Source: an uncultured delta proteobacterium (lineage in GTDB: Bacteria; Desulfobacterota; Binatia; Binatales; Binataceae). From it: DNA of 64,000 nucleotides. Within the stretch, counting starts at the first letter, position 1, and every line of letters begins with the position of its first letter. The DNA lies in the NCBI GenBank assembly GCA_963794325.1, contig CAWCDG010000004.1:1760001-1824000 (forward strand). The letters are read 5' to 3'. Below, piece after piece: positions 1 to 64,000 of this stretch. The position numbers were made by a program, and so were the translations under genes. Below the pieces are notes generated by a model. It saw only the letters and a list, made by a program, of their open reading frames with translations, was not told where the DNA came from and made no database searches.

Positions 1-153
1 CTGGGAAATCACGACGACGTGGACGCAGAAGATCTGCCCGCTCCAAGAGCGGCTAGCGTGCCGCCCGGTGCGGAAGATGTCGCACCCCCCAAGCCGGCTC
101 CGCGAATGCCGTCGAGCCATCCGAGCAACGACGTCGAGGGGCCGCAAGAATGA
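1..153 (+). CDS. 3' end of a hypothetical protein (partial), possibly the anti-sigma-type partner of the DUF3106 gene
   Basis: Frame 1 is open from the window edge to TGA 151-153, which overlaps the next ATG (ATGA); Pro/acidic tail. Confidence 0.4.
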   Translation: MGNHDDVDAEDLPAPRAASVPPGAEDVAPPKPAPRMPSSHPSNDVEGPQE

Positions 154-719
154 CGCGAGGCAGGCATATCGCGAGTGCGTTGATCGTCGCGGCGTTGATC
201 CTGTTCGGAATTGCGCCGGCGACTTCCGCCCATGCGCAATCGTCACCGCCGGCGGGATCGTCGATGCCCGCGAGCGACGCCGAGCGCGCGCTCGCCGCGC
301 AGCATCCGAAGGAGTGGGCAAACCTGACGCCCGATCAGCGTGAGCGCGTGCTCGAGAATTACCGGCGATGGCAATCGATGCGCCCCGAAGATCGGCAGCG
401 CGTCCAGCAGAACTTTCAGACGTTCCGCAATCTGCCGCCTGAAGAGCGCAAGCGAGTGCTCGAAGGATTGCGGAGGTGGCGCCAGCTTCCGCAGGCACGT
501 CGCGATGAATTGCAGCACGACTATGCGCGCTGGCGCGGTCTGCCGCCGGATCAGCGCGACCGGATGATGAAGCGATATCAGCAATTCGAACAACTGCCGC
601 CGGCGCAGCGCCAACGAATGATGGCCAACTGGCATCGATGGCAACAGATGACCCCCGAGCAGCGCCGCGAAGCACGTCGCCGCCTGGGATTGTGGCGCCG
701 ACATCCGCAGCAGCCGTAG
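150..719 (+). CDS. DUF3106-like secreted helical-repeat protein
   Basis: Signal peptide (..ATSAHA), then ~18-aa repeats of the type W/F-xx-L-PP-E/D-QR-xR. Confidence 0.75.
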   Translation: MTRGRHIASALIVAALILFGIAPATSAHAQSSPPAGSSMPASDAERALAAQHPKEWANLTPDQRERVLENYRRWQSMRPEDRQRVQQNFQTFRNLPPEERKRVLEGLRRWRQLPQARRDELQHDYARWRGLPPDQRDRMMKRYQQFEQLPPAQRQRMMANWHRWQQMTPEQRREARRRLGLWRRHPQQP

Positions 720-740
720 CGGGGATGGGAAGGGGAAATC

Positions 741-816
741 ACTTGATTAAATGTGAAACCCTCCGCGGGTTTCATTTTTCACTGCTTCCGCGGCAGGGGT
801 GACCCCTGCACCCAGT
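741..816 (+). repeat. Two-hairpin dispersed repeat, family A, copy 1
   Basis: ACTTGATTAAATGTGAAACCC..GGGTTTCA..GGCAGGGGTGACCCCTGCACCCAGT; matches 57015-57083 and, core only and reversed, 29139-29163. Confidence 0.85.
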
Positions 817-961
817 GATAATCGCAAAACGGCGAGGACGCCATTTTCCTCTCAAGTTCTTTTCTTGGGTCATTCTAGTGTCGCGTCCCACAAATATCTT
901 TAAAAGTGATCTGGATCGTTCTGGACGGCCACCCAGGAGGCTTTCAAGTCTCGGCCATCCT

Positions 962-1069
962 TTCTGTTCCCCCTTTCCCACGGGAAAGGGGGTGAAGGGG
1001 ATAGGACGGGTGGAATAGTTGCCTCATATCCGGTTCCCCTTCCCTCGAGGGAAGGGGTTAGGGGTTAGG
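962..1069. repeat. Composite C/G-run palindromic REP-like repeat, family B (left arm of an inverted pair)
   Basis: Hairpins CCCCCTTTCCC..GGGAAAGGGGG and CCCCTTCCC..GGGAAGGGG plus TAGGGGTTAGG; reverse complement of 2488-2594. Confidence 0.85.
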
Positions 1070-1233
1070 TTTTTTACATCGACTGCCATGCGTGCACATT
1101 CACTTTTTGTGTCACGACTTTTTCCCTGCGCCAGCTGTAAACGATCCTTTCGCCCGCTGCGTCTTACATTCGATTCGCAAATTCATTAATCCGATTGCTC
1201 TGCAATCGACGTACAGGCAGGAGGAGTATCTGT

Positions 1234-2391
1234 ATGTTTCTATCTCTACGAAAATGGCCGGCAGCTTTCCTCGCCGCGCCACTTGCGCTTGGTCTCGCAT
1301 CGGGATTGGCCTGCGCTGAAACCTTCGACGCACCGCTGGTTCAATGCAAATCGGTCATTGCGCCATCCATGCTTACAACCTGCGCGGCGGTCCAGGATCC
1401 GCTCAAGCGCGGCGGTGCGACGATCAACGATCAAGGCGACGTGACGGTGATAGTCGCCGGCGCCGCGACCAATACTACGTATGCCGTCAGTCTCGTCTCG
1501 AACGACGGCACTCAGACAACGTCGATTGGCAATCTGAAGACCGGTGTCGCGGGAGACGGCGCGTTTCGCAAGGACGCGTTCTTCAAATTCGGGACGGTCG
1601 GCGCCGGCAACGTGGTGCTGAGCAGCGGCGGCGAGCAATTCGTCACCGGGCTGTCGATCTCGAGCAACGGCCTCGAATCGGCGCGCGATTTCCAGCCGGC
1701 GCTGGTGCGATGCACCGACGTGACGGCGCCGGGAGGTCTTTCAGGTTGCGGCAGCGATTCTTTGACCAGGGGCCGGGTCGATATTGAGAACGCCGACGGC
1801 GCACTATCGATCCATGTGATCGGCGCGCGGCCCAGTACTAGCTACACGGCTATCCTGCGAGCGCCGGGCGGCGGGACGACTCCACTAGGAACCGTTGGGC
1901 CGACAGATAAGGCGGGCAACGGCATGCTGATTGTCTCGAATGCGTTCGCGGCCGGCACGATTGGATCGGGATCGGTCGTGTTGCAGAGCAGCAGCACGGA
2001 TGAGTTCGTCTCGGGATTCAAAGTGGATCAGAAATTCGTGCGTCCGGAAGTTTCAGCGTCGAACCTGGTGCCGTGCGGAAGCGTGACCGATCCGATACTT
2101 GCGAACTGCGGCAGCGATCCGCTCGACAGGGGCGCATACGAAGTGAACGCGGCAGGCAGAGTCAACGTGAGGTTGACGGGCGCGAATCCAAGCACGAATT
2201 ACGAGTTGTTCTTCCGACCGCTCGACGATTCGGGTGACGTGGACACAGGCATTGCGATACCGACGAACGCGCTAGGCAATGCCGAGACGGGCCTGAAGAA
2301 GTTCTTCACGCCGAATACCGTCGCCTCGGGAACGTTCGTGGTGAAGTCCGGGACCTTTGACGAGTTCGTGGCGGGGTTCGAGCTGCACTGA
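1234..2391 (+). CDS. Secreted protein with three tandem ~120-aa beta-rich, Cys-paired domains
   Basis: AGGAGG RBS before ATG 1234; signal peptide; three repeats LVxC..C(GS)DxL.RG..(E/Q)FVxG(F/L). Confidence 0.8.
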   Translation: MFLSLRKWPAAFLAAPLALGLASGLACAETFDAPLVQCKSVIAPSMLTTCAAVQDPLKRGGATINDQGDVTVIVAGAATNTTYAVSLVSNDGTQTTSIGNLKTGVAGDGAFRKDAFFKFGTVGAGNVVLSSGGEQFVTGLSISSNGLESARDFQPALVRCTDVTAPGGLSGCGSDSLTRGRVDIENADGALSIHVIGARPSTSYTAILRAPGGGTTPLGTVGPTDKAGNGMLIVSNAFAAGTIGSGSVVLQSSSTDEFVSGFKVDQKFVRPEVSASNLVPCGSVTDPILANCGSDPLDRGAYEVNAAGRVNVRLTGANPSTNYELFFRPLDDSGDVDTGIAIPTNALGNAETGLKKFFTPNTVASGTFVVKSGTFDEFVAGFELH

Positions 2392-2411
2392 ATCTAAAAT
2401 CGCGCAGACTG

Positions 2412-2450
2412 GCGGGCGGCTCGAGCGAATCGAGTCGCCCGCTTCGTTTC
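2412..2450 (+). terminator. Probable intrinsic terminator
   Basis: GCGGGCGGCTCGA-GCGAA-TCGAGTCGCCCGC hairpin followed by TTCGTTTC, 20 nt after the stop. Confidence 0.55.
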
Positions 2451-2487
2451 CAGCGTGCTGTCCCGCAAATATCTTTAAGAACAGAGC

Positions 2488-2594
2488 CCTAACCCCTGGC
2501 CCCTTCCCCAACAAAGGGGAAGGGGATTTGAGGCAACAATTCCGTCCCGTCCTATCCCCCTCACCCCCTTTCCCGCGAGAAAGGGGGAACAGAA
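2488..2594. repeat. Composite REP-like repeat, family B (right arm)
   Basis: Inverted copy of 962-1069. Confidence 0.85.
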
Positions 2595-2602
2595 GGTCTC
2601 TT

Positions 2603-4135
2603 CTAAGGAGTGGATCGGTCGAGCGATCGATACTGAATCGCCTCGCTCACGTGATGCGCGGCGATCGCGGCGGAACCGTCGAGATCGGCAATCGTGCGCG
2701 AGACTTTCAGGATGCGCGTGTAGGCGCGCGCGCTCAGGCCGAGGCGGTTGATCGCCAGCTCGAGCAGACGCTCGCCGCCGGCCTCGATTTGGCAGTGCAC
2801 GCGAAGATCGCTCGCGCGCATCTGCGCGTTGCAGAAAAACGGCATCCCCTTGAAGCGCGACAGTTGCGCCTCGCGCGCACGATTCACGCGATCGCGAATT
2901 GCTATCGACGGTTCTCGCGCGACGCGGTCGGTCAGGTCCTTGTACTTCACCGCGGGCACCTCGATGTGGATGTCGATGCGATCGAGCAGCGGTCCTGAGA
3001 TGCGCGAGCGATAACGCTGAATCGCGATCGGCGAGCATGAGCATTCGTGCTGCGGGTCGGTGTAAAAACCGCACGGACACGGGTTCATCGCAGCTACGAG
3101 CATCACCGAGGCCGGGAAGGTCAGCGTGCCCATCACGCGCGAGATGGTGATGCGCGCATCTTCGAGCGGCTGGCGCAGGACCTCGAGCACGTTCTTGCGG
3201 AACTCCGGCAGCTCGTCGAGGAACAGGACACCGTGATGCGCGAGGCTGACTTCGCCGGGGCGCGGAATCGATCCGCCGCCGATAAGACCGGCGTCCGAGA
3301 TCGTATGATGAGGGCTGCGAAACGGACGCGTCGTGATCAGCGCGCGACCGTCGAGCAGGCCCATCACCGAGTGCACCTTGGTGGTCTCGATCGCCTCCTC
3401 GAAGGTCATCGTCGGCAAGATCGACGGCAGCCGCTTCGCGAGCATCGTCTTGCCCGAGCCGGGCGGCCCGATCATCAGGACGTTGTGACCGCCGGCCGCC
3501 GCGACTTCGAGCGCGCGCTTGGCCTGCTCCTGTCCTTTGACCTCGCTGAAATCGACGTCGTAAACGTTCGCCTCGCCGAACGCCGCGGTGAGATCGACCG
3601 GAATCGATTGCAGCGGGCGCAAGCCCTCGAAGAATTCGAAAGCCTCGCGCAGGCTCTCGACTCCGAGCACCGCGGTACCCTCGCCGACGACGGCGGCCTC
3701 GGAGGCATTCTCGCGCGGCAAGATCACGCCCTCGAACTTTGCGGATCGCGCGAGCAACGCAGTCGGCAGCGCACCCTTGATCCCCTTGATACGGCCGTCG
3801 AGCGCGAGTTCGCCGAGAATGAGATAGCCGCGCAGACGCGCGCGATCCTTGAGCACGTTTTGTGCGGCGAGAATTCCGAGCGCGAGTGGAAGGTCGAACG
3901 CCGAGCCCTCCTTGCGCGTGTCGGCGGGCGCGAGATTAATCGTCATCTTGCGCGTGGGAAATTCGAAGCCGGAATTTTTGATCGCCGACTTGACCCGATC
4001 GAGCGCCTCCTTGACCGCGCCTTCGGCCAGCCCGACCAATCGATGCGGCGGTATGCCGGCGCCGATGTCGATTTCGACTTCGACGGGGAACGCGTCAACC
4101 CCGACCAGCGCGCTCGATATTACGCTTGCGTGCAA
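2603..4135 (-). CDS. comM: YifB/ComM Mg-chelatase-like AAA+ ATPase
   Basis: [61 protein letters not shown]. Confidence 0.93.
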
Positions 4136-4238
4136 AAATGACCTTCGCTGCTAACAGCCAGTTGACACTAGCGCAACGAGCGCCCCTGCGCGATGCATGT
4201 TATCTGGGGTACATTGTTACTTCGGTGACTGTTCCGAA

Positions 4239-4317
4239 TGTCATTCTGAAGGCCGAAGGCCGTAGAATCCCGGACTCTGTGGGCTGCGGGACCCTACCGC
4301 TTCGCTTCAGGGTGACA
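4239..4317. repeat. Palindromic repeat, family C (GTCATTCTGA..TCAGGGTGAC)
   Basis: TGTCATTCTGAAG..CTTCAGGGTGACA terminal stem; half copies at 31635-31665 and 40959-40978. Confidence 0.75.
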
Positions 4318-4326
4318 GAAAAAGGG

Positions 4327-5154
4327 CTACTCGCGCGGAGCGTGCGCGCGCATGAAGCGGCGCCAGATCTGCCGCGCATTCTGATCGTAGTCGGACATCA
4401 CATTTATCAAATTACTCAGCGCGCGCTGCGGCATCAGCTCTTCGGGCAGCACCGGGTCCAGATTGATATGCCGAATCACGTCGCGCCCGAGCACCATCGA
4501 TTCTGCTGCGGCAGTATCCAGTGGCAGGCGCTCGAGCTTGCTCTTGCTGGCGATCAATTCATCGGCGAGCGCGCGATACGTCGCGAGCATCGATGCGATG
4601 TCCCACAGTTCGGTCGCCTTCGCGCGCGCCTCGTCGTCGAGATCCTGCAAGCCCACCACCAGCGCCGCAGGATGAAGCCCCAGCGCGCGCAATTGATCGC
4701 GCAGTCCCGCCACCGAATCGCGCAGATTGTCGGGGCGAATCCACAGACCGCTTTGAAGTTCGCGAAATCCTCGCAGGCGCATCGCGCGTTCGTGACGGCG
4801 TAGCGCGGCGCGATCGCTGCGCGGGATTGCGGCGTCGAAAACGCCAATCCACGCGCCCGACCACGGCTTGGCGAGGTTGTCGAGATGCCGCCACTTGCGC
4901 ACTTCCTCGCGCATCGCCTCGCCCGACGGACTCAGCCGATAGCGCCCGCGACCGGTGTTCGCCGCGACCGATTGCTCGACCAGCCGCGTCAGTGCCATCC
5001 GCAAACTCTGCTCCGAGAATCCCAGCGCAATTCCAACGCCCGCAATTTCCTGCACCGACATCTCGCGTGGATATCGATTCGACAGGAAATCGATCACCAG
5101 CTCGCGCGCGGTGAGGTGCCGGGGTACATAACGAGGATTTGCAATCGTTGCCAT
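4327..5154 (-). CDS. PaaX-family transcriptional regulator
   Basis: wHTH SEQSLRMALTRL..GRYRLS, WSGAWIGV, GFRELQSGLWIRPDNL, DPVLPEELMP. Confidence 0.85.
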   Translation of the reverse strand: MATIANPRYVPRHLTARELVIDFLSNRYPREMSVQEIAGVGIALGFSEQSLRMALTRLVEQSVAANTGRGRYRLSPSGEAMREEVRKWRHLDNLAKPWSGAWIGVFDAAIPRSDRAALRRHERAMRLRGFRELQSGLWIRPDNLRDSVAGLRDQLRALGLHPAALVVGLQDLDDEARAKATELWDIASMLATYRALADELIASKSKLERLPLDTAAAESMVLGRDVIRHINLDPVLPEELMPQRALSNLINVMSDYDQNARQIWRRFMRAHAPRE

Positions 5155-5226
5155 TCTCTGTTACATACAGCTTCGTGAGGCAAAGATTAAACGCCCCGAT
5201 ACTTCAATGGAAGATTGGAGGATAGC

Positions 5227-6177
5227 ATGTTCCAGGCGCGTAGCGTTTTCTCCGACGACGAACTGCTGATGCTCAAGCGCAAGTCGCAGTGGCGCGCGGC
5301 GTGGATGATCTTTCACGCGTGGGCGGTGATCGCCGGTGCGATGGCGCTGTTCGTATGGTGGCCGAATCCGCTGACCTTCATCGCGGCGACGTTGATAATC
5401 GGCGCGCGGCAACTCGGGCTCGCGATTTTGTCGCATGACGCGTCGCACGGCCTGCTGTTCAGCAATATGAAGCTGAACGATTTCGCCGGCACGTGGCTGA
5501 CCGACTACGCGCTGTTCGGCGACATGTACGCGTACCGGCCCTACCACGTCGCCGGGCACCATCGGTTCACGCAACAGAAAAACGATCCGGACCTCGGGCT
5601 GACGGCGCCGTTTCCGATCACGCGGAGCAGCATGCGGCGCAAGGTCATTCGCGATCTCACCGGGCAGACCGCCTACAAGCAGAAGAGGGCGCTGATCCGT
5701 CGCGCGTTCGGAAGCGCGGATATGACGGCCTCGCAGCGGCTCGCGATGGGCTGGAAGCGGCTGCACGGCGCGATCGTCAGCAACGCAATTATTTTCGCGA
5801 TACTCGCGGCGACCGGACACTGGTGGCTATTCCCCGCGCTGTGGGTGTTCCCGTACATGACGTTCCACGAGCTGGTCGTGCGCATTCGAAGCATCGCCGA
5901 GCATTCGATGGCGCCCGACAACGACGACCCGATGCGCAACACGCGCACCACGCACGCGAACTGGCTGATGCGCGCATTCGTCGCCCCGTACTTCGTGAAC
6001 TACCACCTCGAGCATCACCTGCTGATGGCGGTCCCGTGCTACAACCTCCCGCGCGCGCATCAAATCCTGTTGGCGAAGGGCTACGGACCGCGGATGGAGA
6101 AACAACCGGGCTACGCCGCGGTGCTCGCGCTGGCAACGTCGAAGGAGGAGCTATCGCAAATCCAGGCCGCCGCGTAA
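5227..6177 (+). CDS. Membrane fatty-acid desaturase/hydroxylase family protein
   Basis: His boxes HDASH, HVAGHH, EH, HLEHH; GGAGG RBS before ATG 5227. Confidence 0.88.
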   Translation: MFQARSVFSDDELLMLKRKSQWRAAWMIFHAWAVIAGAMALFVWWPNPLTFIAATLIIGARQLGLAILSHDASHGLLFSNMKLNDFAGTWLTDYALFGDMYAYRPYHVAGHHRFTQQKNDPDLGLTAPFPITRSSMRRKVIRDLTGQTAYKQKRALIRRAFGSADMTASQRLAMGWKRLHGAIVSNAIIFAILAATGHWWLFPALWVFPYMTFHELVVRIRSIAEHSMAPDNDDPMRNTRTTHANWLMRAFVAPYFVNYHLEHHLLMAVPCYNLPRAHQILLAKGYGPRMEKQPGYAAVLALATSKEELSQIQAAA

Positions 6178-6184
6178 TCCGCAA

Positions 6185-6267
6185 AATTTCAGAATCAAAG
6201 GTCCTCCACCCGCCGCTCGAAGACGAGCGTCGGCCTCCCCCCACTAAAGGGGGAGGCAATTTCAGAA
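6185..6267. repeat. Two-hairpin REP/MITE-like element flanked by a 10-bp direct repeat
   Basis: AATTTCAGAA at 6185-6194 and 6258-6267 flanks hairpins CGCTCG-AAGA-CGAGCG and GCCTCCCCC..GGGGGAGGC. Confidence 0.7.
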
Positions 6268-6269
6268 AA

Positions 6270-7472
6270 TCAGGGCCAGACGGCGCCGTCCGCAACTAAC
6301 TGCTCGCGGGCTGATTTGCCGAGGCCTAGTAGCTCGCCGAGGACGTAATCGAAATCTTCGCCGACTTCGGGGGCGATCCTGGTGACTTTTCCTGAGCCGT
6401 TGGAGAGCTTGAAGGGGATTCCGGTGACGTGCGTCGTCGCACCTTTATTGGTCGAGACTGCGGGCCAGAAGCCGCGCTCCTTCAGTTGCGGATCGCGGGC
6501 ACAGAGATCGATGCCGTTCTCGACGACGCCCGCTGCGATGCCGGCGCGTTGCATATCGCCATCGCGTCTTCGGCGCTGTGTTCGGCGGTCCATCGCGAGA
6601 CGTTGGCGTCGAGCTCGGCGCTGTTTTGCATCCGCAGATAGAGCGTGCGGAATTTTGGGTCATGAGCCCAGTCCGGGGAGCCGATTGCGGTGACGAAACG
6701 ACGCCATTCGGGGCCGGTGCGGACGCTGATCGCGACCCATCGATCGTCGTCAGTGTCGAGTGGGCGGCATTTGTAAACGCCGTGCGGCGCTGCGGGACCT
6801 TCCTGCGAATTGTAGCCGGGCACCGACTGCGTGCGGCCGTTAGCCGAGATGTCGAGCAGCGCGGGGCCGATTACGCTCGCGACGGCCTCGAACTGCGACA
6901 GATCGACGAACTGTCCGTGGCCCGTGCGGCGTCGATGCCATAGCGCGACCAGCGCCGCGAGTGCGCCCGAGTATCCACCGACCATGTCGGCGTACGAGTA
7001 GCCGTAGCCGGCCGGCGTGCCGTCGGGCTCGGCCATCAAGTGCGTGTATCCCGTGAGCGCCTGCAGCGTCGGGCCGTAACTGACGTAGCTCGAGCGCGGG
7101 CCGGTGTGGCCGAGACCGGACATGCTGATGCAGATGATGTCGGGCTTCACCTGCTTTGAGACTTTCGTAATCCATCCCCCACATCCGCATCACGCGCGCG
7201 GAAAAATTATCCATCACGATGTCGCTCATCGCGGCGAGGCGGCGCGCCAGCTCGACGCCGCGCGGATGCTGCATGTTGAGCGCGACCGAAAGTTTGCTGC
7301 GATGCAGGTCGCATTGCAGGCCGAGCTTGCGATTGCCCATCGGCGGCGGATCCTTGCGCTCGACCTTGACGACCTGCGCGCCATGGTCGCCGAGGATGCG
7401 CGTCGCGACCGGCCCGGCGACGACCCAGGTGAAGTCGAGGATGCGCACGCCGTCGAGCGGCATCGCGCACAT
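6270..7472 (-). CDS. Family III (CaiB/BaiF) CoA-transferase, catalytic-Asp subunit; two frameshifts (~7152, ~6553), probably assembly errors
   Basis: PLDGVRILDFTWVVAGP, ISMSGLGHTGP, YSYADMVGG, GQFVDLSQFEA spread over three consecutive frames. Confidence 0.85.
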
Positions 7473-7474
7473 GG

Positions 7475-8686
7475 TCAGATCACTCCTTCGGCCGCGAGCA
7501 CGGCGATCGCTTCAGGAGCCATCGCGAGCTCGTCGCGCAGAATCTCGCCGGTATGCTCGCCGACCAGCGGCGGGCGTCGCGTCACGCGCCACGGCGTGCC
7601 GTTGAAAAGATACGGCGCGCCCGGGTAGCGGAATTTGCGGCCGAGCTCGGGATGATCGACCTCGACAAAGTAGCCGCGCTCGATGAGCTGATCGTCGTCG
7701 AACAGCGCCTCGGGCGGACGCACTGTCGCGTAGGGCTGGCGCAAAAGCTGCGCGCGTTCGAGCAGCTCGTCGCGCGGATAATCCTTGACCCAATCGTCGA
7801 GCACGTCGAAGACATGCTCGGCCATCAGGTAGCGATACATCGGCTGCTGGTAGTTGGGATCGTCGAGGTCGGCCGCTTTGCCGTCGGACTTGACCCATTC
7901 GATCAGCGACGTCCAGTCGCCGAGCGTGCAATGCATGATGTAACCGTCGCGGCATTTGCCGACGCGAAAAAAACGGCTCCAATGCAAAGTGCCGCGGCGC
8001 GGCTCGGCCTCGTTGCGCTCGAAGTATCCGCCGGCGACGTGCTCGACGGCAGCGGCGGTGGCCTCCTGCATGCTGAGATCGATCCATTGGCCCTCGGCGG
8101 TGCGATCGCGAGCAAGCAGCGCGAGCATCACAGCGATCGCGCCGAAGTATGCCGACGAATGATAGGCCTGCAAGCCGAGTGGACGCACCGGCGCGTGATT
8201 CGGGAAGCCGTTGACGTAGAGCATCCCGCCAAGCGCGGTCAGCACGGTGTCATCGGCGACGAAATCGCGATATGGGCCGGTCTGCCCGAACGGCGCAATC
8301 GAGCAGAGCACGAGCGCAGGATTCTCGCGATGGAGAATGTCCCAGCCTAGCCCGAGCTGGTCCATCGTGCCCGGCGCGAAGCTCTCGATGACAACGTCGG
8401 CACTGCGCACGAGCTGAAGCAGGAGGTCAGCGCCGCGCGAATGCTTGAGGTCAAGCGTCAGCGAGCGCTTGTTGAGGTTGTAGAACCAGAAAAACAAGCT
8501 GCGGTCGTGATGCGGCAAATCGTCGAGGAAGGGGCCGATGCGGCGCGCGTCGTCGCCGGCGACCGGCTCAACTTTGATAACGTCGGCGCCCATGTCGGCC
8601 AGAAGCCGCGCGCAAAGCTGTGCGCGATGTGCCGTCAGATCGAGGACGCGCAGTCCTGCGAGCGCGCCGGGTCCGGCTTCGCTCAT
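7475..8686 (-). CDS. Family III CoA-transferase (Asp-less subunit)
   Basis: LAGLRVLDLT, DMGADVIKVEP, NLNKRSLTLDL, PFGQTGPY, GQWIDLSMQEA. Confidence 0.92.
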   Translation of the reverse strand: MSEAGPGALAGLRVLDLTAHRAQLCARLLADMGADVIKVEPVAGDDARRIGPFLDDLPHHDRSLFFWFYNLNKRSLTLDLKHSRGADLLLQLVRSADVVIESFAPGTMDQLGLGWDILHRENPALVLCSIAPFGQTGPYRDFVADDTVLTALGGMLYVNGFPNHAPVRPLGLQAYHSSAYFGAIAVMLALLARDRTAEGQWIDLSMQEATAAAVEHVAGGYFERNEAEPRRGTLHWSRFFRVGKCRDGYIMHCTLGDWTSLIEWVKSDGKAADLDDPNYQQPMYRYLMAEHVFDVLDDWVKDYPRDELLERAQLLRQPYATVRPPEALFDDDQLIERGYFVEVDHPELGRKFRYPGAPYLFNGTPWRVTRRPPLVGEHTGEILRDELAMAPEAIAVLAAEGVI

Positions 8687-8985
8687 CGCTTTTCCGTCGA
8701 TTTTTCCGCGGCCGTCGGCGGTTCGAGTTGCTCGAGCTCTTCCTTAACCTTGGGCGGCGGCAGGTCCTCGATCGCAAACGCGCTGGTGTCGAGCGTCGGC
8801 GGGATTTCCATCAAGACTTCGTTCTTCGGCCCGGTGCGTTTGCCGCCGACGACGCGGATCGTTTCGAAGGTGTCGGGATTGACCCATCGCACGCCCATCA
8901 CGGCCGGTTTCGCCTGACCATCCTCGTCCACCGGCACGAGCGTGGTCCCTTCCTTGTCGAACATGGTTACTTTTCTAAGGCTCAT
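8683..8985 (-). CDS. Hypothetical 100-aa protein coupled to the CoA-transferase pair
   Basis: Stop overlaps the next ATG (ATGA); typical codon usage. Confidence 0.7.
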   Translation of the reverse strand: MSLRKVTMFDKEGTTLVPVDEDGQAKPAVMGVRWVNPDTFETIRVVGGKRTGPKNEVLMEIPPTLDTSAFAIEDLPPPKVKEELEQLEPPTAAEKSTEKR

Positions 8986-9076
8986 AAAATTTTTTCTATG
9001 AAAATGGAATTAGATGATGCGCGAGAAATGATATGGAGGCCGGCGTTCGGATTCAAACGGACTCAGGCCCAATTCT

Positions 9077-9118
9077 GGTTCCCCTTCCCACTATGGGAAG
9101 GGGCTAGGGGTTAGGTTT
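9077..9118. repeat. REP-like repeat, family B single unit
   Basis: GGTTCCCCTTCCC-ACTAT-GGGAAGGGGCTAGGGGTTAGGTTT, similar to 1032-1072. Confidence 0.8.
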
Positions 9119-18721: not shown

Positions 18722-21193
18722 ATGCAGGCCAACATTGTGATCGTCGGGGCGACGCGCGGATTCGAAACGCTGACCTATGCGATTCCGCCTGCGCTGGACG
18801 GAAGTGTGCTGCCCGGGCATCGGGTGCTCGCGCCGCTTCGATCGCGCAAGGTGACCGGCGTCGTGACCGAGGTTGGCGAACGCCTCTCGACCGCCGAGCT
18901 GAAGCCTATCCTGGAAGTCCTCGAACCGCGCCCGCTATTCGATCGCGCCCATCTGCAACTGATGGAATTCCTCGCGTCCTACTACATGGTCTCGATTGCC
19001 GACGCGTACCGCAGCGTGATTCCCAATGTCGCGCGGGTCGAGTCGCATACCGCGTACAGCCTCGCAACAACACCCGACGCCCTGGCGCGCGCGGCGTTCA
19101 CTCGCGTCGAGCGGGCAATCGTCGAGAAAACTACCAAGGGCGCAGCGACCGCCCGCCAACTTGAAAAAATCGGCCCGCCGAGCGAAGTACGCGCCACGAT
19201 TGCGCGCTTCGTCGCCGACGGCGTCCTCGAACGCCGCGACGCTACGAAGGGGCGCCATCGCGAGACAGCGAATCTGGTCGCGCGGATGGTCGAGGGCGCC
19301 AGCGTCGAGAACGTGCGCGGCTCGAAGCAGCGCGAAGTGCTGACGACGATCGCGAACGGCGGCGCAATCGGCGTGCGCGTCGAAGATCTGAAGAGTGCGA
19401 TCGACGGTGCGAGTGCGGCTTTGAAGAGCCTCGCAAGTCGCGGGTTGATAGCGATCGAGAAACTGCCAGCCCTGGCCAGTACGGGCGTCGCGGCTGATTT
19501 CGATCTCAACGACGAACAGCAAATCGCGCTGGATGCTATCTCGCCGGCCATCGAGCATCGCCGCTACGAAGCGTTCTTGCTGTGGGGCGTCACCGCTAGC
19601 GGCAAGACCGAAATCTACCTGAACCTTGCCGCGCGAGCGCTCGCCGCCGGCCGCAACGTTCTGATCATGGTGCCCGAAATCGCGCTGGCCGACGAAATCG
19701 TGCGCTCGTTTCGCGCGCGTTTCGGCTCGCTGGTCGGAATCGCGCACAGCGCGCAGAGCGTGACCGAGCGATGGGCGAGCTGGATGGCCGCGCTTGGCGG
19801 TCAGGCGCGCGTGATGATTGGTCCGCGCTCGGTGATTTTCGCGCCGATGCACGACATCGGGCTGATAGTCGTCGACGAGGAGCACGACGCGTCCTATAAA
19901 AGCGAGGAAGGCATCTACTATCACGCACGCGATCTCGCGGTCGCGCTCGCGGGATTTTCCAAGTGCCCGGTCGTGCTCGGCTCGGCGACGCCGTCGAGCG
20001 AGTCGTACGCGAACGCGCGGCGTGGACGTTACCGGCTGTTGCGGCTATTGCGGCGGGTCAACGATCGCGCGATGGCCTCGGTCGAAATCGTCGATATGCG
20101 CCGCGAAGTCGCCGATGCGCGCAAGTTTGCGGCGTCCAAGCTTGCAAATGGCGCGGGCCCTCACCAATCGAAACCGGCGGAACCTCCCGACACTGTGCCG
20201 CTCTCGACGGCGCTGATCGCCGCGCTGCGCGAAAATCTCGCATCGGCTGGCCAGAGCATGGTGTTTCTCAACCGCCGCGGCTTCCATAATTTTCTGCAAT
20301 GCCACGTCTGCGGCAACGTGATCGCGTGCCCGAACTGCAGCGTCAGCATGACGTTTCACATGCGCGACCGGTCACTCCGTTGCCATTACTGCGGCAATCA
20401 CGCGGCGGCGCCCGACACCTGCCCCGAATGCAAAGGCTACGGCCTCAAGGGCCAGGGCTTCGGCACCGAGCGACTCACCGACACGCTGGCCGGCTTGATG
20501 CCGACTGCGCGCATCGAGCGGATGGACTCCGACACCAGCAGTGTGCGCGGCGCGCGGGCGCGGATGCTGGCCGAGCTTCGCGCCGGCGAAATAGATATCC
20601 TCGTCGGCACGCAGATGATCACCAAGGGTTTCGATTTTCCCGGCGTCACGCTGGCCGCGGTGGTCAACGCCGACATGGCGCTCAACATGCCCGACTTCCG
20701 TTCCGCCGAGCGCACGTTTCAATTGCTGACCCAGATCGCGGGACGCGCGGGACGCGGCGAGCGTGCGGGCCGCGTGATCATCCAGACGTACGCGCCCAAT
20801 CACTACAGTATCCGTGCCGCGAAGGATCAGGATTACGCGCGCTTCATGCGCCGCGAGCTGGAACTGCGCCGCGACCTTATGTATCCGCCGTTTGCCCGCC
20901 TCGCGATGGTGCGAGTCGAAGGCGCGGAGCCTCAGCTCGTCCGGCGCACGGCCGAGGCGGTCGCGAAATCGTTGTCGAAAAACGCTACGCCCGAGGGACT
21001 GCGTGTGCTGGGTCCGGCTCCCGCGCCAATCGAACGAATCAAGCAGCGCTACCGGTGGCAGGTGATGCTAAAGTCGCGCGAATTGAAATCGATGCGATCC
21101 GCCATCGCCTCGATGCGCGCCGAGGTCGGGCCGTCGGCCGATCGCGACGACATATTTCTTGCGATCGATATCGATCCGGTAAGGATGCTGTGA
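18722..21193 (+). CDS. priA: Primosomal protein N' (replication restart helicase)
   Basis: GVTASGKTEIY, VPEI, VDEEHD.SYK, GSATPS, NRRG plus four CxxC, QIAGRAGR, IDIDP. Confidence 0.96.
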   Translation: MQANIVIVGATRGFETLTYAIPPALDGSVLPGHRVLAPLRSRKVTGVVTEVGERLSTAELKPILEVLEPRPLFDRAHLQLMEFLASYYMVSIADAYRSVIPNVARVESHTAYSLATTPDALARAAFTRVERAIVEKTTKGAATARQLEKIGPPSEVRATIARFVADGVLERRDATKGRHRETANLVARMVEGASVENVRGSKQREVLTTIANGGAIGVRVEDLKSAIDGASAALKSLASRGLIAIEKLPALASTGVAADFDLNDEQQIALDAISPAIEHRRYEAFLLWGVTASGKTEIYLNLAARALAAGRNVLIMVPEIALADEIVRSFRARFGSLVGIAHSAQSVTERWASWMAALGGQARVMIGPRSVIFAPMHDIGLIVVDEEHDASYKSEEGIYYHARDLAVALAGFSKCPVVLGSATPSSESYANARRGRYRLLRLLRRVNDRAMASVEIVDMRREVADARKFAASKLANGAGPHQSKPAEPPDTVPLSTALIAALRENLASAGQSMVFLNRRGFHNFLQCHVCGNVIACPNCSVSMTFHMRDRSLRCHYCGNHAAAPDTCPECKGYGLKGQGFGTERLTDTLAGLMPTARIERMDSDTSSVRGARARMLAELRAGEIDILVGTQMITKGFDFPGVTLAAVVNADMALNMPDFRSAERTFQLLTQIAGRAGRGERAGRVIIQTYAPNHYSIRAAKDQDYARFMRRELELRRDLMYPPFARLAMVRVEGAEPQLVRRTAEAVAKSLSKNATPEGLRVLGPAPAPIERIKQRYRWQVMLKSRELKSMRSAIASMRAEVGPSADRDDIFLAIDIDPVRML

Positions 21194-21205
21194 GCAGTTA
21201 AAAAA

Positions 21206-22150
21206 ATGAATGAGACCAGCCAACCTCACCCGCTTCATCATGTCCCGCGGGCGCATCACGCCTTCGACGTGAGGATGCACGATGGCGCGACGATCCACGT
21301 TCGCCAGCACGGTATTCCCGGCGCGCCGCGCCTCGTCCTCAGTCACGGCAACGGCCTCGCCATCGACGGCTACTTTCCATTCTGGGGACCGCTGCGCGCG
21401 CGCTACGAGGTTGTCGTCTTCGACTTCCGCAATCACGGCCACAACCCGCTGCACGGCGCGGAAGGGCACACGTGGCAGAATTTCATCGACGATATGGACG
21501 TGGTCTGGCACGCTGTTAATCGCGAGCTGGGCGCGAAGCCCGCCGCCGGATTATTTCATTCTCTGTCGGGCGTCACGGCTGCGATGCATGCGCTCCAGTA
21601 CGGACGCCGATTCGATGCGCTGGTGCTGTTCGATCCGCCGGTCTATCCGCGCGCCGGCCATCCGATTCAGTACCTGCAGCAATCCGACAAGGAGTCGCTC
21701 GCCTCGCGCGCGGCGCGCCGTCCCGAGCGCTATAAAGATCCGATGGACCTCGCGAAGCAGTTCAAGCGCCGCTTCAAAAGTTGGGTGCCCGACGCTTACG
21801 AGCTGATGGCGCGCGCAACCCTGCGCCACGATCGCGCGAGCGGCGACTGGATTCTCGCGTGTCCGCGCGAATACGAGGCGCACGTTTTTTCCAGCGGCGC
21901 GAATCCGAATCTCTGGCCGCAGATGGCGCATTGCCCGGTGCCGGTGAAACTCGTATGCGGCGACCCTACAATCGATGAAGCGATGCCGCCGGCATTGATC
22001 GGCCGCGCGATGGCCGAGGAGCTCGGGCTGCCTTACGAAGCGATCGCGGGGACCACGCATTTTCTGCAAATCGAGCGCCCAGCCGAATGTATCCGCGCCG
22101 TCGAATCGTTTCTCGCGCCGCTCGGACTCGCCGCGCCAGCTACCCTTTGA
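21206..22150 (+). CDS. Alpha/beta hydrolase
   Basis: HGNG, FDFRNHG, FHSLSG nucleophile elbow, THFLQIE. Confidence 0.85.
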   Translation: MNETSQPHPLHHVPRAHHAFDVRMHDGATIHVRQHGIPGAPRLVLSHGNGLAIDGYFPFWGPLRARYEVVVFDFRNHGHNPLHGAEGHTWQNFIDDMDVVWHAVNRELGAKPAAGLFHSLSGVTAAMHALQYGRRFDALVLFDPPVYPRAGHPIQYLQQSDKESLASRAARRPERYKDPMDLAKQFKRRFKSWVPDAYELMARATLRHDRASGDWILACPREYEAHVFSSGANPNLWPQMAHCPVPVKLVCGDPTIDEAMPPALIGRAMAEELGLPYEAIAGTTHFLQIERPAECIRAVESFLAPLGLAAPATL

Positions 22151-22167
22151 TAGATTTCCAGGTACAG

Positions 22168-22710
22168 ATGGCACTGCTGAAAATTCGCAAATTTCCCGAC
22201 GACACCCTGAAGGAGCCGGCCGCCCCGGTCAAGAATATCAACGGCAACGTCGAAGGGCTGATCGACAGCATGGTGCAGACCATGTACGCCGCACCCGGCG
22301 TGGGTCTCGCCGCGCCGCAGGTCGGAGAATCGAAGCGGATAATTGTGCTCGATACCGATCACGAAAATCCCGGCAAGCATTTGTTGAAACTGATTAACCC
22401 GCAGGTGGTCGAAGCCGAGGGCAAGATCGTTTGGGAAGAGGGCTGCCTGTCGGTGATCGATTACACTGCCGACGTCGAGCGCGCCGCGCACGTGCTGGTC
22501 CGCGCATGGACGCCCGACGAAAAGGAAATCGAGATCGAAGCCGACGAATTGCTCGCGGTCGCCCTGCAGCACGAAATCGATCACCTGGACGGCAAGCTCT
22601 TCATCGATCGTATCAGCCGAATCAAGCGCGAGCTCTACAAGCGCAAACTGAAAAAGCTAATCAGGGAGGGCAAAGCCGACAGCGTCGGTCCCTCCACGGT
22701 GCGGATCTAA
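22168..22710 (+). CDS. def: Peptide deformylase
   Basis: GVGLAAPQVG, EGCLSV, QHEIDHLDG. Confidence 0.97.
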   Translation: MALLKIRKFPDDTLKEPAAPVKNINGNVEGLIDSMVQTMYAAPGVGLAAPQVGESKRIIVLDTDHENPGKHLLKLINPQVVEAEGKIVWEEGCLSVIDYTADVERAAHVLVRAWTPDEKEIEIEADELLAVALQHEIDHLDGKLFIDRISRIKRELYKRKLKKLIREGKADSVGPSTVRI

Positions 22711-22711
22711 A

Positions 22712-23665
22712 ATCGCCGACCCACTAAAGATAGTCTTCATGGGCACGCCGAGTTTGGCGGCCCACATTCTGGAAAGGCTCGTAACGGCTTCAGGAGCCAT
22801 CTTCAGGGTCGTTGGGGTCGTCACGCGCCCCGATCAGCCTCGCGGCCGCGGCTTCGGGATAACGCCGAGCGAAGTCGGCGTCGTTGCGGCGAAGCATCAG
22901 GTTCCGACATTGAAGCCGGTCAAAATTCGCACCGCGGAATTTCTGAACGAGTTGAAAGCATTCGAGCCGGATCTATTGGTGGTCGCCGCGTACGGGCGAA
23001 TCTTGCCGAACTCGATTCTCGACGTTCCCAAAATCGCGCCGATGAACGTGCACGCATCGCTGCTGCCGCGGCATCGCGGCGCCGCTCCGGTCGAAGGCGC
23101 GATCCTCGCGGGAGACTCCGAGACGGGCGTCACTATCATGCGGATCGTCGAGCAGATGGACGCCGGCCCGATGTACTTCCAGCGCAAGATTCCGATCGAG
23201 CCGCACGACACCCAGGGAACGCTGAAAGAAAAACTCGCGGAGCTCGGCGCAGTCGCGATGCTTGAGGCGATCGATCTCTGTGCACGCGATGAACTGGTCG
23301 AGACGCCGCAGGACGACGCGCTCGCAACCTACACCGCGCAAGTCGAAAAGAAGGACGCCGTGATCGATTGGAACGCCGGCGCCGCACAAATCGAACGCAT
23401 GACGCGCGCATACGATCCGTGGCCGGTCGCGCGCACCCGTCTCGGCGCTGACGAGATTCTAATCTGGCGCGCCGCGGTCGACGATGAATCCTCCAGTGGC
23501 GACGCGTTCGGCACGATCGTGAGCATGAAACCAAATCCAGTCGTCCAATGCGGAGCGGGGCGACTAAGGCTCATCGAAGTGCAGGCGCCCGGCCGAAAGC
23601 GAATGCCCGCGGCTGATTTCCTTCGCGGCAAACGCATCGAACCCGGCGCCCGCTTCGGCGCATGA
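22712..23665 (+). CDS. fmt: Methionyl-tRNA formyltransferase (start uncertain: ATC 22712 or ATG 22739)
   Basis: KIVFMGTP, TRPDQPRGRG, VAAYGRILP, NVHASLLPRHRGAAP, MDAG; follows def. Confidence 0.93.
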   Translation: MADPLKIVFMGTPSLAAHILERLVTASGAIFRVVGVVTRPDQPRGRGFGITPSEVGVVAAKHQVPTLKPVKIRTAEFLNELKAFEPDLLVVAAYGRILPNSILDVPKIAPMNVHASLLPRHRGAAPVEGAILAGDSETGVTIMRIVEQMDAGPMYFQRKIPIEPHDTQGTLKEKLAELGAVAMLEAIDLCARDELVETPQDDALATYTAQVEKKDAVIDWNAGAAQIERMTRAYDPWPVARTRLGADEILIWRAAVDDESSSGDAFGTIVSMKPNPVVQCGAGRLRLIEVQAPGRKRMPAADFLRGKRIEPGARFGA

Positions 23666-25043
23666 AAGAGGCACCGGCGAAAGCGGCGCGACCAAGTTCG
23701 CGCACTGACGAGGGCCTCGCGTCGCGAATGGCCGCGGTCGAGATTCTGTATCGCGTCGATCGCGAGTCCGCGTATGCCGACGTTCTTCTCGGTGGCCGTC
23801 TCCCGGAGTTCGCGCCCGCCGATCGACGCCTCATCACGCGGCTCGTGCTCGGAACGCTCGCGTGGCAAGCACGCCTCGACTTCGAGCTGGCGCATCTCAC
23901 GGGTCGCAAGCTCGACGGCATTCAGCCCGCGGCGCTCGCAATCATGCGGATGGGACTCTTTCAACTTCGATTTCTCGATCGGATTCCGCAGCATGCGATC
24001 GTGGACACGGCGGTCAGCCTCGCGAAACGAATCGCCGAGGCGCGCAAGGCGTCGGGCTTCATCAATGCCGTGATGCGGCGTGCGACACGCGAGACCGCGC
24101 CGATGCCGTCGCGCGAGCGTGATGAAAAAACTTTTCTGGCGATCACATTGTCGCATCCGCGCTGGATGGTCGATCGATTCGTCGAATGGTTCGGCGTCGC
24201 GAATGCCGAGCGCCTGATGACCGCCAACAACGAAGCCGCGCCCAACGTGATCCGGCTGAATCTCGCGCGTGGCTCTCGCGCCGAAATAATCGAGAAGCTG
24301 AACGCGGATGGTTTCGAGATTGGCACGCCTGGCCGCGCGCCCGAGACGATCGTCCTGGCTGGCGCGCCGCACTTCGAGTCGCGTGCGTATCGCGACGGCC
24401 TGTTCCATGCGCAATCCGAGGCCTCGCAGATGGTGGCTCGAATGCTTGCGCCGCCAGTCGGTGCGACCGTGGTGGATTGTGCGGCCGCGCCCGGTGGCAA
24501 GGCGACTCATCTCGCGGAGATCGTCGGCGATCGAGGCCGCGTGATCGGCGTCGACCTGAATTTCAATGGACTCAAGAACGCGCGCGAGCTGGCTCGCCGC
24601 CTGCGCCATCGCAATGTCGAATTTGTTTGCGCGGACCTGGCCGCCGCCGCGACCGTTCGCGCCTGTCGAGCTTCGACTACGTGCTGCTCGACGCGCCGTG
24701 CACCGGTCTCGGCACCTTGCGCGAGCATCCCGAGATCAAGTGGCGCCTCAAGCCCGCCGATCCCGCCCGCATGGCTGCGATCCAATCGCAGATGCTCGAG
24801 AACGCCTCAGCGCTGGTGCGTCGAGGAGGCGCGCTGGTCTATTCGGTCTGCAGTATCGCGCCCGAAGAAGGCGACGGGGTCGTCGATGAATTCCTTGCGC
24901 GCCACCACGATTTCGAAATCGATCGCGGCGTAGCGGGTCGAGATGAGTTTAGAGACGTTATCGATGCGCGAGGGTTCATGAAGACCCACTCCGACCTCGG
25001 CGGACTCGACGGATTCTTTGCGGCGCGGTTGATTCGGCGCTAG
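23662..25043 (+). CDS. rsmB: 16S rRNA m5C967 methyltransferase; frameshift near 24660
   Basis: NusB-like N-domain, SHPRWMV, VDCAAAPGGKATH, LLDAPCTGLG, YSVCS, DGFFAARL. Confidence 0.92.
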
Positions 25044-25112
25044 AATTTTAATTAACTACGGCGCAGGCAAGTGGACGCAGCACTTCATACTCTTGGACCG
25101 AGCGGCGATTGA

Positions 25113-25796
25113 ATGATAGCGGGGGCCGTCAGAGCCAGTAGCGATTCGAATTCGGATCATCTCGGTCCGCTCGGTTGGACGTTCGCTTTCACGCTGAGCG
25201 TGCTTACGTTCATGCTTGCCGGGTGCTCCTCGCAGAATTTCTCCTCTGCGCCGGCCACCAGCTATTACGCGCCGACCACCTATGGCGGGACGCGCACCGA
25301 AGTCGCGTCATGGTACGGGCCCGGCTTCGCGGGCCGTCGCACCAGCACCGGTGAGATCTACAATCCCGAGGGGTTGACGGCGGCGTCCACCACGCTGCCG
25401 CTCGGCTCGCACGTGAGGGTCGTGAATCCCGACACCGGGAGATCGGTGGTGGTGCGAATCAATGACCGCGGACCCTACGTGCGCGGGCGTTCGCTCGACC
25501 TGTCGCATGGCGCCGCGCAGCAAATCGGGCTGACCGGCAAGGGCGTCGGCAGGGTGGAAGTTACCCCGACCGCGAGAAGCACGCCGACCGTGATTTCACG
25601 CAGCGCGGTTTATTCTTACAGCTCGCTTGGGGCCTCGTCCGCGCCGCCGCGCCATCTTCGCTACATTTCCTACGAGTCGCCGACTTCCTACCCGACGCGC
25701 ACCCGCACGCGCCATCGCTACCATCATTATTCATCTACGCGAATAGTCTCGAACCCGATCGGTGCGTGGTTGTCGAGCGCCTTCCCCCGATTCTGA
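25113..25796 (+). CDS. rlpA: RlpA-family lytic transglycosylase lipoprotein
   Basis: Lipobox LAGC; ASWYG, LTAA..TLPLGS, VRINDRGPY, DLS. Confidence 0.88.
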   Translation: MIAGAVRASSDSNSDHLGPLGWTFAFTLSVLTFMLAGCSSQNFSSAPATSYYAPTTYGGTRTEVASWYGPGFAGRRTSTGEIYNPEGLTAASTTLPLGSHVRVVNPDTGRSVVVRINDRGPYVRGRSLDLSHGAAQQIGLTGKGVGRVEVTPTARSTPTVISRSAVYSYSSLGASSAPPRHLRYISYESPTSYPTRTRTRHRYHHYSSTRIVSNPIGAWLSSAFPRF

Positions 25797-25818
25797 GCGA
25801 GTGGCCACTACTAAGTCT

Positions 25819-26112
25819 ATGTCGAAGATCGCCAGAGAGGCAGATTGGCTGGGTCCTGCCGTCGCGCCCGGCGAAATCCTCCTGGAGGAATACCTCAAGC
25901 CGCTCGGCCTCGGGCAGGTCGAGGCCGCCCGCCGCCTTGGCATCTCGCTCAACCGCTTGAATGAGATAGTTCTCGGCAAACGCGCTATCACCGCCGATAC
26001 GGCGCTACGACTCGGGCGCATCTTTAAGACTTCAGCGCAGTTGTGGATGCGACTGCAGGCTGACTGGGATCTGCATCGAGCTCTCCAACGGCAATCGCGA
26101 AGCGCATCTTAG
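25819..26112 (+). CDS. higA: HigA-family antitoxin (orphan)
   Basis: PGEILLEEYLKPLG, RLNEIVLGKRAITADTALRL, W.RLQADWDL. Confidence 0.88.
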   Translation: MSKIAREADWLGPAVAPGEILLEEYLKPLGLGQVEAARRLGISLNRLNEIVLGKRAITADTALRLGRIFKTSAQLWMRLQADWDLHRALQRQSRSAS

Positions 26113-26151
26113 AGATTCGCAATCGATTCACGCTGCGGTTAATCTCTGAAT

Positions 26152-26844
26152 ATGGCTCATCCGACCCAGGATTCCGCCGACAAACTAGCGCCCTCGATTC
26201 TCTCCGCTGACTTTGCGCGGCTCGGCGACGAGATTCGCGCCGTCGAAAAGGCCGGCGCCGACATGATTCATTTCGACGTGATGGACGGGCACTTCGTGCC
26301 TAATATCTCAATTGGAATCCCGGTGATGGAGTCGGTGCGCAAGATAACCAGGCTGCCGCTCGATGCGCACCTGATGATTTCCGAGCCGGCGCGCTACGTC
26401 GAAAAGTTCGTGAAGGCGGGCGCCAATTCAATTTCGGTGCATTGCGAGGTCTGTCCCGACATCCCCGCGATGGCGAAGCGAATCCATGACCTCGGCGCGC
26501 GCGCGTCGATCGGGATCAATCCCGAGACCGACGCCGACAAGGTGCTGCCCTTCGCCGAGCATCTCGACATGATCCTCGTGATGAGTGTGCATCCGGGCTT
26601 CGGCGGCCAGGAGTTCATCCCGGCCGCGCTGGACAAGCTGCGCTACATCCGGCGCGAACTGAAGCGTCGCGGTCTCAGCATCGACGTCGAGATCGACGGC
26701 GGCGTGAAGCTCGACAACATCGCCGACGTAAAGGCCGCCGGCGCCAACGTTTTTGTTTCAGGCTCAGGAATCTTCGGCAAGCCCGACTACACGAAAATCA
26801 TGAGTGAGATGCGCGACCTAGTCGGGCGGACGCATCAGCCGTGA
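26152..26844 (+). CDS. rpe: Ribulose-phosphate 3-epimerase
   Basis: APSILSADF, HFDVMDGHFVPNIS, MSVHPGFGGQ, EIDGG. Confidence 0.97.
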   Translation: MAHPTQDSADKLAPSILSADFARLGDEIRAVEKAGADMIHFDVMDGHFVPNISIGIPVMESVRKITRLPLDAHLMISEPARYVEKFVKAGANSISVHCEVCPDIPAMAKRIHDLGARASIGINPETDADKVLPFAEHLDMILVMSVHPGFGGQEFIPAALDKLRYIRRELKRRGLSIDVEIDGGVKLDNIADVKAAGANVFVSGSGIFGKPDYTKIMSEMRDLVGRTHQP

Positions 26845-27104
26845 AGCCCCGCCGCGCTGCCGCGCTCGCGCTTGTGGTTATTCTGGTCGTTGTTTTGCAG
26901 GTACTCGTGACTTCGAGAGACGGGTACCCAACGGTGCTCTTCTACCTTGTTTTTTGGCCGAACCTTCTTCTTGGAGAGATTCCCGGCGTGCCGCCATTCA
27001 TTCGGTGGTCTGCCCTTGCCCTTCTCTGGCCGACCGTCGGCTGGCTGGTGCTGTCGCTCTTCGTCATTCGGTGTGGACAGCGCAAATCCTCCAAATCAAA
27101 TTAA
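26841..27104 (+). CDS. Small hypothetical membrane protein
   Basis: GTGA overlap with the rpe stop; 2-3 hydrophobic segments; T-rich. Confidence 0.5.
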   Translation: MKPRRAAALALVVILVVVLQVLVTSRDGYPTVLFYLVFWPNLLLGEIPGVPPFIRWSALALLWPTVGWLVLSLFVIRCGQRKSSKSN

Positions 27105-27152
27105 GACACTGACGATTTGAAATTCAGACACTCAGCGCCGAATTAAGACAGC
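27098..27152 (+). repeat. Three short direct repeats (A/G)AATT(A/C)AGACA(CT/GC)
   Basis: 27098-27110, 27120-27132, 27140-27152. Confidence 0.7.
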
Positions 27153-27238
27153 CCCAGCGATTCCGCCGCACTCGCGCGGTATCGCCTCCAATGCTATAAC
27201 CACTCGTCTGTACCTTCCCGATAACGCTCAACCGGAGA

Positions 27239-27313
27239 CGGGGTGTAGCTCAGCCTGGCCAGAGCACTGCGTTCGGGACGCAGGAGTCGCTGGTTCAAAT
27301 CCAGTCACCCCGA
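27239..27313 (+). tRNA. tRNA-Pro(CGG), CCA not encoded
   Basis: Acceptor CGGGGTG/CACCCCG, anticodon arm CTGCG-TTCGGGA-CGCAG, T-loop GTTCAAATC; extended -10 TGCTATAAC at 27192-27200. Confidence 0.96.
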
Positions 27314-27355
27314 TCTTTTCAGTGAATTGCCCTCCGGGGGCCAGCCTAACGAAAC

Positions 27356-27964
27356 GTGATCACTGAAACTCTCCTCATCGTAGCCGCCTACCTAATTGGC
27401 TCAATTCCGACCGGCGTAATCGTCGGACGCATCCGCGGCTTCGATCCCCGCGCCGTGGGTTCCGGCAATATCGGGGCGTCCAACGTGGCGCGCGCCGGCG
27501 GCTCGAGCGCGGCGGTCATGACCCTGACAGGCGACGCCCTCAAAGGCGCGATTCCCGTGATCATCGCTCGCAGTGCGGGGTTTCCCGCCGCGACTATCGC
27601 GTGGGTCGGGCTCGCCGCGTTCATCGGTGCGATCTGTTCCGTGTTCCTTTTCTTTCAAGGCGGCAAAGGCCTGGCTTGCGGGCTGGGCATCTGGCTCGCG
27701 ATCTCGCCGCTGGCGCTTGTGGTCTCACTCGCGGTCTTCGCGGTGGTCTTTGCGATCAGCCGAATCACGTCGGTGGCGTCGATGGGCGCCGCGATCGCGC
27801 TGCCGCCCACCGTCGCGATTCTCGGATTGCCCCATCATTACTTGCTGCTCGCGATCCTGATGACGGCGCTCGCGCTGTTTCGCCATCGCGAGAATATCCA
27901 GCGCCTGTCGCGTGGCGAGGAGCCCCGCTTTCAGCCCAAGCGCAGCGCCAGTGCTGGATCCTAG
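27356..27964 (+). CDS. plsY: Glycerol-3-phosphate acyltransferase
   Basis: YLIGSIPTG, GSGNIGASN, DALKG, FQGGKG, RHRENIQRL..GEE. Confidence 0.94.
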   Translation: MITETLLIVAAYLIGSIPTGVIVGRIRGFDPRAVGSGNIGASNVARAGGSSAAVMTLTGDALKGAIPVIIARSAGFPAATIAWVGLAAFIGAICSVFLFFQGGKGLACGLGIWLAISPLALVVSLAVFAVVFAISRITSVASMGAAIALPPTVAILGLPHHYLLLAILMTALALFRHRENIQRLSRGEEPRFQPKRSASAGS

Positions 27965-28070
27965 CAGGGTGCCTGCCGATTAATCGGACGCCCGTCAGTT
28001 AAGCATCCCGCAGGGCTACCCTGAAAAAGATTGTGACGCTGCAATGCGCATCGCAACCATCAGTGCCCGT

Positions 28071-28085
28071 TGGCACCGCGTTTGC
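28071..28085 (+). promoter_or_regulatory. Sigma54 -24/-12 promoter
   Basis: TGGCAC-CGCGT-TTGC, exact consensus spacing, intergenic. Confidence 0.7.
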
Positions 28086-28166
28086 GTTACCGCTTGCGCC
28101 GGATGTTGCCGCGATCCCGCTGGATGGACTAGGAATCATCTATGTAGCAATCGAGGAGACAGCCTT

Positions 28167-28565
28167 ATGACAACAGCGGAGAAAAAGGAACTAGCCAAAG
28201 AATTTCTCAGTGAGTTCGAAAACCCCGATCCAGTGCGTCTCGCCACGATGGCCGCTAGCGACTTCGAGTGGAAGGTCATGACCCGGATGCCCGGTATGCC
28301 CCCGGCTAAGGGTCACGAGGGACTCAAGACCCTCGCTAAGGGGATCAAGACCATGATGCCGGGCGGGCTCGGCCTCAGAATCGATACGATCATTTGCGAG
28401 GGCGACCGATGCGCGGTGCAGGCGGAATCGAACACCACTGCAGCCAACGGCAGGAAATACAACAATCGCTACCACTTCGACATCCGCTTCGACGGCGACA
28501 AGATTGCCGAGGTGCGCGAGTATTGCGACACCAATCATGCGCGGGAGGTTTTCTTCAGCAAGTAG
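28167..28565 (+). CDS. SnoaL/NTF2-like protein
   Basis: ICEGDRCAVQ, NGRKYNNRYHF, KIAEVREYCDT; GAGGAG RBS. Confidence 0.85.
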   Translation: MTTAEKKELAKEFLSEFENPDPVRLATMAASDFEWKVMTRMPGMPPAKGHEGLKTLAKGIKTMMPGGLGLRIDTIICEGDRCAVQAESNTTAANGRKYNNRYHFDIRFDGDKIAEVREYCDTNHAREVFFSK

Positions 28566-28676
28566 GCGCCAGTGAAAACGCGGGAACCATCGCGACGCGC
28601 CTGCGAAACGAGGGTCTTGAACCTTCTCCGTCTTGGGAGAATGGTTATTGGGAATGGAGGCGGGGGCCGGCATTAG

Positions 28677-29054
<378 letters not shown>

Positions 29055-29138
29055 CAATTTGTTTCCCTTGCCGTACGGGGGTCGCTTAAATTACTTTCGC
29101 GAAAGCCGCGCTGCGCGGATTTCGCGTCTTCTTCTTTC

Positions 29139-29163
29139 ACTGGGTGCAGGGGTCACCCCTGCC
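29139..29163 (-). repeat. Family A core, copy 3
   Basis: Reverse complement of GGCAGGGGTGACCCCTGCACCCAGT. Confidence 0.8.
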
Positions 29164-29180
29164 GCCCACCGCGCAGGTGA

Positions 29181-30404
29181 TTATTTTCCGTCCTTCCGGA
29201 TGCCGCGGCCGAAGTCCCATTTGTGCCCCTTCTTGAACTCGCTGACGATTCGCCGCGACACCACCATCCGATGCACTTCGTCGGGCCCGTCGTAGATTCG
29301 TGCGAAGCGCGCGTGACGATACATCCGGGCGAGCGGAGTATCCTCCGACACGCCCATCGCGCCATGCACCTGGATCGCGCGATCGATCACGTCGTGGAGC
29401 ACCTTCGCGCCAAAGAACTTGATCAGTGATATCTCGACGCGCGCCTCGTCGCCGGCGTCGATCTTCGCCGCGGCGTTGAGCGTGAGCAATCGCGCGGCCT
29501 GGATTTCTGCGGCCGAGTCGGCAATCCAGTTCTGAATCGTCTGCTTGTCGGACAGCGGGCCGCCGAACGCCTGGCGATTGATCGCCCGATCCACCATCAG
29601 CTCGAACGCGCGCTGCGCCTGCCCCAGCCATCGCATGCAATGGTAGATGCGCCCCGGTCCGAGCCGCTTCTGCGCTATCGTGAACGCCTGTCCGCGCGGC
29701 CCGAGCAGGTTGGTCAGCGGCACGCGCACATCGGTGTATTTGATCTCGCAATGCCCGCCCGACGTCTCGCCCATCACGGGCACGATGCGCACGATGTGAT
29801 AGCCCTTGGTGTCGGTCGGCACGACTATCATGCTGAAGCGCTCATGCGCCGGCGCGTCGGGCTCCGTCACGCACATCACGGTCGAGAACGCGGCGACGTT
29901 GGCGCCGCTGGTGAACCATTTGTGGCCGTTGATTACCCATTCGTCGCCGTCCTGCACCGCGCGCGTGCGCAGTCCGGTCGGATCGGCGCCGGAGACCTCG
30001 GGTTCGGTCATCGAGAAGCTCGGATAGATGTCGCCGTTGACCAGCGGCGCGAGCCATCGCTTTTTCTGTTCGGGATTTCCGTACAGGTGCAGCATGGTCG
30101 CGTCCTGGGCAGAATGCGTACCGAGGCCGGCGATCGCATACTCGCTGCGCCCGACGATTTCATTGACGAAGACGTAGGGCATGAACTCGAGTCCGCCTCC
30201 GCCGATTTCCTTCGGCAGCCCAAGCGCCCATAGCCCGCGCTTTTTCGCCTCCGCCTGAATCGCCTTGAAAGTGCGCGACGCTTCCTCACCGCCGCTCTCG
30301 AGAATTTTTTCGTTAGGATAGATCAGCTCGCCAAGAAAATTGGAGACGCGATTGCGCAAATCCTGCACTTCCGGACTCGCTTCGATTTCAGCAACACTTT
30401 GCAT
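29181..30404 (-). CDS. Acyl-CoA dehydrogenase
   Basis: FSMTEPEVSGAD, WVINGHKWFTSG, RLGPGRIYHCMR, IQVHGAMG, RIYDGPDEVH. Confidence 0.93.
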   Translation of the reverse strand: MQSVAEIEASPEVQDLRNRVSNFLGELIYPNEKILESGGEEASRTFKAIQAEAKKRGLWALGLPKEIGGGGLEFMPYVFVNEIVGRSEYAIAGLGTHSAQDATMLHLYGNPEQKKRWLAPLVNGDIYPSFSMTEPEVSGADPTGLRTRAVQDGDEWVINGHKWFTSGANVAAFSTVMCVTEPDAPAHERFSMIVVPTDTKGYHIVRIVPVMGETSGGHCEIKYTDVRVPLTNLLGPRGQAFTIAQKRLGPGRIYHCMRWLGQAQRAFELMVDRAINRQAFGGPLSDKQTIQNWIADSAAEIQAARLLTLNAAAKIDAGDEARVEISLIKFFGAKVLHDVIDRAIQVHGAMGVSEDTPLARMYRHARFARIYDGPDEVHRMVVSRRIVSEFKKGHKWDFGRGIRKDGK

Positions 30405-30481
30405 GGCAGTTCTCCTCAGCGCACCTCGCGCGAATTTCCGAAATTGAAAATTCGCGCAAACGCCCGGTCGCTGCAAGAGCA

Positions 30482-30901
30482 TCAAGTGCTCCAGCGCCAT
30501 TGCGCGAGCAGAGCCCCTATCGCGAGGACGGAGCCAATCGAGCCGGCCGAAATCAACGTCACGGCGGCATTCTCCTGCCATGGCTTTGCAACCAGGCCGG
30601 CGCCGGCGATTGGTATGGATTTGCCGGTTCCAAAAACCGCGCCGACCACGAGGCCGATCCACAATACGTACAGCGAAATCCACATCGTATGCCCGATCAA
30701 GCTCGCCCATCCGACAGAAATCCTCAGATGTAGCAGCAGCAGGCCAAACGCGATAAGCCCAAGGCCGCTCTCGATCGCGTCAAGATGCGCGGAGACGCCG
30801 ATGCGGGGGCTGCGGAATTTGGGAATGCCAACTCCGGTGAGCAGGCCGAGCAGAAACAGTAGCGCGCCCATGAAACTCAGGGTCGATGAAATCGCTTCCA
30901 T
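30482..30901 (-). CDS. Small 4-TM membrane protein, possibly styrene-oxide-isomerase-like
   Basis: GALLFLLGLLTG..SAHLDAIESG; GGAGGAG RBS before ATG 30901. Confidence 0.65.
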   Translation of the reverse strand: MEAISSTLSFMGALLFLLGLLTGVGIPKFRSPRIGVSAHLDAIESGLGLIAFGLLLLHLRISVGWASLIGHTMWISLYVLWIGLVVGAVFGTGKSIPIAGAGLVAKPWQENAAVTLISAGSIGSVLAIGALLAQWRWST

Positions 30902-30917
30902 TGGCTCCTCCAATATT

Positions 30918-30964
30918 ACAGACTTACGGTCGGTATATTGAATACTTATCGACCGTGAGTCGGT
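30918..30964. promoter_or_regulatory. Putative TetR operator pair in the divergent promoter
   Basis: ACAGAC-TTACG-GTCGGT and ATCGAC-CGTGA-GTCGGT; arms 30921-35 and 30947-61 form an inverted repeat with 2 mismatches. Confidence 0.65.
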
Positions 30965-30988
30965 TTGTCAACGGCAGAAGGAAAAATC

Positions 30989-31579
30989 ATGGTTACCCAG
31001 GCTGAACGACGTTCGACAACCATCCGGGCCATTCTTGATGCCGCCAGGCGTTTGTTCATTTCGCGTGGATTCGAGCAGACCAGTGTCGACGAGATTGCCG
31101 CGCTGGCGCAGGTCGCCAAAGGCGCCGTCTACCATCATTTCGCTTCCAAGGAATTGATTTTTGCCCAGGTCTTCGAGGAGATGACGGCCGAGCTCGCGAC
31201 GCTCGTGCCACCGGCCGCGCGGGCGGGCAAGGACGTACTCGACATTATCCGGCGCGGCACGCTGAAGTACCTAACCTTGATCGCGGGCGACAAATTTCGC
31301 CAGGTGCTGCTGATCGATGGTCCGAAAGTGCTTGGATGGGAACATTGGCGCGCGATCGACGCGCGTTACTTCGGCGGGACGATGAACACGCCGCTTGGTG
31401 CGGTGCTGAAGCAGCGCGCCTCAGCTCGCGAGATCGAAGCGCTGGGCCATCTGATCGCCGGCGCGATCAGCGAGGCAGCCCTGGTTTGCGCAGCCTCCAA
31501 CCACCGCGTCCGCGCCGCGAAAGACCTGAGCGCCGCTTTGCAAAAGATGCTGGCGCCGTTCTTCAGTCGGCAGCCCTGA
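30989..31579 (+). CDS. TetR/AcrR regulator
   Basis: ILDAARRLF..GFEQTSVDEIA..VAKGAVYHHFASKE. Confidence 0.93.
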   Translation: MVTQAERRSTTIRAILDAARRLFISRGFEQTSVDEIAALAQVAKGAVYHHFASKELIFAQVFEEMTAELATLVPPAARAGKDVLDIIRRGTLKYLTLIAGDKFRQVLLIDGPKVLGWEHWRAIDARYFGGTMNTPLGAVLKQRASAREIEALGHLIAGAISEAALVCAASNHRVRAAKDLSAALQKMLAPFFSRQP

Positions 31580-31634
31580 CAGAAATCCGGTGGGCTGCGA
31601 TCGAGCAGTGTGATACGAACCAGTAAGTGTCTTG

Positions 31635-31665
31635 TGTCATTCTAGAGCGAAGCGAAGAATCCCGG
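31635..31665 (+). repeat. Family C half element
   Basis: TGTCATTCTAGAGCGAAGCGAAGAATCCCGG, similar to 4239-4273. Confidence 0.7.
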
Positions 31666-31733
31666 TGCTGTGCCCGCCGCCTACGAGCGCCTGTAACGAC
31701 AACGCTCCTTCGACGCCGAAGGAGAAGGTGGCA

Positions 31734-31970
31734 ATGAAATGCATGGTGTGTAAGCACGGCGAGACGCAGCCCGGCAAAACCACAGTGACGCTCGAGCGGG
31801 GCGGTGTGACTTCGGTGGTCAAAAGCGTTCCCGCACAAGTCTGCGACAATTGCGGCGAGGCCTATGTCGACCAGCACCTTACCGGTCAGCTTTTGGGGAC
31901 GGTCGACGAGGCACTTCGGGCTGGAATCCAAGTCGACGTCCGCGAATTTGCGGCGACCAACAAAGCTTAG
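31734..31970 (+). CDS. YgiT-type zinc finger / MqsA-like antitoxin (orphan)
   Basis: MKCMVC..G.TTVTLER..VVKSVPAQVCDNCGEAY. Confidence 0.85.
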   Translation: MKCMVCKHGETQPGKTTVTLERGGVTSVVKSVPAQVCDNCGEAYVDQHLTGQLLGTVDEALRAGIQVDVREFAATNKA

Positions 31971-31984
31971 AAAGGAAAAATGAA

Positions 31985-32608
31985 ATGATCGATCTTTACA
32001 CCTGGACGACGCCTAATGGCCGCAAGGTCTCGGTTATGCTCGAGGAGTGCGGCCTTGAGTACTCGGTTCATCCGATCAACATTCGCGAACAGCAGCAGTT
32101 CAAGCCGGAGTTCGTGGAGATTTGTCCGAACAGCAAGATTCCCGCGATTGTCGATCATGACGCGGACGTCTCGCTCTTCGAGTCGGGCGCGATACTGGTG
32201 CATCTGGCGGAGAAGACCGGCAAGTTTCTGCCGGCGAAAGATCCCGGGCGCGCGAAGGTGCTCGAATGGCTTTTCTGGCAGATGGCGAATGTCGGTCCGA
32301 TGTTCGGGCAGGTCAACCATTTCGTCAACGGCGCGCCGGAAAAGATTCCCTACGCGATAGATCGCTATGCCAATGAATCCGCGCGGCTGATCAAAGTGCT
32401 CGACAACCAGCTCGCGAACACCGAATACATGGCGGGTGCATATTCGATCGCCGACATAGCGACCTACCCGTGGCTGGTCGTCGGCTTTCCCGCGATCAAA
32501 GCCGTGAAGCCCGACGTGGTTGGCGAAGCCGCGAACGTCGCGCGATGGCTCGCCGCAGTCGGCGAGCGTCCGGCGGTGAAGAAGGGCATGGCAGTGCCGA
32601 AGGTCTGA
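31985..32608 (+). CDS. Glutathione S-transferase (YfcG-like)
   Basis: MIDLYTWTTPNGRK, PNSKIPAIVD, FESGAIL, YSIADIATYPW. Confidence 0.92.
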   Translation: MIDLYTWTTPNGRKVSVMLEECGLEYSVHPINIREQQQFKPEFVEICPNSKIPAIVDHDADVSLFESGAILVHLAEKTGKFLPAKDPGRAKVLEWLFWQMANVGPMFGQVNHFVNGAPEKIPYAIDRYANESARLIKVLDNQLANTEYMAGAYSIADIATYPWLVVGFPAIKAVKPDVVGEAANVARWLAAVGERPAVKKGMAVPKV

Positions 32609-32707
32609 CGCGCCGCGAAGCGATCGATTGATCGAACCCATCGGGCGCCGCGAGCGTTCTGACGGATTCATTTGACAGCGCGCGCCTCGATGCGCTGAAT
32701 TCGACCG

Positions 32708-33211
32708 ATGGCAGAGCCTACATCAATCCCAAAACCCGATCTCCACGGATCGATCAATCACGTCTCGATCACGGTCAGCGATTTGCCCGAGGCGATGAAA
32801 TTTTTCGGGCCGCTGCTCAAATTCCTTGGCTACACCGTCGGCGCAGTGCAACGGTCGCGGGCCGGCGGCGACCTCACGTTCAACATCAACCAGTCCAACG
32901 GAATCGCTTTCAACATCTGGCAGGCGAAACCCGAGCTGGCGAGCCATCGCTTTGAAGTTTACGAACCGGGCCTGCATCACGTGGCGTTCAACGTCCAGCG
33001 GCACGAGCAGGTTGATGTACTGTTCGAGTTGGTTCGTAAGCTCGGCGCGGAAATTCTAGACGGTCCCGGTGAGTTTCCGTTCGGGCCGGGCGGCTATTAC
33101 GCCTTTTATTTTCTCGGGCCCGATCGCCTGAAATTCGAAATCGTCCATATGCCGCTGGCGGAGCGGAACTACCGCCAGATGATCGACGCGCTCGAACGCG
33201 GGACGCGCTAA
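32708..33211 (+). CDS. VOC/glyoxalase family protein
   Basis: INHVSITVSD, GLHHVAF, YYAFYFLGPDRLKFE. Confidence 0.88.
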   Translation: MAEPTSIPKPDLHGSINHVSITVSDLPEAMKFFGPLLKFLGYTVGAVQRSRAGGDLTFNINQSNGIAFNIWQAKPELASHRFEVYEPGLHHVAFNVQRHEQVDVLFELVRKLGAEILDGPGEFPFGPGGYYAFYFLGPDRLKFEIVHMPLAERNYRQMIDALERGTR

Positions 33212-33213
33212 CG

Positions 33214-34416
33214 ATGCGGTATCGGGCGCTCAGCGACGTTCGCGTCGTCGATCTGACGCATTTCATCGCGGGTCCCTACGCCACGAAGCTGCTGGCGGAC
33301 ATGGGCGCCGATGTCGTCAAGGTCGAGCCGGTGTGGGGCGAGAGCGGACGCAAGCTGGGACCGCATCGCGCGAACGTCGAGGAGCGCGGCGGCTTGTTCG
33401 CGTTTCTAAATCTCAACAAACGCGGCGTCACCTTGAACCTGAAGCATCAGCGCGGCCGCGAACTCTTCGCGAGACTGCTCGACGGCGCCGATCTTCTAAT
33501 GGAAAACTTCGCGCCCGGCACGCTCGACGCGCTGGGTCTCGCGCCTGACGAGTTGATCGCGAAGTTCCCGCGCTTGTCGGTCGTTTCGATTTCGAATTTC
33601 GGGCAGGACGGACTGGAGCGCGACGGCAGGCTGAATGACCTGGTGCTGTTCGCGCGTGGCGGATGGACGTTTCCAGTAGGCGAGGCGAATCGGGAACCGC
33701 TGACACCGCCTGGCTCGCTCGCGCAGTATGTCACGGCGCTGTACGGGGCGATTGCCGCGATGCAGGCGCTGGCGGCGCGTGATCTCGGACTCGGTCACGG
33801 GCAGCATATCGACGTTTCGATTCTCGAGGCGACGGTCGCGACGATGATCTATGAGACCGTCACGTTTCAGTACACCGGCATCGTGCGCAGCCGCGCGGGC
33901 AAGCGCTTCGCGGTCGGGCCGTTTTTGATCGTGACGCTGAAATGCAAAGACGGATACGCGGGGCTGCATTGCGTGACCGACAAGCAATTCGAGAGTCTGT
34001 GCGATCTGATGGGGCGTCGCGAGCTCGCTTCCGATCCGCGGTTCAACACCGCGCTCAACCGGATGCTCAACAATGACCCGCTGCTGGAAATCGTCGAACA
34101 GTTTTTCCTCGGACGCGAACGGCGGTGGCTGTACCGTGAGGGGCAGCGGCGCGCGATTCCGCTGGTGCCGATACCGAGCGTAGCCGAGTTGCTCGAGTGG
34201 GAACAGACGCGGGCGCGAAATTATTTCGAAACGATCGACGATCCAGTGCTGGGAAAGATTCGCGTGCCGGGGACGCCGCTGCGATTGACGTCGCATCGCC
34301 CCGAAGTGTCACGACCCGCGCCGCGACTGGGCGAGCACAATCGCGAGATCTTCGGCGGGCGTTTGGGACTGAGCGACAGTGAGATCGCGACTCTGAAAGG
34401 AGCGCGCACGATATGA
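33214..34416 (+). CDS. Family III CoA-transferase (Asp-less subunit)
   Basis: RVVDLTHFIAGP, NLNKRGVTLNL, ISNFGQDG, GQHIDVSILEA, APRLGEHN. Confidence 0.92.
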   Translation: MRYRALSDVRVVDLTHFIAGPYATKLLADMGADVVKVEPVWGESGRKLGPHRANVEERGGLFAFLNLNKRGVTLNLKHQRGRELFARLLDGADLLMENFAPGTLDALGLAPDELIAKFPRLSVVSISNFGQDGLERDGRLNDLVLFARGGWTFPVGEANREPLTPPGSLAQYVTALYGAIAAMQALAARDLGLGHGQHIDVSILEATVATMIYETVTFQYTGIVRSRAGKRFAVGPFLIVTLKCKDGYAGLHCVTDKQFESLCDLMGRRELASDPRFNTALNRMLNNDPLLEIVEQFFLGRERRWLYREGQRRAIPLVPIPSVAELLEWEQTRARNYFETIDDPVLGKIRVPGTPLRLTSHRPEVSRPAPRLGEHNREIFGGRLGLSDSEIATLKGARTI

Positions 34417-35663
34417 ACTCGATCTTCGACGGCAAGCTTCGCGTGCTCGATCTCTCGATGGGCTGGGCGGGGCCGCTGGTCGGTCAGATGTTCGCCGAGA
34501 TGGGCGCCGAGGTGATCAAGGTCGAGGACACGCATCATTTCGACTGGTGGCGCGGTTCGCTCTCGATGGCGCCGGCCGAGATGCAGCCAATCGAGCGCGC
34601 GGGAGTCTTCAACACCGCGAATCGAGGCAAGCGGGGTATCACGCTCGATCTTTCAGGTACGCGAGGAATCGAAATTCTGAAACGTCTGATCGGCAGCGCA
34701 GACATCCTGGTCGAGAATTTCAGTCCGGGGGTGATGGATCGGCTGGGGCTCGGCTACGATGCTCTATCCGCAATCAATCAGCGGCTCATCATGATCTCGA
34801 TGCCGTCGTTCGGGAGCGACGGCCCCGAATGCAACGCGCGCGGCTACGGCAACACGGTCGAGGCGATGGCGGGAGTGACGGGGCTGACGGGATATCACGA
34901 CGGCGACGGGCAGCGTTACACGCTGAGTAACGCGCTTGGCGATCCGGTCGGCGGATTGCACGGCGTATTCGCGTTGATGGTTGCGCTGCGCGAACGCGAA
35001 CGCACCGGACGAGGGCAGTTGATTGAGCTGGCGCAGGTCGAGTCGCTGATTCCGTTCGCGGCCGAGGCGATTCTCGATTTTCAATTCAGTGGGAAGGTGC
35101 CGGAGGCGCGCGGCAACCGGCATCGCGAGCACGCGCCGCACGGAATCTATCGATGCGCGGGTGACGACAACTGGATCGCGCTTGCGTGCGAGACCGACGA
35201 GCAGTGGCATCGTCTCGCGAGCAGTTTGGGGATCGATGATAAACGCTTCGCGACTGCGTCCGAGCGGAAGGCGAACGAGGATGCGCTCGACGCGGAACTC
35301 TCGCGCGCGATTGCACAACTGGACGCCGACCAATGCGTCGAGCGCCTTCGCGATGCGGGCGTGCTGGTCGCGCCGGTGAACTCGGCGCCGGCGGTAATGG
35401 CCGATCCGCAAATCCAGAGCCGCGAGTACTTCGTCGCGATCGAGCGCGCCATCGTCGGGACGCATCTCTATCCCGGCGCAGTCGCGCGCATCCCGGAGAC
35501 TCCGCTGCGTGCCGACGCGCCCGCGCCGTTGTTGGGCGAGCACAACCGCCAGGTCTTCGGCGAGCTGCTCAAGATGAGTGACGACGAGATTGCCGAACTC
35601 GAGCGCAGCGGCGTGATCGGGTCGAGCCCGCGTCAGTACCGAATTGGAGACCGCACGACGTAA
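34413..35663 (+). CDS. Family III CoA-transferase (catalytic-Asp subunit)
   Basis: RVLDLSMGWAGP, NRGKRGITLDL, ENFSPG, ALGDPVGG, APLLGEHN. Confidence 0.92.
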   Translation: MNSIFDGKLRVLDLSMGWAGPLVGQMFAEMGAEVIKVEDTHHFDWWRGSLSMAPAEMQPIERAGVFNTANRGKRGITLDLSGTRGIEILKRLIGSADILVENFSPGVMDRLGLGYDALSAINQRLIMISMPSFGSDGPECNARGYGNTVEAMAGVTGLTGYHDGDGQRYTLSNALGDPVGGLHGVFALMVALRERERTGRGQLIELAQVESLIPFAAEAILDFQFSGKVPEARGNRHREHAPHGIYRCAGDDNWIALACETDEQWHRLASSLGIDDKRFATASERKANEDALDAELSRAIAQLDADQCVERLRDAGVLVAPVNSAPAVMADPQIQSREYFVAIERAIVGTHLYPGAVARIPETPLRADAPAPLLGEHNRQVFGELLKMSDDEIAELERSGVIGSSPRQYRIGDRTT

Positions 35664-35706
35664 TCCGCGCGCGACAGCGGAGCGCGGCCTTAATACTGAA
35701 AAAAGG

Positions 35707-36042
35707 TTAGTCCAGGTTGTCCTTGGGGACGAAGCCGTGCATGCCTTTGAAGGCGCCGTCGAGGATCTCGACCTGCGCTCCGCGGTCGTCGCTATTGATG
35801 ACTCGCACGGGAGTGTTGTTGTCGACCTGCTTGGCGGCGAGGCCTTCGCCGAGGCCTCCGATCATTCCGCCGACGACGCCGCCTTGTTTTTTCAAATCGG
35901 TCAGTTTGACGAAGGTGTTTTCGTCGGGATAGACGGCGACGGTGCTCTCGCCGTTGTGCGCGACCAGCTTATGACCGCATCCGGCGAGGGCTATCATACA
36001 TCCAATCACAGCTGCGCAGATGACGACCGTCGAAATTCGCAT
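35707..36042 (-). CDS. Hypothetical lipoprotein
   Basis: Signal peptide with LAGC lipobox. Confidence 0.7.
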   Translation of the reverse strand: MRISTVVICAAVIGCMIALAGCGHKLVAHNGESTVAVYPDENTFVKLTDLKKQGGVVGGMIGGLGEGLAAKQVDNNTPVRVINSDDRGAQVEILDGAFKGMHGFVPKDNLD

Positions 36043-36186
36043 CGCGAGGTTCCTCTATCGCGGGTTCTAGCATGAGTTTCGGGAAAACAGCCACACGAGC
36101 CTTTGTGCGGGCGAAAACTCTAAAATTGCGAGGCATTCGGGGCCGTGATAGGGTTGACGATTCGCGCCTGGTGGAACGAAATCGTG

Positions 36187-36726
36187 ATGCGAATCGGTCT
36201 TATCTCAGACACTCATATTCCCGAAGCCTGCGAGCATCTTCCGACGAGGGTGTTCGAGGTGTTTGCGGGGATCGATCTCGTAATGCATGCGGGCGACGTG
36301 TACGTGAATCGTGTGCTGGATGAGCTGTCGGCGATCGCACCGGTGATCGCGGCGCTCGGGAATGGCGATGAGGGACTCGATGGGCATCGGCATCGGCTCG
36401 ATCAAGATGATGAGCGGGTGCGCGAGGCGCACCTGGTCGAGATAGCGGGAGTGCGAATCGGGCTGGTGCATGCGATTCCGACGCCGGACGAGACGTCGGA
36501 GGAAGTGTTTGCACGCGCGATGAATACGCAATTCGGCGGGCCGGTGGACGTGGTCGTGCAAGGTCATAGTCACGTCGAGGGCGTGACGCGGTTCGGCGCG
36601 ACGATGGTAATCAATCCGGGCAGCGCGACGCTGCCACGCAATCTGGTCGGAGTGCCGGGAACGGTCGCGATATTGGAAATCGGCAACGGCGGCGAAGTCT
36701 CCGCCGAAATAATCAGCCTGGCTTGA
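36187..36726 (+). CDS. Metallophosphoesterase (YfcE/MJ0936-like)
   Basis: ISDTH, HAGD, GNGD, GHSH, INPGS. Confidence 0.9.
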   Translation: MRIGLISDTHIPEACEHLPTRVFEVFAGIDLVMHAGDVYVNRVLDELSAIAPVIAALGNGDEGLDGHRHRLDQDDERVREAHLVEIAGVRIGLVHAIPTPDETSEEVFARAMNTQFGGPVDVVVQGHSHVEGVTRFGATMVINPGSATLPRNLVGVPGTVAILEIGNGGEVSAEIISLA

Positions 36727-36759
36727 TCGTGAATGCATCGAGCCAACCAGGAGAAATTT

Positions 36760-38103
36760 TTGTCCGCTGAGAATGCAGTGCCCGCGACCAAACGCGCGGT
36801 CACGATGGAAAAACTGGTTAACCTGTGCAAGCGCCGTGGGATTGTTTTTCCGACGAGCGATATCTACGGGGGACTCGGATCCACTTTCGACTACGGGCCG
36901 CTGGGCGTCGAGCTGAAGCGCAACGTCAAGGAAGCGTGGTGGCGCGAGATGGTCCAGTACCGCAGCGACATGCTGGGGCTGGACTCGGCGATATTTCAGC
37001 ATCCGCGGACGTGGGAAGCGTCGGGGCATTTGCAAAATTTCACCGACCCGATGGTTGATTGCAAGGCGTGCAAGAATCGTTTTCGCGCCGATAAAATTCA
37101 GCGCGACAAATGCCCCGAGTGCGGCGGCCAACTGACGGAGGCGCGCAATTTCAATCTGATGTTCAAGACGTTCATGGGGCCGGTGGAAGAGACCGCTTCG
37201 GTGGTTTATCTGCGGCCGGAAACGGCGCAGGGAATTTTCTCGAACTTCGAGAACATCGTGGATACGCAGCGGGTCAAGCTGCCGTTCGGGGTCGCGCAGC
37301 AGGGCAAATCATTCCGCAACGAAATCACAACCGAGAATTTTATTTTCCGCACCCGCGAGTTCGAGCAGATGGAGATGGAATATTTCGTCCGTCCCGATCG
37401 CGATGAAGAAGAGAAGTGGTATCGCTACTGGGTCGATTTCCGGTTCAACTGGCACGTCAAGTTCGGGATCAAGGCCGACCATCTGCGAAAGCGCGAGCAC
37501 GCGTCCGACGAGTTGTCGCATTATTCGAGCGGCACCACCGACATCGAGTTCCTGTATCCGTTCGGATGGGGCGAGCTCGAAGGCGTGGCGAAGCGCGGCA
37601 GTTTCGACCTCGATCAACACGCCAAGTTCAGCGGCAAGGACCTGACGTATTTCGACGAAGACAGCAAGACGCGCTTTCGGCCGTGGGTGATCGAGCCGGC
37701 GCTCGGCGTCGATCGCGCGATGCTGGCGTTCATGCTCGACGCTTACGACGAGGACGTGGTCGATAACGAAGAGCGAATCGTGCTGCGTCTCGATCCGCGG
37801 CTCGCGCCGATCAAAGTGGCGGTTTATCCGCTACTGCGCAAACTGGGACAACCCGAGAAAGCGATCGCGATACGCGACGCTCTGAAGAAGCATTTCACGG
37901 TCGCCTACGATCAAGCGGGCTCAATCGGCCGGCGCTATCGGCGTCAGGACGAAGTCGGGACGCCGTACGGCGTGACGATCGATCATCAGACGATGGAAGA
38001 CGACACGGTCACCATCCGCGATCGCGATGCGATGACGCAGGAGCGGGTGCCGGCGGCGAGGCTGATCGAAGTCATCGCAGATCGAATCGGCTGGACGCGA
38101 TAA
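36760..38103 (+). CDS. glyQS: Glycine--tRNA ligase, alpha2 type
   Basis: IYGG..DYGPLGVELKRN, LRPETAQG, GKSFRNEI, FRTREFEQME, SIGRRYRRQDEVGTP; AGGAG before TTG 36760. Confidence 0.95.
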   Translation: MSAENAVPATKRAVTMEKLVNLCKRRGIVFPTSDIYGGLGSTFDYGPLGVELKRNVKEAWWREMVQYRSDMLGLDSAIFQHPRTWEASGHLQNFTDPMVDCKACKNRFRADKIQRDKCPECGGQLTEARNFNLMFKTFMGPVEETASVVYLRPETAQGIFSNFENIVDTQRVKLPFGVAQQGKSFRNEITTENFIFRTREFEQMEMEYFVRPDRDEEEKWYRYWVDFRFNWHVKFGIKADHLRKREHASDELSHYSSGTTDIEFLYPFGWGELEGVAKRGSFDLDQHAKFSGKDLTYFDEDSKTRFRPWVIEPALGVDRAMLAFMLDAYDEDVVDNEERIVLRLDPRLAPIKVAVYPLLRKLGQPEKAIAIRDALKKHFTVAYDQAGSIGRRYRRQDEVGTPYGVTIDHQTMEDDTVTIRDRDAMTQERVPAARLIEVIADRIGWTR

Positions 38104-38159
38104 AATCTAAAATTGTCGCCGCGCAGTCTTCGATGCGGCGAGGGGAGCAACGATTTCAC

Positions 38160-40907
38160 ATGGGTCGCATTCATCCTGAGATCTACTTTTTCGGTGCGGG
38201 CGTGGCGGAAGGACGCACCGAGATGCGCAATCTGCTGGGCGGCAAGGGCGCGAATCTCGCCGAGATGGCGAGGCTCAAGCTGCCGGTGCCGCCGGGATTC
38301 ACAATCTCGACCAAGGTCTGCAACTACTTTTACGATCACGCGCACAAATATCCGAAGGGGCTGACCGAGGGCGTGGCGAAGAGCGTCGCGCGGGTCGAGA
38401 AGGCGCTCGGGCGCAAGTTCGGCGACGCGACGAATCCGCTGCTGGTGTCGGTGCGATCGGGCGCGCGGGTTTCGATGCCGGGAATGATGGACACGGTGCT
38501 GAATCTCGGGCTCACCGACGAGACGGTAAAGGGGCTCGAGAACATCAGCGGCAATCCGCGCTTTGCGTGGGACTCCTACCGCCGGTTCTGCCAGATGTTC
38601 GGCGACGTGGTGCTCAAGCTCAAGCCGGAGAACAAAAACGATCCGGATCCATTCGAGGAAATTATTGATCACAAAAAGGCGACGCGCGGGGTCAAGAACG
38701 ACACTGACCTGAACGTCGATGATTTGCGAGCCCTGGTCGGTGAGTTCCGCGCGCTGATTCGATCGCGCGTCGGGCGCGACATCCCGCAGGACCCGCGCGA
38801 GCAACTGTGGATGGCGATTGGCGCGGTGTTCGACTCGTGGCATAACGATCGCGCGATCACGTACCGGAAGATAAACAACATCCCCGGCGACTGGGGCACC
38901 GCGGTTACGGTGCAATCGATGGTGTTCGGCAATCTCGGCGACGATTGCGCGACCGGCGTCGCGTTCACGCGCGATCCCGGCACCGGTGAAAAGGGCATCT
39001 ACGGCGAGTATCTGCCCAACGCGCAGGGCGAGGACGTCGTCGCGGGAATTCGCACCGGGCGGCAGATCAGCCTGAAAGCGGGGCGCGAATGGGCCAAGCG
39101 CGCGGGAATCGATGAGGCTGAACGCGCGGCGCAATATCCGACGCTCGAGGAAAGCTTCTCCGACGTTTACAAACAGCTCCTGCAAATCTCTGCGCGGCTG
39201 GAAAAACATTTTCGCGACACGCAGGACATGGAATTTACGATCGAGCGCAATCGCCTGTTCATGCTGCAGACGCGCAACGGCAAGCGAACGGCGCAGGCGG
39301 CGGTGCGAATCGCCGTGGACATGGCCGACGAGAAGCTGATCGATCGCAAGACCGCGTTGAAGCGCGTCGAGCCCGAGCAACTCGAGCAGTTCTTGCATCC
39401 GCGGCTCGATCCGTCGAGCAAAAAACACGTCATCGCGCGCGGGCTGCCGGCGTCGCCCGGTGCGGTCAACGGCGAAGTGGTGTTCTCGGCGGACGAAGCG
39501 GTAGCCGTCGCGGAAGCCGGGCGCAAAGTAATTTTGGTGCGTGTCGAAACCTCGCCCGAGGACATCCACGGGATGCAGGTGGCTGAAGGGATCCTCACGG
39601 CGCGCGGCGGGATGACGAGTCATGCGGCGGTGGTCGCGCGCGGGATGGGCAAGTCGTGCGTGGCCGGAGTGTCGGCGCTGGAAATCGATTATAGCGCGGG
39701 AACGCTCTCAGCCAACGGCGCGGTGATTCGTCGCGGCGAGTACCTGACGCTCGACGGATCGGCGGGCGAGGTGATCGAGGGGCGCGTGCCGACGGTCGAG
39801 CCTGAGATGCCGTCGTACTTCAAAAAATTTCTATCGTGGGCGGATGCGGTGCGGAAACTGGGAGTGCGCGCGAACGCCGACACTCCGGCCGACGCGAAGA
39901 TCGCGCGCGATTTTGGCGCCGAAGGAATCGGGCTGACCCGTACCGAGCACATGTTCTTCGACCCTGAGCGAATCTCGGCAGTACGCGAAATGATCATGGC
40001 GGAGAATGCGCAGCAGCGCGGGCGCGCATTGGCGAAGATCCTGCCGATGCAGCGCGAGGATTTCGTCGGAATCCTGAAAGCGATGGCCGGACTGCCGGTC
40101 ACGATTCGATTGCTCGATCCGCCGCTGCATGAATTTCTACCGCATGAGGACAACGAGATGCGCGAGCTGGCGGCCAAAATCGGCACCACGCTCGAGCATC
40201 TGAAGCAGGTGCGCGCGAGTTTGTTCGAAGTGAATCCCATGTTGGGGCATCGCGGGTCGCGGCTGGGAATCAGCTTCCCCGAGATTTACCAGGCGCAGGC
40301 GCGCGCGATTATCGAGGCGGCGTGCGAGCTGCGCAAGCAGGGAGTCAAGGCGATGCCGGAAATCATGCTGCCGTTGATCGGCGAACGCCGCGAGTTCGAT
40401 ATCCTGGCGGCGCAGATTCGCGAAGTGGCGGACGCGGTGTTCAAAGAACGCGGCATCAAGGTGGCGTACACGATTGGCACGATGATCGAAGTGCCGCGCG
40501 CATGCATTGTCGCGGATCAGATCGGCGAGGTTGCGGAATTCTTTTCATTCGGCACCAACGATCTGACGCAGATGACCTACGGAATCTCGCGCGACGACTC
40601 GGGTAAGTTTTTGCCGGATTACATTCGCACCGGGGTCTATAAGAAAGATCCGTTTGCGGAGCTCGACCCAGTGGGCGTCGGCGAGTTGATGCGAATCGCG
40701 ATCGAGAAGGGACGCAAGGCGAATCGGAAATTGAAGATCGGGATTTGCGGAGAGCATGGCGGCGATCCGGCGAGCGTCAAGCTGTGCCATCGCCTGGGGT
40801 TGGACTACGTATCGTGCTCGCCGTATCGGATTCCGGTGGCGCGGCTCGCGGCGGCGCAGGCGGCGATCGAGGCATCGCAGAAGAAGGTCGCGTTCAAGGA
40901 CGTGTAG
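38160..40907 (+). CDS. ppdK: Pyruvate, phosphate dikinase
   Basis: LLGGKGANLAEM, SVRSGA..SMPGMMDT, GGMTSHAAVVARG, FSFGTNDLTQ, GICGEHGG. Confidence 0.97.
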   Translation: MGRIHPEIYFFGAGVAEGRTEMRNLLGGKGANLAEMARLKLPVPPGFTISTKVCNYFYDHAHKYPKGLTEGVAKSVARVEKALGRKFGDATNPLLVSVRSGARVSMPGMMDTVLNLGLTDETVKGLENISGNPRFAWDSYRRFCQMFGDVVLKLKPENKNDPDPFEEIIDHKKATRGVKNDTDLNVDDLRALVGEFRALIRSRVGRDIPQDPREQLWMAIGAVFDSWHNDRAITYRKINNIPGDWGTAVTVQSMVFGNLGDDCATGVAFTRDPGTGEKGIYGEYLPNAQGEDVVAGIRTGRQISLKAGREWAKRAGIDEAERAAQYPTLEESFSDVYKQLLQISARLEKHFRDTQDMEFTIERNRLFMLQTRNGKRTAQAAVRIAVDMADEKLIDRKTALKRVEPEQLEQFLHPRLDPSSKKHVIARGLPASPGAVNGEVVFSADEAVAVAEAGRKVILVRVETSPEDIHGMQVAEGILTARGGMTSHAAVVARGMGKSCVAGVSALEIDYSAGTLSANGAVIRRGEYLTLDGSAGEVIEGRVPTVEPEMPSYFKKFLSWADAVRKLGVRANADTPADAKIARDFGAEGIGLTRTEHMFFDPERISAVREMIMAENAQQRGRALAKILPMQREDFVGILKAMAGLPVTIRLLDPPLHEFLPHEDNEMRELAAKIGTTLEHLKQVRASLFEVNPMLGHRGSRLGISFPEIYQAQARAIIEAACELRKQGVKAMPEIMLPLIGERREFDILAAQIREVADAVFKERGIKVAYTIGTMIEVPRACIVADQIGEVAEFFSFGTNDLTQMTYGISRDDSGKFLPDYIRTGVYKKDPFAELDPVGVGELMRIAIEKGRKANRKLKIGICGEHGGDPASVKLCHRLGLDYVSCSPYRIPVARLAAAQAAIEASQKKVAFKDV

Positions 40908-40958
40908 GGCGCAGGCGGCGGCCCAGCCTTCAACGGAAACGCGCGCGGACGCGCGCGT

Positions 40959-41070
40959 ATCCTTCGCTGCGCTCAGGAGGATCAGAAGAAGGAGTGTTCT
41001 GGCATCTCGAACCTCCGATGACACGAGCGGAAGAGACCCCCAGTAACCCCTCCCATTGGTAGGAGAGGGG
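40959..41070. repeat. Degenerate family C half (40959-40978) and family B-like hairpin (41047-41070) between convergent genes
   Basis: ATCCTTCGCTGCGCTCAGGA; CCCCTCCCATTGGTAGGAGAGGGG. Confidence 0.55.
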
Positions 41071-41097
41071 AACGAAGGTCAGGAAAGCGGAGATCTT

Positions 41098-42006
41098 TTA
41101 CGCGAAGTAATCTTCGGCGCGGATGGCGGGGATGTCCAGCTGGTAGACGCGGTTGTTGCGCAGGACTTTGAGATTGACGTTTTCGCCGGGGCGATGGTTG
41201 CCGAGAGCTTCGTAGAGGACGCGACGGTCGTTGATGTCGGTGTCGTCGATCGAGATGACCAGGTCGCCCTGCTGAAGGCCGGCTTTTTCGCCGGGACCTC
41301 CGGGCATCACGCCCGCAATTACGACGTGCTCGCGCAGCGTGTACGAGAGGACGCCGAGCCATGCGCGCGGTGCGGCGGTGGTGCGACCGCCGTGTTTGAT
41401 CAGTTCGTCGCGGACATTTAGGAAGCTCTCGCCCGGCACGCCGAGAATCGCGCGGCTCAGATCCGCGAAGTTCAGATACGAGATGCCCACCACTTGCGAC
41501 TGGAGATTGCAGATCGGGCCGCCGCTCATCCCGATGTTCAGCGACGAGGCGGTGACGCTGACGCATTTGTCGAGCATGAATTCCCAGACCGCGTCGAACG
41601 GGCCGAGGTAAGTGATGATGCCGCAATCGGCGCATCGCTTTTCGCCGCCGAGACTCGAGACGGTGAACGCCTCCTGCCCGACGACGCATTTCTCCGACGA
41701 CACGACCTCGACATGCGAGAGCTTCTTGCGATCGATTTTCAGCAAGCCGATGCCGGTGCTGTAATCCTTGCCGACGATTTTCGCTTCGAGCTGATCGCCG
41801 CCGGGCATCGTCACGATCACGTTTTTCGCGCCGAGCAGCAGGTAATGAACAGTGAGGATCAGGCCGTCGGGGCTCACGATGGTGCCGGTGCCACGGCGGT
41901 CGGTGCCGAGGCCGATGGCGGTCGAAACGTGGGTGGACGGGATATGCGAATGCACGCCGACGGTGGCGCGCAGAACTTTTTCGAGCAGGAATGGAGGTGC
42001 GTTCAC
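41098..42006 (-). CDS. S1C (HtrA-like) trypsin domain plus PDZ protein, atypical triad
   Basis: GTGTIVSPDGLILT, GMSGGP, PDZ RAWLGV..GGPGEKAGLQQGD; start uncertain (42006 or 42054). Confidence 0.82.
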   Translation of the reverse strand: MNAPPFLLEKVLRATVGVHSHIPSTHVSTAIGLGTDRRGTGTIVSPDGLILTVHYLLLGAKNVIVTMPGGDQLEAKIVGKDYSTGIGLLKIDRKKLSHVEVVSSEKCVVGQEAFTVSSLGGEKRCADCGIITYLGPFDAVWEFMLDKCVSVTASSLNIGMSGGPICNLQSQVVGISYLNFADLSRAILGVPGESFLNVRDELIKHGGRTTAAPRAWLGVLSYTLREHVVIAGVMPGGPGEKAGLQQGDLVISIDDTDINDRRVLYEALGNHRPGENVNLKVLRNNRVYQLDIPAIRAEDYFA

Positions 42007-42070
42007 GGCCGATATCCTGCGAATTAGGCTAGGACCGCGCACTCGCGGTTTCAAGCGCGATTGTCAGAAG

Positions 42071-42102
42071 AAAAAAAGAGGCGGCCCTTGCGAGGCCGCC
42101 TC
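42071..42102 (-). terminator. Intrinsic terminator
   Basis: GAGGCGGCCT-CGCA-AGGGCCGCCTC then T7 on the minus strand, just after the stop at 42126. Confidence 0.85.
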
Positions 42103-42125
42103 AGATGATTAACGTCGAAAGATTT

Positions 42126-42539
42126 TTACTTCGAGCTCTTCACCGGAGCACTGGGCATCGCAGTTTCGTTCGCGCGGATCGAAAGCGTCTGCAGCGCCTC
42201 GCCGAGATCGAGCTCGCTGTACTTCTGATTCGAGTACAAATCGTCGAGCCGCTTGACGGCCTGGTTCGCACTCACGTCGCCCATCGAGAGCTGTGCCGAG
42301 AGCTGGTGGATAATCCGGCGGGCGCCTTTCCAATGAAACAGGTCGGCGGCCGAATTAAGGACGTCGAGCTTGCCGACGCTGACGCGCATCGCGTCGGAAT
42401 AGCCATTGACGTAACCGTCTTTGGCGGTGGAGTTGAGACGGTTCCAGAAACTGCCATTGTGGCTGACGTTGGACGACGCAAAGGCAACTGCCCAACTGGC
42501 CACAAAGCCTAGCATCACGCCGGCGGCGAATTTCTTCAT
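42126..42539 (-). CDS. Hypothetical secreted protein
   Basis: Signal peptide MKKFAAGVMLG..AFA; own terminator. Confidence 0.75.
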   Translation of the reverse strand: MKKFAAGVMLGFVASWAVAFASSNVSHNGSFWNRLNSTAKDGYVNGYSDAMRVSVGKLDVLNSAADLFHWKGARRIIHQLSAQLSMGDVSANQAVKRLDDLYSNQKYSELDLGEALQTLSIRANETAMPSAPVKSSK

Positions 42540-42867
42540 TTCGCGATGATTCTCCCGAATCGGATAGCAACCCGTTTAGCAAAATTACGCATGTGTCGCA
42601 AAATCGTTACATCCCAAATTGGGTGGAATAGGCCGATAACGCTTAAGTAATATCGTTGTAACCTGTTGAAAACCCCGCTTACCCGGCCATATTGCCGCTG
42701 CCGAGGCCTACCCGCCACCCACAACACCGCGAAGTCTAGAACATTTCCAGAGCAAGGTAAATATGACCGATTAGCGTCCAAAAAGGTGCTTTCGGATACC
42801 AACAGGATTGAACGAGCGCGCCGCGCGGTGCCATGATCTTGCCGTCCCGGCCCGTGGCGCGAATCCC

Positions 42868-43971
42868 ATGTCCATCTATGAGCAGGTCCTCACGTTTATC
42901 CACAGGCCGGAGCCTGAATCGTTCCAGCGGATCGCGCTCGACGTTTTCCGTCATCAATTCGAAACAATCGCGGCGTACCGGCGGTACTGCGGGGCGCGCG
43001 GGGTCGAGCCCGGCGCGGTGCGCAGCGTTGACGATGTCCCGGCGGTCAGCAATGTCGCGTTCAAGTATGCCGACCTTGCGATTGAAGGCGCCGCGCTCTC
43101 GTCTGGTGCGGCGGTTTTTCTCACCAGCGGGACTATGCAGGGGCGCGAGCGGCGCGGACGTCATATCGTTGCGCGGCCTGAGATTTATCGCGCGTCGGCG
43201 ATCGCTCATCTGCGGACGATGCTATTCACCGACGCACGCCGAACAGCGATGCTCGCGATACATCCGACGGCTGAGGTGATGCCGGAGTCGTCGCTGTCGG
43301 CGATGATCAGCTGGAGTATCGAGGAGTTCGGGAGCGGCAGGACACTTGCGGCGGCGTCGCGCGACAAGGTCGACATTGCGGCGGCGATCGCGTTTCTTCG
43401 CGAGTGCGAGGCGCTGCGCGAGCCCGTTAGTATCATGGGGACGACGGCGGCGTTCGCGGCACTGTTCCCCGCGCTGGGCAGCACTGGCGTGAAAGTTCGG
43501 CTCGCCGCGGGTTCGCGAATGATGGACACCGGCGGGGCAAAAGGGCAGGCCGCCCCGATGCAAGCGTCGGAGGTGATCGCGCGGGCGAGAAAGATGCTCG
43601 CGATCGCGCCTGCGATGGTGATTAACGAATACGGGATGACGGAATTGTGCTCGCAGCTCTACGATGCGACGTCGTTCAACTGCGCAGGCGTGTCGGATGT
43701 GCAGGAGCGATTCAAAATTCCGCCGCCGTGGATGCGGGTGACGGCGCGCGACCCGGTTACGCTGCGGCCGATGCCGGACGGGGAAATCGGAATGCTCACG
43801 TTTTTCGATCTCGCTAACGTCGGATCGGTGTCGGCAGTCATGACTGAGGACCTTGGATTCGTCGAGCGCGGACGGGTGCGCGTGCTTGGCAGGGCGGCAG
43901 GCGGAGAGGCGCGCGGCTGCGCGCTGCGGATCGGGCAATTCTCGGAGACCGAAGCAGAGAATTTGCGATGA
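42868..43971 (+). CDS. LuxE-like acyl-protein synthetase
   Basis: ALDVFRHQ, FLTSGT, MDTGGAKG, NEYGMTELCSQLY, DLANVGSVSAVMTEDLG, GRA..EARGC. Confidence 0.85.
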   Translation: MSIYEQVLTFIHRPEPESFQRIALDVFRHQFETIAAYRRYCGARGVEPGAVRSVDDVPAVSNVAFKYADLAIEGAALSSGAAVFLTSGTMQGRERRGRHIVARPEIYRASAIAHLRTMLFTDARRTAMLAIHPTAEVMPESSLSAMISWSIEEFGSGRTLAAASRDKVDIAAAIAFLRECEALREPVSIMGTTAAFAALFPALGSTGVKVRLAAGSRMMDTGGAKGQAAPMQASEVIARARKMLAIAPAMVINEYGMTELCSQLYDATSFNCAGVSDVQERFKIPPPWMRVTARDPVTLRPMPDGEIGMLTFFDLANVGSVSAVMTEDLGFVERGRVRVLGRAAGGEARGCALRIGQFSETEAENLR

Positions 43972-45188
43972 GCGCGACGCTGGCGTCCAGAGCGAGACGC
44001 ATACTGAGGTCGGAGAGTGTCGATCGAATGAGCGACGCGCTGGCGCGGGCGTTCGAGCTCTGGCGCGACCGCAATTATGCACGCCGGCGCGACGCGATCG
44101 CGTCAATCGCGCGTTCGGCGGGATATTCGGTAGCGCTGCTCGAGAACTCGATCGACGCGCTGCTGAAGCCGTTCACCAGCGACGCGCTGAAGTTGATGGC
44201 GGGCACGGCGGCCCGCCCCACTTCTGACAGGCCAAAGACGATTGGATTCATCGCCGCGGGCAACGTGGCGGGCGCGGGAATCCATGAGATTGCGATCGCT
44301 CTGATCGCGGGCGCGAGGGTTCTAATCAAAACCGCGTCGGCGGAGCCGATATTTTTTGCGGAGTTTGCGCGCACGCTGGCGGAAGTCGATCGCGACGCCG
44401 GCGCACGCATCGAGGTAAGTCACTGGGGCCGCGAGCGCGCCGACCTCACCGCGTCATTGCTCGAGAAGTGCGAGCTGGTGATTGCGTTCGGCGACGACGC
44501 GACAATCGAGTCGCTCCACCGGCGCAATGTGATTGGATTCGGCAGCCGGGTGAGTGGCGCGCTGATCGCGCCCGATCGAATCGATTCGTCGCGACTCGAC
44601 GAGATTGCCGACTTGCTCGCGCGCGATGTCGCATTGTTCGAGCAGCTCGGATGCCTGTCGCTCCATCAGGTGTTCGTGATGAGTTCCGAAGGTCGTGCGA
44701 TGGCGGGCACGGCGGCCCGCCCCACTGATACGGCGCGGGAACTGGCGCTTCGGATGTCGATTGGGCTCGAACGGCTCAGCGAGTCGATGCCGCCGGCGCG
44801 CATCCCGATCCATGACGCCGCGGCAATCCGCGGAGTGCGGGAGCGCGCGCGCTGGCGCGCGATCGCGGGCGAGCCGGTCGAGCTGCTCGAAAGTCGCGGG
44901 CTTGGCTGGACGGTAATTTTCGAGCAGCGGCCGGATTCATTCAAAGTCTCGCCGGGATTCAGGACTGTGCAAGTAACCGCGGTACGCGATCTCGCGGAGT
45001 TTCGCGAATGCGTCGCGCCGGTGTCGGGACGGATCGAAGCGATGGCGGTGGTCGGCGACGATTGCGAAATCGAAGCGCGCGCGATGGGGATACCGTACGT
45101 TTGCGCGCCCGGCGAGATGCAATCGCCGCCGCTCGATTGGCGCCACGGTGGCGGCGGTTTTCTCGACATTATGATGGGATCGCGATGA
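43968..45188 (+). CDS. LuxC-like acyl-CoA/acyl-protein reductase
   Basis: FIAAGNV, VIAFGDDATI, GFGSRVS, DVALFEQLGCLS, PGEMQSPPLDWRHGG. Confidence 0.82.
   Translation: MSATLASRARRILRSESVDRMSDALARAFELWRDRNYARRRDAIASIARSAGYSVALLENSIDALLKPFTSDALKLMAGTAARPTSDRPKTIGFIAAGNVAGAGIHEIAIALIAGARVLIKTASAEPIFFAEFARTLAEVDRDAGARIEVSHWGRERADLTASLLEKCELVIAFGDDATIESLHRRNVIGFGSRVSGALIAPDRIDSSRLDEIADLLARDVALFEQLGCLSLHQVFVMSSEGRAMAGTAARPTDTARELALRMSIGLERLSESMPPARIPIHDAAAIRGVRERARWRAIAGEPVELLESRGLGWTVIFEQRPDSFKVSPGFRTVQVTAVRDLAEFRECVAPVSGRIEAMAVVGDDCEIEARAMGIPYVCAPGEMQSPPLDWRHGGGGFLDIMMGSR
44195..44222 (-). repeat. Family D REP-like palindrome in frame inside the LuxC-like CDS, copy 1
   Basis: GATGGCGGGCACGGCGGCCCGCCCCACT; its last 27 nt encode MAGTAARPT. 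Confidence 0.85.
44699..44726 (-). repeat. Family D REP-like palindrome in frame inside the LuxC-like CDS, copy 2
   Basis: Identical 28-mer to 44195-44222. Confidence 0.85.
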
Positions 45189-46384
45189 GCGAACTCGGGG
45201 ATTTCTTTCGGCGAAACCTGGCGCAGACGTCGGACGCGCCTATCGGATTGGAGATTTCGCACGCCGAGGGTTCGTGGCTGATCGCGTCGGATGGACGGCG
45301 CTATCTCGATTTCATCGCGGGCATCGGAGTGTCCGCGCTTGGCCATGGAAATCCCGAAGTGCTCGAGGCGATCGCGGCGCAGGCGCAACGCCATCTGCAT
45401 GTGATGGTGTACGGCGAGTACGTGATCGAGAGCCAGGTAATGCTGGCGCGGCGGCTGGTCGAGCTACTGCCGCGGCCGCTCGAATGCGTGTATTTCACCA
45501 ACAGTGGCGCGGAGGCGATCGAATGCGCGATGAAAGTGGCGCGCAAGTTTACCGGTCGCGCGGGTTTCGTCGCATTCGACGGTGCGTATCACGGTGACAC
45601 GATGGGCGCGCTGGCGCTGTGCGGGAATCCCGCGATGCGCGAGCCGTTCGGCGCGTTGCCGGGACCGGTGACGCATCTACCGTTCGACGATATTGCCGCG
45701 CTCGATAAAATCGATTCGACCATCGCGGCGGTGTTCGTCGAGCCGGTGCAGGCTGAGGGCGGCGTGCGTATTCCCGAGATTGGTTTCATCCGCGCACTGC
45801 GCGAATGCTGCGATCGCACGGGCGCGATGCTTGTCTTCGACGAGGTTCTGACCGGCTTCGGACGCACCGGCAAAATGTTCGCGCTCGAACAATTCGGCGT
45901 CGTCCCCGACATCCTCGTGATGGCCAAAGCGCTCGGCGGCGGATTGCCGCTTGGCGCGCTATGCAGCCGCAACGAGGTTCTTGGCACGCTCTCGCACGAT
46001 CCGCCGCTCGGACACATCACTACGTTTGGCGGGCATCCGCTCTCGTGCGCAGCCGGATTGGCCAGTCTGAACGTAATCGTGCGCGAGCGATTATGGGAGC
46101 GCGGCGCGACGATTGGCCAGGACATCGTACGACGCCTGTTGGCAATGCACGCGCCGGAAATAGCATCGGTGCGCGGGCTTGGTATGCTGGTGGGTATCGA
46201 GTTTCGCGACGCGGCGCTGGCGCATCGATTTGTCGCAGAAACTGTGGCGCGAGGGGTGATCGTAAACTGGACGCTCAATGCTGACAAGGTTGTCCGGCTT
46301 GCGCCGGTATTGACGATCACGCCGGACGAGATCGATTTTGCGTTCAGTGCAATGACCAAAGCGCTTGATGAAATCCGGCGCTGA
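45185..46384 (+). CDS. Class III PLP aminotransferase
   Basis: YLDFIAGIGV, FTNSGAEA, YHGDT, EPVQAEGG, DEVLTGFGRTG, PDILVMAKALGGG. Confidence 0.92.
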   Translation: MSELGDFFRRNLAQTSDAPIGLEISHAEGSWLIASDGRRYLDFIAGIGVSALGHGNPEVLEAIAAQAQRHLHVMVYGEYVIESQVMLARRLVELLPRPLECVYFTNSGAEAIECAMKVARKFTGRAGFVAFDGAYHGDTMGALALCGNPAMREPFGALPGPVTHLPFDDIAALDKIDSTIAAVFVEPVQAEGGVRIPEIGFIRALRECCDRTGAMLVFDEVLTGFGRTGKMFALEQFGVVPDILVMAKALGGGLPLGALCSRNEVLGTLSHDPPLGHITTFGGHPLSCAAGLASLNVIVRERLWERGATIGQDIVRRLLAMHAPEIASVRGLGMLVGIEFRDAALAHRFVAETVARGVIVNWTLNADKVVRLAPVLTITPDEIDFAFSAMTKALDEIRR

Positions 46385-46432
46385 AGTCACCATGAGAGTT
46401 AGGGGGCCGCTGAAAGAAAACGGGGAGCCTGA

Positions 46433-47743
46433 TTGGCGGAGATCAGCAAATACAACGGCTCATCCGGGCTGACGAATTCGGGGGTCGGCCCCGCCAAACG
46501 CCAGTTCATCTGGACCGACGACGACGAGGAGTCGCTGCGAGTCCTGAAGCTCGCCGGCGCGCTCGGAATCTTCATGCTGCTGGCGTACCTTGCGTACGAC
46601 CAGCGAGTCCTCGGACGCCAAGCGCCGGGCAACGGCCCGCACTGGTTCATCCTTGCGGCGACCTGTTTGCTTTTCGGTCTGTCGTGGACGCATGCGTTCA
46701 GGCGCCGCTGGAAATTATGGATTCTGCTTTACAACCTGCTGCTGATAGCGACGCTCATCCTGATCAGCCGGAGCACCGGAGATCCCGAGTCGCGCTTCAT
46801 CGCGATCATGTTGTGTCCGCTGGCCACTGCTTCGTTCGTCAGCTGGGGAACGCGATGGCAATTTGCGATGGCTCTGACGGCGCTGCTGGGCTATGGGGCG
46901 GGCGAATATCTGGTGCCGATCGAATCGCCATATCGCGTGTACCGCTGGATGGGCCTGGTCGCGGCGCTGATCTTCGCGCAGTACACGGCGATCTTTATCG
47001 ATCGATACCGCAAGCGTCTGAGAAAGCAGGTCGAGGACCTCGAGGAAGCGGCGCGGTTTCGGCAGACACAAATCGCGACGATGGCGCATGACATCCGCAG
47101 TCCAGTCGCGGCCCTGAGCGGCTACGTCAGCTTGCTTGAGGACTCGGATACGGACGCAAAGGAGCGCACTGATCTGCTGGGGCGGATTGGCTCGACGGCC
47201 TGGAACATGGACCTGGTAGTCAGCAACGTGCTGGACTACTACGAGGCGCAGGATGACGACCTCGTCGCGGCGCCGGTCGAACTTGATCCGAATCAACTGG
47301 TCAGCGAGGTTGCGGAAGAGTGCGCTCTGCAGGCGCGGCGCCGGCGGCTGAACTTGCGCGTCGAGCTCACGCGGCTGCCGGCGTGCAAACTCGATCGCCG
47401 CCATTTTCAGCGAATAGTAAGAAATATGATCGCATATGCGCTCGGAAGGACGGCGACCGGAGAGGTCACGCTGCGGGCCGGCGTCCGAAACGACATGATC
47501 GCGATCGAAGTAACCGATAGCGGCCCGACTCTTTCCCAGGAGCAACTCGACGCACTGTTTGAGCGCCCCAATCGAAACGGAGATCGCAGCGCCGCGCGCG
47601 GACTTGGACTGTATATCGCGCAAGCGATGGCGAAGGCATCGGGAGGACGGACCGGGGCGCGGTTCGCGGACGGCCGGCGCGGGCTGACTCTGGTCGCGGA
47701 ATTCCCGCTTGAAGAGCAACCAGCGAAAGCGCGCACGCCGTGA
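46433..47743 (+). CDS. Membrane sensor histidine kinase with a degenerate ATPase domain
   Basis: About 5-6 TM segments, AHDIRSP H-box, NMIAYA, DSGPT, GLGL. Confidence 0.8.
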   Translation: MAEISKYNGSSGLTNSGVGPAKRQFIWTDDDEESLRVLKLAGALGIFMLLAYLAYDQRVLGRQAPGNGPHWFILAATCLLFGLSWTHAFRRRWKLWILLYNLLLIATLILISRSTGDPESRFIAIMLCPLATASFVSWGTRWQFAMALTALLGYGAGEYLVPIESPYRVYRWMGLVAALIFAQYTAIFIDRYRKRLRKQVEDLEEAARFRQTQIATMAHDIRSPVAALSGYVSLLEDSDTDAKERTDLLGRIGSTAWNMDLVVSNVLDYYEAQDDDLVAAPVELDPNQLVSEVAEECALQARRRRLNLRVELTRLPACKLDRRHFQRIVRNMIAYALGRTATGEVTLRAGVRNDMIAIEVTDSGPTLSQEQLDALFERPNRNGDRSAARGLGLYIAQAMAKASGGRTGARFADGRRGLTLVAEFPLEEQPAKARTP

Positions 47744-48729
47744 GGAAACTGCCCGCGTCCGGCAAACTCTCCAGCGAATTTGAACTGATCGCACGGCTCA
47801 GTGCGGGAATCCATCTGAGCCGCCGCACGATCCTAGGCGTCGGCGACGACTGCGCAATTGTCTCGCGGCCGCGCGGGAACCTGCTGTTTACGATAGACAG
47901 CCTGGTCGAGAACGTTCACTTCGATCTGCGATGGGGCTCTCCGGAAGCGCTTGGTGCGCGCGCGCTCGCGGTCAACTTGAGCGATATCGCAGCGATGGGC
48001 GGGCGTCCGACGGCATGCGTGGTGAACCTCGGTGTGCGCGAAGGAATTGCGTCGCGGATGCTCGAGCGAATTTACTGTGGACTGCGCGCTGCGGCGCGCG
48101 CAGCTTCGACGGATATCGTGGGCGGCAATATCACGCGCGCGCGCGAGCTGTCGATCACGATTGCGCTTACCGGCGAGGCCGGGCGCGGCGTGATGCGGCG
48201 CGATACGGCTCGGCCCGGCGACGAGATCTATGTGACCGGCACTCTAGGCGACGCCGCGCTCGGCTGGCGTATCCTGGCGGGCAAGTTGAAGACGGGAAAA
48301 AATCGAGTGGTGACAAAATATCTGACAGAGCGATTCATCCGTCCGAAGGCGCAGCTCTATGCCGGACAACGGCTTGCGACGCTGCGGCCCGCGCCAGCCG
48401 CCATCGACGTCAGCGACGGACTCATGCAGGACCTCGGGCACATCCTCGAACGAAGCGGCGTCGGCGCCGAGATCGACGCGTCGCGAATTCCGATCTCGCC
48501 GGCGTATCGTGCGCTGATGGGCGGAGATCTCGTGCATGCGCTGACCGGCGGCGAGGATTATGAACTGATCTTCTGCGTGAAGCCGGGCCACAGCGAATCC
48601 GAACTGTCACGTCGCTTGCACATGGGCGTGCGGCGAATCGGTAAGATCGTCAAGGGCAAGCGCCTGAACGTGATTGGTGCCAGCGCGCCGATTGACGCAG
48701 GATGGGATCAGCTGCGCTCGCGCGGATAA
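47740..48729 (+). CDS. thiL: Thiamine-monophosphate kinase
   Basis: EFELI, GVGDDCA, NLSDIAAMGG, IDVSDGL, GGEDYEL. Confidence 0.95.
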   Translation: MRKLPASGKLSSEFELIARLSAGIHLSRRTILGVGDDCAIVSRPRGNLLFTIDSLVENVHFDLRWGSPEALGARALAVNLSDIAAMGGRPTACVVNLGVREGIASRMLERIYCGLRAAARAASTDIVGGNITRARELSITIALTGEAGRGVMRRDTARPGDEIYVTGTLGDAALGWRILAGKLKTGKNRVVTKYLTERFIRPKAQLYAGQRLATLRPAPAAIDVSDGLMQDLGHILERSGVGAEIDASRIPISPAYRALMGGDLVHALTGGEDYELIFCVKPGHSESELSRRLHMGVRRIGKIVKGKRLNVIGASAPIDAGWDQLRSRG

Positions 48730-48738
48730 ATAGAATAG

Positions 48739-49953
48739 ATGCTTTCAATCCTGCCGCTTGCGGTCCTGATTCTCATCGTGCTGAGCGCCATGCTAGCCGG
48801 ATCCGAGACCGCACTCTTCTCGATGGCGCGCCTGGAGCACACGCGCGAACAGATGAGCCTCTCGGTGCAGCGTGCGCTCGACCGGCTGATGCGCAGGCCG
48901 CTCGAATCGTTGATCGTGATCATCGGGCTGAACGAAGCGTGCAACATTTTCGCCGACTGCCTGGCGACGATCATTTTACTGGCGATGCTCGGTGGCAAAT
49001 GGGGACCAATCGTCGCGGCGCCGACGATGCTCTTAGTCGTACTTCTGTTCTGCGACATTACTCCGAAGACCTTCGCACTTGGATTCCCGGCCGCCCTGGC
49101 GTGGATAACTGCGCGCCCACTTGCCGTGGTCACCGATTTCGTTCATCCGTTCGCAAAATATTTTGCGCCGATTGAAACCCCGCCGCGTCCGGACCCGGTG
49201 TCAGAAGCGGAATTCAAGACGCTCCTCAGACTCGGCGAAACCCAGGGGCAGGTCGAGCCCGCCGAGCGTGCGATGATTCATCGCGTGTTCGATTTCGGTG
49301 CGCGGCGGGCGTCAGAAGTGATGACGCCGCGAGACCGAATCTTTGCGCTCGACATCGAGATGCCGGTGGCGCAGTTGGTCGCGGAAATCGCGCACGAAAG
49401 TTTCTCGCGAGTGCCGGTCTATCGCCACAGCCAGGACAACATCGTCGGAATACTGCATGCCAAGGATCTTGCAGCACGGCGCCTGGACCCGTCGCCGCCG
49501 CGAGTCGAGCGACTGGTGCGTCCGGCGTATTTCGTGCCGCCGGGCAAGCTGCTCGCCGATTTATTCGAGGAGATGCGCCGCGGACGCTTCCAGATTGCGC
49601 TGGTGGTCAACGAGTACGGCCGCCTGCTGGGGCTGGTGACGCTCGAAGACTTGCTCGAGGAATTGTTCGGCGAGATTCGCGATGAGTTTGACAGCGAAGT
49701 TCCCGAGCTGGTCAAAATTTCCGATGAAGAATGGTCGGCGTCCGGCGCGATCGCACTGGGCAAGCTGGCGGACGCGCTGGCTCCCAATCGAGTCATCGAA
49801 GTTTACGGGGGTGGCAAGACGCTGAGCAGCCTGATCCTGCGCCGGCTGGGACGCGTGCCGCGCGCGGGAGAGAAGCTGAGACTCGGCGAATTCGAAGTTA
49901 CCGTCGAGCGCGTGCGCGGCGCGGCGGTCGAGTTGGTGAGGCTCCATCGATGA
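48739..49953 (+). CDS. CNNM/CorC-family protein (DUF21-CBS-CorC)
   Basis: GSETALFS, DITPK, VMTPR, FSRVPVY, VVNEYG..GLVTLEDLLEELFGEI. Confidence 0.9.
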   Translation: MLSILPLAVLILIVLSAMLAGSETALFSMARLEHTREQMSLSVQRALDRLMRRPLESLIVIIGLNEACNIFADCLATIILLAMLGGKWGPIVAAPTMLLVVLLFCDITPKTFALGFPAALAWITARPLAVVTDFVHPFAKYFAPIETPPRPDPVSEAEFKTLLRLGETQGQVEPAERAMIHRVFDFGARRASEVMTPRDRIFALDIEMPVAQLVAEIAHESFSRVPVYRHSQDNIVGILHAKDLAARRLDPSPPRVERLVRPAYFVPPGKLLADLFEEMRRGRFQIALVVNEYGRLLGLVTLEDLLEELFGEIRDEFDSEVPELVKISDEEWSASGAIALGKLADALAPNRVIEVYGGGKTLSSLILRRLGRVPRAGEKLRLGEFEVTVERVRGAAVELVRLHR

Positions 49954-51236
49954 CGGTCGTTTGGCTGGTGGTCGCCTTGTTCGGATGTCTTATGGTGCAG
50001 GCGTTTTTCGCCGCGTCCGAGATTGCACTGGTTTCCGCCGACGATTTGAAAGTTCGCGCGGAGAGCGAAGGCGGTCACGCGCGCTCGCGAGTGCTCGACG
50101 AGCTGCTGACCAATCGAGATCGTTTGCTGGCGCTCACTCTCACCGGCACCAACGTCGCCACGGTGATTGCCGCGGTGGTGCTCACCAGCGCGCTGTATCA
50201 AATCGGCCCGCGCCTGGTTTATCTTGCGCCGTTGATTCTGACGCCGATAACGCTGGTGCTCGGCGAATCGGTCCCGAAGCTGCTGACGCTTACCAATCCT
50301 CACCGGTTTGCATTGTTCGTCGCGAGGCCGCTGCGGTTGCTCGCGAGGATTCTTGCGCCGCTGCTCTATGTGGAAACTCTGTTGAGCAGATTGCTGCGCC
50401 GGCTTGCCGGTGTGCCGGCCGACGCCGAGAGCGTGTTCCTGAGCCGCGAAGATTTGGCGCGCCTGATGCGCCGACGGCCGAGCGACGCATCCGATCCGTC
50501 GCACGACGCCATCCTGCCCGTCGAGCAGCAGATGATCAGCCGCATATTTCGTTTCTCGCGGGCCGAGGCGCGCAAGGCGATGGTGCCGCTGGTGGGCGTC
50601 GATGCGGTGCCTGAGGAAACCTCGCTGGCCGCCGCGATCGAAACTGTTCGCCGCGAAGGCTTCAGCCGCATCCCGGTGTTTCGGCGCCGAATCACGGACA
50701 TCGTCGGCGTCGTTCACGTCTTCGATCTTTTGCAGGCGCCCGATCTCAGCCGCCCAGTCAGCGACATCATGCGGCCGGTCAGCTATTTTCCCGAATCGAT
50801 GCCGCTCGACGAGGCGCTACTGGCGATGCAACGCACCGGGGAAAATCTCGCGGTGATCGTCGATGAGTACGGCGGCTCGGCCGGAATTCTGACGTTGGAA
50901 GATCTGATCGAAGAAATCGTCGGCGATATCGAGGACGAACACGACCTCGGCGAGGAGCTGACCAGGGTGGTCAGTCCGCGCATGCTGTCGGTGATCGGAC
51001 GCGCGCCGATTATGGAATTGAACGAGCGCTTCGGCCTCAAGCTTTCGGAGGCGGATGAGTATGCTACGATCGGCGGGTTGGTGGTCGAACGACTCGGGCA
51101 CATTCCCAAGCCCGGCGAAAAATTAATCGAGGGCGATTTGACGATCACGGTTACGCGCAGCGATGCACGCGCGGTGCGCGAATTGATGCTGACACTTGCG
51201 CATCCGATCCGCCCTGAGCTCCTCAAGCGGCGATGA
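49950..51236 (+). CDS. CNNM/CorC-family protein, tandem paralog
   Basis: FFAASEIALVS, GESVPK, FSRIPV, VDEYGG..LTLEDLIEEIVGDIEDEHD. Confidence 0.9.
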   Translation: MTVVWLVVALFGCLMVQAFFAASEIALVSADDLKVRAESEGGHARSRVLDELLTNRDRLLALTLTGTNVATVIAAVVLTSALYQIGPRLVYLAPLILTPITLVLGESVPKLLTLTNPHRFALFVARPLRLLARILAPLLYVETLLSRLLRRLAGVPADAESVFLSREDLARLMRRRPSDASDPSHDAILPVEQQMISRIFRFSRAEARKAMVPLVGVDAVPEETSLAAAIETVRREGFSRIPVFRRRITDIVGVVHVFDLLQAPDLSRPVSDIMRPVSYFPESMPLDEALLAMQRTGENLAVIVDEYGGSAGILTLEDLIEEIVGDIEDEHDLGEELTRVVSPRMLSVIGRAPIMELNERFGLKLSEADEYATIGGLVVERLGHIPKPGEKLIEGDLTITVTRSDARAVRELMLTLAHPIRPELLKRR

Positions 51237-52003
51237 CAGAAAAGCGAATTCGCAAAATCCTCGACGGCGTTGCCGCGGGCAGGATGACTGCCAGTGCAGC
51301 GTTCAAACACATCGGTCAGCTGCCATTCGAGGATCTTGGATTCGCCAAAATCGACAATCATAGAAGCGTCCGGCGCGGAATTCCCGAAGTGGTTTTCGGC
51401 GAAGGCAAGACTGCGGATCAGCTCGCGGCGATAGGTCTGCGCGTGCTCGCCTCCGGAACGAATCTGATTATCACGCGGCTCGACGCGAACAAGGCGCGTA
51501 TCGTCAAACGGAAAATTCGCAGGCTGGATTATCATGCGGATGCTCGCATCGGCGTCGTCGTCAAGGAGCGCGTGAAGCCGTCGGGGCAGGGCGTCGTGAT
51601 GGTGATGAGTGCGGGCACTTCCGACATTCCGGTCGCCGAGGAAGCGGCGTGTTGCGCCGAGCTGTTCGGAAATCGCGTGGCGCGAATCTACGACGTCGGA
51701 GTCGCGGGGATTCATCGGCTTACTGCGAACCTCGACTCGATCCGCAAGGCGAGCGTGCTGATCGTCGTCGCGGGAATGGAAGGCGCGCTGCCGTCGGTCG
51801 TCGCGGGCCTGATCGATAAGCCCGTGATTGCGGTGCCGACCAGCGTCGGCTACGGAGCATCGATGGGCGGGCTGGCGGCGCTGCTCGGGATGCTGAATTC
51901 GTGCGCGAGCGGCGTGACCGTCGTCAATATCGACAATGGTTTCGGCGCGGCGCTCGCGGCCACGCTGATCAACCGGGTGGGAATCGAGCGCGACGGCCGC
52001 TGA
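51233..52003 (+). CDS. larB: Nickel-pincer cofactor biosynthesis protein LarB
   Basis: AKIDNHR..GIPEVVFGEGKT, AGTSDIPVAEEA, DVGVAGIHRL, AGMEGALPSVV, VNIDNGFGAA. Confidence 0.92.
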   Translation: MTEKRIRKILDGVAAGRMTASAAFKHIGQLPFEDLGFAKIDNHRSVRRGIPEVVFGEGKTADQLAAIGLRVLASGTNLIITRLDANKARIVKRKIRRLDYHADARIGVVVKERVKPSGQGVVMVMSAGTSDIPVAEEAACCAELFGNRVARIYDVGVAGIHRLTANLDSIRKASVLIVVAGMEGALPSVVAGLIDKPVIAVPTSVGYGASMGGLAALLGMLNSCASGVTVVNIDNGFGAALAATLINRVGIERDGR

Positions 52004-53325
52004 TGGCGAAACGCACGTCAATCACCAGCGGGCGCGCGCGCCGCGCGATTAAGATGGGCGAGCTCGCGTCGCAGGTCGGCTCGAGCTACCTGTGGAATCA
52101 ACTGAGGCGGCCGTTTCTGAGCGCTCCTGCGCGCGACCGCGAACTGCTCGACACGCACATCCGCAACGCGCAGCGAATTGTCGAAGGCTCGACGCAGCTT
52201 CGCGGCGCGTTCATGAAGCTCATCCAGATGCTCTCGATTCGCAAGGACCTGCTGCCGGGCGAGGCGCTCGACGTGCTGCGCGCGACGCAATCGAGCGTGC
52301 CGCCAATGAGCTATGCGACAATCTCGGAACAGATTCGCAAGGAGATTGGCAAGCGGCCCGAAGTCGTCTTCAGGAGTTTCGACCAGACCGCGTTTGCCGC
52401 CGCGTCACTCGGCCAGGTGCATCGTGCGGTGACGCGCGACGGCGTCGACGTTGCGGTGAAGATTCAGTATCCGGGCGTCGAGGATACCGTCGAGCAGGAC
52501 TTGCAGAATCTCAAGCTGCTGCTGCGAACGTTGCAGGCGCTCGGCCATGACGTGATGCGCCAGCAGATTGACACCGGCGCCGTGTACAAGGAACTCGAGC
52601 AGCGCCTGCGCGAAGAACTCGACTACGTGAACGAAGCGCGCAACATGACGGAGTTTGGCAAGCGTCTCGGCACGGATTCCGAAATCATGATTCCGCGCGT
52701 CGTCAAGGATCTCAGTTCACGGCGCGTGCTGACGATGACGTACGTCGATGGCTATCCGCTGGCGGACGTGATGGGTCCCGCGGTCGATGCCGAGCTGCGC
52801 GAATGGGTCGCGGTCAAGATTCACGAGTTTGCGTGGCGGCAGATTCTGGAATTTGGATTGCTGCATACCGATTTTCATCCGGGCAATTATCTGGTGAGTC
52901 ATCATCCGCGCCTGGGCGTGCTCGATTTCGGATCGATTCGCCGCTTCCCCGAACCGGTGCGCAAGGCGAATGTGCAAGTGGCCCGCGCGATTCTGAGCGG
53001 CGACGACAAATCGCTCGCGGCCGCAATGGTCAAGCTGGGCTATCTCGATCGCGAACAGGACGCGGCGCCGATGGTGCGAATCATCCACATCCTGTTCGAG
53101 CCGATGCGGGTCGATCGCGCAGTCGATCCCATCGAGTACGACACCGTGGGCAAGGCTGCGATGGTCGGCGAGCTCGCGCTGGTGAATCGGCTCTACAAAT
53201 CGCCCGCGCACAGCGTATTCCTGATTCGCGCGCTGATCGGACTTGAAGGAATCACCCGCGGCCTCGCGGTGAAAACCAACTACCGGAAAATCTTCGCGAA
53301 CTGCGTCGAGCGAATCCCGGGATGA
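52003..53325 (+). CDS. AarF/ABC1/UbiB-family atypical kinase
   Basis: RGAFMKLIQMLS, AAASLGQVH, VAVKIQYPG, EELDY, HTDFHPGN, LDFG. Confidence 0.9.
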   Translation: MAKRTSITSGRARRAIKMGELASQVGSSYLWNQLRRPFLSAPARDRELLDTHIRNAQRIVEGSTQLRGAFMKLIQMLSIRKDLLPGEALDVLRATQSSVPPMSYATISEQIRKEIGKRPEVVFRSFDQTAFAAASLGQVHRAVTRDGVDVAVKIQYPGVEDTVEQDLQNLKLLLRTLQALGHDVMRQQIDTGAVYKELEQRLREELDYVNEARNMTEFGKRLGTDSEIMIPRVVKDLSSRRVLTMTYVDGYPLADVMGPAVDAELREWVAVKIHEFAWRQILEFGLLHTDFHPGNYLVSHHPRLGVLDFGSIRRFPEPVRKANVQVARAILSGDDKSLAAAMVKLGYLDREQDAAPMVRIIHILFEPMRVDRAVDPIEYDTVGKAAMVGELALVNRLYKSPAHSVFLIRALIGLEGITRGLAVKTNYRKIFANCVERIPG

Positions 53326-54168
53326 CAGACATTCTCGACGCGCTTGAGCGTCATCGTGACCATCACTTTCAGGCGCGTCGCGGCGCGGCGCGTGACCGGC
53401 GAAAAGAGCGCGCTCAAATTTATCGACGAGGTTGGGTTCTGCACCGGGTTCACATCCGGGATGGGTGTGCCGTGCCTGCGCGAGGCTATCGCGGGAACGC
53501 GCGAACCCTCGATGCCGGAGCATATTCAGCACGACTATGCGATCGGGATGACGTGGCGGATCAAAGACTCGCTGCCGCAGCGCCGCGCGGTTTACTACGG
53601 CAAGGTGATCGCGCGACGCCCCAGTTTCATCGCGCGCGAAATGCTGGGCGCATTTCTCCGGTTGCGTGTCGAGCCAGGCGGATATCGCAAGCTGTACCTG
53701 CGCGGTGGATTGTCGAATTGCGGCAAACTGGTGATGGATACCCTCACCAAACGCGGCCTGGCCGAGACTCGCGTCCTGAAACTGTCGAGCGGCCACGCGC
53801 AACCGTCGCGGCGCGCGGTTTTCGATCGTGCGATGGCGGAGCTGCAGGAAAAATTTCTCGCCCTCAAAGTGGACGAGCGCGCCGACCCGTTCAGCTACGT
53901 GTGGGACACGATGGAGCATCGATGGCCCGACGCGATTGCGGATGCCCGGAAGCTCACGCGAAAAGAGGCGGCGTACGTAATCGTCGCAAAATATTTCGAG
54001 ACCGCAGCTTTCGGAAATGAGCGCGCGATTGCGCGGCTGCTCGGAATAGATCTCGCGCTGGTTGAAACTGCGGCGCGCCAACTCGAGCGCGAGGGCTCGA
54101 TCGCGCGCGGTGTGAGGATCGATGGGCATCCCGGCGCAATCAGTTTGCTGTCCGGGTTCGTGCCGTAG
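53322..54168 (+). CDS. AlkZ-related winged-helix protein; frameshift near 53368
   Basis: ATG 53322 overlaps the previous stop; MTDILDALERHRDHHF joins RRV..ALKFIDEVGFC..W.IKD.LP..VYYGK after removing one T. Confidence 0.6.
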
Positions 54169-54229
54169 CGGGAAGCGCTTGTCGCCGGAGACCTTTCCGG
54201 TCTAAGAAAGATCATTCGGAGGGAAAACC

Positions 54230-55162
54230 ATGCCGCTCGACCCGCAAGCTAAAACATTGATGGATCAACTCGCTGCCGCGCCCGGACCGAAGTTGAATAC
54301 GCTGGAGCCGGCCGATGCGCGCCGCTTGACTGCCGGCATGTTCGTAGTGCCGCTGGAGCGCGCTGAGAAAGTCGCCAAGGTCGAGGATCGCAAAATTCCG
54401 GGACCCGCGGGCGAGATTCCGATTCGCATCTACACTCCCGAGGGTGCCGGCCCGTTTCCAGTGCTGGTGTATCTTCACGGCGGTGGATGGGTGATCTGCG
54501 GACTCGATACGCACGACGGGCCATGTCGCGCGCTCACCAAGAAGGCGGGATGCGTGACCGTGTCGGTCGATTACCGGCTCGCGCCCGAGAATAAATTTCC
54601 TGCCGGGGTCGAAGATTGCTTTGCCGCGACCAAGTGGGTCGCGGCGCACGCCAGAGAGTTCAACGCCGATGCGAACCGGCTCGCGGTCGGTGGTGATAGC
54701 GCGGGCGGGAATCTGTCCGCGGTAGTATCACAACTCGCGCGTGACGCGGGCGGGCCGAAGATCGCGCTCCAGCTGCTCATCTATCCGGCGACCGAGGCTG
54801 AGCTCGACACTTACTCGCACAAAACGTTCACAAACTACTTTCTAACCAAGGAAGACATAGTTTATTTCTGGAAGCATTACCTGCGTAGCGCTGACGACCG
54901 CAAAGATCCCCGCGTCGCGCCCGCATTGGCGAAGAGCTTCAAAGGATTGCCGCCCGCGCTGATCATTACGGCGGAATTCGATCCGCTGCGCGACGAGGGC
55001 GAGAGCTACGGCGAGAAGCTGCGCGCCGCCGGCGTTCCGGTGACGGTCACGCGCTACGAAGGAATGATTCACGGATTCTTTTCGATGTACGAAGTGCTCG
55101 ACAAGGGCAAGCTGGCGATCGACGAATCCGCCGAGGCTCTCAGGAAAGCATTCGCGAGGTAG
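54230..55162 (+). CDS. HSL-family esterase/lipase
   Basis: HGGGW, DYRLAPE, GDSAGG, FDPLRDEG, HGF. Confidence 0.93.
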   Translation: MPLDPQAKTLMDQLAAAPGPKLNTLEPADARRLTAGMFVVPLERAEKVAKVEDRKIPGPAGEIPIRIYTPEGAGPFPVLVYLHGGGWVICGLDTHDGPCRALTKKAGCVTVSVDYRLAPENKFPAGVEDCFAATKWVAAHAREFNADANRLAVGGDSAGGNLSAVVSQLARDAGGPKIALQLLIYPATEAELDTYSHKTFTNYFLTKEDIVYFWKHYLRSADDRKDPRVAPALAKSFKGLPPALIITAEFDPLRDEGESYGEKLRAAGVPVTVTRYEGMIHGFFSMYEVLDKGKLAIDESAEALRKAFAR

Positions 55163-55171
55163 CGGCGAACC

Positions 55172-55894
55172 TCACCACTGCTCATAGTGGACGGCGCGGC
55201 GCTCGTAGCCGGCGCCGCGGAGCAGGTCGCGCAGTCGAATCACGCCCTTGCCGACGCCGCAGATGTAGAAGTGGCGCGAGCGGTCGGCGTCAGCGATGAC
55301 CCATCGCGATTGGGCCATCTCGAACAGGCGATCGTAAATCTTATCGGCCGGCACTATCACCGGCTCGTACGAGAAATTCGGTGCGGTGCGCGCAAGCGCG
55401 TCGAGCTCGGCGGCGTACAGGAGGTGCTCGCGATCCGGCGCCGCATAAATCAAATGGATCGTGGCCGACGGCGATGCAGCGACCGCTTGCTTCAGCATCG
55501 GGCGAATCGGGGCGATCGCCGTGCCTTCCGCGATGAAGCCCTCCTCTGAATCCGGCTCCGGAGCGAGCGTGAAACTGCCGAACGGGCCGCTGAAATCGAG
55601 CGTGTCACCGACGCGCCGCTCGAACAGCCAGTCGACGCCGCGCCCGCCCTTGACGCGATTAAAACAGATCTCGAACGGGCCGCGATCTTCCGGGCTCGAT
55701 GCGATCGAGTAGGGCCGCGAGCGCGTCTCGTCGCCGAGCGGAATCGTGATCGAGATGAATTGCCCGGGGGCAAAGCGCAAATGCTTTCCGCTGGTGAGCG
55801 AGAGAAAAAGCGAACGCGTGTCCGACGCGTGATCGAAAATCTTCTCGACGCGCGCATTCAGCGTCGAGCGGTTGCTCGGTGCGGCTGTCGTCAT
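55172..55894 (-). CDS. FAD/NAD(P)-binding ferredoxin reductase-type oxidoreductase
   Basis: FAPGQFI, RPYSIASSP, GPFGSF, GTAIAP, YICG. Confidence 0.85.
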   Translation of the reverse strand: MTTAAPSNRSTLNARVEKIFDHASDTRSLFLSLTSGKHLRFAPGQFISITIPLGDETRSRPYSIASSPEDRGPFEICFNRVKGGRGVDWLFERRVGDTLDFSGPFGSFTLAPEPDSEEGFIAEGTAIAPIRPMLKQAVAASPSATIHLIYAAPDREHLLYAAELDALARTAPNFSYEPVIVPADKIYDRLFEMAQSRWVIADADRSRHFYICGVGKGVIRLRDLLRGAGYERRAVHYEQW

Positions 55895-56265
55895 TCTTCG
55901 GCCGCCTCGCTGACCTGGTTAATCGTGTAGCGAGGAACGACGACGACGATTTCCGCGTTGGGGTCGTCGATGACGGCCTGGCATCCCAGACGCGATGTCG
56001 GCGTCAGTCCGGGCGCCCTGTCGAGCAGGTCTTCCTCCTGCTCGCTCGACTCGCCGAGCTTGTTGAACCCCTGCTTGATGATCACGTGGCAGGTCGTGCA
56101 CGCGCAGTTGCCGCCGCATGCATGCTCGAGATGGATTCCGTGACCGAGCATCACGTCGAGAATCGAGCCGGGCTTGCCGTCATGATGAAACGGCGCCTTG
56201 GCGGGGTCGAACTCGATTACCTTTTCAGGATCGCCGTTTTCGAATTGGATTCGCAGTTTCGCCAT
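55891..56265 (-). CDS. fdx: 2Fe-2S ferredoxin (adrenodoxin/ISC type)
   Basis: HACGGNCACTTCHV..EEDLLD..SRLGCQ. Confidence 0.9.
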   Translation of the reverse strand: MAKLRIQFENGDPEKVIEFDPAKAPFHHDGKPGSILDVMLGHGIHLEHACGGNCACTTCHVIIKQGFNKLGESSEQEEDLLDRAPGLTPTSRLGCQAVIDDPNAEIVVVVPRYTINQVSEAAEE

Positions 56266-56395
56266 CGGAGTCAGATTGTCTTGAGATTATGCGCTGCGCC
56301 GGGACGGGGAAACCGTTTCTGTCCGATCGCTTGCATCTTCGCCGGATTTTCGCCATGATCGGAGCCGTCTAAATGAGCTATAGGGAGAAGCCCGA

Positions 56396-57004
56396 ATGGC
56401 GACGCTGACCAAGCGGCAGAAGCAGCTGATCGACTACCTGAACGACTATATCAGCCAACACGGCTACGCGCCCACGCTGGCCGAAGTCGGCCAATACTTC
56501 GGGCTGTCGTCACTCGCCACCGTTCATAAGCATCTGCACAACCTCGAGCAGAAAGGGTTCATCAAGCGGCAACATAATCATAGCAGAGCACTCGAAGTCG
56601 CGGCGTCGGCGAAACGCGCGGCGCCGGCTACGATTCGATTGCTCGGCACCGTCGCGGCGGGCGCGCCGATCGAGGCGGTCGAGAACAACGAAACGATCAG
56701 CGTTCCCGACGACTTCATCCGGCGCGATAATACGTTCTGTCTGCGCGTGAAAGGCGACTCGATGATCGAAGACGGCATCCGCGACGGCGATTACATAATT
56801 GTCGAAGGACGTGACAGCGCCGACAATGGCGAGACGGTCGTGGCGCTGATCGGCAACGAGGCCACCGTCAAGAAATTCTACCGCGAATCGAGCGGGCAGA
56901 TCCGGCTGCAGCCGGCGAACGCCTCGATGCAACCGATCATGGTGGGCGAGGGTGACTTGGCGATTCGCGGCGTCGTGGTCGGCCTGATGCGTCACTACCG
57001 TTAA
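56396..57004 (+). CDS. lexA: SOS repressor LexA
   Basis: LTKRQ..GYAPTLAE, VAAG cleavage site, GDSM, ATVKK. Confidence 0.95.
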   Translation: MATLTKRQKQLIDYLNDYISQHGYAPTLAEVGQYFGLSSLATVHKHLHNLEQKGFIKRQHNHSRALEVAASAKRAAPATIRLLGTVAAGAPIEAVENNETISVPDDFIRRDNTFCLRVKGDSMIEDGIRDGDYIIVEGRDSADNGETVVALIGNEATVKKFYRESSGQIRLQPANASMQPIMVGEGDLAIRGVVVGLMRHYR

Positions 57005-57014
57005 AACACCCGGA

Positions 57015-57083
57015 ACTTGATTGAATGTGAAACCCGCGGTGGGTTTCACACTTCCTTCGGCAGGGGTGACCCCTGCACCCAGT
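57015..57083 (+). repeat. Family A two-hairpin repeat, copy 2
   Basis: ACTTGATTGAATGTGAAACCC..GGGTTTCACA..GGCAGGGGTGACCCCTGCACCCAGT. Confidence 0.85.
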
Positions 57084-57165
57084 ATTAAGAAGGACAAGAT
57101 GCGGGACTTCGTCCCTGTTAGAAGGTTTTGGAGCGGAACGCACAGCTAAGCCGGGAGAAATTGCT

Positions 57166-57543
57166 GTGTTCAAGAAAATTGATTGCGTGATGATTCGCGT
57201 GGATGACCTCGCGGCGGGTGAGAAGTTCTACTCCGAAGTATTCGGGCTCGAGCCGCTTTGGCGCGACGCGGGCAGCGTCGGGATGGGTCTGCCTGAAACC
57301 AACGCCGAAATCGTTCTTCACACCAACGCGGAAATACCGCACAAGGTCGAGGTACATTACCTGGTCGATGATGTCGTTGCGGCGGTGAAGGTCTATGCGG
57401 AGAAAGGGTGCCGTGTTTTAGTGCCGCCGTTCGACGTGATGATAGGAAAGTGCGCGGTCATCGAGGATCCATTCGCGACTACTATCTGCATTCTGGACCT
57501 GAGTTCGGGCCGGCGCCCGCGTTATATCCGTGAGATCGTCTAA
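57166..57543 (+). CDS. VOC family protein
   Basis: IDCVMIRVDDL..FYSEVFG, VDDV, CAVIEDPF. Confidence 0.82.
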   Translation: MFKKIDCVMIRVDDLAAGEKFYSEVFGLEPLWRDAGSVGMGLPETNAEIVLHTNAEIPHKVEVHYLVDDVVAAVKVYAEKGCRVLVPPFDVMIGKCAVIEDPFATTICILDLSSGRRPRYIREIV

Positions 57544-58325
57544 GCGCGAATTGGAATCGTCACGATGAAAGCTGAGCCCTGGTCGGGCGCGGTCCTGACG
57601 ACGATTTTTGCGCCGAGCGCTTCTACATTGCGCTGAACGACAGCGAGGCCGAGTCCCATTCCGCGGTGGATGCGGATACTCGAATGTGAAAGCTGGGCGC
57701 AGGGTTTGAATGCCTCCGCGACCTCGGCGGGCTCTATTCCTGGTCCGGTATCACGGACCTCCAGTTCAATAGCGGGTTCGAGACGAGACGATTCAACTCG
57801 CCGAATCGCGATAGTGACGCTCCCTCGATCGGTGAATCTTACCGCGTTGACGCCCAGGTTGAGCAGGATCGCCTTGACTGGCCGGCGTCGCGCACGAAAA
57901 ACCGCGGGTGCGCGGTCGAGATCAAATTTGATTTCCAGGCCCTTGGTGTCGTTGGCCGCATCGAGTGCCGGCACCAGATCTTCAATCAGATCGTGCGGGC
58001 GAATTTCCTCTTCGGCTGCCGCTTCCGCCATCGCGTCCGCGACCGAGAAGTCCATCACGTTTTCGACAGTCTGCGCGAGGTCATGTGCGTTGGCATTCAG
58101 GCGCTCGATCATATGCTTGTGACGACCGCCCAGTTCACTACTCAATTCGTCACGCAGGATGTCGAGGTAGCCGAGGATTGCCTGCACCGGAGAGCGAAGT
58201 TCGTGCGCGAGGTTCGCCAGGGCTTCCATGTGGAGGCCCTGCTCCCATTTGCTCGCCTGCATTCCCGTGGCGACCGGGTCCGCGGTTGGGCTGGGCGCGC
58301 GACCATTGTTTGAGAGGTTCGACAA
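57540..58325 (-). CDS. Soluble histidine kinase (HisKA+HATPase) without an evident sensor domain
   Basis: AHELRSP, NLGVNAVRFT, DTGPGI, GMGLGL, GSAF. Confidence 0.88.
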   Translation of the reverse strand: MSNLSNNGRAPSPTADPVATGMQASKWEQGLHMEALANLAHELRSPVQAILGYLDILRDELSSELGGRHKHMIERLNANAHDLAQTVENVMDFSVADAMAEAAAEEEIRPHDLIEDLVPALDAANDTKGLEIKFDLDRAPAVFRARRRPVKAILLNLGVNAVRFTDRGSVTIAIRRVESSRLEPAIELEVRDTGPGIEPAEVAEAFKPCAQLSHSSIRIHRGMGLGLAVVQRNVEALGAKIVVRTAPDQGSAFIVTIPIRA

Positions 58326-58449
58326 CTGCGTCTATCCGTTCTGATCTTTCTGCTTGGCTGGCTTCGCTGCGCCCTAAATTTTCGATGCGAGCTATGCGTG
58401 CCAATTGCCATCCCACGTTGCAGCAAAAGAGCAGCTAGGTGAATCGGGA

Positions 58450-58482
58450 AAGTACCTAGATTCATAGGAATAAGTACCTAGA
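58450..58482. promoter_or_regulatory. Direct-repeat regulator site upstream of the kinase
   Basis: AAGTACCTAGA at 58450-60 and 58472-82 (22-bp period); CTAGGT at 58435-40. Confidence 0.5.
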
Positions 58483-58558
58483 AGGCGGTGAAAGAGTTCG
58501 TAGGGAAATGCGCAAGATACTGCGATGTTTCAAACGAGAAGGATTCGGAGCGGAACCG

Positions 58559-59482
58559 TCAGGCTGCGGAGAGGATTTCGCGGGCTTTTTTCAGGTCTTC
58601 GGCGATTTGCGCGGTTAGCGATTCGGCGTTGGCGAATTTCTTTTCAGCGCGGATTCGTTCTACCAGTTCCAGTTTGACGCGCTTGCCGTAGATGTCGCCG
58701 GTGAAGTCGAAGATGTGGGCTTCGATCGAGCGGGCGCTCTCGGAAAATGTCGGGCGCATCCCGATGTTGGTGATCGATGGATGCGCGCCGTCGTCGAGGA
58801 TGACGCGGGTGGCGTAAACGCCGTCGGGCGGGATGCATTCGGTTTCGCTGGCGATGTTCGCGGTGGGGAAGCCGATCGTCCGTCCGCGCTCGCGTCCACG
58901 CACGACCGGCCCGGCGAGGAAATGGTAACGGCCCAGGAGCCTCGCCGCGCGATGCATGTCGCCGGTGGTTATTGCTTCGCGCACTTTGGTCGAGCTGACT
59001 TCGATGCCGTCGACTTTCACCGGCCCGACTACGTCGGTGTCGAAGCCCAGTTCGCGCCCAAGTTCGACCATCACGGCGGAAGTGCCAGCGCGATTGTGTC
59101 CAAACCTGAAATTTTGCCCGACGACGACTTCGCGCACTCCGATTTTCCCGCTCATGTAGTCGCGCACGAAATCGCGCGGCGAGAGGAGGCTCAGGTCGAG
59201 CGTGAAGTTGATCACGATTACGCCGTCGATGCCGGACAGCCGCAGCAGTTCGAGCTTGTCATCTGGCGTGAGGATCAACTTGGGAGCGCGGGCCGGAACC
59301 AGCAGCTTGGAGGGCAGCGGATCGAAGGTCAGCGCGAACGCGGTGCCGCCGGCCGCGCGAGCGCGATCGATCGCCGCCTTGAGTATCGCGCGATGCCCGA
59401 GATGGACGCCGTCGAAATTTCCGATCGCGGTGACCGGGTACGGATGCCGTTCGAGCGCGTCGAGGTCGCGAATTATTTCCAT
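58559..59482 (-). CDS. ribF: Bifunctional riboflavin kinase/FAD synthetase
   Basis: IGNFDGVHLGH, FRFG, VSST, GRTIGFPTAN, NIGMRPTF, IEAHIFDF. Confidence 0.96.
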   Translation of the reverse strand: MEIIRDLDALERHPYPVTAIGNFDGVHLGHRAILKAAIDRARAAGGTAFALTFDPLPSKLLVPARAPKLILTPDDKLELLRLSGIDGVIVINFTLDLSLLSPRDFVRDYMSGKIGVREVVVGQNFRFGHNRAGTSAVMVELGRELGFDTDVVGPVKVDGIEVSSTKVREAITTGDMHRAARLLGRYHFLAGPVVRGRERGRTIGFPTANIASETECIPPDGVYATRVILDDGAHPSITNIGMRPTFSESARSIEAHIFDFTGDIYGKRVKLELVERIRAEKKFANAESLTAQIAEDLKKAREILSAA

Positions 59483-59504
59483 TCAGTCTTGCGCAAGGGC
59501 CGCC

Positions 59505-60359
59505 TTAATCGCTCGCGAGATCTTTCATCATCGTGTCCGCGGACGCCGCCTGCGGCGTGCCGGCGTGATCGTTAACCAGCTTTTGCAGGGTCAGGCGCGC
59601 GTCGATTCGATCGTTGAGTTTCACGAATGCCTGCGCCTCACGCAGCAACGCGGCGCTCGCATACTTGCCCTTGGGAAAGCGCATCACGAGATCGTTGAAC
59701 TGTAAAATCGCCTGGTCATAGGCGCCGTTTTCGAACAGCGCATTCGCGGCGAAATATTCGGCGGGCTCGCTCAGCGGCGACTTCGGGTACGCATGCTGGA
59801 GCTTGGTGAACCTCGCCACTGCGAGCGGATACTTGGCGGCCTTCATCGCATCGAGGCCTTCGCGATAAATCTTGATGCCCGGTTCGTTCGACGTCGCAGC
59901 ATCGGCGATTTCCTGATCGAGCTCGGCTGGCCAGGTCGGCGCGATCTCCGCGGGAGTTGCAGGCGGAGCGGTCACCCCTGATGGCGGTGCTGACGCCACT
60001 CCCGTTCCGGGGCCGACGCTGTCCGCCGGTGCGCCGGGCGGTGGCACCGCGCCGGGAGTCGCTGCCATGCCGGCTTGCAGCGCTTTTACCTCCGCCTCGA
60101 GGCTCGCAACGCGATCGTTCACCCCTGACGCGTTGCCTCCCGCGGTGCCTGCGCCGTGCTGGAGTTCCTCGATCTGATCGTTCTGCCGTGCGACCTGCGC
60201 CTTGAGCGCGTCGATCTGCTGGTGGTCGGCGGCGATCATCCCGCGCAGCGTGAACTCATTTTTGTTGAGCTGCTCCATGCCGCTTTGATCGGCGCATCCG
60301 GCCAGCGCGAATGCCGCAAGGACGGCGACGGCGCCGATCGTCAGGTTGGTTTTTCGCAC
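59505..60359 (-). CDS. cpoB: Tol-Pal TPR lipoprotein CpoB/YbgF
   Basis: Lipobox, coiled coil, TPRs (YPKS..A.Y, FPKGK..AALL); follows pal. Confidence 0.85.
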   Translation of the reverse strand: MRKTNLTIGAVAVLAAFALAGCADQSGMEQLNKNEFTLRGMIAADHQQIDALKAQVARQNDQIEELQHGAGTAGGNASGVNDRVASLEAEVKALQAGMAATPGAVPPPGAPADSVGPGTGVASAPPSGVTAPPATPAEIAPTWPAELDQEIADAATSNEPGIKIYREGLDAMKAAKYPLAVARFTKLQHAYPKSPLSEPAEYFAANALFENGAYDQAILQFNDLVMRFPKGKYASAALLREAQAFVKLNDRIDARLTLQKLVNDHAGTPQAASADTMMKDLASD

Positions 60360-60370
60360 TCGTCTAATCC

Positions 60371-60910
60371 TTATTGGCTCGCCATTTTGCTGACCGTAAA
60401 GTGATCGCGCCGGTTCTGCGACCAGCAGCTTTCGTCGTGATCAGTGCAGACCGGAAGCTCCTTGCCGTAGCTGATCGTCGACATTCTGGTCTCGCTGATT
60501 CCGAGCGTTGCCAGGTAATCCTTGCCGGCCTGCGCGCGCTTGGCGCCCAGCGCGATATTGTATTCCTCCGATCCGCGCTCGTCGCAATAACCCTCGACCT
60601 GGACCCTGGTCTGCGGATGCGCTTGCAGCCAGCTCGCGTTGGACTTCAGCACACTGCCGTCCTGGTCCTGGATCGTCGAATCGTTGTACCCGAAATGAAT
60701 GTCGCTGAGCGGACCGCCTATATGGCCGCCATGCCCGAAGTCGTCTTCCGGATTACCGCCGCCGGCGCCTGTGGGGGTTTCACCGATTTGATTTGCGCCG
60801 GGATTTTCTGCGCCGATTGGCGCAGGCTTCTTCGAGCATCCCGCCATCATCAGCACCGCCCAGACACTCGCAAACGCGATCGTTTTGGCCAATGTCGAAT
60901 TACTATTCAC
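60371..60910 (-). CDS. pal: Peptidoglycan-associated lipoprotein
   Basis: AGCSKK lipobox, IHFGYNDS, EGYCDERGSEEYNIALGAKRA, SYGKE, NRR. Confidence 0.93.
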   Translation of the reverse strand: MNSNSTLAKTIAFASVWAVLMMAGCSKKPAPIGAENPGANQIGETPTGAGGGNPEDDFGHGGHIGGPLSDIHFGYNDSTIQDQDGSVLKSNASWLQAHPQTRVQVEGYCDERGSEEYNIALGAKRAQAGKDYLATLGISETRMSTISYGKELPVCTDHDESCWSQNRRDHFTVSKMASQ

Positions 60911-62237
60911 CCAACCACCCCGACCATGCTGGACAGGAATCATTGCCATTACCCTCCGTCAAAGCGGAAATAATTTTCCGGTTAGCAACCAACACTATAT
61001 AGATTCGCGAGTTGTGCGCGCGCGTCGAGCTGAACGCGAGGTAGCGTCCGTCGGGCGACCAGCTCGGGTATTCGTTGGAGCCGTTGCCATCGGTCACTTG
61101 CGTCGGATCGCCGCCGCCGGTGGGAATCGTCCAGATGTCGAAGCGGCCGCTCTCGCGCCTCTGGTACGCGAGCTTGTCGCCCTTGGGCGAGAACGCGGGC
61201 GTCGTATTGTAATCGCCGCTGTAGGTGATGCGCTTGGGCGAGCCGCCCGACAAACTCATCACGTAGATTTGCGGCGTCCCCGAGCGATCCGAGGTAAACG
61301 CCATCTTCGCACCGTCCGGTGAAATCGCGGGACTCACGTTGATTCCTGACGTATCGGTGAGCTGGCGGATTTCGCCGCCGTCGCGCGTGAGCAGAAACAG
61401 ATTGGTGATTCCGTTGCGCTCGATGGCTGCGACGATTTGCTCGCCGTCGGGCGAGAGCGTCCCGCCGATCACGCGGCCGTGCGGGCTGGTGATCCTCATT
61501 TCGGTCCGTCCCTTGAGGTCCACCAGGTAAAGCGCGGGCTCCATGCTTTTGTACGAGAGGTACAGCACATGGCTGGTGCTTCGGTCGAAACTCGGGAACA
61601 GATTGATGGTCGGATTGCTGGTCAACTTGACCAAATCCTGGCCGTCGACCGACTGCATAAAAATTTCCTTGAAGCGCCCACCGCCGGTCGAGACGAACGC
61701 GAGGTTGGAATCGAACGGACCCTTCTGCCCGGTCGCAGCCTCAAGGATCGCATCGGCGAATTTCCGTGCCATCCGCGGAACCTCGCCGGCGTCGTTGTCG
61801 CTGTAAGTCTTACCCATCATCCGCCGCTGCTGCGCGACGTCGTAAAGGTAAGCGGTCAATTTTACGCCGCCGCCACTCGCATTGACGGAGCCCTTCACCA
61901 GAAAGTCGGCGTTGATCGATCGCCAGTCGGCGAAATTGAACTGCCCCAGCTCGAAGCCCGACGATTGCGGATCCTCGATGTATGCGTGCGGATCGAGCAG
62001 CCGGAAATATCCCGAGAGCTCGAGGTCGCGGCGCAGCGTGCCGACGAACGCGTTGGCGATGCGATGGTCGTCGTCGCCGCCGAGGTTCTTCAGTCCCGAC
62101 ACCGCGATCGGCGAGAGCTGTCCGCCCGGGCCCGTAATATTAATTACAATGGGCGCCGCATCGGCGGCAGACTGTGCCAGCGCCAGCGCGAAGACGATCG
62201 CGCAGATGAGCGCAGAAGCGCGAATTGCCTGCTTCAT
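60903..62237 (-). CDS. tolB: Tol-Pal beta-propeller protein
   Basis: DLELSGYF, PD40 repeats (P.xSPDG), FTSDRSGTPQIY. Confidence 0.93.
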   Translation of the reverse strand: MKQAIRASALICAIVFALALAQSAADAAPIVINITGPGGQLSPIAVSGLKNLGGDDDHRIANAFVGTLRRDLELSGYFRLLDPHAYIEDPQSSGFELGQFNFADWRSINADFLVKGSVNASGGGVKLTAYLYDVAQQRRMMGKTYSDNDAGEVPRMARKFADAILEAATGQKGPFDSNLAFVSTGGGRFKEIFMQSVDGQDLVKLTSNPTINLFPSFDRSTSHVLYLSYKSMEPALYLVDLKGRTEMRITSPHGRVIGGTLSPDGEQIVAAIERNGITNLFLLTRDGGEIRQLTDTSGINVSPAISPDGAKMAFTSDRSGTPQIYVMSLSGGSPKRITYSGDYNTTPAFSPKGDKLAYQRRESGRFDIWTIPTGGGDPTQVTDGNGSNEYPSWSPDGRYLAFSSTRAHNSRIYIVLVANRKIISALTEGNGNDSCPAWSGWLGE

Positions 62238-62314
62238 ACGCTCAGGGCCGGCTCCGAGATTGGGAAATAGGCAGCCAAAAAGATCATCCGCACCTCCTGC
62301 AACATGCCCATCTT

Positions 62315-63439
62315 TCAGGACTTGAGTTCGCCGAGTTGGAACCTGGCTTCGATTCCGGAAGAAAACTCATCACGAAATTTTTCCGGCGGCGCGGGAAATG
62401 GCGCCGCTCGCCGAATCGCGCGGAGCACCGAGTCGTCGAACGCCGAGTCGTTCGAACTCGTGCCGATTTTCAATCCGGTCAGCGTACCGTCAGCACCGAT
62501 CGCAAAATTTACCGTCGCGGTGAGATCGTTCGAGCCGCCGGTAAACGTCCACGCTTTTTTTATCTGATCCTGCACGGTCTTATAGTACAGCAGAAATTCG
62601 GGGTCCTTAAGAATACCAGCGCTACCGTCTCCAGAGCCGATTCCGTAGCCTTTTCCTTCACTCGGCGGGATATTTGCGACGACCGGTCCGCCGCCCGCCG
62701 GGCCTTTGTCGGTCGTGTCGGGCATGTCGGGGTCGTCGTCTCCGTCGTCAGGCGGATTCGCCGCCAGGTCTTTAATATGCTGCGCGAGCAATTGTTGCCG
62801 CAGTTTCTGCATCCGCGCCGCGACGCTGGGCGTTGACGCGACTTTTGCCACGGTCGAGCCGGCCTTCGGCCGAATGCGGGTCCGGTCGGGCGTGGGCTGA
62901 GGCGTAGGGTGTTTTTTCGGCTGCTTGGTAGGCTCGGGCGTCGGTGCGATAGTTGGTTCTTCAGTAGCTTCGATATTTGGTTCCAGCGATGGGCCGGGCT
63001 CGACAGTCGGCTCGGGCGTCGGTTCTACAGTCGGCGCTATAGTTGGCGCGGGCGTCGGTGTCGGTGTTTCAGTCGGCACCTCGGTCGGCTTCGCATTTAT
63101 TTTGAGCGCGTTTGGATCTTCATTGAGCGCGAGTTTTTCCGGCTTCGGCGGCTCGGTCTTGACCTTTGATTCCTCAGGCTTCGGCGCCGAGGGCTTCGAC
63201 TCTTCCGCACGATGCCGGTTGATCCGCGGGAGATGCGTGCCCAGGTCGCCGGCTGGAATGTTATCCACGATCTTTACGGTGTATGAGGGCGGTGCGGCTT
63301 CCTCAGGATGCAAGTATCGCGGCGCAATGAAGAACACGAAAAGGAAAATTGCCGCATGCCCGATCGCAGAGACAAAAATCGCCGCGAAGTATCCGAGGCG
63401 CGACGGATTCTCGTCGCCATTATGGTCCGGTGATGCCAC
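62315..63439 (-). CDS. tolA: TolA/TonB-family protein
   Basis: TM helix with SAIGH, Pro/Thr-rich linker, C-domain SS.DSAFD.SVLRAI..AAPFP.PP. Confidence 0.82.
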   Translation of the reverse strand: MASPDHNGDENPSRLGYFAAIFVSAIGHAAIFLFVFFIAPRYLHPEEAAPPSYTVKIVDNIPAGDLGTHLPRINRHRAEESKPSAPKPEESKVKTEPPKPEKLALNEDPNALKINAKPTEVPTETPTPTPAPTIAPTVEPTPEPTVEPGPSLEPNIEATEEPTIAPTPEPTKQPKKHPTPQPTPDRTRIRPKAGSTVAKVASTPSVAARMQKLRQQLLAQHIKDLAANPPDDGDDDPDMPDTTDKGPAGGGPVVANIPPSEGKGYGIGSGDGSAGILKDPEFLLYYKTVQDQIKKAWTFTGGSNDLTATVNFAIGADGTLTGLKIGTSSNDSAFDDSVLRAIRRAAPFPAPPEKFRDEFSSGIEARFQLGELKS

Positions 63440-63448
63440 GCTCAGCGC

Positions 63449-63892
63449 TCACTTCGCGCCGCCGGTGCTGCCGCCGGTGTCGCCGCTCGGCATCTCCGTC
63501 ACCATCCCGACGTTTTCGATTCCCGCCGCCTTGATCGCCGCCATCGTGCGAATCACCTGGCCGTACGGCACCTGGTCGTCGGCGCGGATAAAGACCTCGC
63601 GGTCAGGACGCTCATTGCCAATCGCCTTGAGCTTGGTCGTCAAATCATCGGCTGAGAGCTTCGCGTCGTTGAGATAGATCTGGCTGTCTTTCGTGATCGA
63701 TACGACGAACTGTTCTTCCTTGCCGGGCAGCGCTTCTGCCTTGACGCTTGGCAATGTGACCTCGACGCCCTGCTGGATGATCGGCGCCGTCACCATGAAG
63801 ATGACCAGCAACACGAGCATCACGTCCACCAGCGGCGTGACGTTGATCTGCGAAACCATTTGCCCGCGCCCCGATCCTGAATCCATTGCCAT
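63449..63892 (-). CDS. tolR: TolR
   Basis: INVTPLVDVMLVLLVIFMVTAP, IRAD.VPYG. Confidence 0.93.
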   Translation of the reverse strand: MAMDSGSGRGQMVSQINVTPLVDVMLVLLVIFMVTAPIIQQGVEVTLPSVKAEALPGKEEQFVVSITKDSQIYLNDAKLSADDLTTKLKAIGNERPDREVFIRADDQVPYGQVIRTMAAIKAAGIENVGMVTEMPSGDTGGSTGGAK

Positions 63893-63909
63893 CGGAATTG
63901 CCGTCCTGT

Positions 63910-64000
63910 TTAGGAAAGGAAATGACGCTCGGCGATATTCAAAAATTCGGAAGTGAAGTTGTCCATCTCGGTCGCGAGCACTCGTATCCGCGCGGTGAAG
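63910..64000 (-). CDS. tolQ: TolQ, 3' end (partial)
   Basis: Hand translation FTARIRVLATEMDNFTSEFLNIAERHFLS*, directly upstream of tolR. Confidence 0.82.
   Translation of the reverse strand, partial: FTARIRVLATEMDNFTSEFLNIAERHFLS

Follow-up and report, generated by a model that had tools for sequence, protein, structure and literature searches.

The window, by which we mean the whole 64,000-nucleotide stretch analyzed here, comes from an uncultured soil bacterium and contains three consecutive genes on the plus strand: a LuxE-like carboxylate-activating enzyme gene (42868-43971; 367 aa; PF04443), a LuxC-like thioester reductase gene (43968-45188; 406 aa; PF05893), and a class III aminotransferase (AT) gene (45185-46384; 399 aa; PF00202). 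The ATGA overlaps reported in the preliminary description were confirmed at both junctions, each of which reads gcgATGAgcg, with the stop and the next start sharing 4 bases (43968-71 and 45185-88). The LuxE-like open reading frame begins with an ATG at 42868 and has an in-frame TTG at 42808. The gap upstream of the trio (328 bases) holds a promoter-like site, TTGAAA-16-CATATT (42666-42693, plus strand), that matches the consensus at only 9 of 12 positions; such sites number 6 in the 6.8-kb region around the trio, against 2.1 expected, and this putative promoter is weak evidence. An Rfam search of positions 42500 to 42900 gave zero matches at E<=1, and at the gathering score neither a preQ1 riboswitch nor any other Rfam family was found beside the trio in the window or in 20 loci. 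The surroundings of the trio in the source genome are of a housekeeping kind, and that genome has a single LuxC-family gene above the cutoff. Within the 34- to 64-kb part of the window, the part in which the open reading frame translations were read, no luxA, luxB, or luxD was seen.

The LuxE-like protein scored 58.9 bits against Pfam PF04443 (gathering score, 24.9) and matched the LuxE chain 7xc6_E with an E value of 1.6e-14. Against the NCBIfam LuxE equivalog NF052244 (long-chain-fatty-acid--protein ligase), it reached 61.3 bits, below the cutoff of 550. By these scores, it belongs to the LuxE family without being orthologous to the lux enzyme. As reported for Photobacterium phosphoreum, LuxE has a C-terminal motif, TRxxKGCxLS, in which the acylated Cys (Cys364) is part of a flexible segment (PMC9157457). 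Cys351 of the 367-residue protein lies in a C-terminal arm (...GGEARGCALR...) that fits this motif, with the Cys that is acylated in LuxE in place, and the RGC Cys is invariant in 36/36 LuxE-like neighbors. The criteria used for LuxE also include the catalytic Lys238/Arg355 pair; Lys225 of the LuxE-like protein falls within ...TGGAKG..., and the Lys of GGxKG is invariant in 35/35 aligned relatives.

The LuxC-like protein was similarly recognized by its Pfam family (PF05893, 126.9 bits; gathering score, 21) and fell short of the LuxC equivalog NF052251 (44.2 bits; cutoff, 750). Its AlphaFold model (pLDDT, 92) found 7xc6_A as the best PDB fold match (TM score, 0.75; E = 8.9e-18). Cys229, in ...FEQLGCLS..., aligned with the Cys of ...QQACFS... 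in 7xc6_A and is invariant in 24/24 diverse relatives; the catalytic Cys of LuxC is Cys296 in the numbering of PMC9157457. In the metagenome, 5/5 long relatives are LuxE-LuxC fusions that carry both Pfam domains. These fused forms, together with the solved LuxC-LuxE complex, argue that the activator and the reductase of the trio would bind each other.

The AT belongs to PF00202 (Aminotran_3; 348.4 bits; cutoff, 30.5) and scored below every NCBIfam cutoff. Its best matches were acetylornithine transaminase models (TIGR00707, 353.4 bits with a cutoff of 410.05; NF002874, 368.7 bits with a cutoff of 457); it also fell short of the PatA model NF008570 (317.2 bits; cutoff, 612) and the BioA model TIGR00508 (268.6 bits; cutoff, 405). 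In the AT tree, the LuxE/LuxC-linked enzymes form a clade of their own (support, 100/99) that is sister to PatA and ArgD. The pyridoxal phosphate (PLP) Lys248, in ...MAKALGGG..., is conserved in 15/15 clade members, as are Glu191 and Arg371, the equivalents of the OAT Glu235/Arg413 pair. The three motifs that the preliminary description had read as kept, namely, the RGC Cys of the activator, QLGCLS of the reductase, and MAKALGGG of the AT, are all present in the translations.

The substrate site of the AT sets it apart from its sister clades. Asp138 is invariant across the LuxE/LuxC-linked clade and occupies a site that is Arg in E. coli ArgD, in E. coli GabT, and in the source genome's own ArgD and GabT. 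In OAT (Arg180) and GabT (Arg141), this Arg is reported to bind the substrate carboxylate (PMC4244111). E. coli PatA/YgjG, whose structure is described in the same report (PDB 4UOX; PMC4244111), and ArgD have the fold of the AT as well as its catalytic Lys and Glu/Arg pair; the residue at the Asp138 site is Arg in ArgD and Lys (Lys183) in PatA. Glu78, also in the substrate site, is likewise invariant. Site mapping further showed that the AT shares the equivalent of PatA Glu120 and that its entrance residues (Ile47, Leu275, and Leu364) are hydrophobic, as in PatA.

Two other identities for the AT were considered and rejected. A link to BioA and biotin was raised by a YHGDT motif, the sole BioA feature of the AT (E. 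coli BioA has Asp147 there), and was dropped, as the 37-row clade that unites ArgD, PatA, and the trio enzymes in the tree does not include E. coli BioA. As for biotin genes, the source genome has BioB and only a weak match to BioD. The source genome encodes eight class III AT genes (nine Pfam matches, with one open reading frame holding two). Whether they include another argD was a question raised in the preliminary description, and a true ArgD does lie elsewhere, at C4:599182-600585 (TIGR00707, 477.3 bits; cutoff, 410). The trio enzyme is thus not the sole ArgD, and its sub-cutoff scores, this separate ArgD, and the replacement of the substrate Arg by Asp138 rule out that it is ArgD itself. 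A nested AT clade from Bacteroidota has Ser or Asn at the Asp138 site and lacks LuxE/LuxC. An arginine link for this clade was also rejected: its neighbors are purA, a TPR protein, polyprenyl-phosphate transporters, and aroE, with no arg genes. In five Bacteroidota genomes, LuxC gave weak partial matches (26 to 34 bits) far from the AT; these are uninformative because control genomes without lux give matches as well.

The three genes remain together well beyond the source genome. An AT adjoins LuxC in 94/107 loci, and 9 of the 13 loci without an AT have short flanks. Gene surroundings vary between phyla, and 7/8 Methylomirabilota-like loci have the genes arranged as AT-LuxE-LuxC. The conservation of the neighborhood, which the preliminary description had left to be checked, thus extends across phyla and to loci where the order is rearranged. 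Two Vulcanimicrobiota trios carry a different class III AT lineage, as judged from the tree; therefore, this combination of genes came together on two occasions. Across the loci compared, genes for fatty acids, lipids, carrier proteins, or export were not conserved beside the trio. Used alone as a metagenome query, the fused protein P0142 retrieved zero relatives, and a scan with an alignment query did find relatives.

Based on gene order, catalytic residues, and conservation, the trio is very probably a module that converts an acid to an aldehyde and then to an amine; the conservation, the rearranged order, and the second assembly all support such a module. By analogy with the solved complex of LuxC and LuxE, the LuxE-like enzyme would adenylate the acid and bind it, through a thioester, to Cys351 in the flexible C-terminal arm. 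In the LuxC-like reductase, Cys229 would then accept the acyl group from this arm, and NAD(P)H-dependent reduction would give the aldehyde, which the AT, with PLP on Lys248, would aminate to a primary amine. Retention of the Glu191/Arg371 pair makes glutamate the likely amino donor. Encoded by operon-like genes, the whole module would work without a carrier protein.

Parts of this scheme have characterized counterparts. The P. phosphoreum LuxC-LuxE system (PDB 7XC6; PMC9157457) shares with the trio its Pfam families, the C-terminal Cys arm, and the reductase Cys, and its genes are likewise adjacent (and fused in some relatives of the trio). However, identity is 17%, both trio proteins score far under the equivalog cutoffs, and the trio reductase is ∼70 residues shorter than 7xc6_A (406 versus 477 aa). 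Known LuxC has a long hydrophobic L-shaped cleft that is completed by a C-terminal oligomerization segment (P460-P488). Unlike the lux system, the trio is coupled to an aminotransferase, and it probably acts on something other than a fatty acid. Closer in overall logic are TabE/TabA of tambjamine BE-18591 in Streptomyces (bioRxiv 10.1101/2025.08.11.669332), where a thioester reductase that clusters with LuxC according to its authors precedes a class III transaminase to give a primary amine, and TamH of tambjamine YP1 (PMC9594044), which applies the same logic with an unrelated TR domain. As described in these reports, both act in secondary-metabolite clusters on acyl chains delivered by a carrier protein, whereas the trio has a LuxE-type activator and a housekeeping setting. 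A literature search found no description of the trio.

The tRNA modification queuosine is nearly universal. In its known synthesis, QueC and QueF convert 7-carboxy-7-deazaguanine (CDG), the QueE product, to preQ1 via an amide, a nitrile (preQ0), and a four-electron reduction; to our knowledge, this nitrile route is the only de novo preQ1 route described. Queuosine genes adjoin LuxE/LuxC in two other phyla. In five Methylomirabilota-like loci, the gene immediately upstream of AT-LuxE-LuxC is QueG-like (PF08331, 76.9 bits), and QueD (TIGR03367, 109.8 bits; cutoff, 89.25) directly follows LuxC in 69/80 Verrucomicrobiota loci. The Verrucomicrobiota LuxE-LuxC-QueD cluster is without an AT and has an MFS-like gene between LuxE and LuxC; a 376-aa gene after QueD in locus L112 was tried as a candidate AT and ruled out as a GSU2086-family protein. 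No queuosine gene was found near the trio in Binataceae, including the 64-kb window, and 80 metagenome trio loci gave no tblastn hits (E<=1e-5) to QueD, QueE, QueC-like, QueG, FolE, Tgt, or QueA.

The source genome, which is 85% complete, has a queuosine pathway with a gap. Tgt (491 bits) and QueA (372 bits) are encoded side by side, QueE is present (E = 7.6e-86 to TIGR04349), and so are FolE and a QueD-like PTPS, the latter at 59.7 bits and thus below the NCBIfam cutoff of 89.25. QueF was not found (the best match, at 21.5 bits, is FolE), and neither was a YhhQ-type precursor transporter. Two QueC-like paralogs scored 93.5 and 79.8 bits against a cutoff of 150.3. Among the 12 trio genomes examined (the source genome, G006 to G010, G115, G152, and G161 to G164), QueF was above the cutoff in none; those within Binatia are kin, so that the 12/12 stand for some four or five independent lineages. 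By comparison, QueF was above the cutoff in 62/71 Nitrospirota and in 42/81 genomes of the source genome's own phylum. Of the 39 phylum-sample genomes without QueF, 36 also lack a LuxC-like gene; QueF absence is not specific to trio genomes. Two genomes with LuxE-LuxC and no AT have QueF. QueC was above the cutoff in 0/6 trio genomes tested (the source genome and G006 to G010), and two complete Binatia chromosomes contained nothing over 24 bits against the QueC model. The five genomes G006 to G010 nevertheless have QueE-like genes (5/5) and mostly QueA (4/5). QueC-like paralogs also occur in G006, G009, and G010, and these, like those of the source genome, could be diverged QueC.

The pathway gaps and the gene neighbors in other phyla point to CDG rather than a fatty substrate. 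On this proposal, the trio would stand in for QueC and QueF, taking CDG to 7-formyl-7-deazaguanine and on to preQ1. The amino-pyrimidinone face of a deazaguanine would be a fitting partner for two acidic side chains, here those of Asp138 and Glu78. If the proposal is right, the trio and QueC plus QueF would share substrate and product, as well as the ATP activation of the acid, with no homology between them; the trio would instead proceed by thioester, aldehyde, and transamination. From sequence comparison, we regard this QueC- and QueF-independent route from CDG to preQ1 as the leading but tentative reading, with a chance somewhat short of even.

The module evidence (the fusions, the second assembly, and the AT-LuxC linkage) would also apply if the same three-step chemistry had a substrate unrelated to queuosine, a small acid of polar or aromatic character (for example, the precursor of a cofactor or metabolite), and the queuosine signals were coincidental. 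The lack of queuosine genes beside the trio in Binataceae and in the 80 metagenome loci, the frequency of QueF absence in the phylum, and the nested Bacteroidota clade, in which the Asp site holds Ser or Asn, LuxE/LuxC are missing, and the surroundings are uninformative, fit such a substrate. It would leave unexplained, however, why QueG and QueD flank LuxE/LuxC in two phyla and why QueF is absent from 12/12 trio genomes, several of which keep QueE and QueA, and we consider it unlikely, although a serious contender. A diamine (putrescine, cadaverine, or 1,3-diaminopropane) made from an omega-amino acid, in a reversal of PatA/PatD degradation, appears quite improbable. The sister relationship to PatA and ArgD, the shared Glu120 equivalent, and the hydrophobic entrance are consistent with it, and the acidic Asp138 offers a possible contact for a distal ammonium. 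The source genome shows no spermidine synthase, OKR-type decarboxylase, or arginase/agmatinase, and its sole PF02784 gene is LysA; that genome is, however, 85% complete, the case is one of residue reasoning alone, and the queuosine neighbors and QueF pattern would go unexplained.

The preliminary description had proposed an acid-to-aldehyde-to-amine unit with a fatty or other primary amine as its product. The unit is borne out by linkage and residues; the fatty substrate is not, given the acidic AT site and the lack of a conserved lipid gene. Precedent for reduction of a fatty acid to its aldehyde, followed by amination to a fatty primary amine, does exist: the only characterized LuxE/LuxC pair uses myristate, a fatty acid, as reported in PMC9157457, and TabE with the class III transaminase TabA is reported to give dodecylamine (bioRxiv 10.1101/2025.08.11.669332). 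The PatA-like hydrophobic entrance and an SCP2 gene downstream at one locus (L081) agree with this. Yet the trio has no conserved neighbor concerned with fatty acids, lipids, carrier proteins, or export, both equivalog models are missed widely (61 versus 550 and 44 versus 750), the reductase is short, an invariant Asp138 and Glu78 would be odd in a site for an alkyl chain, and the trio is single copy in a housekeeping setting. A fatty amine is thus improbable, and the acid is more likely a queuosine precursor than a fatty acid. Finally, the AT might share no pathway with LuxE/LuxC and be a paralog of arginine or ornithine type whose position next to them is incidental, as its best NCBIfam matches (acetylornithine transaminase models) might suggest. 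With those matches below cutoff, a true ArgD elsewhere, the substrate Arg replaced, 4-base start-stop coupling, and a linkage that outlasts rearrangement and was assembled twice, this explanation is disfavored and very improbable.

Genomes with QueE, Tgt, and QueA but without QueC and QueF are now read as salvage dependent or incomplete. Were CDG the substrate, Binatia, Methylomirabilota, some Nitrospirota, and Vulcanimicrobiota would have a complete de novo queuosine pathway, closing an annotation gap in several poorly known soil phyla. Whatever its substrate, the trio would represent a compact system that turns acids into amines without a carrier and might find use in biocatalysis. Likewise independent of the substrate is a point of annotation: the best scores of the AT clade are sub-cutoff matches to acetylornithine transaminase models, and its members are therefore at risk of being named as such.

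Three genes on the forward strand, joined by ATGA overlaps at both junctions, encode a LuxE-like activator (42868-43971; Pfam PF04443, 58.9 bits), a LuxC-like reductase (43968-45188; PF05893, 126.9 bits), and a class III aminotransferase (AT; 45185-46384; Aminotran_3, PF00202, 348.4 bits). The reductase gene is the only LuxC-family gene above the cutoff in the window's genome (4.45 Mb, 85% complete; window at G000:C4:1760001-1824000). The activator and the reductase scored well under the NCBIfam equivalogs for the true lux enzymes (61.3 versus a cutoff of 550 and 44.2 versus 750, respectively), and the AT was under all curated NCBIfam cutoffs, its top match being acetylornithine transaminase (368.7 versus 457). 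The catalytic residues are retained. In an alignment, Cys229 of the reductase pairs with the QQACFS Cys of 7xc6_A, the LuxC chain of the Photobacterium phosphoreum LuxC-LuxE complex, and it is invariant in 24/24 diverse relatives. The activator contains a C-terminal GGEARGCALR stretch matching the LuxE motif TRxxKGCxLS, in which Cys364 bears the acyl group (PMC9157457); this Cys is invariant in 36/36 relatives. When the reductase was modeled with AlphaFold (pLDDT 92), the top PDB match was 7xc6_A (TM score of 0.75, E value of 8.9e-18, 17% identity). The three-gene operon reported in the preliminary description was thus confirmed by open reading frames, overlaps, Pfam families, conserved Cys residues, and a LuxC-like fold.

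Conservation of the trio was assessed by tblastn in 107 loci fetched around LuxC relatives. These were grouped by record title and identity band, some of the titles being clearly wrong. LuxE was present in 97 loci and an AT in 94. Nine of the 13 AT-free loci had short flanks; the four with flanks of 3 kb or more on each side were one Binataceae-like locus (L069), two from Arthrobacter, and one from Stahlbacteria. The Binataceae loci share the whole neighborhood and, being kin, amount to barely more than a single observation. Beyond Binataceae, the trio is kept while its neighbors change completely. The AT was present in all 19 other Binatia-like loci, often with one to three inserted genes, in 8/8 Methylomirabilota-like loci (seven in the order AT-LuxE-LuxC), and in 4/6 Nitrospirota-like loci, the remaining two of which had short flanks. 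In these groups, identity to the window's proteins is near 50% for the AT and falls to about 30% for LuxC. In a further 80 loci from metagenomes, LuxE-LuxC-AT was seen wherever the contig was long enough (AT in 46/80).

Several departures from the three-gene arrangement were observed. Five metagenome proteins of 706 to 821 amino acids in the representative library (P0141, P0142, P0149, P0273, and P0240) carry both LuxE and LuxC domains in an apparent single chain, as does L304:1909-4200. At L069, L310, and L373, a LuxE-LuxC pair has no AT within 6 kb downstream; LuxC identity to the window's protein is 39% for both L069 and L310, which are near the trio type, and 30% for the more distant L373. 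Here the AT may have been lost or relocated. In Arthrobacter, Nocardioidaceae, and Stahlbacteria (L101:4541-8090, L097, L102:4634-8215, L114, and L111), LuxE-LuxC is followed by a short-chain dehydrogenase and no AT, which may represent an acid-to-aldehyde-to-alcohol variant. The Arthrobacter loci have a sodium:solute symporter upstream.

The reductase-then-transaminase logic is known from PigE and MxcG/MxcL. Tambjamine pathways likewise pair a thioester reductase with a class III transaminase, as described for TabE/TabA (bioRxiv 10.1101/2025.08.11.669332) and TamH (PMC9594044). LuxE/LuxC homologs without luciferase, with putative functions and no link to a class III AT, have also been annotated in flagellin glycosylation islands (PMC7874193, PMC4875605, and PMC7575072). 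No description of this trio was found in the full text of open PMC papers and bioRxiv, a search that could miss subscription papers. We conclude that the trio is a real, conserved, and undescribed variant of a known module type, and that it very probably forms an acid-to-aldehyde-to-amine module.

The preliminary description had left room for the AT being the genome's ArgD. The genome contains eight class III AT genes (nine Pfam matches, two within one ORF), and a separate gene, C4:599182-600585, exceeds the argD model cutoff (477.3 versus 410). The trio AT is therefore not the sole ArgD, and this assignment was rejected. Of the other paralogs, one exceeds the GABA-AT model cutoff and one is HemL.

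A tree was built from 45 class III proteins, among them the genome's paralogs and the BioA, ArgD, PatA, and GabT annotated in the Escherichia coli K-12 record. In it, the LuxE/LuxC-linked ATs of Binatia, Methylomirabilota, and Nitrospirota all fell in one clade (support of 100/99), sister to the ArgD and PatA clades. Asp138 is invariant in the LuxE/LuxC-linked clade, at the position where an Arg salt-bridges the substrate carboxylate in AcOAT, in OAT, and in GABA-AT and where PatA has Lys183 (PMC4244111). E. coli BioA likewise has an Asp (Asp147) at this position, yet its place in the tree is not near the trio AT. Conservation of Lys248, Glu191, and Arg371 in 15/15 proteins suggests glutamate/2-oxoglutarate as the co-substrate. 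Glu78 does not vary either, and the entrance has hydrophobic residues, a feature shared with PatA. Judged from this residue pattern, the aldehyde substrate probably lacks a carboxylate at the Asp138 site, where it may instead present hydrogen-bond donors or positive charge.

A large Bacteroidota AT group is nested inside the LuxE/LuxC-linked clade. In a reciprocal scan, 57/80 loci had Ser or Asn at the Asp138 site, and none of these 57 had LuxE or LuxC within 5 kb. The nested ATs (L124-L177, L179, L180, and L185; e.g., L127:4986-6173 and L175:4992-6179) miss all NCBIfam cutoffs and occur in cultured genera including Sphingobacterium, Pedobacter, Flavobacterium, and Algibacter. In two Vulcanimicrobiota trios (L039:4665-8297 and L040:4914-8531), the AT comes from another class III lineage and has Leu at the Asp138 site; thus, the three-enzyme logic was assembled at least twice.

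For the substrate, our tentative reading, to which we give somewhat less than an even chance, is that the trio would convert 7-carboxy-7-deazaguanine (CDG), the QueE product, to the queuosine precursor preQ1. If true, the trio would bypass QueC and QueF, through which the known route runs. A search of open PMC full text and bioRxiv, which could miss subscription papers, found no account of an aminotransferase route to preQ1. The window's genome encodes Tgt (491 bits) adjoining QueA (372 bits), FolE, a QueE (phmmer E value of 2.4e-15 to E. coli QueE; TIGR04349, 287 bits versus a cutoff of 300), and a QueD-like PTPS (PF01242, 82 bits; TIGR03367, 59.7 versus 89.25). No QueF was found in it, the top match being FolE, nor a YhhQ-type transporter. 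QueF was likewise not found above the cutoff in five other trio genomes (three complete Binatia chromosomes, one NC10, and one Nitrospiria), two further Binatia, and four more (two Vulcanimicrobiota and two large "delta" MAGs), giving 0/12 with the window's own. The five also had no QueC above the cutoff, with nothing above 24 bits in two complete chromosomes; QueE-like genes were present in 5/5 and QueA in 4/5. As background, QueF exceeded the cutoff in 62/71 sampled Nitrospirota, and the sole LuxC-like genome of that sample is among the nine without it. In two genomes that have LuxE-LuxC without an AT, QueF is present.

Queuosine-related genes also occur beside LuxE/LuxC. At L087, the AT is preceded, 93 bases upstream, by a gene whose product bears QueG_DUF1730, Fer4_16, and HEAT domains, and its cluster mates occupy the same place at L082, L085, L104, and L115. 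One Verrucomicrobiota clade has QueD immediately after LuxC in 69/80 loci; these strings have no AT, often have an MFS-like gene between LuxE and LuxC, and one complete chromosome of the clade has no QueF. Examples are L227:3601-7732, L288:3688-7700, and L112:849-3862.

Other evidence counts against CDG, and because of it we hold this substrate assignment less firmly than the module itself. No queuosine genes were found near the trio in the window or in the 80 metagenome loci, and no preQ1 riboswitch or other Rfam match lies by the trio in the window and 20 loci. Two QueC-like PP-loop paralogs in the window's genome (C4:1257589-1258188 and C7:33216-33815; L213 and L214), although well under the QueC cutoff, may be real QueC. 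The phyletic signal comprises only four or five independent lineages. QueF occurs in just 42/81 genomes of the window's phylum, such that its absence is common there, and 36 of the 39 genomes without it also lack a LuxC-like gene.

Chance adjacency of the AT to LuxE/LuxC is scarcely credible; when neighborhoods were compared across genomes, the AT stayed with the pair outside Binataceae although the flanking genes differed. Action on another polar or aromatic acid is unlikely, though it ranks next after CDG. The preliminary description had favored a fatty or other primary amine: its acid-to-aldehyde-to-amine chemistry and the conservation of the trio held up, whereas a fatty acid substrate is doubtful and now appears improbable, since no lipid gene, and likewise no carrier-protein or export gene, was found conserved with the trio among the loci examined. 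Conversion of an omega-amino acid to a diamine is quite improbable. This reading stays alive, but weakly, through the lack of spermidine synthase (PF01564), OKR-type decarboxylases (PF01276), and arginase/agmatinase (PF00491) in the window's genome, whose sole PF02784 gene is LysA. This 85%-complete assembly thus shows no sign of the usual polyamine routes.

Translations of the trio's neighbors indicate glycyl-tRNA synthetase, PPDK, a protease, CNNM-type proteins, LarB, LexA, RibF, and tol-pal; a histidine kinase (46433-47743) and ThiL (47740-48729) were compared with PDB sequences. As judged from translations, the LarB-like gene (51233-52003) is located 5 kb downstream of the trio, and a LarC-like gene (G000:C4:1380410-1381762) immediately upstream of QueE. 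By tblastn, LarB-like genes were placed on the opposite strand in Methylomirabilota-like loci, at 1.4 to 2.6 kb from the trio. One of the QueC-like paralogs is strung with genes of 219 and 442 amino acids, neither of which matches any NCBIfam model. The sole Rfam match in the window at the gathering score is a tRNA gene (27239-27313).
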